Source: Octopus vulgaris
Taxonomy: Eukaryota
NCBI GenBank assembly: GCA_951406725.2
Contig: OX597832.1
Span: 1,550,001-1,614,000 of the forward strand
Length of the DNA: 64,000 nucleotides
Reading direction: 5' to 3'
Part shown: piece by piece, positions 1 through 64,000 of the stretch
Position numbering within the stretch: position 1 is the stretch's first letter
Layout of the letters: each line of letters opens with the position of its first letter
Made by a program: the position numbers and the translations under genes
The notes under the pieces: generated by a model
The model's database searches: none
What the model saw: only the letters and a program-made list of their open reading frames with translations
Told to the model about the DNA's origin: nothing

Positions 1-24
1 TCTTTGGATCTTTCCTTTTCCTAT

Positions 25-59
25 GTTTCTGACGAAGAGCTCCGCTCTAAACGTTAAAC
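25..59 (+). ncRNA. Minimal type I hammerhead ribozyme, probably inactivated (G12->U)
   Basis: GTTT-CTGACGA-A-GAGC tcc GCTC-(T)AAAC-GTT-AAAC. Stem I GTTT/AAAC, stem II GAGC/GCTC, palindromic stem III AACGTT. The GAAA box reads TAAA. Confidence 0.6.
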
Positions 60-139
60 CTTCCTTCTTTCCTTCTTTCCTGAGCGTCCAATAATACCAT
101 ACTTGTTCCACGTCCTCGCGTTGTTGTGTTTTCTCTTAT

Positions 140-303
140 AGTAGGAGTGGCTGTGTGGTACGTACCTTGCTTACCAACCATATGGTTCCGGATTCAGTTC
201 CAGTGCGGGGCACCTTGGCCAAGTGTCTTCTACTATAGCCTCGGGCCGACCAAAGCCTTGTGAGTGAATTTGCTAGACGGAAACTGAAAGAAGCTTGTCG
301 TAC

Positions 304-371
<68 letters not shown>

Positions 372-590
372 GTACGTGTGTGTATATGTTTGTGCGTTTG
401 TGTTTGTACCCCCAACATCACTTGTACCCCCAACATCACTTGACAACCGATGCTGGTGTGTTTACGTCCTCATAACTTAGCGGTTCGGCAAAATAAGTAC
501 TAGGCTTAAAAAGAATAAGTCCTGGGGTCGATTTGCTCAACCAAAGGCGGTGTCCTACCATGGCTACATTCAAATGTCTGAAACAAAAAA
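140..590 (+). mobile_element. tRNA-derived SINE family A (CORE-like domain, internal TA/TG microsatellite)
   Basis: A-box-like GTGGCTGTGTGGTA, B-box-like GGATTCAGTTCC, CACCTTGGCCAAGTGTCTTC. Colinear with the copy at 1283-1692. Carries an 18-bp tandem duplication at about 405-442. Confidence 0.85.
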
Positions 591-591
591 A

Positions 592-653
<62 letters not shown>

Positions 654-1087
654 TAGATATACACATACATAAAAATATAAACAACACAAGTAACACGAGG
701 AGGAGATAGATAGCCGACAACTGATGAAGGGTCGTTTCTCTGTGTTTACATGGCCCGTTTTCCATTTTTTCTCCAATTGTGTACGTATTTAATTCCTTCA
801 CCCACTTATTTCATGCTGTCCAGGTAAATCTAGCTGAAGAAGACAAATAAAATTTACGATAACAAACGTATTGGAAGAGTCCCAAACCTAGGTACTGGTT
901 TATCCGATTCTGGGTTGTCCATTTATCTAATGTTCTTCCTAGAAGTAAGACAAAATTTTTTTGTTTGCTGTCCGCACACATCTTAGCCAGTATATATACA
1001 GTGGAGCTTTAATATAGCGTCGTAAATGTATCGACTGTTATTTCCAATAAACACTGGAGCCATGTTGTACCACTACTGTCTCTCTCA

Positions 1088-1258
<171 letters not shown>

Positions 1259-1282
1259 CATATATATATTATTCATTGCATA

Positions 1283-1692
1283 TAGGCGGAGTGGGTGTGT
1301 GGTAAGTAGCTTGTTTACCAACCACATGTTTCCGGGTTCAGTACCACTGTGTGGCACCTTGGGCAAGTGTCTTCTACTATAGCCTCGGGCCGACCAAAGC
1401 CTTGTGAGTGGATTTGGTAGACGGAAACTGAAAGAAGCACGTCGTATATATGTGTATATATATATATATATGCGTGTGTGTGTTTGTGTGTCTGTGTTTG
1501 CCCCTAGCATTGCTTGACAACCGATGCTGGTGTGTTTATGTCCCTGTTATCTAGCGGTTCGACAAAAGAGACCGATAGAATAAGTACTGGTCTTACAAAA
1601 GAATAAGTCCCGGGGTCGAGTTGCTCGATTAAAGGCGGTGCTCCAGCATGGCCGCAGTCAAATGACTGAAACAAGTAAAAGAGTAAAAGAGT
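1283..1692 (+). mobile_element. SINE family A, full length
   Basis: GGGTTCAGTACC B-box, CACCTTGGGCAAGT, central (TA)n/(TG)n, (GAGTAAAA)n-type tail. Confidence 0.9.
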
Positions 1693-1714
1693 ATATATAC
1701 ACACACACACACAT

Positions 1715-1771
<57 letters not shown>

Positions 1772-1779
<8 letters not shown>

Positions 1780-1864
1780 TAAATGAAAGAATGGAGTCGA
1801 ACGAAGATGTTAACAAAATTCCTTAACATCTTCGTTCGACTCCATTCTTTCATTTATTCATATA
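1772..1864. repeat. Perfect palindrome, 42-bp arms with a 9-nt loop
   Basis: TATATGAATAAATGAAAGAATGGAGTCGAACGAAGATGTTAA caaaattcc followed by its exact reverse complement, next to (TA)n. Confidence 0.95.
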
Positions 1865-2236
1865 CAACACACACATTTCTGCACATGAACCCGGAGTTTC
1901 TACTCTTGACAGGTCGCTTCAACTGTGTTTCTGACGTGAATTTGCTACCCAGGTTTCGGTTAAACGAATTTTCCATGCTGACGATAAACATAGGATAATT
2001 CATTCACCTACTTATATATATATATAAACAAGAAGGGTAGTAATATTATTTACTACCAGGTACCCAGCACAAAAGACGAATTAGTCATAAGACAAAATAT
2101 TATTCATATAGAAAAATATTATTCATGTAGTAATACAATTAAGGGCCCCTAAATTAGGATGCCGAGTGCTGGGAACACAAAAAGGGGATGAATTTATCGA
2201 GAGTGAAAATCAAAAACGTTTACCGATAACTTTAAC

Positions 2237-2314
2237 AACTCGAACCGATCAGTTTCTGCTTCTTTCTAGCAAAACACAAAATATGTTTGCTAAGGCTGGC
2301 TTCATCAGCGAGTC
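2237..2314 (-). ncRNA. Type I hammerhead ribozyme in a short non-coding repeat (about 2020-2375) flanked by (TA)n
   Basis: Minus strand: GACTCG-CTGATGA-AGC...TAGCAAA/TTTGCTA hairpin...GCA-GAAAC-TGATCG-GTT-CGAGTT. Stem I ACTCG/CGAGT, cleavage triplet GUU. Confidence 0.75.
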
Positions 2315-2392
2315 GCCTAAATTGAATCGAGGTCTGCAGCGATGTGGGAGCATGTGTTGATCTCGACTACTAGCAGATATATATATATATAT

Positions 2393-2446
<54 letters not shown>

Positions 2447-2525
2447 GAGAGAGAGAGAGAAACGTATATACATGCATATGTATTAATTTATCTCTATCTC
2501 TCTCTCTATATATATATATATGTGC

Positions 2526-2564
<39 letters not shown>

Positions 2565-2567
<3 letters not shown>

Positions 2568-2895
2568 TACTTCCCAACCACATGCTTTCGGGTTCAGTCC
2601 CACTACGTGGCACCATATGTCTTCAACTATAACCTCTGGTCGACTTTGTGAGTGGATTTGGTAGGCAGAAACTGAAAGAAGCCCATCGTATATATTTATG
2701 TGTCTTTTTGTCTTTGTCCTCCCGTCATCGTCTGACAACCGATGTTGGTTTGTTTATGTCCCCGCGGTTCGATAAAAGTCACCAATAGAATAAGTACTAG
2801 GCTTACAAAAAATAAATCCTGGTGTCAATTCTTCGACTAAAACCCTTGGCCGTAGTCAAATGACCGAAACAAGTAGAGTAAAAGAATAAAAGAAT
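2565..2895 (+). mobile_element. SINE family A, 5'-eroded
   Basis: GGGTTCAGTCCCACT...GTGAGTGGATTTGGTAG...GATAAAAG...AATAAGTACTAGG...GAGTAAAAG tail. Confidence 0.8.
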
Positions 2896-3129
2896 ATGAG
2901 TATATACATTGTGGTGTCTAAATGTAAGTATGTATGTATGTATGTATGTATGTATGTATTGTATGCATGTGTATACTTATATGCACATACAAAACCATGT
3001 GTGTGGATTTCTGAGACACAAAATGAAAGAAGGCTATATCTATACTTATACACACACATACAAGCACACACGCTTGCATACGCACACACATATCTGTGTG
3101 TGTGTGTGTATGTGTGTGTGTGAGTGCGT

Positions 3130-3410
3130 GTGTGTTGCTGTGTCGTAAGAAACTTGCTTTTCAACCCTATGATTCTGAGTTCAGTCCCCTTAGGCAGCTG
3201 TTTTGTACAACAGCTTTAAACCGACCAGAGAGTTGTGAGTGGATTCGGAGCAGCGCCTTTAGTCGAACAAATCGACCCCAGGATTTATCCTTTGTAAGCT
3301 TAGTACTTATTCTATCGGTCAATTTTGCCGAACCGCTAAATTACGGGTATGTAAACAGATCAATATCGGTTGTCAAGCGATGGTGGAGTGGCAAATACAC
3401 AAACACAAAC
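3130..3410. mobile_element. Degenerate SINE A pieces: a + strand head followed by a - strand 3' part
   Basis: GAGTTCAGTCCC...GTGAGTGGATT, then TAGTACTTATTCTATCGGTC...GAACCGCTAA (reverse complement of the SINE A 3' half). Confidence 0.65.
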
Positions 3411-3521
3411 ACACACATATACATACATACATATATATACACATACATACATACATACATATATATATAGCAATAATAAATCTCTGGACGAGATATATAT
3501 ATATATGTATATATATGTATA

Positions 3522-3559
<38 letters not shown>

Positions 3560-3570
3560 TGGTGAGTACT

Positions 3571-3607
<37 letters not shown>

Positions 3608-3858
3608 CATATATGGCTACAGGACGGCACCAACAGTAAACAACATGAAGTTAAATACATAAACAGCGAGAGAAAGAAAAAGAAAAAATGACAAATAGTA
3701 TAAAGAACGCAATATGAGTCTTCGAAGACAGTTTCTTCCATAACTACCAAAATAAAATTTTGGACTTATGGAGGGTCAAAGTTGGGAACAAAAACAGGAC
3801 AGTGGAGACATACAAGGAAACCGAACGAAAACAAACATGGAGGGTCGTTAGACCAGAA

Positions 3859-3927
<69 letters not shown>

Positions 3928-3929
<2 letters not shown>

Positions 3930-4066
3930 ATTTCCGTCTACCAAATCCATTCACAAGGTTTTGGTCAGCCCGAAGCTATAGTAGAAGACACTTGCCCAAG
4001 GAGTCACGCAGTGGGACTGAACCCGGAGCCATGTGGTTGGTAAGCAAGCTACTTACCACACAGCTA
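3928..4066 (-). mobile_element. SINE family A, 5' half
   Basis: Reverse complement of the tRNA head and CCTTGGGCAAGTGTCTTC. Confidence 0.85.
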
Positions 4067-4129
4067 TTCTTTATATATGTATGGAGAAAAACAACTTGTT
4101 TTCAATCTCTCAGCGAGAAACATTCAGTA

Positions 4130-4937
4130 AAAGTACCGAATAGTAAAGTTTATTTGCCAACAGAATGTGGCCTTCCTTTAAAGGACGTTGTTACTGTTGC
4201 TTAAGCACCAGGGAAACACTATATGGACACAGACAGTGTTGATAGCCAGCTGGAAAAGATGTTTTCCTGGGGTTTAAACAACAGTAACATCGTCTCTTAT
4301 AGGACCGCCACATTCTGTTGGCAAATACACTTTACTATATGGCGGTTGTCTACTCCTTATACAGAGTTTGACCACCTCCTGTACCTACACCTTAGGACCA
4401 TCATGGCGTCCGATGTGGCTTTTTAAACCAGACAATGTTCTGAAAAGACACCCACATAGATTGCACCTCTGATTTGAACAACTAAGACTTGCAGATAAGT
4501 TCTGGTCTTTGTGGATCTTAACATTTCTTTTAAAGCCTCCGTTGGATTTGCAAACCTTCTGGCATACACTGCATTCGAAGGTGTGAAACACACATATAGG
4601 CAGAATATTTGGTGGAGGTTCGTCTTCCATGCGTTCGCAGATGAGTTTTGAGGCCAGCAAAAGATAGGCATGGTCTGTCACAGACTGTGCATACGAAAAG
4701 GTCATTGTCATTTCTCTTCTCGATCGTTACATTCTTCCTTAGATCTCTTTTGAGTCCTACATGCATTATCCTGGCCTCTTCAAATGCTTATACTCCACTC
4801 CACACCTTTGTTCGCCATCCAACTCGATCCAAAGCAAGGGTTTCTATCTCTTTTGGAACTATTCCAAGTGACTTCATAGTAGTCCTTATGCCATCCTTAA
4901 ACCTTTTATTAGGTATACGCCGATAGCTTTTCCCTTG
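4130..4937 (-). mobile_element. 3' end of an RTE-clade LINE with three C-terminal C2H2 zinc fingers
   Basis: KRFKDGIRTTMK..ETLALDRVGWR (RTE C-terminus), then CTVCDRPCLSFAGLKTHLRTH, CSVCQKVCKSNGGFKRNVKIH and CNLCGCLFRTLSGLKSHIGRH, with frameshifts. Confidence 0.8.
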
Positions 4938-4975
4938 TGTGTGTGTGTATGCATGTATGTGTGTGTATGTGTGTG

Positions 4976-5009
<34 letters not shown>

Positions 5010-5400
5010 ATATATGTATATGTGTAACCGATGTATGACTGAGTTGCTAAGAAATTCGCTTCACAACTACAAGGTTCTGTTTTGTATCAAATTGTATGGC
5101 AACTTTTGATTGAGGTGTACCTTGTGAGAGAACTTTGATACATGGAAAGTGCTTAACAAACATCTCGTGGGGATTGCACCGGTAATTCAAAAGACAGTAC
5201 ACCACCATCAACACCATATATGTATGTGTGTCGGTGGATGTGTGAGTGCGTGTGTATATGTGCGTGTCGGTGTGTTTGTGTATGCGTGTATCTGTATATA
5301 TATATATATATATATATATTTACACATTAATACATACATATACACACACATATATATATTAGATAGATAGATAGATATAGATATATATATATGTATCTAC

Positions 5401-5435
<35 letters not shown>

Positions 5436-5460
5436 CATATATATATATATGTATATATGT

Positions 5461-6132
5461 TATTTTCAAGTCGTGTCACCCGAAGACAGTTTTTATCGTG
5501 AGGAGAAATAATATGAGTGATATATGGCTTAGTTATAATTGTGACTTGTTCATAATTATAAACGTTTTTCTTTATATTTTATGATAACATGTTTGGCCAT
5601 TGATATATTCATTAATAATCGTAATTATTTATCCTCCGTAATGTTTTACATGACACTCTACTTATTTAAATTTTCCTAACTCCGGTGATTTTGCCGTGGT
5701 TCGAGATAACCGGTCTTTTCACATAAACGCTGTGCATGACATTTTAATTCAAAACTTGATTGTGTAGATAGAGGTGAAAACATTTCTATTGCCGGTCGGG
5801 ATTCATGCTAGTTTCAATCTTGTTTTGATTTCTATCTGTAGGAATATTTTCCCTGACGAGGCGAATGGGTCCCTTAAGAGGTACCTAACGCCGAAATTGC
5901 AATAGGGAATTAGCCAGTTAGTTTCAAGTAGTGGATTCTATTTGCCATGTCGCCCGAAGGCAGTTTTTATCGCGAGGAGAAATAATATGAGTGATATAAT
6001 GACTTTATAGCAGTTTTGGCTGCTATTTTTAACATGTAAGGGTTTTTTAACTCTCATAGTTACCTCTGACAAGAAAGGAGGTTATGTTTTCATTATAATT
6101 GTGACTTTTTCATAATTAAAAACGTTTCTCTT
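5461..6132 (+). mobile_element. Non-coding hammerhead-bearing element with terminal direct repeats (PLE pLTR or retrozyme-like)
   Basis: 5474-5524 is repeated at 5948-5998 and 5533-5572 at 6093-6132. Flanked by TA/TACA microsatellites; hammerhead inside. Confidence 0.65.
5848..5909 (+). ncRNA. Type I hammerhead ribozyme, intact core
   Basis: TTTCC-CTGACGA-GGCG...CGCC-GAAA-TTGCA-ATA-GGGAA. Palindromic stem III ATTGCAAT, triplet AUA. Confidence 0.85.
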
Positions 6133-6147
6133 GAATACATACATACA

Positions 6148-6545
<398 letters not shown>

Positions 6546-6640
6546 AATATATGACTGAACAAGTAAAAGAGTAAAAGAGAGTAAAGAGTATACATATATA
6601 CATGCGTATATATATATGTATGTATATATATATATATAAT

Positions 6641-6706
<66 letters not shown>

Positions 6707-6811
6707 TATATATATATATACGCATATATATATATATATATATATGTAGGTCCCGGGTTGATTCGGGGTTAACCACAGTAAATAAGGTACTCAATACATA
6801 GCAGAGTAAAA

Positions 6812-6948
6812 TTAATTTATTATATAGAAGGAGCTTCTACAGGACTAGAACTGTTTCATTCAAGAGAAATCATCAGGAAGCTCCTGATGATTTCTCTTGA
6901 ATGAAACAGTTCTAGTCGTGTAGAAGCTCCTTCTATATAATAAATTAA
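6812..6948. repeat. Near-perfect palindrome, 67-bp arms, 3-nt loop, 1 mismatch
   Basis: 6812-6878 is the reverse complement of 6882-6948. Confidence 0.95.
6830..6884 (-). ncRNA. Type I hammerhead ribozyme, intact core, inside a fold-back
   Basis: Minus strand: GGAGCTTC-CTGATGA-T TTC tctt GAA T-GAAACAG ttctagtc CT-GTA-GAAGCTCC. 8-bp stem I, stem III ACAG/CTGT, triplet GUA. Confidence 0.85.
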
Positions 6949-6950
6949 AA

Positions 6951-7005
<55 letters not shown>

Positions 7006-7168
7006 ACGAAAGATTTCCGGACAATGGGCATGAGTTAAAATAATAAAATAAGAACAGTAATAACGAGAGAAGACAAAATATATAGTGCGTGTGTTTATTT
7101 GGCAAAACAAATATGACTATCCCGATATGTGTGTGTGTGTGTGTGTAAATATGTATATATATATATAT

Positions 7169-7343
7169 ATATTCTATTGTGTCTGGGGAGAGTCATTTTT
7201 TTTTGTGCCTTATAATGTAACTCACTCACCGGTAATGTGTTACATTATAAGGCACAAAAAGAAAATGACTCTCCCCAGACACAACAGAATATGGTTCAAC
7301 ACACGAACTCATATAAAGAATCTTGCAAACCAAATCCAAAAAC

Positions 7344-7345
<2 letters not shown>
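7169..7345. repeat. Fold-back fragment of the repeat family also at 49105-50385
   Basis: Arms of about 56 bp (7169-7224 and 7236-7292) containing GTGTCTGGGGAGAGTCATT..GTGCCTTATAAT. The same sequence occurs at 49105-49225 and 50330-50385. Confidence 0.85.
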
Positions 7346-7375
<30 letters not shown>

Positions 7376-9799
7376 AACACACATACATACACATACATAA
7401 ATATACACACAAAAACACATACATACACATACATACAGTATATACATGTGGGTGTGTTTGTGTGTGTATGTGTGTGTGTATATCTACATACATACTTAGA
7501 TAAGTTTCGGCCGGTCATGACTAACTCAATAGCACTAAATCATTTGATGTTTCTTTCATATAACAGTTATATTTTGGGAACGACTTTCGATTCGAGTAAA
7601 GATATATTTGGGTGTATGTGGTTTATCCGGAATTTGTTAGGGGATTCTGGTGCGTATTTGCATGTGTGTATGTGTGTGTGTGTGTGTGCTAGTGTAACAT
7701 ATATACGTATACATAAAGGTAATGTGATTGTTATATACATATATGCATATACATACGCGCGTTTGTGTGTAGACATATACATACACAAACACATAAATAC
7801 TTATATACGCACACGCCCGTGCACACACACACACTGTCTGTCATCCCCCCTCTCTCACACACACAGATGCACATACACCCCACTGTCTTTCACAAATTCA
7901 CAAACATCACAACATACACACACATACGTATGTGTGCGTGCGTACTTGTGTGTGTGTTTGTGTGTGTATGTGTGTGTGTGAGCGCGCGTGCGTATGTGTG
8001 TGTATGTGTGTATGCATTTACAATTATATTTCCAAAACAAAAAAAGAAAACAAACAATTCAATATGCACATAGCCAATTTGTTCGTGAGTTGTGAGAAGA
8101 AAATATTGTCTGCTGCAGAGGAAACTTACTTGTGATAGATATTATTCTCTCTACTTCAATCGCCACAGCAAGGAACTGCAATACTACCAGAAAAGATTCA
8201 TAGGAAACACCTAACTGGATCTCTGGATATTACAGCGATGATGTCTAACTTTGTTTATGTATATTTATAGAAGGAATATTTCAGTTGCCCGCCCATTTAT
8301 TTTAGATATGTTGTCTCGCTAAGAACTCCGCCCTCATAAGAACTTTCAATACGTCAGCAGCTGCGTAACACCAACAGCACATGACAGTTAATAACAAAAT
8401 TGTTTTTTAACAGTAGATAGATTTTGCCACTACTTTGTCAGGTGTCGTCTCCTGCTGCTGCTATTACTGCTACTCTTATTCTGAAGTTTAGCTATGTAGG
8501 AGGCCGACAGAGCAGATCTTTATTTGTCACAGACCCCTTCCAGTTCCATTTTCCTCTTTTCACGTACACCTGCTGCTATGTTTCCTCTGTCTCTGTCTGT
8601 CTGTCTTTCTCTCTCTCTCTCTTGCCCGCTCTCCTCCTCCTCTCTCTCTCCTGTCCATCTGTACGTGTGTTAGTGTGTGTTTGTGTATATTTGTGTGTAT
8701 GTGTGTATGTGTGTATGCGTATCTTCGTGTGTCAGTGTTTATTTGCGCGCGTGTGTGTGTGTGTGCGTGTGTGAGTGCATTTAGCTGTTTGTTTGTGTGT
8801 GTGTGCGCGTTTGTGTGTGTGTGTGTAGTTCAGGTTAGCCCTGATCAAACACATAGTCAGCCGAATGACGTGACCCAACCTACTAGATACACTTTCCTAG
8901 TTATATCCTTTTTCGTTCTAACTGAGGGTCATAGCTATGCGCATGAACACACAGAGATAAACTGCGATATGGGATGCGGCTTAGTGACTGTGTCGATAGA
9001 GTACTCTCTCTCCACTGTTCGGTCTATTTCTGTACGCCCTGTACACCCTGCCCTCCCAAGGAAGGGAGAGAGCAGTGTGTTCTCGATCAGAGCTCAAATG
9101 TTGCTATTCATCACCACGTTTTATTGGTAACGTGTGCATCCTAGCATAGTATTGACGGCTGTTGACGTTGCCACTACTTCTGTATGTGTGTATTCCTCAT
9201 ACTTGTCTAAGTTCAGTTGGTGAGGCAGTGATTCTAGGAAGTTGCAAGAATACTCTACGATTGATGTATGTATGTGGATATTTGGAGGTGGTTTTTCATG
9301 CAATGACAAGGACTGTGAGATTTCCTGCTTGCTGCAGCAACGAATTAGGTCCTTCGCATGTACAACCGGGCTTTCATGATTCGTATGTTTATTTCGTTGT
9401 GTAGGTGTTCAGTGGGTGTGGTCAATGTACAACTTGTTATGATGCGTTACACGCTGGCTTCTTTTTTTTGTTTTTAGTACGCTACTATAACAAAATTTTT
9501 TCTGTTGATCTCGGTATGTGTGTTTGTACGTCGTTATGCTTTATATGCATTACGTGTTGTTAATATTGTAGAGGGATTGGATGTAACTCATAGTATTTTT
9601 GTGTTCTGTGTATGCATGTATGTGTGTGTATGTTTGTGTGTGTGTGTGTGTGTGTGTGTGAGTGTGTGTGTGTGTGTGTGCGTGCGTGCGTGCGTGTGTG
9701 TTATGTTTATGTTATTGAGTTTGAGAAGTGGTTGTATTCAATACTCTTTGGTGTTGCTGGTAAGAAAAGAGACAGAAGATTTGATAGGTGCCACTTGAA

Positions 9800-11030
9800 G
9801 CCTGTTCTTGTGGACCAATAATTCCAGTCTTCGAAGACTGCACTTCGAGGACCGAAGTGGAGGAGGGTTCCGTCTACATATGAAACTGCCTATATGCTTA
9901 GTGGGGTGTGGAAAGTTTGCATAGATATAATTTGGAAAATGCGTGTCTAGAGTGGGGACACATCTCTATTGTATTCTATTCAGGAAGTTGTAGGCTATAT
10001 ATGCTTTGGCTTGCCACTTTGAGAGCTTGTTCGCTAGTCAATGTTTCAATTAATTTAAGATGTTGTTTTTGTAAGCGTGGGAAGCAGGGAATGGAGTTGA
10101 TCCCGTTCCACCACAAAATTAGTATTTGTCATCAAAAACGGAACTGAGTGCATGACTTCCAGAAACTCTGGTCTCAGTTATAGTTACCACATCTATGTCA
10201 ATGGATCGGAGATTATTGTACTAGGGACCTTGTTTTGTGCTGGTGGGAGAAATTTTGCTTACCGTTTTTATTTTATGTTTCATCTACGTTCGTGGTGGGG
10301 ATATAAACATTTGCTCTTTGTTTTGGGGACTTTCTGGTGACTACTTGCCACTCTTAGAGTTTCCGGTTTATCTTTTCTTCATTTGAGAATGATTCAGAAG
10401 GGGAGTTGGAGACTGGTTGTTACGTATGTGTGCATTTGGGGTCTTGTTCTTGTTTTTCTACTGTTCTTGATGCTACTGGTGTAGAAGTTGTTGCAGTCGT
10501 TATGTTATAGCTTTGACGTTGGTAGTAAAAGAATTTCTTTCTTTTGCTTGAAGGGAGAACGTCTTCTGGTGGTCGGTGCTTCCACAAGGGTAACACCCAG
10601 CGCTCCTGCTTTCTATCATAGCTCTTACGAGGCCCTCATTTTCCAGATAAATAAGTGTGGAAATATATAGTAAGTTTTCTGGATTGAGCAACATCTGTAC
10701 CGTTGCTTCAGGTTAGATAAGATTTTGTGTGGGGTGATTCTTATAGTAACAGTCGCTCATTCTAAAAGTCATTCTAAAATAATGTTTATTTTAGGTATCG
10801 CATTACTTAGAGTCACCTTATTAACACTTTTCCCTAAACACGATGGCAGCAGTACATTTGTAGATATTTCTATTGTCTCTTCATCGTTGAGGAAGAATGT
10901 TGCTACCGTCTCATACTGGCTTCCACTTGTCATAGGAATTCCCACACGCCTTTCAAGCATTTCTCTGTTAATGTTGGTGATGGGTTGTCAACTCTTTTGT
11001 TTTCCTTGTTAATACATTTATAGATGATGG
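9800..11030 (-). mobile_element. Decayed LINE ORF1 (gag-like, zinc-knuckle remnant)
   Basis: Fragments VATFFLNDEETIE..LLPSCLGKSVNKVTLSN and VRAMIESRSAGCYPCGSTDHQK (CX2CX4H), resembling L1/Tx1 ORF1. Confidence 0.5.
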
Positions 11031-11458
11031 TTCTTATTCTCTCTCTCCCACTCTCTCTCCATCTCTCTCTCTCTCTCCCCATCTATCTATCTTTTTTTCT
11101 TTTTTTTCTTCCTAAGCAGACAAGATTTGGTCTGGCCTAAGTAAGCAATATCGGTGCTTCAGATTGAAGTTTGTGTTGTCTTCCACTTCTAAGACTCAAA
11201 ACACCAATCACTAATTAATAAAGCTATAACCGAAGACTGCTGGCAGAAAAAGGAGGCATGGATTGACCGGAAGGCTTTTCATTTTATTCTTCATAGATAG
11301 ATAGTCATATGGTAACTACGATAATAAGAAAATACACGAAATATTTCATGAGTAAATGACAAAGGCGTTTGCAGTTAGAAACAAAAGAGGGAATCGTAAG
11401 CATTAAGCCTATCCCCATTGCAAGTGAATCTTTTTTCTGTCTGGTATTAACGCTTTTC

Positions 11459-11495
<37 letters not shown>

Positions 11496-11779
11496 CATAT
11501 ATATATATACACACACACACATATATATATAAATCAGGTTCTCGAATGCTATTAGTCGCGCCTGTTTGCTACTGGTAACATGTAACCCAGTACAACCTGT
11601 TACATAGTGGGGTCGTCGGCGACTAAACTGGCAACCGAGCTTGCTTGGTGAGGAAGGTGGTTGTTGGACACCCTGCGGGACGAAAAATATAACCTGTCTT
11701 AAAGGGCAGAGGAACTCATGAGTAGTCAACGGCCTTCCAACTATATGTGTATGTGTATATACTTATTTGTAATGTGATG

Positions 11780-14660
11780 TATTTAATTCCATGTCTTAGG
11801 GGGCAGATAGGGTTCCTTAACTGTGAAGAAGACACCCATCTTGGAGAGGGAAACTCTGATATAAAACCAGGTCTTTGGTTGCTGAGGGTCTCCCTAACAG
11901 GGCTGTACTATCAGCAAACTGTGACTCATAGGGTAGACTAGGCTCTCTAACTTGTTTATAGAAGCTTGTCTAAATGAAAACCTTTGAAGAAAATGCCTGA
12001 AGTGTGTTGTTTTGTGGCACATATGTGCACCATATTTTTGCTATCATCACTTCCAAAAAGTGTAGCTGGTTCTACACAAGCCTTCAACACTCAAATCATA
12101 TGTGTGGGTTTTCTGACAACTTATATTTTATTCATTCAATACAGCACAGCTTCAACTAGCAAAAATCAAAAAGTCCTCTGGCAATAGAGTGATAGCAGCA
12201 GGGACAGGTAAAAGATATCATTGGAAGTCTCTTGCTAGATCTCTACACAGCTGGTGACCATTGGACGATGGCCGTTCCAGCACAGAACTTGTGAGTAACT
12301 GTGCTCCAGTGGTGACAAGGTAGGTCTATTTGGACACAGCCCTAATTTCCCCAACAGGAGAGGGGCGAGAAAAGGAACCCAAACATTGCTTACTCACCTT
12401 AAACTTGGCAGCCAGCTGCAGATGTCTCATTATTCAGTAACGCAGTTGAAATATGAAGAAATCTAAGAATATTAACCTTGGTTTTTGGAATGTGCGCACT
12501 CTCAAGACAGTCACTCAGCACCAGAATGAAAAACAGCACTGATTGTCTTGAGTTAAAGAAATACAACATTGACATAGCTGCACTAAGCGAATCTCATCTT
12601 GCAGGATCATCACAGTTAGAAGAAAGTAAAGGTGGGTACCTATTTTTCTGGTGTTGAAGAAATGAAGACAAACCATGCCACTCTGATGTTGGTTTTGCTA
12701 TCAAAACAGAAATAGCTAGATCCCTTCTTTCTCTATCCAAAGGTATTTCTGATCGCATCATGACACTAACGTTGGAGCTTGATCACAATACTCATGCCAC
12801 GCTTGTCAGTTGCTATGCCCCAACCATGGCCAGCACCGAGCAGGGAAAAGATGAATTTTACAACCAACTCCGTGATGTCATCTCCGGTTGTCACCATAGG
12901 GATAAACTTATCCTTATGGGCGACTTTACCGCTCGTATTGGTACTGACTATCAGGTATGGGAGTGTGTACTTAGTCGCCATGGTGTAGGTAGAATGAGCT
13001 CTATCGGTCTGCATGTGCTCTCCATCTACAGGGAATTCAGCCAAAGCATCACAAATACCTTTTTTTCAACAGCGAAATTGTTACATGACGACCTGGATGC
13101 ATCTTAGATCTTAGGATTGGCATCTCACTAAAAAACGAGATATTAGGGACTTTAACATTACACGTTCCTTTCATAACACCTGCTATGTCTCTGACCATTC
13201 TCTTCTCCGTAGTAAGACTACGTTCCATCTGAAACACACAAGACTACAAAAGTCATCAGTGCCTAAGCGCATTAATGTCCTGCCTTTGAAAACTGTTGAA
13301 AAGCATGTTGAGCTCTCTGTCAAGTTGGACACTGCACTCAACACTGTTGATATCAATGGTGACATAGAATCGTCTTGGAAGGCTTTCCGTGATGCAACGC
13401 ACACTGCACCTGAAGAGGTTCTCCGACTTCCTGTTCCTAAACATCAAGATTGGTTCAACGATAACAGCACAGATGTCCAACAGTTGATAGATAAAATGCA
13501 CAGCTCTCACAAAACATGGATAAATGATAAGAGTTCACCCAGAAAAGAGAATGCCTACCAGAAAAGCAGAGGCCAGGTCCTACGTGCTCTGAGACAGATA
13601 AGGGTTGTCTCTCAAGGTTACTGAACACCAAGAAGCTGCCGATTTCATCATCAAGAGAAGCACTCGAATTCATCAAGGGAAGCACAAGTGGTGGACTGTT
13701 CAATCATCAGTGTTTCAAAGCCAGAACACTGCTACGCATCAGTATCATTCGTGATCTACTTTTTGCAGATGATGCTGCACTAGTAGCGACCTCCTTAGAG
13801 GAAGCTCAGGAACTTCTAGACCGATTTTCTGCTGCATGTAAATCCTTTGGTTTGACCATCAGCATAAAAAAGACAGAAATAATCCACCAACGTTGCCTTA
13901 CTCCTAAGCAAATTTGAGGTGTCAAGCAGAGGCTAGCGGTTCACAGTTGTCCTGACACTTCTATACAGGTTAATGGGAAAAGCCTAAATTATGTGAAGTC
14001 ATTTACATATCTTGGTAGTAAAGTGAATTCGAGTGCTTCCCTTGATGATGAAATCGTCAACCTCTTGCAAAGGTAACCAACACATTTAACAAACTCCGTC
14101 ATTGTCTATGGAATTAAAGAGGCACCAGACTTGACACCAAAGTACAGGTCTATAGACGATACATTAACCAACCAGACATCTTCCACAAAGATTGGTGGAA
14201 TCGAGAGCTTCTTTATCCAATCACAATTGTGCTGGGCTGGTCATGTCGTTAGAATGAGTCACGAAACAATACCCAAAGTTCTCATGTACAGAGAGCTTGA
14301 GAGTGGACACAGGAATGTTGGTCGACCATGGCTCAGATATATAGGCAAGCTGAAGAGTAACCTCTTAGAAATAAAGATAGCTCACAATACCTTTGAGCGA
14401 ACAGCCTAGGAACAAATAAAATGAAGATCGTTCTGTCAAAATGGTATTAAAATCTTTGATGCAACCAGCGTTAACAGGCTTCGGGGTGCAAAACAAAGGA
14501 GAAAAGTGGCTGCAAATATATCACCTGCACTGACCTGTAATTATCATACTTGCAACATCTGTGGCCTTTGCAAATCGCTGGCGGGACTTAAATGTCACAT
14601 TTGACATAAGCGTTATGACTGACAAAGAAAGAGTACGTTGTCGGAGCCTCATACATCAAA
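11780..14660 (+). mobile_element. RTE-clade LINE, internally deleted and decayed
   Basis: AP endonuclease motifs (LGFWNVRTL, IAALSESH, SCYAPT, LMGDF), RT remnant DLLFADDAALV and FTYLGS, WAGHVVRM, terminal CNICGLCKSLAGLKCHI finger. Most of the RT N-terminal half is missing at about 13615-13670. Confidence 0.9.
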
Positions 14661-14813
14661 ACCAATGGGCGATATTTAGAAAGTGAGGATGTAATCATTA
14701 AAATGATTACATTAGTTGCTAGCGTATAAACAATTACCATATCGGTGAAATTGATTTTTAAGTATATAATTATAAAAATATAATTATTATTAAGGGCGTT
14801 GGAATGCCAGCGC

Positions 14814-14818
14814 CTATA

Positions 14819-14895
<77 letters not shown>

Positions 14896-14902
14896 TTATT
14901 AC

Positions 14903-14966
<64 letters not shown>

Positions 14967-15008
14967 GTTGTTGTTGTTGTTGTTGTTATTATTATTATTA
15001 TTATTATT

Positions 15009-15050
<42 letters not shown>
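14814..15050. repeat. Compound microsatellite (ATT)n(GTT)n(ATT)n(AAT)n
   Basis: Seen directly. Confidence 0.95.
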
Positions 15051-15227
15051 ATAGGTTCGGTAATGATCTCAAGTTAAATGCTGCAAATGATAAACAACTT
15101 GAAACAGTACTGTAGATAGTACACAAATTTACCCAAAACAAAATATGAAATTCAGCTTTAAAATGTTCCAGAGCAACCTTGGAGTAAAGAAAATCTATTG
15201 AGAGCTGATTCATATTAGATTATAGAC

Positions 15228-17614
15228 CAGTGGTTCCGAAACCGTGCGCCGCAAGATGTAGTTAGATGCACCTCGAAAAAATAAGATAATATTTCAAAAT
15301 ATGAAAAATACGAACCGAAATTCATTTGAAAGTTCATATATAAATGTCAAAGTGCCAAAAAACTAAATATTAAGTTCTAAACTAAGAATGAGAGGTGGCT
15401 GTATCATTCAATTCATTTGGGCTAATTATGGTATGGCAGTATCATTCAATTTTGAATCTTAAATTTCATAAGGATAAGGACTAAGCATCAATCTATCCTC
15501 GACATTGATGTCTTATGGATATATTCAGTGCATGGCTATGCTTCAGTTTATTTCGGTCGTAATCTCAGCAGTTTTCATTTCAATAATAAGTGTGAAAAAT
15601 AAACTATTGAACTAAAATATATGATGTTGAACTAACTCTTTTAATACGGCTGTATTTTAATTTTTTTCATTCATATAGTGGCAAAATTTTTTTATCTTTT
15701 CAATTAATTTTGAAAGACATCTCAAAAGAGTCCGATAATATGTGACATGCTGTCACTTTTTACAGCTCACTGGTCACATGTCTCAGTCTCAGTTTGACTC
15801 TATTAGTAATATGTGTTCTTTGTGTGATACAATTCATATCAACAGACAAAATCACCCATGAAATGGAAAAGTTTAAGAAGAAACACAACAGTGACGATTA
15901 TGAATCTGAAGCGAACGTTCGTCAAAAGCAACCAAGCGTAGTGATGATAATGCGAAAGCTCGACCCAATCGTAGATATTGCAATAGCTATTTAAAGTTTG
16001 GGTTTCATAGGACTGGCAACGTGGATCAACCTCTTCCACTGTATGTTATTTGTGGTGAAAAGATGTCTAACGAAGGCATGTTGCCTAGCAAGTTGAAAAA
16101 ACATTTTATAACTAAACACTCACATTTTCAATGTAAGGATCTGAATTATTTCCAAAGACTGCTAGAACAGTCCTTGAAAAAAGGTCGAATGCTTCTGATA
16201 AGGCTCAAGTCACGTTTATTGATATAGCCGAAATGATTGCACTACAAACGAAATCGCATACTTTAGCCAAGTCGATTATCTTGCCTGCTTGTAGAAATAT
16301 GGTTAAGATCATGTTAGGTGATGAAGTCGAGCAAGAAATAAACAAGATTCTGCTCTCAAAAATACAATCCATAGGAGAATTATGGATTTATCTGCTAATA
16401 TAGATGGAAATGTACAGAACAAACTTCAGAGCTCAGGATTTGTTCTACAGGTTGACGAATTAACTGGTATTAGCAACAAAGCACAATTACTTACATTTAT
16501 TCGCTTTATTGGTGGTAACCAAATCATAAATCAGTTCTTTTGTTGCGAAGAAATGCCACTCACTACAAGAGGTCAAGATATTTTAGACACTTTATCTGCC
16601 TACCTCAAAAAATGGAATTTATCTTAGAATTCATGTGTTGGAATATGTACCAACGGGGCACCATCTATGATAGGCTCTATTAAAGGTTATGTATCGCTCA
16701 TACAACAGCAAAATCCTAATATTATACGTACTCATTGCTTCCTACATAGGGAGGTGCTAGTTTCAAAAACAATACCAGTAGAGAAAGTATTAAACCCAAG
16801 TTGTTGAAATGGTTAATTATATTAAAATTAGGCCGTTGAAGTGTCACTTATTTGAACAAATTTGTGTTGATATGGATTCTCATCATAGGCGCTTAGTCAC
16901 AAAAGTTACATGGCCCCAAAATGTAAGGTGCTACGTCGCATACATGAACTCCAGAAGGAATTGTTTGTTTTTAATTAAAGAAGAAAAACGTTGAACGCTT
17001 CTTGGAATATCTACAGTGTGAATTTTGGGTTTCCAAGCTGGAATATTTAACAGAGATATTTGCACAACTTAATAGCGTCAACACAAGTGTACAAGGCGGA
17101 AATGAAAACATACTCACTTCGACAGATAAGTTGGTTTCATTTAAGAATAAAGTTGTAATTTGGAAAATAGAGCTGAAGGTGGTAACTTCGTAATGCTTCC
17201 CTTAATACGTAAAGGCTGCATAAAAGAAGTGACTCATATTGTATTTGAACAATTGACAAATCTGGAAGAAAAAAATAGACTTTTATTTTCCGTCATTGAA
17301 CACAGAAGAGTATGTTTGGGTTTGAAATCCCTTCATAAAAATTCCATCGAATATTGATTTGTGAATATGTGAAGAAGAGGAATTGGTATCTGTATCCAGT
17401 GATCGCGGACTTAAAATCAAGAATGCTGAGTTACCAATTGATACAGTTTGGATTGCTATTATAGGAGGATACCCCCAGTAGCAAAAGAAAAACTTTATCC
17501 GTTTTGATGCAGTTTTCCATATCGTATTTATGAGAATTTGGGATTTTCAAATAACATCAAATCCAAAGAGAGAGAGATAGAGTGAAAGAGAGAGAGAGAG
17601 AGGGAGAGAGAGAA

Positions 17615-17689
<75 letters not shown>

Positions 17690-17987
17690 GCTCAGTTGCA
17701 TCGAAGAAGAAATGAGGCTTTGTCTTTCTCAAATACGTCCCAGTATTGAAAACGTTTCCCAAAAAACATTTTTCAGTGATAACTTTGCTTCATATATTGA
17801 ATAAAGAGTAAGTACAAGCAATTTTTCTGTATTTGTAATTATCTGTATATTACTTTATAGTTTATGCTATTCTAATATGTATAAAACCCGTTTTGAATAA
17901 ATTTTAGAATTTGTATACAAAGTGCGCCAAAATATTTTGACTTCTTGTAAGGTGCGCCTGAATAAAAAAGAAGTTTGGGAACCACTG
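15228..17987 (+). mobile_element. Full-length decayed hAT transposon, Buster/Charlie (ZBED5/SCAND3-like transposase)
   Basis: TIRs CAGTGGTTCCGAAACC and CAGTGGTTCCCAAACT. TSD GATTAGAC on the right versus GATTATAGAC on the left. BED-like VICGEKMSNEGMLPSKLKKH..KH, LQVDELTG, CTNGAPSM, HCFLHREVL, SYL*EFGFS. Many stops; (AG)n at 17567-17685. Confidence 0.92.
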
Positions 17988-18049
17988 GATTAGACCATAC
18001 GCAGATATGCAAATACTTAAACAGCAGTGAAAAATTCATTGAGAACACT

Positions 18050-19005
18050 ATCAAATTAAATTAGATCAAACACAGATATGCAAATATTTAAGCATCAATG
18101 AACCAGACGGTGTACAACACACACGGATCATAGGAAGTATTATTATAGATGAATCAGACTATTATTTAAGCAAAACTAAATGCAGGCAAAATATAGAACA
18201 GAGGCTGCAATACTGTGAAGTAAATAGAGAAATAATAGAAATAGGGAAACAGCTAACATCTAAAATAAAATTTGGGCGACAGAATAACATGATAAAACAA
18301 TTACAAGAAAAACCTCCCTATGGCCATTAGTGGAAAAATCTGAAAAGAGTGGAAATAAAAAATCCTAGCTTTTGTTGAGAAACGCAGAAATTGAAGGTTT
18401 CTTTATTGCGGCACAGGGTCAAAGTCTACTAGAAACCATCAAAGGCATAAAATGAAGCAGAATGCAGTAAGTATTTGCAGAATGTATGAAGATGCGGGAG
18501 AAACAATTAACCACATTATCTCTGCCGGCCCAGTTTTAGGCAAGAAACATACACCTACAAACATGATAAAAGTTCCGAGTTACATTCTGGAAGTTATGCC
18601 AGCATTCTGAAATGCTAAGAGAAAAGTGATGGTATGGACAAACATCAGAAAAAGGTTCTGAGAATAGGAAAGTAATCATACATTGGGTATGCCAAAATAT
18701 ACAAATACGAAGATCAAAGTTAACCGACCAGATACTTTGTGAAGGACGTAATAGCCTCAATAGAAGATAATATATCCCTTAAAGAGATATATTAATCAAA
18801 ATATAAAGATCTGAAATTTAAAATCAACCGAATGAGGGGGTTGAAAACAGCAACACTCCCTATAGTCATAAGTGCTTTGAGAATCCAAAACATGCAGACG
18901 AATACATAAACATAACTCAGGATTTGCAAATATGTATGACATGCACAAAGTTACTTTAAAAAACAATCCAGTGTGCTTTTGCTGGTTTAAACAAATCTTA
19001 TGCAA
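18050..19005 (+). mobile_element. R4/Dong-like RLE LINE 3' fragment
   Basis: EIEGFFIAAQGQSL, CRMYEDAGETINHIISAGPVL, HDK..WKLCQH, KYKDL remnants. Confidence 0.7.
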
Positions 19006-19839
19006 CAAAACTTCAGTTTTTTTCTTTAGATGATTCTTCAGTTGAGAATTTACTTCGACTGAGGCAAAGTATCTCCCACAGGCGACATAAGATTTTAAAC
19101 CACAGTCCAGGTCTCAGACATTTTAAAATCTGGACCTACGTCGCCCGCCCCATTCTCCTTGGCTATAATGATACACACTTACATGATTTTTTTCTTAGTG
19201 TCTTCTTGCACATATTCTGATATGTTAAGGTAGACTGTCCTGCTATTCTTTGATAAGTGCATCTTAGCGTCGCTCAACATTTTTTTCTGTAAATTTGACT
19301 TGCTCATTTTCCTACATGCTTGTGCGAAACCATTTCTGTTTAGAAAAACAGAACTACAGCTGTTGTTTTATTAATGTTTGCGGTGGTGCGTTTGTGTTGG
19401 GGACGAAGGAGGAGGAGGTCGTGTTTGCATCATTGTTAAATAGATCCTGCTCGTCGCTGCTGCTGCTTATTTTGCTGTTGCTGCTGGTGGTGTTGTTGTT
19501 GTTGTTAAGCAACAAGCCGGGTGAGGGTGATTAGGTGATGGTCTAGGGCTTAGGGGCGGGAGACCCCAGACCTAGGAAAAAAACAACTTTGGTCGTCTTG
19601 TTGTAGTCGAGGGCTCTTCGTTGATACCCGACACCACTTGGAGGTGTTCCTCGGAGTTGCTGGAAATGGAGATCTCCAGGTCCAAATTCTTGAACGGCTG
19701 CTGTTGCTGCTGTTGTCAGTTCTTCATTTTTCGATCACATCGACTAGTGGGTGGGAAAGCAATGTGATAGCAGCTATTCCAACAGGCCATTGCTTCCTTC
19801 GATAAGGAAAGCCATATTGACATTTTTTTGTTTTAAAAT

Positions 19840-22800
19840 ATTAAGAAATTCAGAGAAACATAATATAATAAAACAGGAACAGAAGGCGCGTGAAACAGCA
19901 ATAGCAGAAAGCAGCAATGAAAGGGTAAGACATGAAGAATATGAAAAACATAAAAAGATGGAAATCGCAGAATATCAGAGAATGCTGATAAAGTAACAAG
20001 TGAATACGATCTAGTTGGACAAGTGACAGTAAGTGCTGCACAAAACTTGAAAGATGAAGAAAAGGAGATTTTAGAAAAATTGCGAGGTAAAATATCTTAT
20101 TGGAATAATGAAGTACTACCAAATGTAAGATATATGACCAGAGAAAAAGTGAGGCGAGTCACAGGAAAAGTAAATGTTTTAAGCTTGATTAAAACAGAAA
20201 ACATCAGTGAAACAAACCAGCTAATCATAGCTACTAATGTCGTCGCTAACATAGACTACATGTGCAAAACTGATGATATAAAAGGAAATGATAAGAAAGA
20301 ACCAAACTGGAGGAAGAAAATACGAATAAGGCTGGAAAAGACACTGAAAGAACTGGGATAATGAGTGGAGAATTCAAGAACAAGGTAGTACTCATAAAAC
20401 TGAATGGACTTAGAAGGGGAAAAACAAACAGTACATGAAGAATTGACTGCATTAAAGGCCAAATTGAAAAGATATGGTGCTAGATTAAAATGTTTCGAAC
20501 AGAATAGACTGTCCCAGTTAAACAAAATGCGTCTTTTTGAGGAAATAGAGGGAAGCCAACATCAAGAACTGATTCAAGATGCAGAAGAAAAAGAATTGGG
20601 GGGGGGGGGGCTGTAGAACAGGTCGGCGAGACATAAAAGAAAGTGATGAGTGGCTAACAAAGGTAGAAAGATAACTTGCAGCAGTACCAAGGCAAAAGAA
20701 CGTCAGAATTAATCTATATATAGTGAGACAAAAGTTTTTTAAAATAGCAAATTGGAAAGAACCAAGCCCGGATGGAGTACAAGACTATTGGCTGAAGAAC
20801 TTTACACAGTTGCATGAAAGGATCGCTGCGCAACTGGTTGACTTCTTGTAGCACGGTCTCGTCCCTGCCTGGGTAACAAGTAGATGAACGCTGCTATGCC
20901 TCAAAGATCCATTGAAAGGGAACTTGGCATCAAATTTTCGACCTAAAACCAGTTTACTACAAATGTGGAAGCTCATGACCGGTGTCTTGACGGAAGAGTT
21001 ATACAACCATTTGGAAAGTAACAATATCGCTCCAGAAGAACAGACAGGATTCAGGAAACAAAGTAGGGCAACAAGAGATCACTTGTTAGTTGATAGAATG
21101 TATTAGAAATTGTAGACACAGATTGATAGAACTTAATGTAGCATGGCTATATTACAAAAAACATATGACAAAGTACCACACAGTTGGATAAATAAAACAA
21201 TGATGAAAGTATGAAACATTAGAATACTAAATCGATCGGAGGAAAACAAAGACTCGGAAAAGAGGGCATAAGACATGGAATATTCCAAGGTGATAGCTTA
21301 TCCCTATTACTGTTCGTATTGACTATGATACCACTCACTATGATACTACGAGACGTTAAAATTGCTTACGATTTAGGAGAAATGGTCAGATAAATCATTT
21401 TCTTTTCATGAAAAAATGAGAAAACAGCTTGAAAGTCTTGTACACAGTATCCGCCTTTTCTCAAATGACGAAGGAATGGAATTATGGATACAAAAGTGCG
21501 CTATTTTGAAAATGAAACGAGGAAGATTTGAAAGAAGCCAGGGAACTGATATGTCGAATAGGCAAACAATGAGAGCAGTTGAGAAAGGACAGTGATGTAA
21601 GTACTTGGGAATACTGGAAGCAGACGAAATAAAAAATGAAGAAATGAAACAAAATACCAGTAGGTAGTACACAAGAAGAGTGAGAAAATTATTGCCGTCA
21701 AGGCTGAATTCAAAAAATCTTATCGAAGCAATAAGTTCAAGAGCAGCACCCTTAATCAGATATTGAGTTGGAATCGTGGACTGGACCAAAACCGATTTTA
21801 AAAAAGCTGACAGAAAAACTAGAAAATTGTTGACAATATATGGAGCCCACCATCAACCGACTGTACTTAAGGAGAGATCAGGGTGGAAGAGGCCTAAAAA
21901 CAGTAGAAAAATGTGTACAGATAGAAAGAAAGTGACCAGTAGAGTATTTACAGAACAGCACAGAAAAACTACTAAAGACAGTGAATAAAGAACAGGTGAT
22001 CAAGCGTGTAATAGGAGAAAAGGACAAGTGTGAAATTCAAAGAGCGCACATCAGACAGACCGAAGGGAAAATTTAGATGGCTAATATTCTTTTCTACTCT
22101 AGGCACAAAGCTCGATATTTTGGGGAGGGGACCAGCCGATTAGATCGACCCCAGTACGCAACTGGTACTTAATTTATCGACCCCGAAAGAATGAAAGGCA
22201 AAGTCGACCTCGGCGGAATTTGAACTCAGAACGTAAAAACAGCCGAAATACCACTAAGCATTTCGCTTGGCGTGCTAACGTTTCTGGCAGCTCGCCGCCT
22301 TTTTACATGGCTAAAGTTAGAAAGCCACTGAGAATGTATGTGGGGTTGGTTAAAAAAGGACAATTAAAAAAAGAAACAGAGAGCCTAATTGTAGCAGCCT
22401 AAGATCGAGCGATAAAAATAGACAGCTTGATAAAAAATATATATGGAGAGAATGCGTCAGGAAAATGTAGAGCCTGTAGAATTTGGAACGTGAAAGTGGC
22501 ACACATTGTGACAGAATGCCCCAAGTTGGCACAGAAAGAATATAAGAAATGGAGGCACGACCAGATTGTAAAAGTTTTACACTGGAAACTTTTACTAGAA
22601 ATGGAGATTAATCGACCTATCATACCCGTTTGATTCCAGGATTGTAACGAAAAAGGATGAAAAACATACAATCCCTTAAAATTTGAAATAAGAAGAATGT
22701 GGAGTATGAAAACTGTAAATGTCGTGCCTATAGGTAATTGGTGCGTTAGCAAAGATATAGGCAAACGGCTGAAAGAGATTAAATAGAATACCCCGTAGAG

Positions 22801-22972
22801 CTCCAACAGAAAGTTTGTCTCTTAGGGACAGCAAGGGTTATCAGGAGGGTTCTAAGCACTTGAAAGACTGCTGAAAACTTGTGGATACCTAAAGTTACAA
22901 GTAGTAACCCGCTACCCGCATAAATCCTGCCAGGAATTAAACCGAACCTGAGTCAAACCAAAATAATAATAT
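19840..22972 (+). mobile_element. R4/Dong-like RLE LINE, long decayed copy with (TAA)n tail
   Basis: WKxPSPDGVQDYWLKNF, SNFRP, EEQTGFRK, GIFQGDSLSLLLF, KYLGILE, ETESLIVAA, CRAC..HIVTECPKLAQKEYKKWRHD, LQKVCLLGTARVIRRVL, then AATAATAAT. Confidence 0.88.
22085..22301 (-). mobile_element. SINE family B (Meta/MESC-like domain) inserted in the R4 element
   Basis: Minus strand: GGCGGCGAGCTG..GAGTTCAAATTCC..GGTCGACTTTGCCTTTCATTCTTTCGGGGTCGATAAATTAAGTACCAG. 13-bp TSD TTTAG/CATGGCTAA at 22072-22084 and 22302-22314. Confidence 0.9.
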
Positions 22973-23370
22973 TAATTTCATTTATTTGCCATCAGCTAGA
23001 AAGATGAGGGTGACAGTACATGTAATGAAACGATAAAATGAATAAATAACAAAAAAAAAAAGAGTTAGTATACATGGTATTACAATGAAAAGGAAGGGAA
23101 ATATATACATAGTATACAAAGGTTAAAATAAGATGGGTTTGATAAAGAGGTAATCCTCCAGATACAGGATGATCTCTTGCGATAATCGAGGAACCCCACT
23201 ATCTAACATTTCCCTGAACACCAAAGGCAAAAGCCCTTTCCAATTCCATTTCTTCGACTCACAAGTCTACATTTAGAGAGATACTATCCACTCTTGCCAT
23301 TTTCGCAACTTCCACTCACCTTTCAATAAACTTACTCGAGGACAGCATTTCCCCTCCTCCCTCAAATTAT
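22973..23370 (-). mobile_element. Tx1/L1-like LINE 3' fragment
   Basis: Reverse-complement similarity to 25420-25790; tail merges with the (ATT)n. Confidence 0.7.
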
Positions 23371-23384
23371 AATAATTATGAAAA

Positions 23385-23449
23385 CAATTATGATAATGTT
23401 GATGATGATGATGATGATGATGATGATAATAATAATAATAATAATAATA

Positions 23450-23501
<52 letters not shown>

Positions 23502-23580
23502 CGATGAAGACGATGATAATAATAACTACAACAATAATAATAGTAATATTAATAAAATAATAATGATAATAATAATATTA
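23385..23580. repeat. (GAT)n/(AAT)n compound microsatellite
   Basis: Seen directly. Confidence 0.95.
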
Positions 23581-23583
23581 ATT

Positions 23584-23797
23584 GTTTCAAATTTTATCAC
23601 AAGAGCAGTCATTTTGGGGGAGGGGATAATTCGATTACATCGAGTCCAGTGTTTCACTAGTACTTATCTTATCGACCCCGAAAGGATGAAAGGCAAAATC
23701 GACCTCGGCGGAATTTGAACTCAGAACGTAACGACTGGTGAAACACCGTTAAACATCTTGCCCGGTTTACAAACGATTCTGACAGCTCACCGCCTTC
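23584..23797 (-). mobile_element. SINE family B
   Basis: Same B-box and TTTGCCTTTCATCCTTTCGGGGTCGATAAG core as 22085-22301. Confidence 0.88.
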
Positions 23798-23802
23798 ATA
23801 AT

Positions 23803-25825
23803 AGTGGCGCTTGTCGTTGGTAGTCTGGTTGGGGAGGTACAAAAGTGCACAATACCGAACCTCCACCTTATACGACACCTCGTACAAAAGAGCTGGGACT
23901 AAGGCTAGCTTCGGTGGGGCCCTGGTCAATTTAGATCGGTCGAAAGCTTTCGATAGCGTCGTCCATCGCTACTTGGAGGCCAACCTTAAAGCGGCCGGTT
24001 TCTAACTCGTTTTCAGAGGCTGGATTTCTGCAATGCACAGCGGCACCTTCTTGATGGTCTAAATAAATGGCCATCTATCGGAACCATTTAGTATCACACA
24101 TTCGGTCTGTCAGGGCTGCCCGCTGTCACCTCTTCTTTATGTGCTGTATATCGAGCCACTGCTGTGGAAGTTGGAAGGCCTCCCCTTTTGAAATTGGACT
24201 CGGGAGGGCAATGTCTGCATATGCGGACAACGTCACCGTCATAGTGTCGGACGCCTCCGAAGTGGAAACGGTCGGCTCTATTGTAAAGGAATATAAGTCG
24301 GTTGCAGGGGTTAAAATCAATGGCGACAAGTCGGTAGGATTGCGTCTGGGTACCTGGAGAAGCAGACTAATGCCGTCGGACGCTGGAATGACGGGCCAGT
24401 TAAACTGTTCGGGGTCTGGTTTCGTCCTGACCTCCAGGTGGATAAGAATTGGGAAAAGGTGATGAACAGGGTGACCTGTCTTATCCAGAAGTGGGCAGGC
24501 AGAGGAAATTGGCCATGAAAGGTCGGGCAGAGGTGGTGAATGTCTACACTCCTCTGTCATTATTTATCGTCAGACCGTCATGCCTTGCCCCAGTTATTGC
24601 TTGATTAGATTAGAGTGTATCCTGTTTATTTATTGTGGAAGGGGGGCTTTCCAATGCTCAAGCGGTCAGTCTGCTGCCAACTCCCTCTGCATGGCGGCTT
24701 AGGCATACCATGGCTTTTAATGCGCAGACACACACTCATGTTGCGCCACCTTCAACGACTTCTAGGTGAACGTGTGGGGGTTCCGTTTGTGAGACACGCC
24801 TTTCCACAGCTCGTCTCCTTGATGGAGTTGCAGTCCTGGGTAAAAGATAGGCCGAAACAGTGTGCCTGGCACTTAGAATGTCGGAAGGCGCTCGCTGTCC
24901 TCTACAAGTCAGGCAATAGGATCGGTGGATGTTCCACTTTAGCTATATACAGAGGATTAGTAGCGGAGAAGTACGACGATGTCCTCGGGGAGACCCTAGG
25001 CGTCGACGAAGACTAACTGACAAGTCTATTCCGGAGGACTTTCCGGCTGGGGACTACAATGCATAATTTCCAGATGCCTTTGGTCTGGCATTGCTTCCGG
25101 GGTGCGATACCGGTTCGAGATAAACTCTACAAGCACGAATGTGCTGTCAGACGGACTTGTCCGAGGTGCAGAGCGACGAAACCGTTCTGCATGCTCTTGT
25201 TCAGTGTCCAGCGAATAGCTACTGTTGCGAGTGCATAATGATGATTGCCACGCCGCCCTCCTTTAATCAGGCTGGCAAGGCAGTTTTCTTTTGTCTGGTG
25301 GCTGTGGTGAAAGAGCTTGTATGGTGGACGAGGTTGAAAGGAATGAGGACAAAAACATTGAGCTTTGGTAAAGCTATTATCAACTTTTTCAAGTTTCAAT
25401 TGAAAAGTAAAGTGAAGGTGGAGAGGAAAGTGCTGTCCTCGAGTGAATTTATGAAAAGGAAAGTGAAAGTTGCGAAAATGGCAAGAGTGGAGGGTACCAC
25501 TCTCAGTGTAGACCCGTGAGTCAGAAGAAAGGAGTTGTCCTTGGTATTCAGGGTGATGTTGGATGGTGGGGTTCCTTGATTACCCCTGGAGTACCTCCTG
25601 TATCAGGGGACCCCACCACTATCACTTTTTCCTCTGTTTCTAGTGTCGTATACTTCCCTTCTTCTAATGCATATAGTGTACACTTTTTATTTTTTCACTC
25701 GATTATCTGTACACCCCACACTTTATGTGTGTCTTTGTATTGTCCCCCCCATCCTTTACCCTGGTGGCAAATAAAAGCAAATAAAAGAAATCATTATTAT
25801 TATCACCATCATCATCATCATCATT
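23803..25825 (+). mobile_element. Tx1/L1-like LINE, 5'-truncated and decayed
   Basis: LDRSKAFDSV, QGCPLSP, SAYADNV, HGGLGIP, DETVLHALVQCP. Paralogous to 28900-31000. Ends in AATAAA plus (TAT)/(CAT)n. Confidence 0.88.
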
Positions 25826-26389
25826 TTTAATCAGGCCTTGTACCTATAACAGAAAGGATTATAATATTATTGATAATTATCAATAATAATAAAACGCTTA
25901 GTTTTTTTTTGTACGTACCTGTGGTGTGTGTCACACTTACTTCAAAAGAATAGGTAAAAAGTTTGAAGGGAGAAGTACAAGGAAAAAGAGAAATAAAGCA
26001 TGTTAAACAGAGGAGATATACTTGAAGTGAGTGGCAAAGTGAAGAGAGGGACAGAAGCAGAAGAAGTACAGCTGAAGTGGGAGGCAAAGCGGGAAAGAGG
26101 AGGAAGTAAGAGAGAATGAGAGAGAGAGAGGGAGATTGACAGCGCTGAGTAGTAAGAGAAATATAACGCGTTAAACGCAGGAGGACAGTTAGAAGCAAGG
26201 AGACATAGAGGAAGGAGAGGGGAGGGATTGGAAAAGAGAGTGATGTAGAGAGGAAAATTTAGTGTGAGATAGATTTATTGAAAAAGCGAGTGGATAGAGA
26301 ATAATAGTGAAAGGGAATGGAACCATTCTTATACAGAAAACGCTGGAAAATTTCGTTGAAAATATGGAAATTGCAAACAGAAATGTTAC

Positions 26390-26428
26390 CAATCAATCAA
26401 TCAATCGATCAATCAATAAATAAATCTG

Positions 26429-26500
<72 letters not shown>

Positions 26501-26594
26501 CCTATCTGTCTGTCTATCTATCTGTCTATCTGTCTGTCTGTCTGTTTGTCTGTCTGTTTGCCTCTCTCTCTCTCTCAAACACATTCTCTCACCC

Positions 26595-26643
<49 letters not shown>
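26390..26643. repeat. (ATCA)/(ATCT)/(GTCT)/(CT)n compound microsatellite
   Basis: Seen directly. Confidence 0.9.
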
Positions 26644-26646
<3 letters not shown>

Positions 26647-26929
26647 AATAGTTGTGGATGTTACTGTTACTTTTCTACAGTTGAAGGGAGAAGTATAAAG
26701 AAAAAGAGAAACAAAAAGTGTTAAACAGAGGAGGAACCAGAGGAGATAGAGTTCAAGTGACTGGCAAAGTGGGAGAGAGGAGAGGGACAGAGAGGAAATG
26801 AGAGAGAAAGAGAGACAGTGAGAGAGATGGTGAGTGGTGTGGTGTCTAAAAGGAAGATGACGTCCCTTTTTTATTTTTAAATGTTTATCTGTATTTTCAG
26901 AGTAGACTGATGCATATATCGAAAGAAAA

Positions 26930-26974
<45 letters not shown>

Positions 26975-27167
26975 CATAGCTACATACACACATTGTTGAA
27001 TTAAAAGCGAGACAGAGGAGGAACAGAGACGAAGTGTTCTCAGAGTAGGCTGATACATACATCACAAGAAAAGTAGATACACAGATCGAAAGAAAAGTTG
27101 ATAGTCAAACACAAATAACTACAGCAAATATTAGATGTCACTTTCATTTTTCATTACCACGTAAAAT

Positions 27168-27405
27168 TAACACGCAAGTGGCCGAATTCTCCACAGCCAT
27201 GCATACCATAACGTAGTCTCACACAGAATGTGTCAAAGCTGGCTCCTTTGAATTACAGCTACAACTCATTTTTGCCAGCTGAGTGGACTGCAGCAAGTTG
27301 AAGTACAGTACCTTGCTCAAGAACACAGAACGCCGCTGGGAATCGTACTCATGACTTTACGATCGAGAGCTGAATACCCCTAACCATTGAGCCACGCGCC
27401 TTCAC
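27168..27405 (-). mobile_element. tRNA-derived SINE family C
   Basis: Minus strand: GGCGCGTGGCTCAATGGTTAGG (A-box), GAGTACGATTCCC (B-box), TGTGTTCTTGAGCAAGG. A related fragment lies at about 47170-47265. Confidence 0.7.
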
Positions 27406-27955
27406 TCTCTTAACCGTAGAGAAAAGGAGTGAAGTGATAGAGAGAGAGAAAGGAAAGCATCAGTCATTTAAAATAGCAGTTAGACTAAAATACGATCAAT
27501 CTTTTCTAGTTTCTTTACTTTTAACAATGAAGAAGAGGGAAATACATTTAGTAATGAATTGAGGGAAAGTCTTTCGGGTGTTTAGGTTTTCATTCTGGGA
27601 GTTCTAGTAGGATCGAGTGTTAGTTTTCTCTTCTTTCCCCCACCCTCGGTACTTATTCCCCTTGTTTGATAGTTCTTCATGCCTTTTAGTTGGGGTAGAG
27701 GAAACAACATGACATTTTTCCAGGCACGTTTAACGTTTTCTCTACAAACTACAAACAAGTCCCAACTCTTTTTTTTTTGGATACAAAAACTAATGCAAAT
27801 TTCGAACGGGGTATAGCTGTGGAAAGAACCTAGAAAAATGAGTAACACCCACTACAAAATGTGTGAGGGAGAAAAGTTGCCGACAGGTGGCTACACGAAA
27901 TTCAACTCCATACTTTAAAGGGAGTCGACCAAAGTCTGGTGAGTGGATTTGGTTG

Positions 27956-28016
<61 letters not shown>

Positions 28017-28221
28017 TTCCTTCACCACTATCGCCTAACAACCGATGTTGGTGTGCATCCCCGTAACTTAACTGAGAATAAGCACCATATAGTTATCGGT
28101 TTTACACTTCTTTCTATATTCTCTAAGTCATAATATAGTAATATTTCTCATGGCACCAGCACACAATTTACAGATGCTTATATTGTTTATGTTTTCCGTG
28201 AAGTTTTCACGGGTCCAGCTA

Positions 28222-28460
<239 letters not shown>

Positions 28461-28894
28461 GGCCATTAGCTTAGCATTCCACGCTGACCTTGCGCAGTGA
28501 TTTTTATAAAAATAACGCAGAATACTTTTGTTTACACATTTAAAATCTATGCCATCGTGAACAGCAGGTTGATTGCTATCGACTGGTGAGCTTCTTTTGT
28601 TGTTTTGTTCCCCAGTTGTGGGGGACAAGTCAATACAATTAATCTGTAGTCAACATAGAGAAACGCCTGAATGTGGTGACGCTCGTATGTGAGAGAGAGG
28701 GAGAAAGTGAGGAGCTTCACCAAATCAGAATACGTCACACTATCTAAGAAAGACGGAACTCTCGAGGAATCTGTCGCAAAACACCAATGGTTCCAATAAC
28801 AACAACACTCTTCAGCAAGCACAACAGACAAGAGAGGGAGAAACAAATAACATCAACGACGAAAGTATAAACAATGCAAAGCCTTTCGTGTGTG

Positions 28895-31800
28895 AATAAT
28901 AATAATAATAATAATTAATTCTTTTTATTGGCCACAAGGGCTGGCACACATGATTAGAAAACATAAAGGGACAAAACAGGACGAAAGGTTACAAAAGGTT
29001 TTGTCCGTTTTTCTAAAGAAGCTTTACAACAACGAAAAAATTTAACAATTTACAATACTCCCAATAGAGGAGATGCTTCGAAAAAAAGAAAAGGTTTCAT
29101 GTGGAAAAACCCATAAAAGCCAACGGGAGCCTGGTCAAAAGGGGGGTAGAGAGCCCCTTTCTCCTTTTATAATACCTTTTTTCATTACAGGCGAAACCTC
29201 AGAATTGACTCCGTTTATACTGGCCATTCTTTCACAATTCACCCACCTTTCAGAAAACTTGCTATCAGACAGCACTCTCCTCTCTAACCTCATCTTCCTT
29301 TTCAAGTGAAACTTGAAAAAGTTGATGAGGCCTTGACCAAAGAGGAAAGTGTCTGACTTTAGCCCTTTCAAACGGGTCCACCATACAACCTCTTTCGCCA
29401 CAGCCACTAGGCACAGGAAAACGGCCTTGCCCTCCTTGTTAAAGGAGGTCGGCGGGGCAATCTTCACTATGGATTCAGCTGATAGCCGGATCTGTCCTAT
29501 ACGTGACAGTAGCTGTTCGACATAAACCCATAGTTCAGCATTTCTCGGGCACTGGATGAGTGCATGCAGAACGGTTTCGTCGTCCTGGCAACACCTCGGC
29601 CCGGCTGACGGCACTTTCGTGCCGGTAGAGTTTATCCCGAACAGGCAGAGCCCCTCGGTAGCATTGCCGGGCGAGCGACCTCTGGAAATTATCCATTGGC
29701 CCCGGCCCGAAAGTCCTTCCGAACAGACCGCTCAGTTCGTTATCATCAACGCCTAGAGTTTCCCCGAGAACGTCGTCGCATTTTTCCTCCACTAACCCTC
29801 TATAGAACGCTAGAGTGGAACTAAAACCGATCGCATTTCCCGCCTGGTGGAGGGCGGAGAGAGCTTGACGGCACTCAAGGTGCCAAGCTCCCTTTCTCGG
29901 TCTACGTTTGATCCAGGTCTGCAGCTCTGTCAAAGAGACGAGCTGCGGAAAGTCGCGTCTGACAAAAGACGACCACACCTGTTCACCGTCTAGGAAACGC
30001 TTGAGAAGTCGCAGCCTGAGCGCATGTCTGCGCATCAGTAACCGCGGCATTCCAAGGCCTCCGTTCAGCGGTCGTTGACAGCAGATGGATCGCCTGACCA
30101 GTGGCACCTGACCCTTCCTCAAAAAGTCGAAGTGCAGGCGTACCAGCTTGGCCAACCAGCGGTCGGGACAAGGGACGATGGTCAAGCGGTAATAGATGAC
30201 GGATGCGATGTACGTATTCGCCACCTCAGCTCGACCTTTCAGGGACAGCTTCCTCTCGGCCCATTTCTGGGTGAGACGTGCCACCCTGCTCGTCACTTCT
30301 TCCCAGTTTTTATCCACCTGGAGGTCCGGACCGAACCAGACCCCGAGCAGTTTAACGGGTCCGTCTGTCCAGCGCCCTACGACGCTGTTGGACGGCATGG
30401 GCTTGCATCTCCAGGTGCCCAGTTGCAAGCCAACAGACTTTTCCGCGTTGATCTTTGCCCCTGTCACCGCTTCGTACTCGTTTAGTGTCTCGCTAATCAG
30501 GTCAATGTGCCTGTGGCTCGACACCATCACGGTGACGTCGTCGGCATAGGCAGACACGCTGTTTCCACCTCCTAGATCGCGCGGGATACCCCTCAAAGCC
30601 TCCAACTTGCGCAGTAATGGCTCGAGAGTCAATATGTACAAGAGGGAGGAGAGAGGGCATCCTTGGCGGACAGAACGCGAGATGTCGAACGGTTCCGAAA
30701 GGTGACCGTTTACCCGTATCACCGAGCAGATGTTGCTGTATAAAGCAGCGATCCACCCGCGGAAGACTGGACCGAAACCAGCTGCCTTGAGAACAGCTGC
30801 CAGGTACCGATGGTCGACCCTGTCGAAGGCTTTACTCTGATCTAAATTGATCAAAGCCCCACCCACGCCAGCGTTGTTACCCACCCTCTCTATGATGTAG
30901 CGCATGAGATGGAGGTTGTCGTGTATCGACCTGGTCGGCACGGCGCATGTCTGCGTCTTGCCAACCAGCTTGTCCACGACAAACGCCAATCTCTTGGCTA
31001 GCACCTTGGCCAAAATCTTCAACTCTGCATTGAGCAAAGTGATGGGCCGAAAATTCCCTATAATGTCCCCCTTGTTTGGGTCCATTTTAGCAAAGCCACC
31101 ACCCCTCGACAGACAAAAGCAGGAATTCTCCCGTTTTGCTGCCAGTTGCAGCAGACATTTGCCAACAGGCCCGCAAACAAGTCTGGCATTGAAGTGTAAA
31201 GCTCGTTGGGCAGAATATCCAAACCCGGCGATCTACCTCTCGTGCAACTCTTCATTGCTTCCTCCACTTCCCAGGCAGATATCGGTCCTTCGCAACACTC
31301 TGCCTCACTGTCCGAGAGTTGCGGTATGCCGTCCAGGTTCACACCGAAGTCTGTACCGTTGTCCGTTCCACCGCTCGTCCCAAACAGTTGAGCAAAGTGC
31401 CGCTGAAACACCGCACACATCTGCTTCGGTTCAGTAACCTCGCGCCCGTTCTCGTCCACCAAAGACCGAATGGTTGCTTTGCTGCCTCGCTTCGCCTCCG
31501 CCACGCGGGCGCATCGAGCGGCTCTAGTCCCCTCCCCGTTTAGCGAACGTGCCTTAGCTCTGACAACGCAGCCTTCGTGTTTGGTGTCAAAGTGTTGGTC
31601 GAGGGCCAACCTTGCCGCCAACACGTCGGTCGCGATGCCAGTCTCAAGAGCCTTGTCTAGTTTCTTAACTAAATCCCGCTCTCTCTTCCTACGTTCAATA
31701 GTCTTACTAAACCTAATCGACTCTACTCTAATTGCTCTCTTGAGGGCAAACCACCTGTTGTTGTTGATGATTGCCCCCGTGAGCGCCCGCTTGACTAGTA

Positions 31801-33478
31801 AACTAATCCGGTCTCTGTAAGCTTTGCACGCCGTTAACGACGCGTTCAGCTTCCAATAGCCGGGTCCCTGTCTATGTAGCCTATCTAAGTCGACCGTACA
31901 GATCACGAATTTGTGGTCCGTGTAGTCGACTAGGTGGAATTGTCGACACCCATGCTGTCCTTATCCGCTGGTCTACAAAACACTCTATCTAAGTACGATC
32001 TAGACGACCCGATGCGATTGGTCCAAGTCCACATTGGCACATTCGGTTTGTCTAGTCGAAACCTGTCGGACAGCAGAAAGCGTCCGAGTAGGTTGGCGAG
32101 GCTCTTGCACCCTCCTCTCCTATCAGATGCTCCCTGCCCACCCGATCGAAACGTTCGTCTAAGACAGCGTTCTAATCCCCAACTAGCACTAGAGTGCGTG
32201 ACGTTCCCAGGAAAACTTGCAGACGTTTGAAATAATCCGACTGCCCTGCTCCTGTCGGAGCGTAGGCAGCCAGCAGTCTGAAAGCACCGCCGTCACTACC
32301 GTCTACGTCGAGGACCACCAACTTACCTTCCGTATCCAGGAAGACTGTCCTTATTTTCAAGTCCAGGCCCTTCCGAAATAACACCGCAGTACCACCACCG
32401 CCCACTCCTGACCGGCACGGAGATAGATCTCGTATCTGCCGAAAAGGGCTGCGAGTTCCTGCGGGTCGGAGAGCCTGGTTTCACTAATGGCTGCTACATC
32501 CACATCATGAAACCTCAGGTCGTTTAACAGGTAACCCTGTTTCCAAGGTGACCCGAGGCCTCTCACATTCAAGCAACTGATTCTAAGTTTTGCCATGTTT
32601 CAAAGGTGACAAAAGATAAAAGGAGAAAAAGGCTCTACTTACTGTTGTTGTTGGTGGGGTGGCTCCCTTGTGCTTTTGTACGGGTGTTTCCACAATATTC
32701 TTATAAAGATTCTTCGAGAAACTTCTCCCTAGCGATCCGACATCGTTAGGGAATATGTGTTTTATGTCACTGTATGCTTTTTGGTTAATTTTAATGGTGA
32801 GAATGTGTGCTGGTGGTGTGTTGTGTGTAGGTATAATGAAATCTGTAATGTTTGTGCTTGTGTTGTCTTTTATATATGAAACTAGTTTTTCATTTTTTGT
32901 GTTTATGGCTGTAATCGTGTCTGTGTGTGTTGGTGTGTGTGGCAGTGGCAGTAGTGGTGTCGAAAATGTTGTTGTTTGTTGTTGTGAGTGTGTGTTGTTG
33001 TTGTTGTTGTTGTTGATGATGTTGGGAAGCACTATTTGTTCGTGCTTCCCCTGTGTGTCTTTTTGCTTCTTCCTCTTCTTCTTCTTCGGAGGCACTGTGT
33101 GCCACTCACCTTTCTCGGTGTCAGTGCTCGCACAATCCGAGCTGTCCTGATCCGGAAAGGGGATGGCTGTCGAGTCTGCTTCAGCAGCAGGGCGAAAAAT
33201 TGTTGGTTCTGCTGGTAGCGGTGGTGTTGCTGTATCTGTTGGTGATGGTGACGGTGTCGGTGATTCTTCTTGTTCCTTTTTTGTTGTTGTCTTTCTTGGT
33301 GCTGGGTTTGGTGTTGGTTTGGTGGATCCATAACTTACGTGGAAACCACGAGCGTGCTTTCAAGGGAGATAATCAGAGAAAGACTCGAAAGTAAAGTAAA
33401 TATAACAAATAATTCAGAATCCTTGTCCGGTACAGAATCGATCACAGAATGTAATCAGTTCGTGCTAGCCACGATGTG
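28895..33478 (-). mobile_element. Tx1/L1-clade LINE, near full length and lightly frameshifted
   Basis: Low-complexity ORF1 (33331-32583). ORF2 begins MAKLRISCLNVRGL at 32596 with AISETR, AYAP, LVGD, TDHK, GYWKLN; RT NFRPITLLN, LDQSKAFDRV, QGCPLS, YADD; C-terminal DETVLHALIQCP; AATAAA plus (ATT)n tail. Confidence 0.95.
29535..31085 (-). pseudogene. Reverse transcriptase segment of Tx1-like ORF2 (516 aa open)
   Basis: All core RT motifs in one frame, flanked by frameshifted endonuclease and C-terminal segments. Confidence 0.9.
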
Positions 33479-33479
33479 A

Positions 33480-33598
33480 GACATGCCTGAGAGTTTCATT
33501 CGAATTTACGCAGTAGTTCTTGAGATATCTTGTCCTGGAACAAACCAACAAACACGACAGAAAACAATACCTCCACCTTCGCTAAGGCGGTGGTAATA
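33480..33598 (-). mobile_element. 5' end of a short non-autonomous element (HINE/Helentron-like)
   Basis: Minus strand: ATTACCACCGCC-TTAGCGAA-GGTGGAGGTATTGTTTTC..GTTTGTTGGTTTGTT..GATATCTCAAGAACTACT..ATGAAACT. A similar motif lies at 6059-6092. Confidence 0.45.
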
Positions 33599-35285
33599 AT
33601 CGTTTCTTTATAGGCTACAAGGGTATATGTAAATAGTACAAGGACTGGTAAAAATGTGAAAAATACAAAGGGGTTTCTGTAAGTATACAGAATTACAAGA
33701 AAACAAGGAGATAATATTTCATCTATGAAAATTATCCAACACAGGGGAGACCTCTCAGGGACATTCCTAGAAACCCATGAAAAGTATGGTCACCCCTTAC
33801 ACAATTATCCTCCCCGTTCACTCCACCTCCAAGCTGAAAGCTCATTTTCAGACTAAGCTCGTTCACTTGGACGATGTTGGCTACTCTTGCTAATTCTTGC
33901 TCCTATTACCGGCTTGAATTTCGTTAGGGCGGCACCGATTACCTCGATGTGCTCGGTATCCGACGCTACTACGGTAACATTGTCTGCTAATGCCGATTCA
34001 AATCATACGCATCCTATTCTAGTGGGATATCCCTCAAAGTCCTTAGTTTTCACAATGGACCTAGATTTACTAGAAATAAAAATGTAAGAAACGAGAATGG
34101 ACAACCTTGGGGAACCGGGCGCATGATACTGAACCTTTCGTTAAGTGACCACTTACCCTGACCACAAAGCCTATGTCATTGTACATTGCAGTGATCCAAT
34201 CCCTGAAAATAAGATCGAAACAGGTAGCCTTAGCATGCCAATCCAACCATCGATTAAAGCGCCAACCTCTTCCATAACACCTAAACCAAAAACTATGCGT
34301 TTTGGACCGAAATTTTCATTGTGGCCCACTCTCTTCAGTCATTTTTTCAGCTCACAGAAATGGGCATTCTCTCATCCTGTTACCAGTTGCAGTAGACATC
34401 TGCTAAAAGGTCTCCGAATTGGTCTGACATCCAAATGGTCAGACCATCCAAATCAGGTGATTTCCCCTCGTGAAGACAGACATGGCTTCCCTTATTTCAG
34501 TGGCAGATATCGGTCTTTCACAACACTCAGCCTTTTCTGTTGAGAGAGGCGACTGGCCTTTGGAGTAGCTCATCATGCACTCCAACCGAACACTTGAGCA
34601 AAATGCCACTGAAAAAAACGCTGCTGGAATCGAGTAACACATGCTCATCGTGGTTCACAAAGACCGAATTGTGGGTTTGTACATCTGTCATACTTTGGTT
34701 CTGACAGCGCAGCCTTCGTGCTTTGCATCGAAGAATTAATCTCAGGACTAATTTCTCTGCAAGCACGTCGGTCGCGACGCTTGTCCCAATCACCACTTCT
34801 AGATATCTAACTACTCTAATCGCCTTTTCAGAGTGAGCCGCCACTTTTTGTCGACGATTGTCTCCGACAACACCCGCCAAATTCACTAATCCGGTCCCTG
34901 TAAACTTGATGTTCAGGAAAGACACTTTCACCTTCCAGTAACTGAGTCCCTGCGTATGAAATCTAAGGTTGACCTTACATATTACAAATTTGTAATCTGT
35001 GTAACCTAGCGCTTTAGAAACGGGACAGCTTCTGCTACTACTATCTACTGACTTACATAAAATTCCATTACGGTACGATCGAAATGGCGCATTCAGGAAA
35101 TACATTCGGTACTTGTCAGACAACTAAAAACGGCTGAGCGGGTTTGCAAGGGTATTTCATGCCTCTCTGCTATCGGCTAGCCCCACACAGACCCTGTGTA
35201 CATCCAAGATGTTGTTCCAATCATCCACTAGCACTAAAGAGCGTGACAGTCTTAGGACGGCCTACAGACGCTTGAAGAAATTTGT
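33595..35285 (-). mobile_element. Older Tx1/L1-like copy with large internal deletions
   Basis: GYTDYKFV, SYWKVK, AECCERPISATEIREAM, QGCPF, SALADNVTV remnants, homologous to 28900-32300. Confidence 0.8.
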
Positions 35286-36035
35286 CCATCGTTACTTCGG
35301 ACGAGTTAACAGAGGCGCAGTCCCGGCAGCGGCGGCGGCGGCAGCCACAACTACAACAAGACGCGGTGAAGAGTTTAAGTGTGCGAAACAACGAACGAAC
35401 GGACCTGACGACGCGCACGGGCGCGAGGAGCGAGTGCGTACGAGCTAGCGCATATGCTACAGGGATGTGAGACAGAGAGAGAATGCAGCAGCGAAAGCGA
35501 GGGCGTTCACATTGCGGACGGACGAGGTAACACCGGTGGCGTATCGAGGACTCATCGGCCGTACAGGGTCAAGAGACACGTACTTGCGTCGGTGAATACA
35601 AAGTGGAACAGAGTGATGAGAATTATTCTTCCTCCGTAACCTCATCCGAGCAGCAATCTTTTTAGTTGCTCTCGTCGCCTGATGAGATTTTCACATGGGA
35701 AAGATCCAATGTGGGTGACAGAAGTTTATTTTCGTGTGTGTCCACGTGAGTGTTTGTGTTTGAAAAGGGGGTAAAGAGGAAGAGTAAAAAAGAGAGTCAT
35801 GTTGTTAGAGTTGGTATTGATGATAGTCAAGCTAGTATTGTTTGAGTTGAGGTCAGAGGCAGTATAGTGGGCGAGTGTTCTTGAGCCGCTGATTTTAAAC
35901 ATTAAATTTTACGATATGCTGAAATATTTGCTGTATGGGAGATGAACCTTAGGGCCCACACTCAGTGTCCCCTCCTCACATAATCAAGTATGGGTTGATG
36001 TTTAACGGAATGTTTTTTTTAATTAAACAAAACAG

Positions 36036-36185
36036 GTGCAGGCATAGCTAAATGGTTAAGAAACTCGCATTCCAACCACGTAGTTTCGGGTTTAGTTTCA
36101 CTGTACGACACCTTGGATGTCTTCAACTATAGTCCTGGGTCGACCAATGCTTTGTAAATGAATTTGGTAGAGGGAAACGAGTGGG
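36036..36185 (+). mobile_element. SINE family A head, diverged
   Basis: GGCATAGCTAAATGGTTAAG..GGGTTTAGTTTCAC..TGTCTTCAACTATAG..GAATTTGGTAG. Confidence 0.7.
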
Positions 36186-38200
36186 AGCGTGTATTTGAAT
36201 CAATAGGTTTGTGGATCACATCCAGGTGTTCAGTAAACTACAAATGGAGCTGGTTTTAGAATACACAGCAGTAATAATAACGTATCCACAAAGTTTTACA
36301 GCATCAAAAAATTAACTTCTGCAATTTTAACAACAGTATCAAAATCATTAAGAGTTACAAAAAATGCTTCCACGATAGCAATATCGACAAATTCGTAGAC
36401 ATAATCAACAACAATAGCAAGTATATTAATGCTGTGTCAACAACTTTCAAAACTTCGATCACAAAATCAAATCGTTAACAACCACTTTTATATCAACATT
36501 AACAACGATAGCAACAACAGACAATAATAAAATCTCAAAACATAATCTGAAAATACAACTAGCAACAATGATAAAAAAAACTTAACCTCATGAACAGCTA
36601 CAATCAACAATGATGACGTTCAATAAAAAGCAACAGCAGTAATAAGGAACAAAAAGCAAGACAAACAATAACAAAAATGACGAATGTCAATAAAACTACA
36701 TCATTACACGACGAAAAATGAAAAACGAAGGCTAGAATAAACAATAACAATAAAAATTTAAAAACCACAAAGTACAACAATAGCAGCAACTATGTCCACT
36801 ATCAAGTAATCCTGGGCAAGAACAGCTATTAACAATATAATAAAGTTTTCTTCTAATCAGAATGGTGCAGTTGATTTCCTCGTCTAGTATTTTAGAAATA
36901 AATCTCAATTCACAGATAAGATGTAAATGAAGGAAAATAAACATGCTGAAACAAATTTGCTAAATAGCTGATTAAAGGGAAATGTGTAATTGTGGATGAG
37001 TGTGCTTGTATGTATGTGTGTGAGAGAGAGAGAGAGGGGTACAGAATAGGAGAGAGAGAGACAATAATCTGTTAGGCACACAGCAAAATTTAGGGAGTCA
37101 ATAACATGAAGCCAGCAACATCATTGAGGGAAGATATGGACATCACAACTTTCGATTTGTTACATCGAAAATGGTCCATACATCTAATCAAATAGAAACA
37201 AATATGAACGGAAAATTTTAATTCATCAACGAGGGTTACTCAGCTAGCTACTCACCAAGCCGAAGATTCTTTAATTAAATAAAGGTTACATCGTCGTTTG
37301 GGAATCCCAAGTTAACTCACCGAAGATATAATTTGAAATGAGTGATGAAGCCGGAAGAACAAAAAAAAGTAAAATAAAAACAAACGGTTGAAGAAATAAA
37401 ATGGTCAGTAAGTAAAAAAAGTGAACGGATCAAATATTTGGGAGTGGGGAATCGTATAAAGTTGTTTGGTGTTCTAATATTTCCACTTGAATTTCTTCTA
37501 TGATAGCATGTACTTTTTTTGAGCTATTTTAAAAATATATTTCCTTAACTTTGTGATCTCTTTATGTCTTACGTTTTGCATATGTGGATATGCGTGCACG
37601 CATGCATATTTATGTTGACTAAGAGCGCGCAGAAAGTACGCGTATACCATAAAAGTTTGAATTTTAACCACTTATCAACAAATCGGAAGACACAATTTTC
37701 GTGTGTTGACAATATTGCAAAACCTCTAAAAATGTTCTTTTTTGATAAATAAAACGAATTTAATGAAAACAAATAAAATAACATTTCGAATTTTTAAGGA
37801 TGAAAATATTTCATGGAAGGAAATGAAAACTTTATATAACATTTAAGGAAACCTTTCGGAAAAAAAGAAGAAAAAAAACCTCTTATAAGCAATTTTTTTT
37901 CCAAGATGTCACAAATCTCATATCTGCGGCACAGCATGAACTCGCAGAATTATGAGTTAATCATTGAATGACGAGGGCCACAGCGCCGTTTTTCTTCTCG
38001 TTTGAGGCAAATCCAAATGCTTTCTTCTTGTTGCGTGAAGATCCCGTCCAGCGATTACCAAAATGAACGTTGAGGTTCCCTGTTCTATGCCAAAATTGAT
38101 ATCTTGCTCTCTGTCACAAGCGCAAGTATGCTCACCACTCGAATATGCAATGTACTCGAATGTACTACTTTAGTGTGTCACAATTACAACATTAGATTAC

Positions 38201-38246
<46 letters not shown>

Positions 38247-38273
38247 CAAAATAAGCAACAAGAATGACTCCGG

Positions 38274-38366
38274 TAATTTAGTACGATCGTTTCGTACTAC
38301 ATCATTTTATTAAATGTTGTAAGTATTACAACAGATTTAAGATGCTGATTACACATCAGCCAATTA
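38274..38366 (-). ncRNA. Type I hammerhead in the PLE 3' pLTR (A9->U variant)
   Basis: Minus strand: AATTGG-CTGATGT-GTA..long hairpin TGTTGTAA/TTACAACA..TAC-GAAAC-GATC-GTA-CTAAA. Palindromic stem III ACGATCGT. Confidence 0.7.
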
Positions 38367-39684
38367 TAGAGGTTTTCCATTAATACAAAAATTTTCAATT
38401 CAAGTGGCAACATTATAGAGAAGGCAGATATATAGACAAAGATGTGGATTTAAATTTTAAGAACATATGAGGTAGTGGAGTACCTCCTCTGACTGACTAA
38501 GATTTGGTTGTTTCAGACTGCTGTAAGGTTGTGAGAGTGAGAAGTAAGTTGAAGGAAGCAATGAAGATTTTCTAATTGTAGAAATGGGGTAAAGGGGGTT
38601 TCAGAACTCCATAAAAAGAATTCATGTTGAAGACAGCAATTGTCACTACTAAATGCCAATTACTACTATTTGATGAGAGAACTAGGTCAATGTCAAGTGG
38701 TCCCAATCACATTCACAGAGAGTGTAATTTAGAGAAAAAAAGGGAAAAAAAAGACTATTACTTATTACGAGTAGGCATAGTACTTTTTAACTGGGGAAAT
38801 CCTTATTAATTTTAAAGCCAGTTTAATTTTAGAAAAAAAGAATTCAATTTCAAGTTTGCTGTGAAGTTTTTTAGTCATCTATGAATGTTAAATTGAAAGC
38901 CAGTATGGTATATTCCTTCTTATTTGATTATAAAGAATTAAAATTTGAAAAATATAGGAGTACTCACAAAATTATTATTTAAAGTATTTAAACGTTCGGG
39001 TTGTACGATGTATACAAGATGCCTTCAACCCCAGACGGTTATTCAACAGATTTGTATTACTCTGATGTTTTAAAATTTCATAAGTTTCCATAGAACAAAG
39101 TTTATAACCATCCCTACTATTTCTATAAGGTTGCGCCCTTCTTACTATATCCCATTTTAAGTTGAATTCTATATTATTTGTTTTTAATTCCCAAATTTTG
39201 CTAGATAGTGTTGTGCAACCTGCTTTATGTTTGAGCCTAAAAGAGGAAAAATGATTGTTAAGACGTCTTTTAAGATCCACCGAACAACCGAAATAAAGAA
39301 ATCTATTGCTAGAAGTTATTATCGTACATTTATAAATTACGTTTTGAACCGAACAACGACCAGATACCGGACATTTTGATCTAATCCTACAATTACAACT
39401 GGGGAGATAGTGTTCGGTACAGGAATTATTTAAGGACAGTTCACTTTCATTACTGTTATTTAAATTATTATTAGTATTAGTATTATTTTCATTAGGTTAC
39501 TAGTTATTAATCCATCCTCACCATCCTTACCTACCATACTTTTGTCTATACTACCTATATTATTGGTATTATTATTATCACTATTTACATCAATGTTGTT
39601 ATTATTATTATTATTATTGTCATCATCATTATTAATATTATTTTTATTATTACCATTCTTCTTCTTCTTCTTCTTCTTCTTCTT

Positions 39685-39838
<154 letters not shown>

Positions 39839-41536
39839 CTATTTTTACAATTATTATTACTATCATTGTTGTTACTATTCATTCTACTCCTGGCTAACTT
39901 AATGTTTTTACTATTAAGTCTAGCTATTATGGTAGCCATGTTTGGGAGAGTGGAATATGAAATTCTCACTGATCTCTTAGAAATTATTTTATGATATTTA
40001 GGGGAGGCTGGGCAATTTTTTCCAGTATAGATTTAAATCTACTGCACACATTCGTCGAGATCGCACAATTACAGGGGATATTTAGCCAAATGACATTTTC
40101 TCTTTTATATTTTTTGTTTAAGTAAGAGTGGGAAGGATTAGTGCTATCAGTATTCGTAGGAGAATTATTATTCCTTTTAGTACTATTTTTATGCCTATTT
40201 TCATATTTATTTATGATCTGTTTACCATTTCTATTCCTATAATTAGGTTTATACACTAGGTTCTTTTTCTCTATTAATTTATGTTTATGTAGGGTATGGG
40301 AGTCTATATTACTTACGTCATTTACATTCACTATATTATTTAGGAGATTTAAGCTATCCATATCAAGGAAGGTGATTTCCTGGTCATATCCAGACTTGGA
40401 TAATGCGATATTGTAATGATTAGAGTGAGAGTTAAAGATTTCACTATTTGATGATAATTTTGAAATTCTTTGAGAAATATTTTTAACTAATGATTTTAGT
40501 ATATTCGGGGGTGGGTGGGTGATTAGATGACTTACTTACATATCTAGTGACTTCGCCCTCCTTTCTAAATGTAATGTAACATTGAATTTAAGTCTAAGGT
40601 AACGTCTAGGAAATTAACTATCTTAGTGTTAGGTTCATAAGTAATGCCTAGGTTAAAATCTTTGAAAAATTTGCTAATTTTCTTTTTTATCCTCTCAATA
40701 CTTGATTTATTATTGCTAGGTACAACAAACAAAGCATCATCCCTATATAGACCACCTTGTAATTCTGGGATATCTCTGTTTATGCATTTTAATAAGTATG
40801 TTCCCACCAGATTAGTTATCTCCACCGAGTCACTAGAGCACATAGGTATATCAAAATTATTAGGGGTATCCGCCCTAGTCCATAATTTTCCTTCAAATTC
40901 GATGATAGTTTTTCTAGCAAATAGGATGATGTCAAGAGCGGTTCTAAGCAAAAATAAGTGATTTATTAAGTAGAATGGAGGATATACTAGAATAGTAATT
41001 GTTTATGTCAAATTGGATAAAAGAAATTTTATTAGTGTTATCTAGAGATTTAAACCAATCTATTACCTCATCTGTATTAATCCATAGACTCAAGGGGAGA
41101 TTAGGAATTATACGGGGTAGAATATTGTCCAAAATAAATTTGCAAGGTCGGCCAATGTCCGACTTAGTTGGACATATGAGTCTTACCGAGGGGTTTTCGG
41201 AGAAATTTTTCTTATGGTCCTTAAGATTAATCCTGGGTTCACATGGTTTTAGAGGCTCCGTTCTATCGGCCAGATCATAATTTACCATAACTTTTTTGAT
41301 TTCTAAATTAATTTCTCTCATGTTTTTCTTAGTTGTTGCTTTATACCTTAAGTTTAGTTCCTTTCTAATGAGTTTGCTGTAAGTTGCATAATCCATTCTG
41401 TAAAGGTTTCCAGTTTTGTCGGCTGGGACTAGGATGCCCTGTTTATCTTGAATAGATTTAAAGAAATCCTCTAGATGTCTAAGGTGTGGATTATATCTTA
41501 GTGGATGTTCCTTGAATTTTATATTTGCGATAAGGT

Positions 41537-43909
41537 CCTGGATGCATTGAACACTGTTTTTCGATTTGGAAAGCGATCCAGGATGCCAAACAGAACAAGA
41601 AAAGTCTGAACGTGATATGGCTCGACCTAGCTAACGCGTATAGTTCAGTGCCACACAAATTACTAATAACAGCCATGGACCACTTCCACATTCCTGACAA
41701 AGTGATCAAAATAATGAGGATGTACTATGACAGTTTTGAAATGAGGTTTACAACTGGAAATTTTACAACAAATTGGCACTGATTGGAGGTTGGCATTGCT
41801 GCTGGCTGTACAATATCTGTCACGTGGTTTATCTTAGTCATGGAGTTGATTTTGAAAGGTGTAGATTTTTCGGAACAAATCGCCCATGTACAATCGCCTA
41901 AGAAAGCCTTCATGGATGACGTGACACTTCTAGCTACAGATAAACAAATCATGCAGAATGCCCTCTTGAAATTAGACGAACTTGTAAGGTGGTCAAGGAT
42001 GCGATTCGGAGCAAAAAAATCGCGTAGTCTGACATTTGTTAAGGGAGTGCAAAAAGAATTTAAGTTTCGAATATCTGAAGAAAGCATTCCAACAGTCAAG
42101 GAAGAGCCCGTCAAGAGCTTGGGACGAGTATACGCTGGAACATTGTCAGACAGAAGTCGTGGGATTGAAATTATGAAACAGGCCGAGGCTGGGTTATCAG
42201 CGATTGATAATTCGAAGTTACCAGGTAAATATAAAATTTGGTGCTTGCAGTTCGGCTTGTACCCGCGACTTACGTGGCCACTTTTAATATACAAAGTAGC
42301 ATTGTCACGAGTTGAAAGGATTGAACAAAAATGTAATGTGTTCATTAGAAAGTGGCTAGGCCTACCTTGTATGTTGAACAGCTCAGCTCTTTATCGTAAA
42401 AGAGGTTCGTTGCAGCTACCAATAGCATCAATAGTCGAAATATATAAGCTGGGGAAGATACGGACGGTCATGATGCTGAGAGAATCGAAGGATATGGAAA
42501 TCAGGCGTAACCCACCAGAACGGCTATTGGGAGGTAACTGCAGATTTACCTGGGTGCCAGGTTTTCTTTCCCATCCCAGTTTCGAAAAAACTAGATATTT
42601 TGATGTGGTGTGAAAGAAAGAAAGTTGTAAATATAGTCGAGCTAACGGTTCCTCATGAAGATAATATGGACGCCGCTCGGGCTCGAAAATTGAACCGTTA
42701 TGAAAACTTCCTCGAGGAATGTGAATACGCAGGCTGGAAAGCGGAAGCAGAAACTGACGACATTTTGTCTTCTCTTATACACAGAGATATGGTGGGAGCA
42801 ACGCAGAACCATCGGAAAGGACTTGGTTTTGACGCAGATCAGTTCAGACCGTTTGCAAGCATGATGCAGAGTGTTGTTAGCAACAGCGTCAAAACAAGAG
42901 AAGCAGAGAGAAGAGAGCTTCATTTGATCCGATGTGTTCATCAAGGTTAGATGACGAGATGGGAAGAACATGTTGTTGAGAGGAAGATAAGTTGGGATGA
43001 GATGTGGAAGTGGACGACATCTCGGCTGAGTTTCCTGATTCGTTCATCTTATGATGTTTTACCATCACCTACGAATCTAGTAAGATGGAACGTCTTAGAG
43101 AATGACATCTGCAAATGTGGAAAGGTCGGTACACATGGAGGCACAACTTGGTCCTTAAGGTTATCTTCAATGCTATAAAGAACCAAATTCATCTCAACAA
43201 TACTGAGGAAAAACCGTTGAAAGTACCATCAAGAGATTTCATTACCTTCGTGCGACCAGGTCAGTGGATCCGCTTCAAGAAGATCAAGAAACTTCCTGAG
43301 AAAAATGAAAAGCGGAACGGCTATTGGGAGGTAACTGCAGATTTACCTGGGTGCCAGGTTTTCTTTCCCATCCCAGTTTCGAAAAAAACAGATATTTTGA
43401 TGTGGTGTGAAAGAAAGAAAATTGTAAATATAGTCGAGCTAACGGTTCCTCATGAAGATAATATGGACGCCGCTCGGGCTCGAAAATTGAACCGTTATGA
43501 AAACCTCCTCGAGGAATGTGAATATGCTGGCTGGAAAGCGGAACATTTTCCTATCGAAGTCGGATGTAGAGGGTTTGTTGGACACAGCGTGAGACGACTG
43601 TTGTTATCGCTAGGCCTAACTCATCGTAAAGTCAATACCACCATGACTGATATCCAATTTACAGTGGAGAAGGCTAGCCACTGGATTTGGTTAAAAAGAG
43701 ACGATGAGCGATGGCTAGAAGTATATTGAGTTCTTCATAACCAGCTGATCTAGCAAGCAGGGCCTCATATCAGTGAGGGGGGCCGATGCGCATTGTTGCC
43801 GTCGAGAGGTAGGCCCCGAAACGGCGCGCATTCTCTCCTGATGACCCCATACACTTGCTAGCTTCCGGTATACGGAGCTTTTAACTGGTAGCACTTGCAT
43901 GTGCAAGTT
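41537..43909 (+). mobile_element. Hero-like RLE non-LTR retrotransposon, 5'-truncated
   Basis: PGCIEH, WLDLANAYSSVPH, GIAAGCTIS, KAFMDD, PVKSLGR, RYTWRHNLVL, KTDIL..VELTVPHE..RKLNRY..PIEVGCRGF (PD-(D/E)xK endonuclease). Confidence 0.88.
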
Positions 43910-44519
43910 GTTTGCAAGACATCTTTCAAAGCTTTCAAGCAATGGATTCGGAGGTGGGCTCTTCCTACTTCTAAAAATCTTTTTGTAGCGATTATTCAGG
44001 TGTATTAGTTGAGGGTCTTCATTCTGTTTGGTATCGTAGTGGTAAGTAATCCATTTAATTCTTCGGATAAATTCATTGGTTCTGTGGATCAACAGCCATA
44101 TGTATTCGTCCTTACTATGCAAGGGGATATCCTTTGGGGAAAACTCTATATTTACCTTTTTCATCCTTGTTGAGAAGTTAAGTACCGGAAAGCATACACA
44201 AAGTATGGAATTATAAGTTCAGCAAAAATTTAGATTCAAATGAATATGGTACTTAATTTAGATGCACCAGAATTCTGTATGGTGTTATCCATAAAAATCC
44301 GTGGGGTGATTATAATAAAAATAAGCAACAAGAATACCGAAAAAAGCATAGTGTTTGCTGATTTTAACCCACGCTGGTGGAAAGGGGAGAGCAGAAATTC
44401 TTCGCTTGCATATTTGAATTTGCTGGCACTGTTAGTTTTGAGCAGATCTTCAGAAGTGATAACAAGCCGAAAGGGTATGCTCCCACTTTCAGTGTTTTCA
44501 AATCCAAACCAGGGAGTTC

Positions 44520-44572
44520 TGAGCTGATGATAGAAGTGTCGATTTTGACTAATCTTGAAACGTACGTTCTCA
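44520..44572 (+). ncRNA. Type I hammerhead ribozyme, intact core
   Basis: TGAG-CTGATGA-TAGA agt GTC gatttt GAC taa TCTT-GAAAC-GTAC-GTT-CTCA. Stem I TGAG/CTCA, palindromic stem III AACGTACGTT, triplet GUU. Confidence 0.8.
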
Positions 44573-44903
44573 AATAACCTTTGCATTTGATTTTTTAATG
44601 TCTCTACCCCCATACTTTTGTGAGTTGAATTGAGCAAACACTATATGAGAGAGGTTTTCTTTAAGTATTGGAAATAGTTTTTTAAAAAAGTTTTTTTAGC
44701 TGCTATTTCTAATGAGTTCAGTATGCGGCAAAGTAATTTATTTTACTAAGCCCTTTTATATAATGTAATAATTTGAATTCGCCTTAAATGGTCCCTTTGT
44801 ATACTGAATACTTGGTGAAATTGATTAATTAATTAATTTTACCCTCAATTGTTGAAATTATATATATATACATATATATACATACATACATATATATATA
44901 TGA

Positions 44904-44970
<67 letters not shown>

Positions 44971-45381
44971 CATATATATGTATAGGCCAATCGAACGCAT
45001 CTGTGAAAATTAATACCATGCAAACAGAGGAATTCGACTGATTGCGTATATATGCGGATGTCCGCTTGCGTTGGATGGTGCCGTGGTGATGGTATTAACT
45101 TTATTGACTTTTTATGAAATGACACATTTTAATATATTGGACTGTTTAATATATATGCCTGCATTGAGTGTGAGTGTGTCTGTTGTGGTTTCTTGATGTT
45201 GGTTGAGGAGCTGTGGAGTTCAATATGGAACATTATTGTGTTTGTTGATGTATATTGATCTATATTGTTTATATTGTATTATTGTGTATATATATATATA
45301 TGTAAGAATATGAGTATGTATGCACACATATTTATATTTATATGTAAATTATTTAACATTTGTACTCATACTTGCATTAAG

Positions 45382-45494
45382 ATCTCTGAAGAGGCCGTAA
45401 GATATTCTTGTTAATGTCTCATTTATACCTGCTTTATATGGCTAATAGGTTAAATGAGACATACTTGTCTTCATGGCCGAAACAGCTGTCAGCT
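45382..45494 (+). ncRNA. Type I hammerhead with a very long stem II, in a non-coding element (about 44985-45665) between (TA)n tracts
   Basis: ATCT-CTGAAGA-GGCC...(ATGTCTCATTTA/TAAATGAGACAT)...GGCC-GAAAC-AGCT-GTC-AGCT. Triplet GUC; stem I has a mismatch. Confidence 0.78.
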
Positions 45495-45661
45495 ACAATG
45501 TAAATGTATTTCTATGTCTTGTTATATTTGTACTATATTAATGTATAATATCATTGCTATTGTGTAGTGTTTTAATAAAGTATTGATTCGGTATTATCTG
45601 ATAGTTGATGATTGATTTAGATATATTTCTCCATTTTCTCATTTTCTCATTTTGTATTATA

Positions 45662-45736
<75 letters not shown>

Positions 45737-46399
45737 TTGAGAGAGGGCATGGTCGCGAATAGCGACAGAAGGACTTTGACGAACAAAGAACCGATTGATT
45801 GTTTAACCAACACATCAAACAATGGTCGATTAGTTATTTGGTTAAATATTTAACTGATTGATTAACGCTAAGGAAGTAATACTGAACTAATGCGAGTGTT
45901 TGATATGATCGGTGTAATGACCCGTCCATGACACAAGATTTGTCTCAACGCTCAAATTTACATCAAGCATCTTGTAAGCCAAATGCGAAAGCAAAGTTGT
46001 CTTTCTGAGTAGCTGAAATAAATGCTCTACTGCTCCTTCCCTCGCACTCGTAGCAATTTGTAAGGATTGAGAAGTCATCTTTCCAACATCAAGTAGGTAA
46101 GTCAATAACATCAACAGGTTTAACAGCTGCAGCAGAGTTGGGACGAACTGACTTGAAGAATGATTTGATTTTCTGTTGTTTGCCTTAAGGCTCTATGATG
46201 TTAATATCGTTAAGCAGGAGTTTCTGTTGATATGCCAATGTACGAAATGTTCTTAGGGATTCATGAGATTCTTATACAAGAGATTCAATGTTTGTCCCTT
46301 TCAACAACGTTTTCAGCTATCTTTGCTGTAACCAGCAAGAACTTTGCCCGGTATATTTTCCTCATTTGAGTTACTATATTTTCTTATCATGTTCTCATA

Positions 46400-46930
46400 T
46401 TCTCTGTTGAGACACATCTGTTTTCTCGACTTTCTGAATCAAACGATGAAAATCGCCTCGAATAATTTAAAACCATATTCTACTTGAAAATTGTACAAAA
46501 GTATTTTTTCAAGTATTTCCTGTAGTGACTTTGATGAAGCTACTAAATAGGATATTGCAGAATTAAGGTAGAGGTTCTTTCTCCTTGTAGATTTCCAAGA
46601 TAACCCTTTTCTATCAACACAAGCCCATTGCTCAAATATCTTTGTCTGTTGCAATTGTATCTTCATCTATTGGTTGGATCATTGAGGTAAAATTGGTTGA
46701 TCAGAACATCCACCTTATTTTACCACCATAACTGATAAATTGGTGAACATTTAGATGAGCAGTTGTGTTGTCAAAAATTAGTGACACCTTCAACTCCAAC
46801 AACAGAAACTTGAACGAATTATCAAAGTATATTGTCAGGTTAAGAACCTTGAAAATAAAACTTTGCTTCGTGTAGAATATGCTCCAAATAACCCAACTAG
46901 TTTGGATAATGTTCAAATAACTCTTTGGAT
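46400..46930 (-). mobile_element. pogo/Tigger DDE transposase remnant
   Basis: KVSLIFDNTTAH...WMF*STNFTSMIQPIDEDTI, resembling the pogo consensus LLILDNAPAH..FLPPNTTSLIQPMDQGII. Confidence 0.65.
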
Positions 46931-47454
46931 TCAAAGCAGCAACAAGTGAAAACAACCAGAATGAACTGTGTGTTTGTATTAGTGTGTGTGTGGTGGTTGT
47001 GGGGGGGGGGGGGGTAAAACAGTAATGCGGCTACGGACCAATCAGGCCGGAGCTTATTCTGGCTTGGGAGGCGTTTAAAGAACTGAAAGCACAACATTTT
47101 CCTTTGAGTATGACGCTAGGCCCTCGCCGGCTTAACCCTAAACTGCCGCTGAAATTCCTTTTTAGCGGTGTATAGTGGAGTAAAGTGAAGTTAATTGCCT
47201 TGAAAAGAACGCAATACAACACAGGGTTCAGGAATCGAATCCCGACTTAATGATCATCAGTAAGTCACAAAAATGAATCAATGGCTGACAGTTTCGTGTG
47301 TACCCTGCACGAAACACTCGGCCCGTGAGTTTCTTTTGTAAGGTTCTGTAGGCTAAAAAGAATAAGAAAGTAAATGCATGCTCATGTATTGATTTCCATT
47401 TCTTCAGTTTGTTCAACCAAACACACACGCACACACAAACACAAACATACACTC

Positions 47455-48180
47455 ATATCTTTTATTGTTTAATTATTTCAGTAATTTGAGTGCGACCATG
47501 CTGGTGCATAGCTTTGGATGATTTTAGTCGAACAAATCGGTCACAGGTTTTTTTAAAGCCTAGTACTTATTTTATCGGTTACTTTTGTCGAACCGCTAGG
47601 CTACGGGGATGTAAACACACCAGCACTGGTTACTCAACGGTGGTGAAAGATAAACACGCACACAAAGACATTTAACATGGACAACTAGCAAAATTATAAC
47701 TTTAAATTATACCACATATAGTTACATTTACATAGTTTTATGAGCTTAAATTTAGAACTATATCTAAATTGCCTATTAATTTTTAAATTGTCACTTATTT
47801 CAATCATTGGACTGTGACCATGCTGGGGCACTGCCTTAACGTGGTTAGTTGAACAATCGCCCCACCCTTACTTTTTAACTTCGGAACTTATTCTTTAGGT
47901 CTCTTTTGCCGAATCATTAAGTTATAAGAACGTGAACAAACCAACAGCAGCCGTCAAGCGGTGGTGGAGACGACAAACACTCGCGCGTGTACACACGCGC
48001 ACAAACACACATATATACGACAGGCAGCTATACAGTTTTCGTTACCCAAATTCATACACTAGTCATTGATCTTTCCCAGATTATAGTCGAAGTCTATTGC
48101 CAAAGGTACTGTGCAGTGAGGCTGAATCTAAAACTGCTTGGTTGTAAACAAAGCTTCTTAGCCTCACAACCATGCCTACT
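47455..48180 (-). mobile_element. Two diverged SINE A copies (about 47455-47660 and 47795-48180)
   Basis: TAGTACTTATTTTATCGG..GAACCGCTAGG; GACCATGCTGGGGCACTGCC..TAGTCGAAG..TGCCAAAGGTAC. Confidence 0.7.
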
Positions 48181-49104
48181 CCCTAAACTTTATCACATAA
48201 AATACATCAATGAATAACTCAGTATCGCAAATGAATGAAACATCGCTTAATTATATTGTACGATCAGCTGCTCACATGAATGAACTTAATTTGGTTATCT
48301 ATAGTTGGGAAAACTTGGCCTTCCAGAATAAAGTGCCAGCACTGTTGATAGAGTACTTGAGGGTTATCAAGCTTTCATTGTAATCACGTGTTTGGATGGG
48401 ACACTCATGAAAAGAAATATTTCAAATCTTTCAGTTATGGTGCATTGGCAGATTATCAAGATTTACCGAGGTTTCTGATGATCTAACATAAAATTTATAT
48501 ATTTTACAATCAGATTAAATCTGATTTATTCTAGATATTCTGAATGAGGAGTTGTTTCCCAGAAGTGGTTCAACCACTTTATTGATTATAAAAGTTCGCA
48601 CTGTCATTACTGATTAATAATCAGTGAGCGACGAGAGTAGCGTTGTTAACAAATAACTACAAATAATATCAACACGAAGAATGCATGCATACTCTAGAAT
48701 ATCATTTTCTTTTTAAAAAATCGATAAAAATATTTCTCATATTGTTTTGATAACGTATTCGCAAGACTATATTTGTATCTTCGACATTAAAGTAGATTAG
48801 AAATAAATTAACAGATATAAATAATGCACCTGAGCCAATGAGTATGTTTCTCTGCTGTTGCTCGACCTGCTAGAAATAGTAACCAAATCTCCCTCACATC
48901 ACACCGTCTCAATAAAGTGCACATTAAATACTGTTGTCTGACTATCTGTATTCATAGCTTCATTCCATCAAGACCAATTTAGATTAAAGAAATGTGTTTG
49001 TTTTCCATTCCTCAAGAAATTCGATTCCTTTATCTTAAGAAAGTGAAACATGCTGTTTAAAGGATTTTTCTCATCGTTATAAATATCCATCAACGAATAT
49101 AAAT

Positions 49105-50385
49105 ATCTCGTTTTTGGATTTGGTTTGCAAGATTCTTTATGTGAGTTCGTGTGTTGAAGCATATTCTGTTGTGTCTGGGGAGCGTCATTCTCTTTTTGTG
49201 CCTTATAATTTAACACACTCACCAGTAAAATTTCCACTTATTTCTTATTTTTATTTTTCTAAAATTTTCGTTGCATCTTCCAACCTTTTCTATAGTCGTT
49301 GACTCTGTCCGTTATTCAAGCAGCGTTCATTTTGTTTGTGTGCATGTGTGGGGGTTAGTGTGTGTGTATGTGTGTGTGTGTGTGTGTGTGCATACACATG
49401 CATGTATGTTTGTGTTTGCATGTATTTATGTATTTATGTATGTATGTGTGTACATTTGTATGTATGTATTCTGCATATTCATGTGTTGCGTGTCCATATT
49501 TGTGTGTTTTTATGTATGTGTGTGTGCTTGTATATGTGTGTGTGTGTGTACCTCTGTCTCCTTGTGTGTGCGTGTCTGAGTGTGTGTGTGTTTTGCAACT
49601 ATACTAAATAGGAAATATACATAGTAGATATCATACCCCTATACCCAGAGTTTACACAGGTAGAGTAGAATAGTTAGTAGGCTGTTATGTAGATAGACGT
49701 ATGTATGTGTATGTGAGAGAGTGTATGTATGTATATATGTATATGCACATGTATGTAAGCATATGGATATGAAAGTAAACAAATCAACATACAGACGGTT
49801 AGGTACTTAGGTTATATGAACAGACAAGCACACATATGCAAATGAAGACTGAAACACATGACCATATGTACACACACACTACTTCACACAAAGACACATA
49901 TGGAGACACACGACTACAGATATGGAGATGTACGTCCATACATACCAACACAGTACATAGTTGTAAAACGCACGTACACATATACACACACATTCATACA
50001 TACACATACAAGGAGACAGAGGTACACACACACACACACATATACAAACACACGCACATACATAAAAGCACACAAACACGAACACGCAAACACATGAATA
50101 TGCAGAATACATACATACACATATACATACATAAATACATGCATACACGCACATGCATACATACATACGTACATGCATGTGTACGCACACACACATTAAC
50201 CCACACACATGCGAAGAAACAAACAAAAAGTAATGCAGTGTGAATAACGGACAGAGTCAACAACTATTGAAAAGGTTGAAAGACGCAACGAAAATTTTAG
50301 AAAAATAAAAATGAGAGGAAATCTTACCGGTGAGTGTGTTAAATTATATGGTACTAAAAGAGAATGACTCTCCCCAGACACAATA
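49105..50385. repeat. Large inverted repeat: two diverged copies of one element, arms about 440 bp
   Basis: About 49165-49605 versus about 49955-50385; shared landmarks include GTGTCTGGGGAG, GTTGACTCTGTCCGTTATTCA and TACCTCTGTCTCCTTG. Confidence 0.88.
50264..50300 (+). ncRNA. Putative minimal hammerhead with a U3-A8 core
   Basis: CTA-TTGAAAA-G-GTTG aaagacg CAAC-GAAA-A-TTT-TAG. A degenerate mirror copy lies at 49259-49296 (-). Confidence 0.45.
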
Positions 50386-51054
50386 GGATATAAATATCGT
50401 TATGGGTATAAATATCGTTATAAATATCCATCATATATTGAATTTCTCTGAAAATCGTACTTTCCACATCGTTTACAGAATTTTCACATTCTCTCCAAAG
50501 CTTGAAACTTCAAAATTATTTTAGAGCTTTCCTAAAATTTATCCATGCATAGAATTAATAAATTCGCATAATATATAATTTCTTATGTCATGTATCCGAA
50601 GACCTCGCAGCAAATCTAAAACATCGGATGCTTTATTCTGGATATCTATGGGCTTTTGCAATTAGAAACTGACACAACTAAAATCGTAATCCCTCGGTTT
50701 TCGAACCGACATCTTCCCTTTTATGACTTTAGACATTTTTACATTAAATTAAGTCATCCATATGTTCTCCGCTGCGTTACAAAATATTTCCTATTGTTGC
50801 CAGATCCATCTCATAAGACAATTCAAAATTGGATTTCCTATGAAATACTTGCCAATTACAATGTGCACCTTCTCATGGAATCAATTCAGAGCAATGAGTT
50901 AACCGTATTTGTCAGAGACACTGCGATGATAACAAGACACGAGACATCCGAAATGTTGTTGATAAGTTAACAAATTATTGACCAAAATACCTAGACCATA
51001 ATTGGTGAGTAACTGGGATAAATTGGTACGTCTGGAACTATAAATTGTTGTTAT

Positions 51055-51565
51055 TTCGGGGTCAATGAAATAAGTACCAGTTACGCACTAGGGTCAATGA
51101 AATCGATTGGGCCTCCTCCCCCCAAATTTCAGGCCTTGTACCTATAGTAGAAAGGATTATTACTACACATACAAGGCGGTGAGCTGGGAGAACCGTTAGC
51201 ACACCGGACAAAATGCTTAGCTACGTTTCGTCAGTCATTAGGTTCTGAGTTTAAATTCTTCCAAAGTCGACTTTGCCTGTCATGCTTTTGGGGTCGATAG
51301 AATAAGTACCAGTTGAGTACCAGGATTGCTGTAATCGACTTACCTACCGCCGCGAAATTTGCTGGCCTTCTGCCAGAAAATTGAAACCATTATTACTACA
51401 TATACAAAGACTGTGAGCTGACAAAATCGTTAGTACAACGTACAAAATGCTTAGCAGCATTTCGTTCTGAGTTCAAATTTCGCTGAGATCGACTTTGCCT
51501 TTCATTCTTTCGGGGTCGATAAACCAAATTTTAGGCCTTTTGCTTATAGTGGAAATGATTATATT
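51055..51565 (+). mobile_element. Three head-to-tail SINE B units
   Basis: A 3' fragment at 51055-51160, a full copy at 51174-51390 and an internally deleted copy at 51408-51560. Confidence 0.88.
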
Positions 51566-54452
51566 ACACATACAGGCAACTAAAATTTTAATGTAGAAAG
51601 AAATATTGGTTTATCTGAATGGGTGTAAGGCTACAAATTTATAGCGAGAAATGGTTGATGGAAATAGTCACTGAACATTCTCCATGAATTGATGAAAGGA
51701 ACAGCAGATCTTGATAAGTCGCAAAGACATGAAACTAAAATATCTTTTAAGTTCATACACTAACATCTCTGCAATCGAAATGCTCCCAATATACATATTC
51801 TAAACAGTAAAATATATTGATTTCCTCGTCAATTATTACATATATAATAGGCAATAAAGCCTTATCTGTGTATTGATGTGTTTGAGCTCTCGATTCAAAC
51901 ACCTTGTTATTAAATTCTTCTCATAAGCAAACTTAATGACGTTGTTAGCATGACTTATTCTTTTCGGATTAGCAACAGAAATTCCTCTGATTGCGACTTT
52001 GGTTTGAGTAACGTAGAACAGATTTTTATCTCACTTCTTTCGGATCGTAGCTTATCGAAATAAAAATCAAAGTTTTGCTTTTCCGATAGAAATAATTTGA
52101 CAATAGAAATAATTTGAGTCAAGATTAGTGCTTTGCGTTTCATTTTTTCAGATCGCTGGAGTATCTTTTGTCCTATTAGTAAATCCAACTTGGCTGAGTT
52201 GTTTAATTATTTCTTCCTACTCTATGAATTACCTACACGTTACGCACAGGCATGCTAATGCGTTCCGTTTGTCATGTTAACAATGTTGTTCTGAGAAACA
52301 TTAACGGAGAATAACCAACAAACTGACAAAAACGATATTGATAACTATAATTTGGTAAAATGCTTTTTACGAGATATGGGGAAAATATTTTTTTGTTACT
52401 GCAAATTTTTATTAGTAATATAAGGTAAGTTCAAAAACTCTGTTCTTTCATTTTATGTATGGCACATTTCTTTGGATAAAACACAGAAACGAAAAAAAAT
52501 GTGGTATTTCAACAGTTGGAAACAGTTGCAAATCGCAATAGTTTCGTTGATAGCTTAACTTTTGTTCAACGGTTAGTGGGAAAATAAAACGTTATGGCGT
52601 CGTACCTATCTCAAGTAAAGTGAAACAGCTTCGACAGGAAATAGCTGCGATGTCGGAATTTACAGGTTGCTAAAAGTAATATCAATATTATTTTATTCTT
52701 ACTGTCTTTTACAAAGTTGTGATCGAAGTATAAAAACAAAAGCATCTAAACATTATTGATACCCATGTTAGATAATGTGTCAGATTTTCCATACATCAAT
52801 GTGAGATGTGAGAAATAAAGCTTCTCATCCTGGTAAGTTGTTCTTACAACGAAGGTACAAAATGCAAGAAGAGTAAAAGAAACGACAGAGGCTATACGTG
52901 TGTCAAAAACAATGCTGATAGCAGAAATCTTTCTATTACTTGATTTCAAAAAATAAGACATTGATATTTGGTTAAAAATAGTTTGAAGACTACTTGTAGC
53001 GACCGGGTACTATGTATAACATTACTAACCAGATGTCTCCAGTGCTCTGCAAAGTTGATTGTAGTAACGTCACTCATGTGACGAAAAATTTTGTTGTTTG
53101 GAGTGGCTAATTCGATGGCTTTGCTTTTAGCTAGTTTTTCCTTGATATTGCGTTGGTCAGTCACAAATTATGTTGCCTTTTAACTCAGAAAGTATCAAAT
53201 CGAAGTTTTGAGCCGTTTGTTCATTCGAACAAAATATAAACAGTAAATATTTCTACATATTAGAGGACACATTACTGAATGGCTGACTCCATGTCTCACG
53301 CCTTCTCAAAATTTCCTATTCCAGCCTCCCCCTCTCTTTTTTAACTTATACACCTCATACACACGCGCACAAACTGAAAGAAAAAGAACTCTATACATAT
53401 CTTCTACTTATTTTTGCATCAATCAGATCCTCAACATGGTATTTTGAACATACTTCTTCGAATTTTATCTGCCACAACAATTTATATTTGCCACTTTGAA
53501 TTTTTATCTACTTGAACAGTTTATCCATCGCAACTTCTTTTTACTTTTTGTTACGTGACATATTTAGCTATATATGTTTGCAAAGTATTTGAACTTTATT
53601 CACGTCTTTAGTCATCTTTTAATATCATAGCGATCCTTAACGTTTAACGAAACACTCATAGAAGGAATTGAAATCATTTTCGTTCGGAATCAGAAATATA
53701 GTGTTATTGACAGGAAAGAAAATGTCACTGAAGGCAAGTTAAGTGGTAGCAGGAAAACTAGTGTACAATTTTTTTATCCCATTGACTAAGCTAAAATATA
53801 TGATATTTCAAAGTTTCATTATGTAAAGTGAAAAAATATTTTCATTTATAATAGAATCTGTGAAAGACATCAATAGACGTACAATTATTCAAGCAGTGTA
53901 TTGTAGACCACTAGACAACTCATAAAATTTTATCAGTAGTTACGTCACTCACGAGTCACACTTACACATAGAGTAGATAGCCTAGGAATGACAAAAGATG
54001 AGATAGTCACGGCTAGAGCACTTTAGGTCATAGATTTTCACAGGTGTGATTTGAAGTTGATCAACAATAATAATACACTCATACAAATGTTCGCAGACAT
54101 ACATGCATATATACCCCTTACCTTTTCTGTCAGTGAATAAACAGGATTTTATACATACATGCATACATACATACATACATACATACATACATACATGTGT
54201 GTGTGTGTAGCTGTCTTTGTATGTACGTAAATGCATTTGTATTAGTGGTGTTGTGCTGCCTTACAGTCACAATGTTTTCGTATACCCGAGTTCTTTCTAA
54301 ATTCCAAATGGTTTTATTCACTGTTCTAATCAACTGAAGATATTCAACTTGAAGCGTGTATTCAGTGAAAGTGTTCATCTTAATAACGAAACCCTTAAAA
54401 CTTCATTCATTCTTGCATTGCACTCGTATACATACATACATACATACATACA

Positions 54453-54486
<34 letters not shown>

Positions 54487-54771
54487 CATACATACATACA
54501 TACATATATACATACATGCACACGCTCAGGCTCTCTCTCACTTTCTCTCTCTCACATACACAAACACACGTATACAGACACACCACACATACACACACAC
54601 GCACGCACATACACGCACACACACACGCACGCGCACACACACACAGACACACACATACACACACACACGTATATTGTTGATTAAAATATTTCGGAATAAG
54701 TTAAAAAAATCAATGTTAATTTATGTGGCAACAATATGTACTAAACATGAAATATCAAAAACAGTTTTTAT

Positions 54772-54870
54772 AGTCGCAGGCTTTTTTTCATAAAAAGCTT
54801 GGTTCGCAGCCACATAGCTCTGGGTTCAGTTCCTCTATGTGATACCAAGAATAAGTGTCTTCAACTATAA
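54772..54870 (+). mobile_element. SINE family A head remnant
   Basis: GGGTTCAGTTCC..AAGTGTCTTCAACTATA. Confidence 0.6.
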
Positions 54871-55499
54871 ACTACTAATTACTTTTACTTAACAACTTCC
54901 TCCAGGAATTATATCGGCCTGACTGAGAATTGCTTTAAAGAGATCATTTTTAACATATCCTTTCCTTTAAGGAATCTAAAATAAAATTTGCCACTAATTT
55001 ATATATATTTTGGTTTTTAAAAATACGAGATCGGGAGCATTTCAAATCCAATTGCTAATCCCTGGCCCTACTGGGTAATTTTCATACGAAAGATTATTTT
55101 GGGGTTTAGCCATAAATTTTAGTAGTCACTGCTTCTGTAAATTAAGACTACTAGATATTCGAAACAGTCATAAAGTTCCGGCATGTATATTATACACTCT
55201 CACGGTGAACAGTAAAAGAATGGACGATACTATTTCTAGTTTCAGTTAGACTACTGTACATTTTAAAGCCTCTTTGAAATTGTATTTAAAGCTATTGTTG
55301 CCACACTTGTAATTGAATCAGACAGACCGATTTGAATATTGGACACATTTTCGGCTGCTAGACCTGAAATATAATTGCCCGAGGAGAGACAGCGAGAAAC
55401 ACGAAGGAACGATTTATGAAGTTTCAATTTACACTATCGATTAGTGTCGTTTCTTATACTTGATCATATTTACATTCTTATTTTTATTCTTATCTTCTT

Positions 55500-56043
<544 letters not shown>

Positions 56044-58029
56044 AGTTCTATTCATCCAATAATTTCGACATTGCAGTTGGCGATCTCTTTCCGATTGCTG
56101 GCGTTTTTATTCAATGTTAACTATCTTCTTTTCTCTTTCAGTTTTAACTATCTTTTTTCCCCCACTGTGATTATATTCCCCACAGTTACTGCAATTTTCC
56201 ACTGTATTTCCCCACATCGCTCCGTAACTTTACAATTAAAGAAAGCTGCTCTTCCGCATCTACACGTACAACTACAGATACTAACAACTATTCAGAAAAC
56301 ATCCAAGCAATCGAAATAATGACTCTTTCAATGCTTATTTACGATATATTGATGTTGGTGTTTCAAAAATTATCTCCCGATAAACATCATATGGTACAAA
56401 TTTGCTTCAATTCTTCGACATTTTCAAATGTGCAATAAGATACTTTTTGTATTTTTATTTATCCATAAACAATTGTAGCAGAAACCATGCAATGTAAAAC
56501 GCTAATTGTTTAGGCTTGCTAATTTATATCTTAAAGCGATGCAGTCACAAGGTATCTTTTTGCCGAATCTTTTAGTTAGATACAATGATTCAATACATAC
56601 ACAAACATACACAACACACAGACACACACACACACACATATATATTTTATACACATACATTAATGTGCATGGTGTTTGTATACGTGATCTGTACGTTTGT
56701 ATGAGTATTCTTATACACGAACACACACTTATATGTGCATGCACATACTAATACACAGTTATTGTAATCTCAACACCCATACATATACGTATACGTTTTT
56801 TTAATGTGCATATATATATTCTTTTAATGCTCACCGAATAATACAGATGATTTTGTATAAAAAAATACCGACATAGAAATTCGTTTTTGTAAGGATTCCA
56901 ACAGTTTTCTGATTTATCCAATTTGATCTTTTTCTTTTAACATTAGGTGACATTTCAGATAAGCCCAAGATTCACCGCAGTTGAAAAGGATATTCACAGG
57001 TGCATTGAAGCTTTTCAACATTATTCAAATCAGTGAATCAACCTTCTTTACACCTCACATATGTACAGAAACATATGTATTTGTTTGATGTGTGTGCTTG
57101 TCCGTGTATGTTCGTGTGTGTGTGTATGTGTGTACAGTTTTTCTCATTGAACATTTCTGAAACAGATTAATTAAGAAATGAATTTCCTCTACAAGAAATT
57201 TATATCGATTTGGTTTTCTTTCCTTAAAAGTGTTAATTTCTATATACCTTAAGCGTTCTTCATAATGGGAAGTGCAATTGTTTGAGGAGATAAAGGGGTA
57301 CATTGATATATTTTTAGTATTGTTTATTTTTTTTTAACCACCAAGCTTCGCATTTAGAAAACGAAATCAACATTTCACATCGCAAGTAAAAATGTTTTCA
57401 GCATCACAGTTAATTAGAAGCTTTCGTACATTCATGACAACCACCTGGGTATATTTGCTTAAATAAGAAAAACAATACTTCAAAAGTATTTGTCAATACC
57501 ATCAGCAAAAAAAGCAGCAACGCCAAAGTTCTTAAAGGGAGACCACTGGTGTTTAATCTCGGAAAGCAGAAACCTGGTGGTCTTGACTTTACGAAAACAA
57601 TACGGTACTTATTAAGAGATGAGAAAATACTCAAATAGTGGAGATGAATATTTATTCTTGTCTCTATCATGCTCGATATGTTGGATTATACTGCTAGTTG
57701 TCCTCTTTAAGGATGGATATGTCAGCTGTCATATTTTTTCATATGCTGAGGTAGATCGCAATAAAGAGAGAAATATTAAACAAAAATCAGTGAAAATAAA
57801 ATTTCATGTGAATATGTTCGGGATGAAAGCGTTAGGAAGGATTGCTTTGTCAAGCTGATGTGGTTAGATAATTTTTTCAATTAGTTCTTATGTTCATTTA
57901 GAGGCGAAGTCTGTAGGAAATTGAACTGAGCAAGTTTTGTGTTCAATAGAACAGAATTATACTTTAAATGGGGAGCAAAAATATAAGTTTTTATTTCTGC
58001 AGCAATGCTTCATATCTAGCCATATCGGT

Positions 58030-58067
<38 letters not shown>

Positions 58068-58295
58068 CACTTGAAATGTGAAAGGGCTTGTGCGACTTTT
58101 GGCTTTACTAATTATCGCGCATCTAATGCTGGAGGAACACCACCTATTGTTTTGTTTTGAGTTAAGTACAAACTTCAGAAGCAATTTCAAACTACAGCAC
58201 TTAAAACATTGCATGTTTTATCCGAGACACAGGAAAAAAATATCTGAAAATTTGCTACATATTGCATAATTTATGTTGCTACAAATCTGTTTTAT

Positions 58296-58440
<145 letters not shown>

Positions 58441-58547
58441 TTACAATTAAAACATCGAATTTAAATTATGATTGCATTAATAGATATCACAACCAAAGGA
58501 GACAGTTAATAAGTAAATACTAAATGATATATCCACTGATTATGATA

Positions 58548-59756
58548 TCTAGTATATATAAATTACATTATGTGTGTGTATATTGAGTAACGCATACATT
58601 TCCACAATTCTCAACCGATTTTCACCAAACTTCACACACACGTTACTTATGTCTCAAGGAAGGTCATGCACTATAACATTTTGCCCAGAGTTCCCGCGTA
58701 GACAAACCGGGCCAACGGTGGTTTACACGGGTTTTTCTCTAACTCGTTGTATGCACATAGTCTTTTGTACGTAGGGTCTTCCATACTTTTTAAATCTATA
58801 TGGTTGTATATTAGCATTAGAGAATATTTTAGTGGTTTACATATTTCTTTGATTTATAATTTATTTCCATGTTGTAATTGTGTATTATTGCTTGGTTAGA
58901 GAATATTATAAAAGTGAAAGGATTTTGTCATGTATTTATTTCGACTGTCCACCTTGATTAAATTGACTACTACGCGATGAATATCCAATACCAAACAATC
59001 TTAATCTCCATATTTAAACTGCATTAAACTTTGGCAAGCTTACCTTTGTCTATTCTGAGTTACTTGAAAGGTAACGTTCCCTGCCTTCTCTTCTTTTTGT
59101 TGGTACCTTTGTTTACCTACCAATGCATTGTTTCACTTTAAAGATGCTTATTTACCCATCCATTATATTTCGAACGCGACTTCTTTTCACTGCAAACTGC
59201 TAAAGATTCAAAGCAATATTTGTAAACTGAAGTCAGAGTCTTGATGACTTCATTTTCGTTACCTGAAATCAATTTCAGGGTGGTCGTACACTGTAAACAC
59301 GTAGTAAATACATTCCTTTAACTCTACTTTTTTCAGTATTTTTGCTGTTTTTTAATGTACCAATCATACTTCTCTCTGAAAAGATAGCTCCCTATGCTGT
59401 TGAATAAAGTAAACTCGCAGAGGGGAAGTTTCAACGCATTTCTCCAATTTCCTTACACCATTTATATGGCTGTTTCTGAAATTTCGCTTTCATGTAAAGC
59501 ATCTATATTTTGTAGTCATTATCTGTAATCTACTCCCAAAACACTTCAGTAGCTTTACTTTGTATCGCTTGCAAACTCAGATGTTCTATGATAATTAAAT
59601 TGCAATAACCAGCCTTCAATTTGGCTTTCTGTTCTTAGGTTAATTGGAAACATAGATTGCCGTGCTACTCATAAACCTTCTCTGTTGATAAATTATTTGG
59701 TGAAAAAATGCTAACAAAGCAACTTAAACCGTCCAAGGGACGGGTGCATTTGCTAG
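58548..59756 (+). mobile_element. Non-autonomous Helitron
   Basis: Starts A|TCTAGTATATATAAA..AACCGATTTTCACCAAACTT; ends with hairpin CCGTCC-aag-GGACGG, then 9 nt, then CTAG|T. AT target, no TSD. Confidence 0.8.
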
Positions 59757-61239
59757 TTTTCTATAAACAAAGATGTGAACACGTGTAAGTGCATGTGTGC
59801 TTGTGTATAAATATTATTACGCGTACAAACATAACAACAAGTACAAACAGTTTAGGATATGCACCATGAAATGTAGATAGGTATTCTAAAGTTTATATAT
59901 TTACCGTTTTACTTGTTTCTGTTGGTACGCTTGCATCACTAATGAGATTACCATAACCCTTTTCCAATATTTGTATTAATAGTTGTGCGTGTGGTTTTCT
60001 ATGCGTCAAAGGTAACCATTTGAAAATATACAATTTAACATCTACATACATGAGATCATCGTAATTCAGAAAGTTCGAGCATACCTCACACTATAAGTTG
60101 ATACTGTTGTTCCAGATAGACATTATACTGTCGTAATTTATTTCCCTTTTCATTACTGGGCAAAATTAAGCAAGACATGTCGAAAAGCTAATTAACTTAT
60201 GGAATTAGATAAGCTGATATTCACTCAGTTCTCCTTTGGAATTTTTTTATTAGGGCAATACAGTCATAAGTAGTATTATTGCTTCTTTGAAAATTAGGAA
60301 TGTCGGACTTGGGTAGTTACACCAAACAGACGAATAAGATACATCACTAGCATAAGAAAATTAATAAAGGTTTTACATCCAGCAGATGAGAGGTTCATCA
60401 TGTCTATTACAAAATTCGATAAATTTTTCTGAACTTAAGACACTTTAGGCGACAATAAATGCGACAAATACATTTATTTCAATTGCAATATGGACTACTA
60501 ATTGTTTGAATTTAGTTTTGAAAAAAATTATATCTGTCAGCTCATGAACGTCAGCCATCCTAATATCAAAACAATATATTCATAAATGCTTTGTAACAGC
60601 GCAAGATATTTTGCATGGTTTGAGGAATAAGTGTCTCGTTATTTCGGTTTAGAAAGCCTTAAAATTAAAAACTTTTGCTCAGATATAAACAAATTGTAAT
60701 GGGATGTTTCAGTTATATGAATTATCCACGCTTATGGCACCAATTTTGAAATTAGCAGACCGATGTGACATAACAACACTTTCATCTTAGCAAAGAACAT
60801 GCGTATCAACTAGTCATAAAAATGAAGTCAAAATATCGATTCAAAACGTTTTATAAAAGAGAAAAAATTAAACACGAAAACAAAGAAAAATATGATTTAT
60901 ATAAAGCACAGTATCTTGTGATTTGCAACAGAAATTATCAGTTGTTTCAATTATCATTTACAACATAGCAAATATATCCACCAATAAATTTTTCTTACGC
61001 TAACACTTAACAATAGGTTAATCCGGTGTTTCGTTATTTTTCATTTCATTTCCCTCTAAACCATCATTCGTATCGGAGCAACATGGAGGAGTTTGTAATT
61101 TATTAATCAAATTACTTTCATTACCACTAATTTATTAGTCAAACTATATTATTGCTATGAGTATTTATTGAAATGAAGAATATGTGAGAAAACGAAGAAC
61201 ATGGTGATAATGGAGAAAGGAAGAATTAACGATAGATAA

Positions 61240-61303
61240 AGAAGAAGAAGAAGAAGAAGAAGAAGAAGAAGAAGAAGAAGAAGAAGAAGAAGAAGAAGAA
61301 GAA
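61240..61303. repeat. (GAA)n microsatellite
   Basis: Seen directly. Confidence 0.95.
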
Positions 61304-61999
61304 GGAGTGTGAGAACATTATACCATCTTATTTAACCTTCTAGTCCTCCTAAATAAATTTTGCGGCCTTAGCTGATAAAATATGCAAATATAAAATGTGA
61401 AATAACTAATGTCATTTGTATTAAGATATGTACTTGTCATTCACCACACACACGCGCGCGCGCGTACACACACACATGCATGTGCGTGTGTGTTAAATAG
61501 GAGAAAGCCTTCAACTGTGATGAAAATTTATAAGAAGGTAAACACATTACTATTAGAATGAGCAGAAAATACTGGGGGAAATCTCTTGAATCGTTTTCCT
61601 ATATGTTGACGCATCTAAAAGAAAACGTACTGAATGTCTTTTTCTAATTGATCGCATATCAATTCAACTGCTATATTAAGCAGCCAAGAATTAAGCTATT
61701 ATGACGGTTGATTGTTTAATTTTTCACAAATTAAACAATATTAGTTTATACACAACACAATGTCAATCAGAAGAACTGAAATAATTATAGAAAGCATCAA
61801 AGTAATATACTTATACTCCTATAATTTACTATCACAGTTTGAAGCTTTTTAATATTTAAACTTTATTTTATTCTTTGTGATTGATGCAGTGTTATGCATA
61901 AAGCATAAGAGCTGCGCGAGTATTGCAACCCAATATAAGTCGCATACAATGGTATGCATCATATTTAGAGAAATAATTATCAACCACCAGGTTTAATTT

Positions 62000-62480
62000 A
62001 CATTTAATTGTAAACAAGACTGCCCCAAAATTCTGTCTGGACTGATTTAGTTGTGGAAGATTAACATATATTTTGAATGAATGTTTCTATGGTGCTGTCA
62101 TTCTCAGATTTCTGCACTGAGTAGCCTGATGACTGACGAACTTTGAAACGTTGTAGCCAGCCTGTGGTCAGACTCTTATGTTTCATCGGCATAGATTCAT
62201 TCAGTAACACTGACAACACTTTTCTTTCTGTAACATCAATGTATAAAATTAATGTATAAAACACAGCGTTGGATACATGTTCTTCAGTCTCTTAGATAAA
62301 TGCTGTATAATAGCGCCCCCAATTTTATATCGGTGACGATAGCTTTTCCTAGTAATATCTTATATAAATGTCCTTTTCTAGCTACTATTCCCCTTCCTGT
62401 ATCGTTCTGCGCACACAGTTTAGTACTGACTCTACCGTTTTGTTTATAATAATTAAAAGTGATTTTGAATAACTGAAGAA
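62000..62480 (-). mobile_element. pogo/Tigger N-terminal HTH remnant, copy 2
   Basis: KSLTTGWLQRFKVRQ matches the GWLxRFKxRH motif of CENP-B-type HTH domains. Confidence 0.6.
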
Positions 62481-63487
62481 CGAAGAACATATTACGTTAC
62501 ATAAAGGTATTACCAACACTGGTGCACCGGCAGAAACTTTTGTTCACCCTTAAATTACTAGGTGTCTGTCTGTCTGATAATTTGTTATCAGCTTGTCTAT
62601 TTAAACGATATTAAAAGGATTTTATCATATGAAAATAACTGATACACTGAATGATTTAAATGCAAAGCAAAATCAGTGGTGTTTATGTACACGTGTTACA
62701 AGCAATCAAGTTTACTGTGAAGAAAGTTGTGAAGAGAACATCATTGACAATTAAACAGGAGGTGAGGTATAGTGTACAAATGATGGGCAAAAACATTAAA
62801 GATTGTACTTGAGTACAAGATTCGAAAAGCAACAGTGTCCTACATCAAAAACAACAAGACTGATGATTAGAAATTAATCAACCAAAGTGGCACTTCCGTT
62901 GCATTAAAATAATTTCACTAAGCAAATGAAAGAGGAACAATTCAACCAAACTAAAATTTTGTGATTTACTTACAAACATAAAACAGGGTTTCTTGACTCT
63001 GCTCCGATACCAGTTTATGAATGAACTTATGCCGATAAGTCAATCGTATCATCGGAGGGCGTTTCAAAGATCACCATGGCATCAGGCCACTCAGCGTACT
63101 TGGACTGTAGAAGTTTTTGGATGATAGTACCATTAAAAACAGAAACACAAACCCATCGTTCATAAATTAGGACTTGTCTGAGTTAAGTGTTGTGTTAATC
63201 CAACAAATCAGACAAGAAATTATTACTCATAAAATACATTTCCCAAAAGTAGACATGAATGACATATCTGCTGTTTTCATTCTGCTCTCTGTAAAAAATT
63301 CTGTCTGCCGTCCTATTATTGTACACTTACTGTTATATTTAGTAAGTGTTGGACTCGAGTAATGTACCATTGTTGACAATACGGTGTCAATTTGAATTGT
63401 CAGGTGGAGCCGTCGAGTGTTTGTTTCTTCAGTCAAATACATCAAAACTATAGCCACTCTATCAGAGATCCATTGCAGTAATAAGGT

Positions 63488-63688
63488 TGGTTTCAAATTT
63501 TGGCACAAGGCCAGCAATTTCGGGAGTGAGGGCAAGTGTTCAACTGGTACTTATTTTGTCGACCCCGAGAGGATGAAAGGTAAAGTCGACCTTGGCGGAA
63601 TTTGAACTCAGAACGCAAGGATAGACAAAATGCCGCTGAGCGTTTTGCCCGGCAAGCTAACAATTCTGCCTGCCAGCTCACCGCCTTG
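63488..63688 (-). mobile_element. SINE family B
   Basis: Minus strand: GGCGGTGAGCTGGCAG..GAGTTCAAATTCCGCC..GGTCGACTTTACCTTTCATCCTCTCGGGGTCGACAAAATAAGTACCAG. AGTAATAA on both flanks is a likely TSD. Confidence 0.9.
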
Positions 63689-64000
63689 CAATAGTAATAA
63701 TATTGCCTTACATGTTACTACCGTCCTCGATGAAGAGAATGCAGACGCCGGACTCCCGCAAATTATCAAGTCATTCCCATTTGAGAACACTTTATTCATG
63801 ATCGCTAATTCAGTATCAAGCAGTCAACAGTCTGATTTGAGAACATAAAGACTGTGTAAATATGCTTTTTGCGTAATTATGCTCAAGGTTACTACTTTCC
63901 TTGTTTACTATTATTTATTCAATCAATCAGTAATCACTATATTACTTTTACGAATAAAACTATATTACTGAAGAAGCATACTCCCCTATCTCTCTGCCAC

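Follow-up and report, generated by a model that had tools for sequence, protein, structure and literature searches.

Palindromic insertions of a Hydra-clade Penelope-like element in Octopus vulgaris have fixed outer ends and centres enriched at the edge of a hammerhead ribozyme

Introduction

Positions 6812 to 6948 of a 64,000-nucleotide stretch of Octopus vulgaris DNA (contig OX597832.1; hereafter the window) form an almost perfect palindrome that carries hammerhead ribozyme motifs on both strands, and the question is how such a structure arises and why its centre lies at the edge of the ribozyme. A sequence-only reading of this locus had suggested that a ribozyme stem primed a fold-back during reverse transcription. 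Inverted 5′-truncated copies with a one-sided tail are standard anatomy of Penelope-like elements (PLEs), and the formation of their tandem and inverted repeats and of the tail is stated as unresolved (PMC8557442); in Schistosoma, dual hammerheads on opposite strands have been noted (PMC4209133). Here, the locus was compared with its family copies across the genome with regard to the exact positions of junctions and outer ends, the base at the presumed RNA start, the encoded proteins and the predicted RNA folds.

Materials and methods

Genome-wide matching was performed on a 2.8-Gb assembly of 227 contigs. Element positions were counted from hammerhead C3, which is window position 6876 on the minus strand. 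For breakpoint mapping the first 100 of 3,858 matches were used, picked by their 3′ end irrespective of the 5′ side and all derived from the first 69 Mb of contig C1. The first 30 loci were left out of the counts because the query had biased them toward the junction of this locus. The base at −7 was counted by hand at 76 loci among the matches listed (100 of 116). The hammerhead was identified by its core, its fold and its match to published Hydra-clade hammerheads (File S2, PMC8557442). Published work is cited from the available passages of each source.

Results

Structure and extent of the insertion

The palindrome consists of two arms of 67 bp each (6812-6878 and 6882-6948), as the sequence-only reading had described, with a 3-nt AGC spacer between them and a single mismatch at the pair 6842/6918. 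The interval 6812-6948 given there holds for the palindrome itself, but the whole feature is larger: the minus-strand arm continues to 6746 as a 66-nt tail, and palindrome and tail together make up a 203-bp insertion (6746-6948) flanked by (TA)n tracts. The features are as follows.

6590..6745, no strand given: (TA)n-type target microsatellite, left flank
6746..6882, minus strand: long (sense) arm, element −6 to +130, bounded by the inferred RNA start and the fixed distal end
6746..6811, minus strand: unpaired 66-nt tail, on one arm only, equivalent to the PLE 'tail' (PMC8557442, PMC11167929)
6832..6882, minus strand: native type I hammerhead, from fold, core and likeness to Hydra-clade hammerheads
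6879..6881, no strand given: unpaired palindrome centre AGC, 3 nt, from arm comparison; the identical junction matches 300 times
6882..6948, plus strand: short inverted arm, element −2 to +64, one substitution at 6918
6883, minus strand: G at −7, not element-encoded (native T or C), likely a reverse-transcribed cap
6949..6999, no strand given: A-run and (TA)n target microsatellite, right flank

The long arm is identical to a native copy of the element (locus L061) at 137 of 137 positions, and the short arm has the core of the mirror hammerhead but lacks the 5′ bases of its stem I. The junction is one base short of a perfect palindrome, and at this locus the G at 6883 can alternatively be read as a base of the inverted arm. 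A 26-nt pattern from the 3′ side beside the palindrome has 3,858 exact matches in the genome (reversed control, 0) and the exact junction has 300; the palindrome is therefore not a chance sequence. The single locus is an inert fragment, a by-product of a known element class. An A-run at 6946-6959 separates the short arm from the (TA)n target and has a counterpart in one other copy, L030. A MITE or a miRNA-like hairpin was ruled out by the unequal arms and the linked reverse transcriptase (RT) ORF, and Rfam miRNA matches at the palindrome stayed far below gathering scores, both in the 64-kb window and in 5700-6960.

The element family

The insertion is a Hydra-clade PLE in (TA)n, and the family is young. 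In L061 the family's hammerhead and tail sequence lies about 1.9 kb downstream of the RT, and in tandem copies it lies just 5′ of the ORF, whose ATG is at +176, so that it occurs on both sides in the manner of a pseudo-LTR (pLTR); an inverted arm adjoins 62 of the 100 sampled copies. An ORF of 712 aa (L153:1054-3189) contains YRDDG and LVY..SYIG, and its homologues have PF00078 and PF01541; direct Pfam and PDB sequence searches with the family ORF gave no informative match. The single ORF thus combines an RT with a C-terminal GIY-YIG-type endonuclease, as in EN+ PLEs. Its translations show RIRWR (with RWR instead of RWK), SDKTKN (LDKTKN in L153) and CNCPDKTTC, and the preference for (TA)n insertion and the canonical hammerhead are those of the Hydra clade. 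By-eye comparison with passages of the supplement of PMC8557442 revealed RT likeness to Hydra-1_Amil and Hydra-1_Obim. The family is not one of those published, its own N-terminal and hammerhead strings having no match in that supplement.

The published members of the clade (Hydra-1_Obim, Hydra-1_Amil, Penelope-n_HM; Craig et al. 2021, PMC8557442) likewise have a single ORF of about 710 aa with RT and then endonuclease, RWK-like, DKT and CxCX5C motifs, a (TA)n target, a type I hammerhead of the form ctgatgat...tgaa, and an inverted 5′-truncated copy with a one-sided tail. Unlike the '<3 kb' units described for them, the octopus unit is longer because RT and hammerhead are about 1.9 kb apart in L061, with microsatellite-rich sequence in the gap; its tail is about 66-69 nt instead of 30-40, and its inversion centres are fixed whereas those in the available account of the published clade are variable.

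The intervening sequence in L061 (G000:C2:167518000-167527900) is rich in (TA)/(TG) microsatellites, parts of which are common to several copies, so that the element carries microsatellites besides targeting them. Among the 24 ORF-bearing loci listed (L138-L158), most stop at one common position just past the RT thumb, before the endonuclease, and five reach the end, which suggests an amplified endonuclease-less subfamily. Assignment to the non-LTR retrozymes, which are defined by tandem head-to-tail monomers each with a hammerhead (10.64898/2026.07.22.740005), was rejected, the copies here being dispersed head-to-head pairs.

The hammerhead and the hairpin

A type I hammerhead with a minimum free energy (MFE) of −13.8 kcal/mol is the predicted fold of 6830-6884 on the minus strand, which bears out the complete ribozyme claimed for this interval. 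The native hammerhead has the full set of CUGANGA, GAAA, UH and three helices, its parts being stem I AGCTTC/GAAGCT, CUGAUGA, U-UUC(UCUU)GAA-U, GAAA and stem III CAG..CUG, and cleavage is predicted after GUA, between 6838 and 6837. Rfam scans of the whole window and of 5700-6960 did not score the hammerhead of the palindrome. Variation from copy to copy falls mostly at N7 and loop II. The U.U at the base of stem II, which all 63 motifs have, is usual in the clade, since the published Hydra hammerheads have the same ctgatgat...tgaa layout with U.U at this place (PMC8557442 supplement). In the context −6 to +135, the predicted pairing of stem I is only about 0.2.

The plus-strand motifs were likewise found where they had been placed, with CTGATGA at 6884, GAAA at 6903 and GTA at 6920, and the weakening noted for stems I and III was traced to missing stem I 5′ bases and to the change at 6918, which breaks stem III. 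The view that stem I is itself an inverted repeat largely did not hold: native stem I has 6 bp (TTAACT-AGCTTC) and its native palindrome is AGCT only, so that the repeat is mostly a product of the junction. The 8-bp stem I read from this locus is partly built by the junction, since native copies have T or C at −7.

A minus-strand transcript is predicted to form a hairpin of −117.0 kcal/mol, compared with −46.9 kcal/mol when the hammerhead is enforced. This gap of about 70 kcal/mol makes the proposed switch between ribozyme and silencing hairpin unlikely; in addition, the complementary arm would be transcribed first on both strands. The 203-bp insertion has no TATA. A silent or siRNA-producing hairpin is possible, and the mirror ribozyme is predicted to be a by-product locked in the hairpin. 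Stem III and its loop (6840-6855, minus strand) are near-palindromic, with a predicted self-dimer of −12.8 kcal/mol (−15.2 for the subfamily variant in L142), which resembles described dimeric PLE hammerheads.

Breakpoints and outer ends across family copies

With 62% of copies adjoining an inverted arm, about 2,400 palindromic junctions are estimated for the genome. Of the 100 sampled copies, 19 extend more than 160 nt upstream, and the other 81 were used for breakpoints. The 5′ end of the sense arm was exactly at −6 in 27 of these and within −7 to −1 in 43, while the 153 nt upstream contained 7 breakpoints and the 85 nt downstream contained 31; at least two of the '−6' calls (L032, L087) are read-through into a diverged subfamily, and 25 is therefore the safer count. 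The enrichment at stem I that had been proposed as a check was thus observed, and the scarcity of breakpoints upstream is a wall as expected at a template end.

The outer ends are equally fixed. In 59 of the 62 inverted copies the short arm ends at +60 to +66. By pattern match, 87 of the 100 copies end at +130 into (AT)n and one continues to the ORF; most of the 12 others have the same end site with a variant. The next element bases past +130 match the target. A multi-kilobase inversion in L061 has the same two outer ends.

A palindrome at 1772-1864 in the window (tail to about 2000), likewise in (TA)n, belongs to a second hammerhead family, for which a 23-nt pattern has 924 matches. This family has its own type I hammerhead and the same layout of short and long ends. 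Only 1 of its 19 breakpoints lies at −7 to −1 (30 loci examined, 11 outside the range, some loci being two arms of one insertion). Its reference copy has no TATA at −29 and the family also lacks the AGCT palindrome, so that the comparison does not separate the start site from that palindrome.

The presumed RNA start and the extra G

In 62 of 63 pattern matches, which span 10 hexamer/spacer variants and are not independent loci, a TATA-like hexamer (as in TATAAAT) precedes A(−6) by 29 nt. Of the 76 copies that start at −6 and adjoin (AT)n directly, 40 have G at −7, 15 have C, 12 have T and 9 have A; among the 40, a single G was found in 38 and GG in 2. The genome as a whole has 971 sites with G at −7, 1,854 with A and 3,170 with C/T, and among the matches listed many of those with A(−7) pair up as the two halves of a perfect palindrome. 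In L1 and SVA, an untemplated 5′ G is the recognised hallmark of a cap that was copied (PMC4859970).

From this pattern we infer that Pol II initiates at A(−6), where stem I begins; the mRNA would then carry the hammerhead at its 5′ end, and the RT would run off there. The centres would then lie at the first base of the hammerhead likely because the capped RNA starts there and two run-off copies get joined. In two runs guessed to be RNA the summed contig depth rises at the bin from −5, with DNA runs level; contig depth cannot show a start, and this rise is given no weight here. Against this start, 36 of the 76 (AT)n-joined copies have a base other than G at −7, and the G may stem from cap-independent terminal addition or be one base of a stem-I-templated extension. 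AGCT is self-complementary, and part of the clustering could therefore come from microhomology alone. The YAG at −7 to −5 also resembles a 3′ splice site. For the Penelope element of D. virilis, an intron end that maps to helix I (PMC4209133) and a TATA-less internal promoter (PMC2377424) have been described.

Discussion

How the palindromes may form

Taken together, we consider it probable that the insertions arise from two cDNAs. Each would begin at one of two fixed start sites and run off the RNA at its capped 5′ end, and the two would then be joined head to head. This reading builds on the family, on an ORF of RT and GIY-YIG type just 3′ of the hammerhead, on the landmarks −6, about +61 and +130, on G(−7) and on the TATAAAT spacing. 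Both ends of the cut target would prime on one RNA, at +61 and +130, and each short cDNA would end in ...GGAAGCT plus a C copied from the cap. The two cDNA 3′ ends would then anneal through the self-complementary AGCT and give a perfect GGAAGCTTCC centre; alternatively, they would be joined by a 2-bp snap-back, either TC:GA, as in the junction at this locus, or CT:AG. Local snap-back of a cDNA end on TC:GA, extra base included, probably formed this particular junction, and this locus alone is equally compatible with snap-back of one strand. A C follows GGAAGCT in 71 of 100 matches listed (50 of 158 loci, both strands, hand count); since a single strand that snaps back repeatedly would copy the same C, we do not regard this as proving two cDNAs.

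The closest alternative shares the RNA-start step and differs solely in the number of cDNAs. One cDNA, primed at +130 and running off at −6, would fold back and copy itself until the AT-rich region at about +61 anneals to (TA)n, which we regard as unlikely. The loop lies on the long arm at this locus, as fold-back predicts, repeated snap-back inserts at centres can come from one strand, and subfamily variants, among them that of loop II, match between the arms in 38 of 39 copies; the latter points to one RNA or one source locus. The relative reach of the arms weighs on the other side. Of the 62 inverted copies, 18 have a long arm that exceeds the short arm by 3 nt or more on the 5′ side, but in 17 it is the short arm that extends further 5′, by at least 9 nt in 9 (one of them, L087, a mis-call from a diverged subfamily). 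Single fold-back of a long cDNA cannot yield such copies, and fold-back of a short cDNA cannot supply +63 to +130; therefore this class needs two cDNAs or later deletion, and deletions at an unstable palindrome centre could indeed account for it. Short arms ending at +61 also occur alone with G(−7) (L172, L191), and a loop could not be accommodated in the perfect AAGCTT centres. Joins within stem I, in which the short arm carries the complete hammerhead in 8 of 9 cases, speak against a single cDNA as well.

Such joins are at the same time a point in favour of the original proposal, in which base pairing within stem I of the cDNA provides the primer for fold-back and the breakpoint is determined by the ribozyme structure. 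That the palindrome is a product of retrotransposition stands, but stem I pairing as the main primer is quite improbable. Breakpoints do coincide with the 5′ edge of stem I and the first base so added would likewise be C; however, the predicted junction was found in 0 of the 100 sampled copies, and single G outnumbers GG by 38 to 2. Genome-wide there are 35 AAGG/AGCTT sites (slash, junction), and 9 of 12 inspected are true joins of the TAGAAGG/AGCTTCC kind, which could instead be, and are equally explicable as, deletions between two GGAGCTTC repeats. The second hammerhead family, with 1 breakpoint of 19 at this position, also argues against priming by the stem. Hardly probable, too, is self-priming on an antisense RNA template, or a 5′ end created by splicing at the YAG beside stem I. 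The former is the published model for the same geometry (PMC3846280), but it leaves the sense TATA at −29 and the G in non-palindromic copies unexplained. For the latter, a pyrimidine-rich stretch precedes the YAG and the intron end at helix I in D. virilis offers a precedent (PMC4209133); splicing would nevertheless be expected to give ends at −4 or a fixed first exon, whereas 27 ends lie at −6 and 4 at −4, and the −6 ends are preceded by one G and then target DNA.

An assembly or sequencing artefact such as a fold-back chimera is very improbable. Palindromes between (TA)n tracts are hard to assemble, and among the contigs listed none bridged the centre in the window with 31 bases on each side. 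However, the arms differ at one base and are unequal with fixed ends, and the junction types are diverse but recurrent, this one with its 300 matches. In addition, −6, +61 and +134 are loose ends in contigs of two other DNA runs (X3 and X4), which makes an artefact unlikely, and one X4 contig has an extra C followed by (AT)n.

Two run-off cDNAs, our preferred reading, could be part of a wider scheme, which we put forward tentatively and consider doubtful as a whole. The cDNAs would resemble strong-stop products, and the capped mRNA, driven by the TATA, would have the hammerhead as its first 50 nt; a dimeric RT would prime twice on one RNA, at +61 and +130, and both cDNAs would run off the cap, head-to-head joining would generate thousands of hairpins, and jumping of the ends would generate tandem pseudo-LTRs. 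If this were true, one mechanism would account for tails, inversions and tandems of PLEs, and the element would seed its own silencing hairpins. A composite locus (L191-L193, G000:C1:65712941-65713527) contains an inverted arm of −6 to +130, a sense copy from −6 into the ORF and, after the ORF part, a few A, one G and a second sense copy of −6 to +61; this arrangement suggests that a run-off cDNA had jumped onto a second RNA end.

Comparison with other elements and significance

In L1 twin priming, the two cDNAs derive from different parts of the RNA. The octopus cDNAs, unlike those of L1, would both cover the same 5′ segment and hence give a palindrome. Two primers on one RNA likewise lead to an inversion in L1, and full-length copies of capped RNA are recognisable by an additional G (PMC4859970). 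For the anole Poseidon element PAc it was demonstrated in vitro that both target strands are cut and extended and that two start sites bracket the tail; a dimer is predicted, and hammerhead cleavage is unnecessary (PMC11167929). In octopus both start sites are found on opposite arms of one insertion, and inverted junctions do not figure in the available passages of the PAc work (PMC11167929). The inverted pLTR junctions of Adineta Penelope elements have the same head-to-head geometry, with TATA and Inr-like motifs in the pLTR (PMC3846280), and in the available text they are ascribed to antisense self-priming without a link to the RNA start or a cap G.

Inverted PLE copies with a tail are already known. 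The family-wide junction signature is new as far as the open-access literature was searched, where no report tied PLE inversion centres to the RNA start or the cap. About 2,400 junctions with three fixed landmarks and an extra G favour a sense, capped template and two priming events and speak against the published idea of antisense self-priming. The junctions would also mean that the RNA begins with the hammerhead, which would stay uncleaved while it is copied. The model makes the formation of PLE inverted repeats testable base by base, with base-exact predictions for each step.

Other features in the window

A third palindrome with tail, inserted in (TA)n, is located at 7178-7283 (tail to about 7343) and is likely another PLE; its family is older and diverged, with 8 exact matches to the tail pattern. 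A hammerhead-like motif on the plus strand at 5845-5905 combines CTGACGA, a long stem II, GAAA and a short palindromic stem III, and reaches only 14.7 bits with Rfam Hammerhead_3. Finally, an imperfect 83-bp inverted repeat with a 33-nt spacer lies at 4140-4338, without (TA)n flanks.
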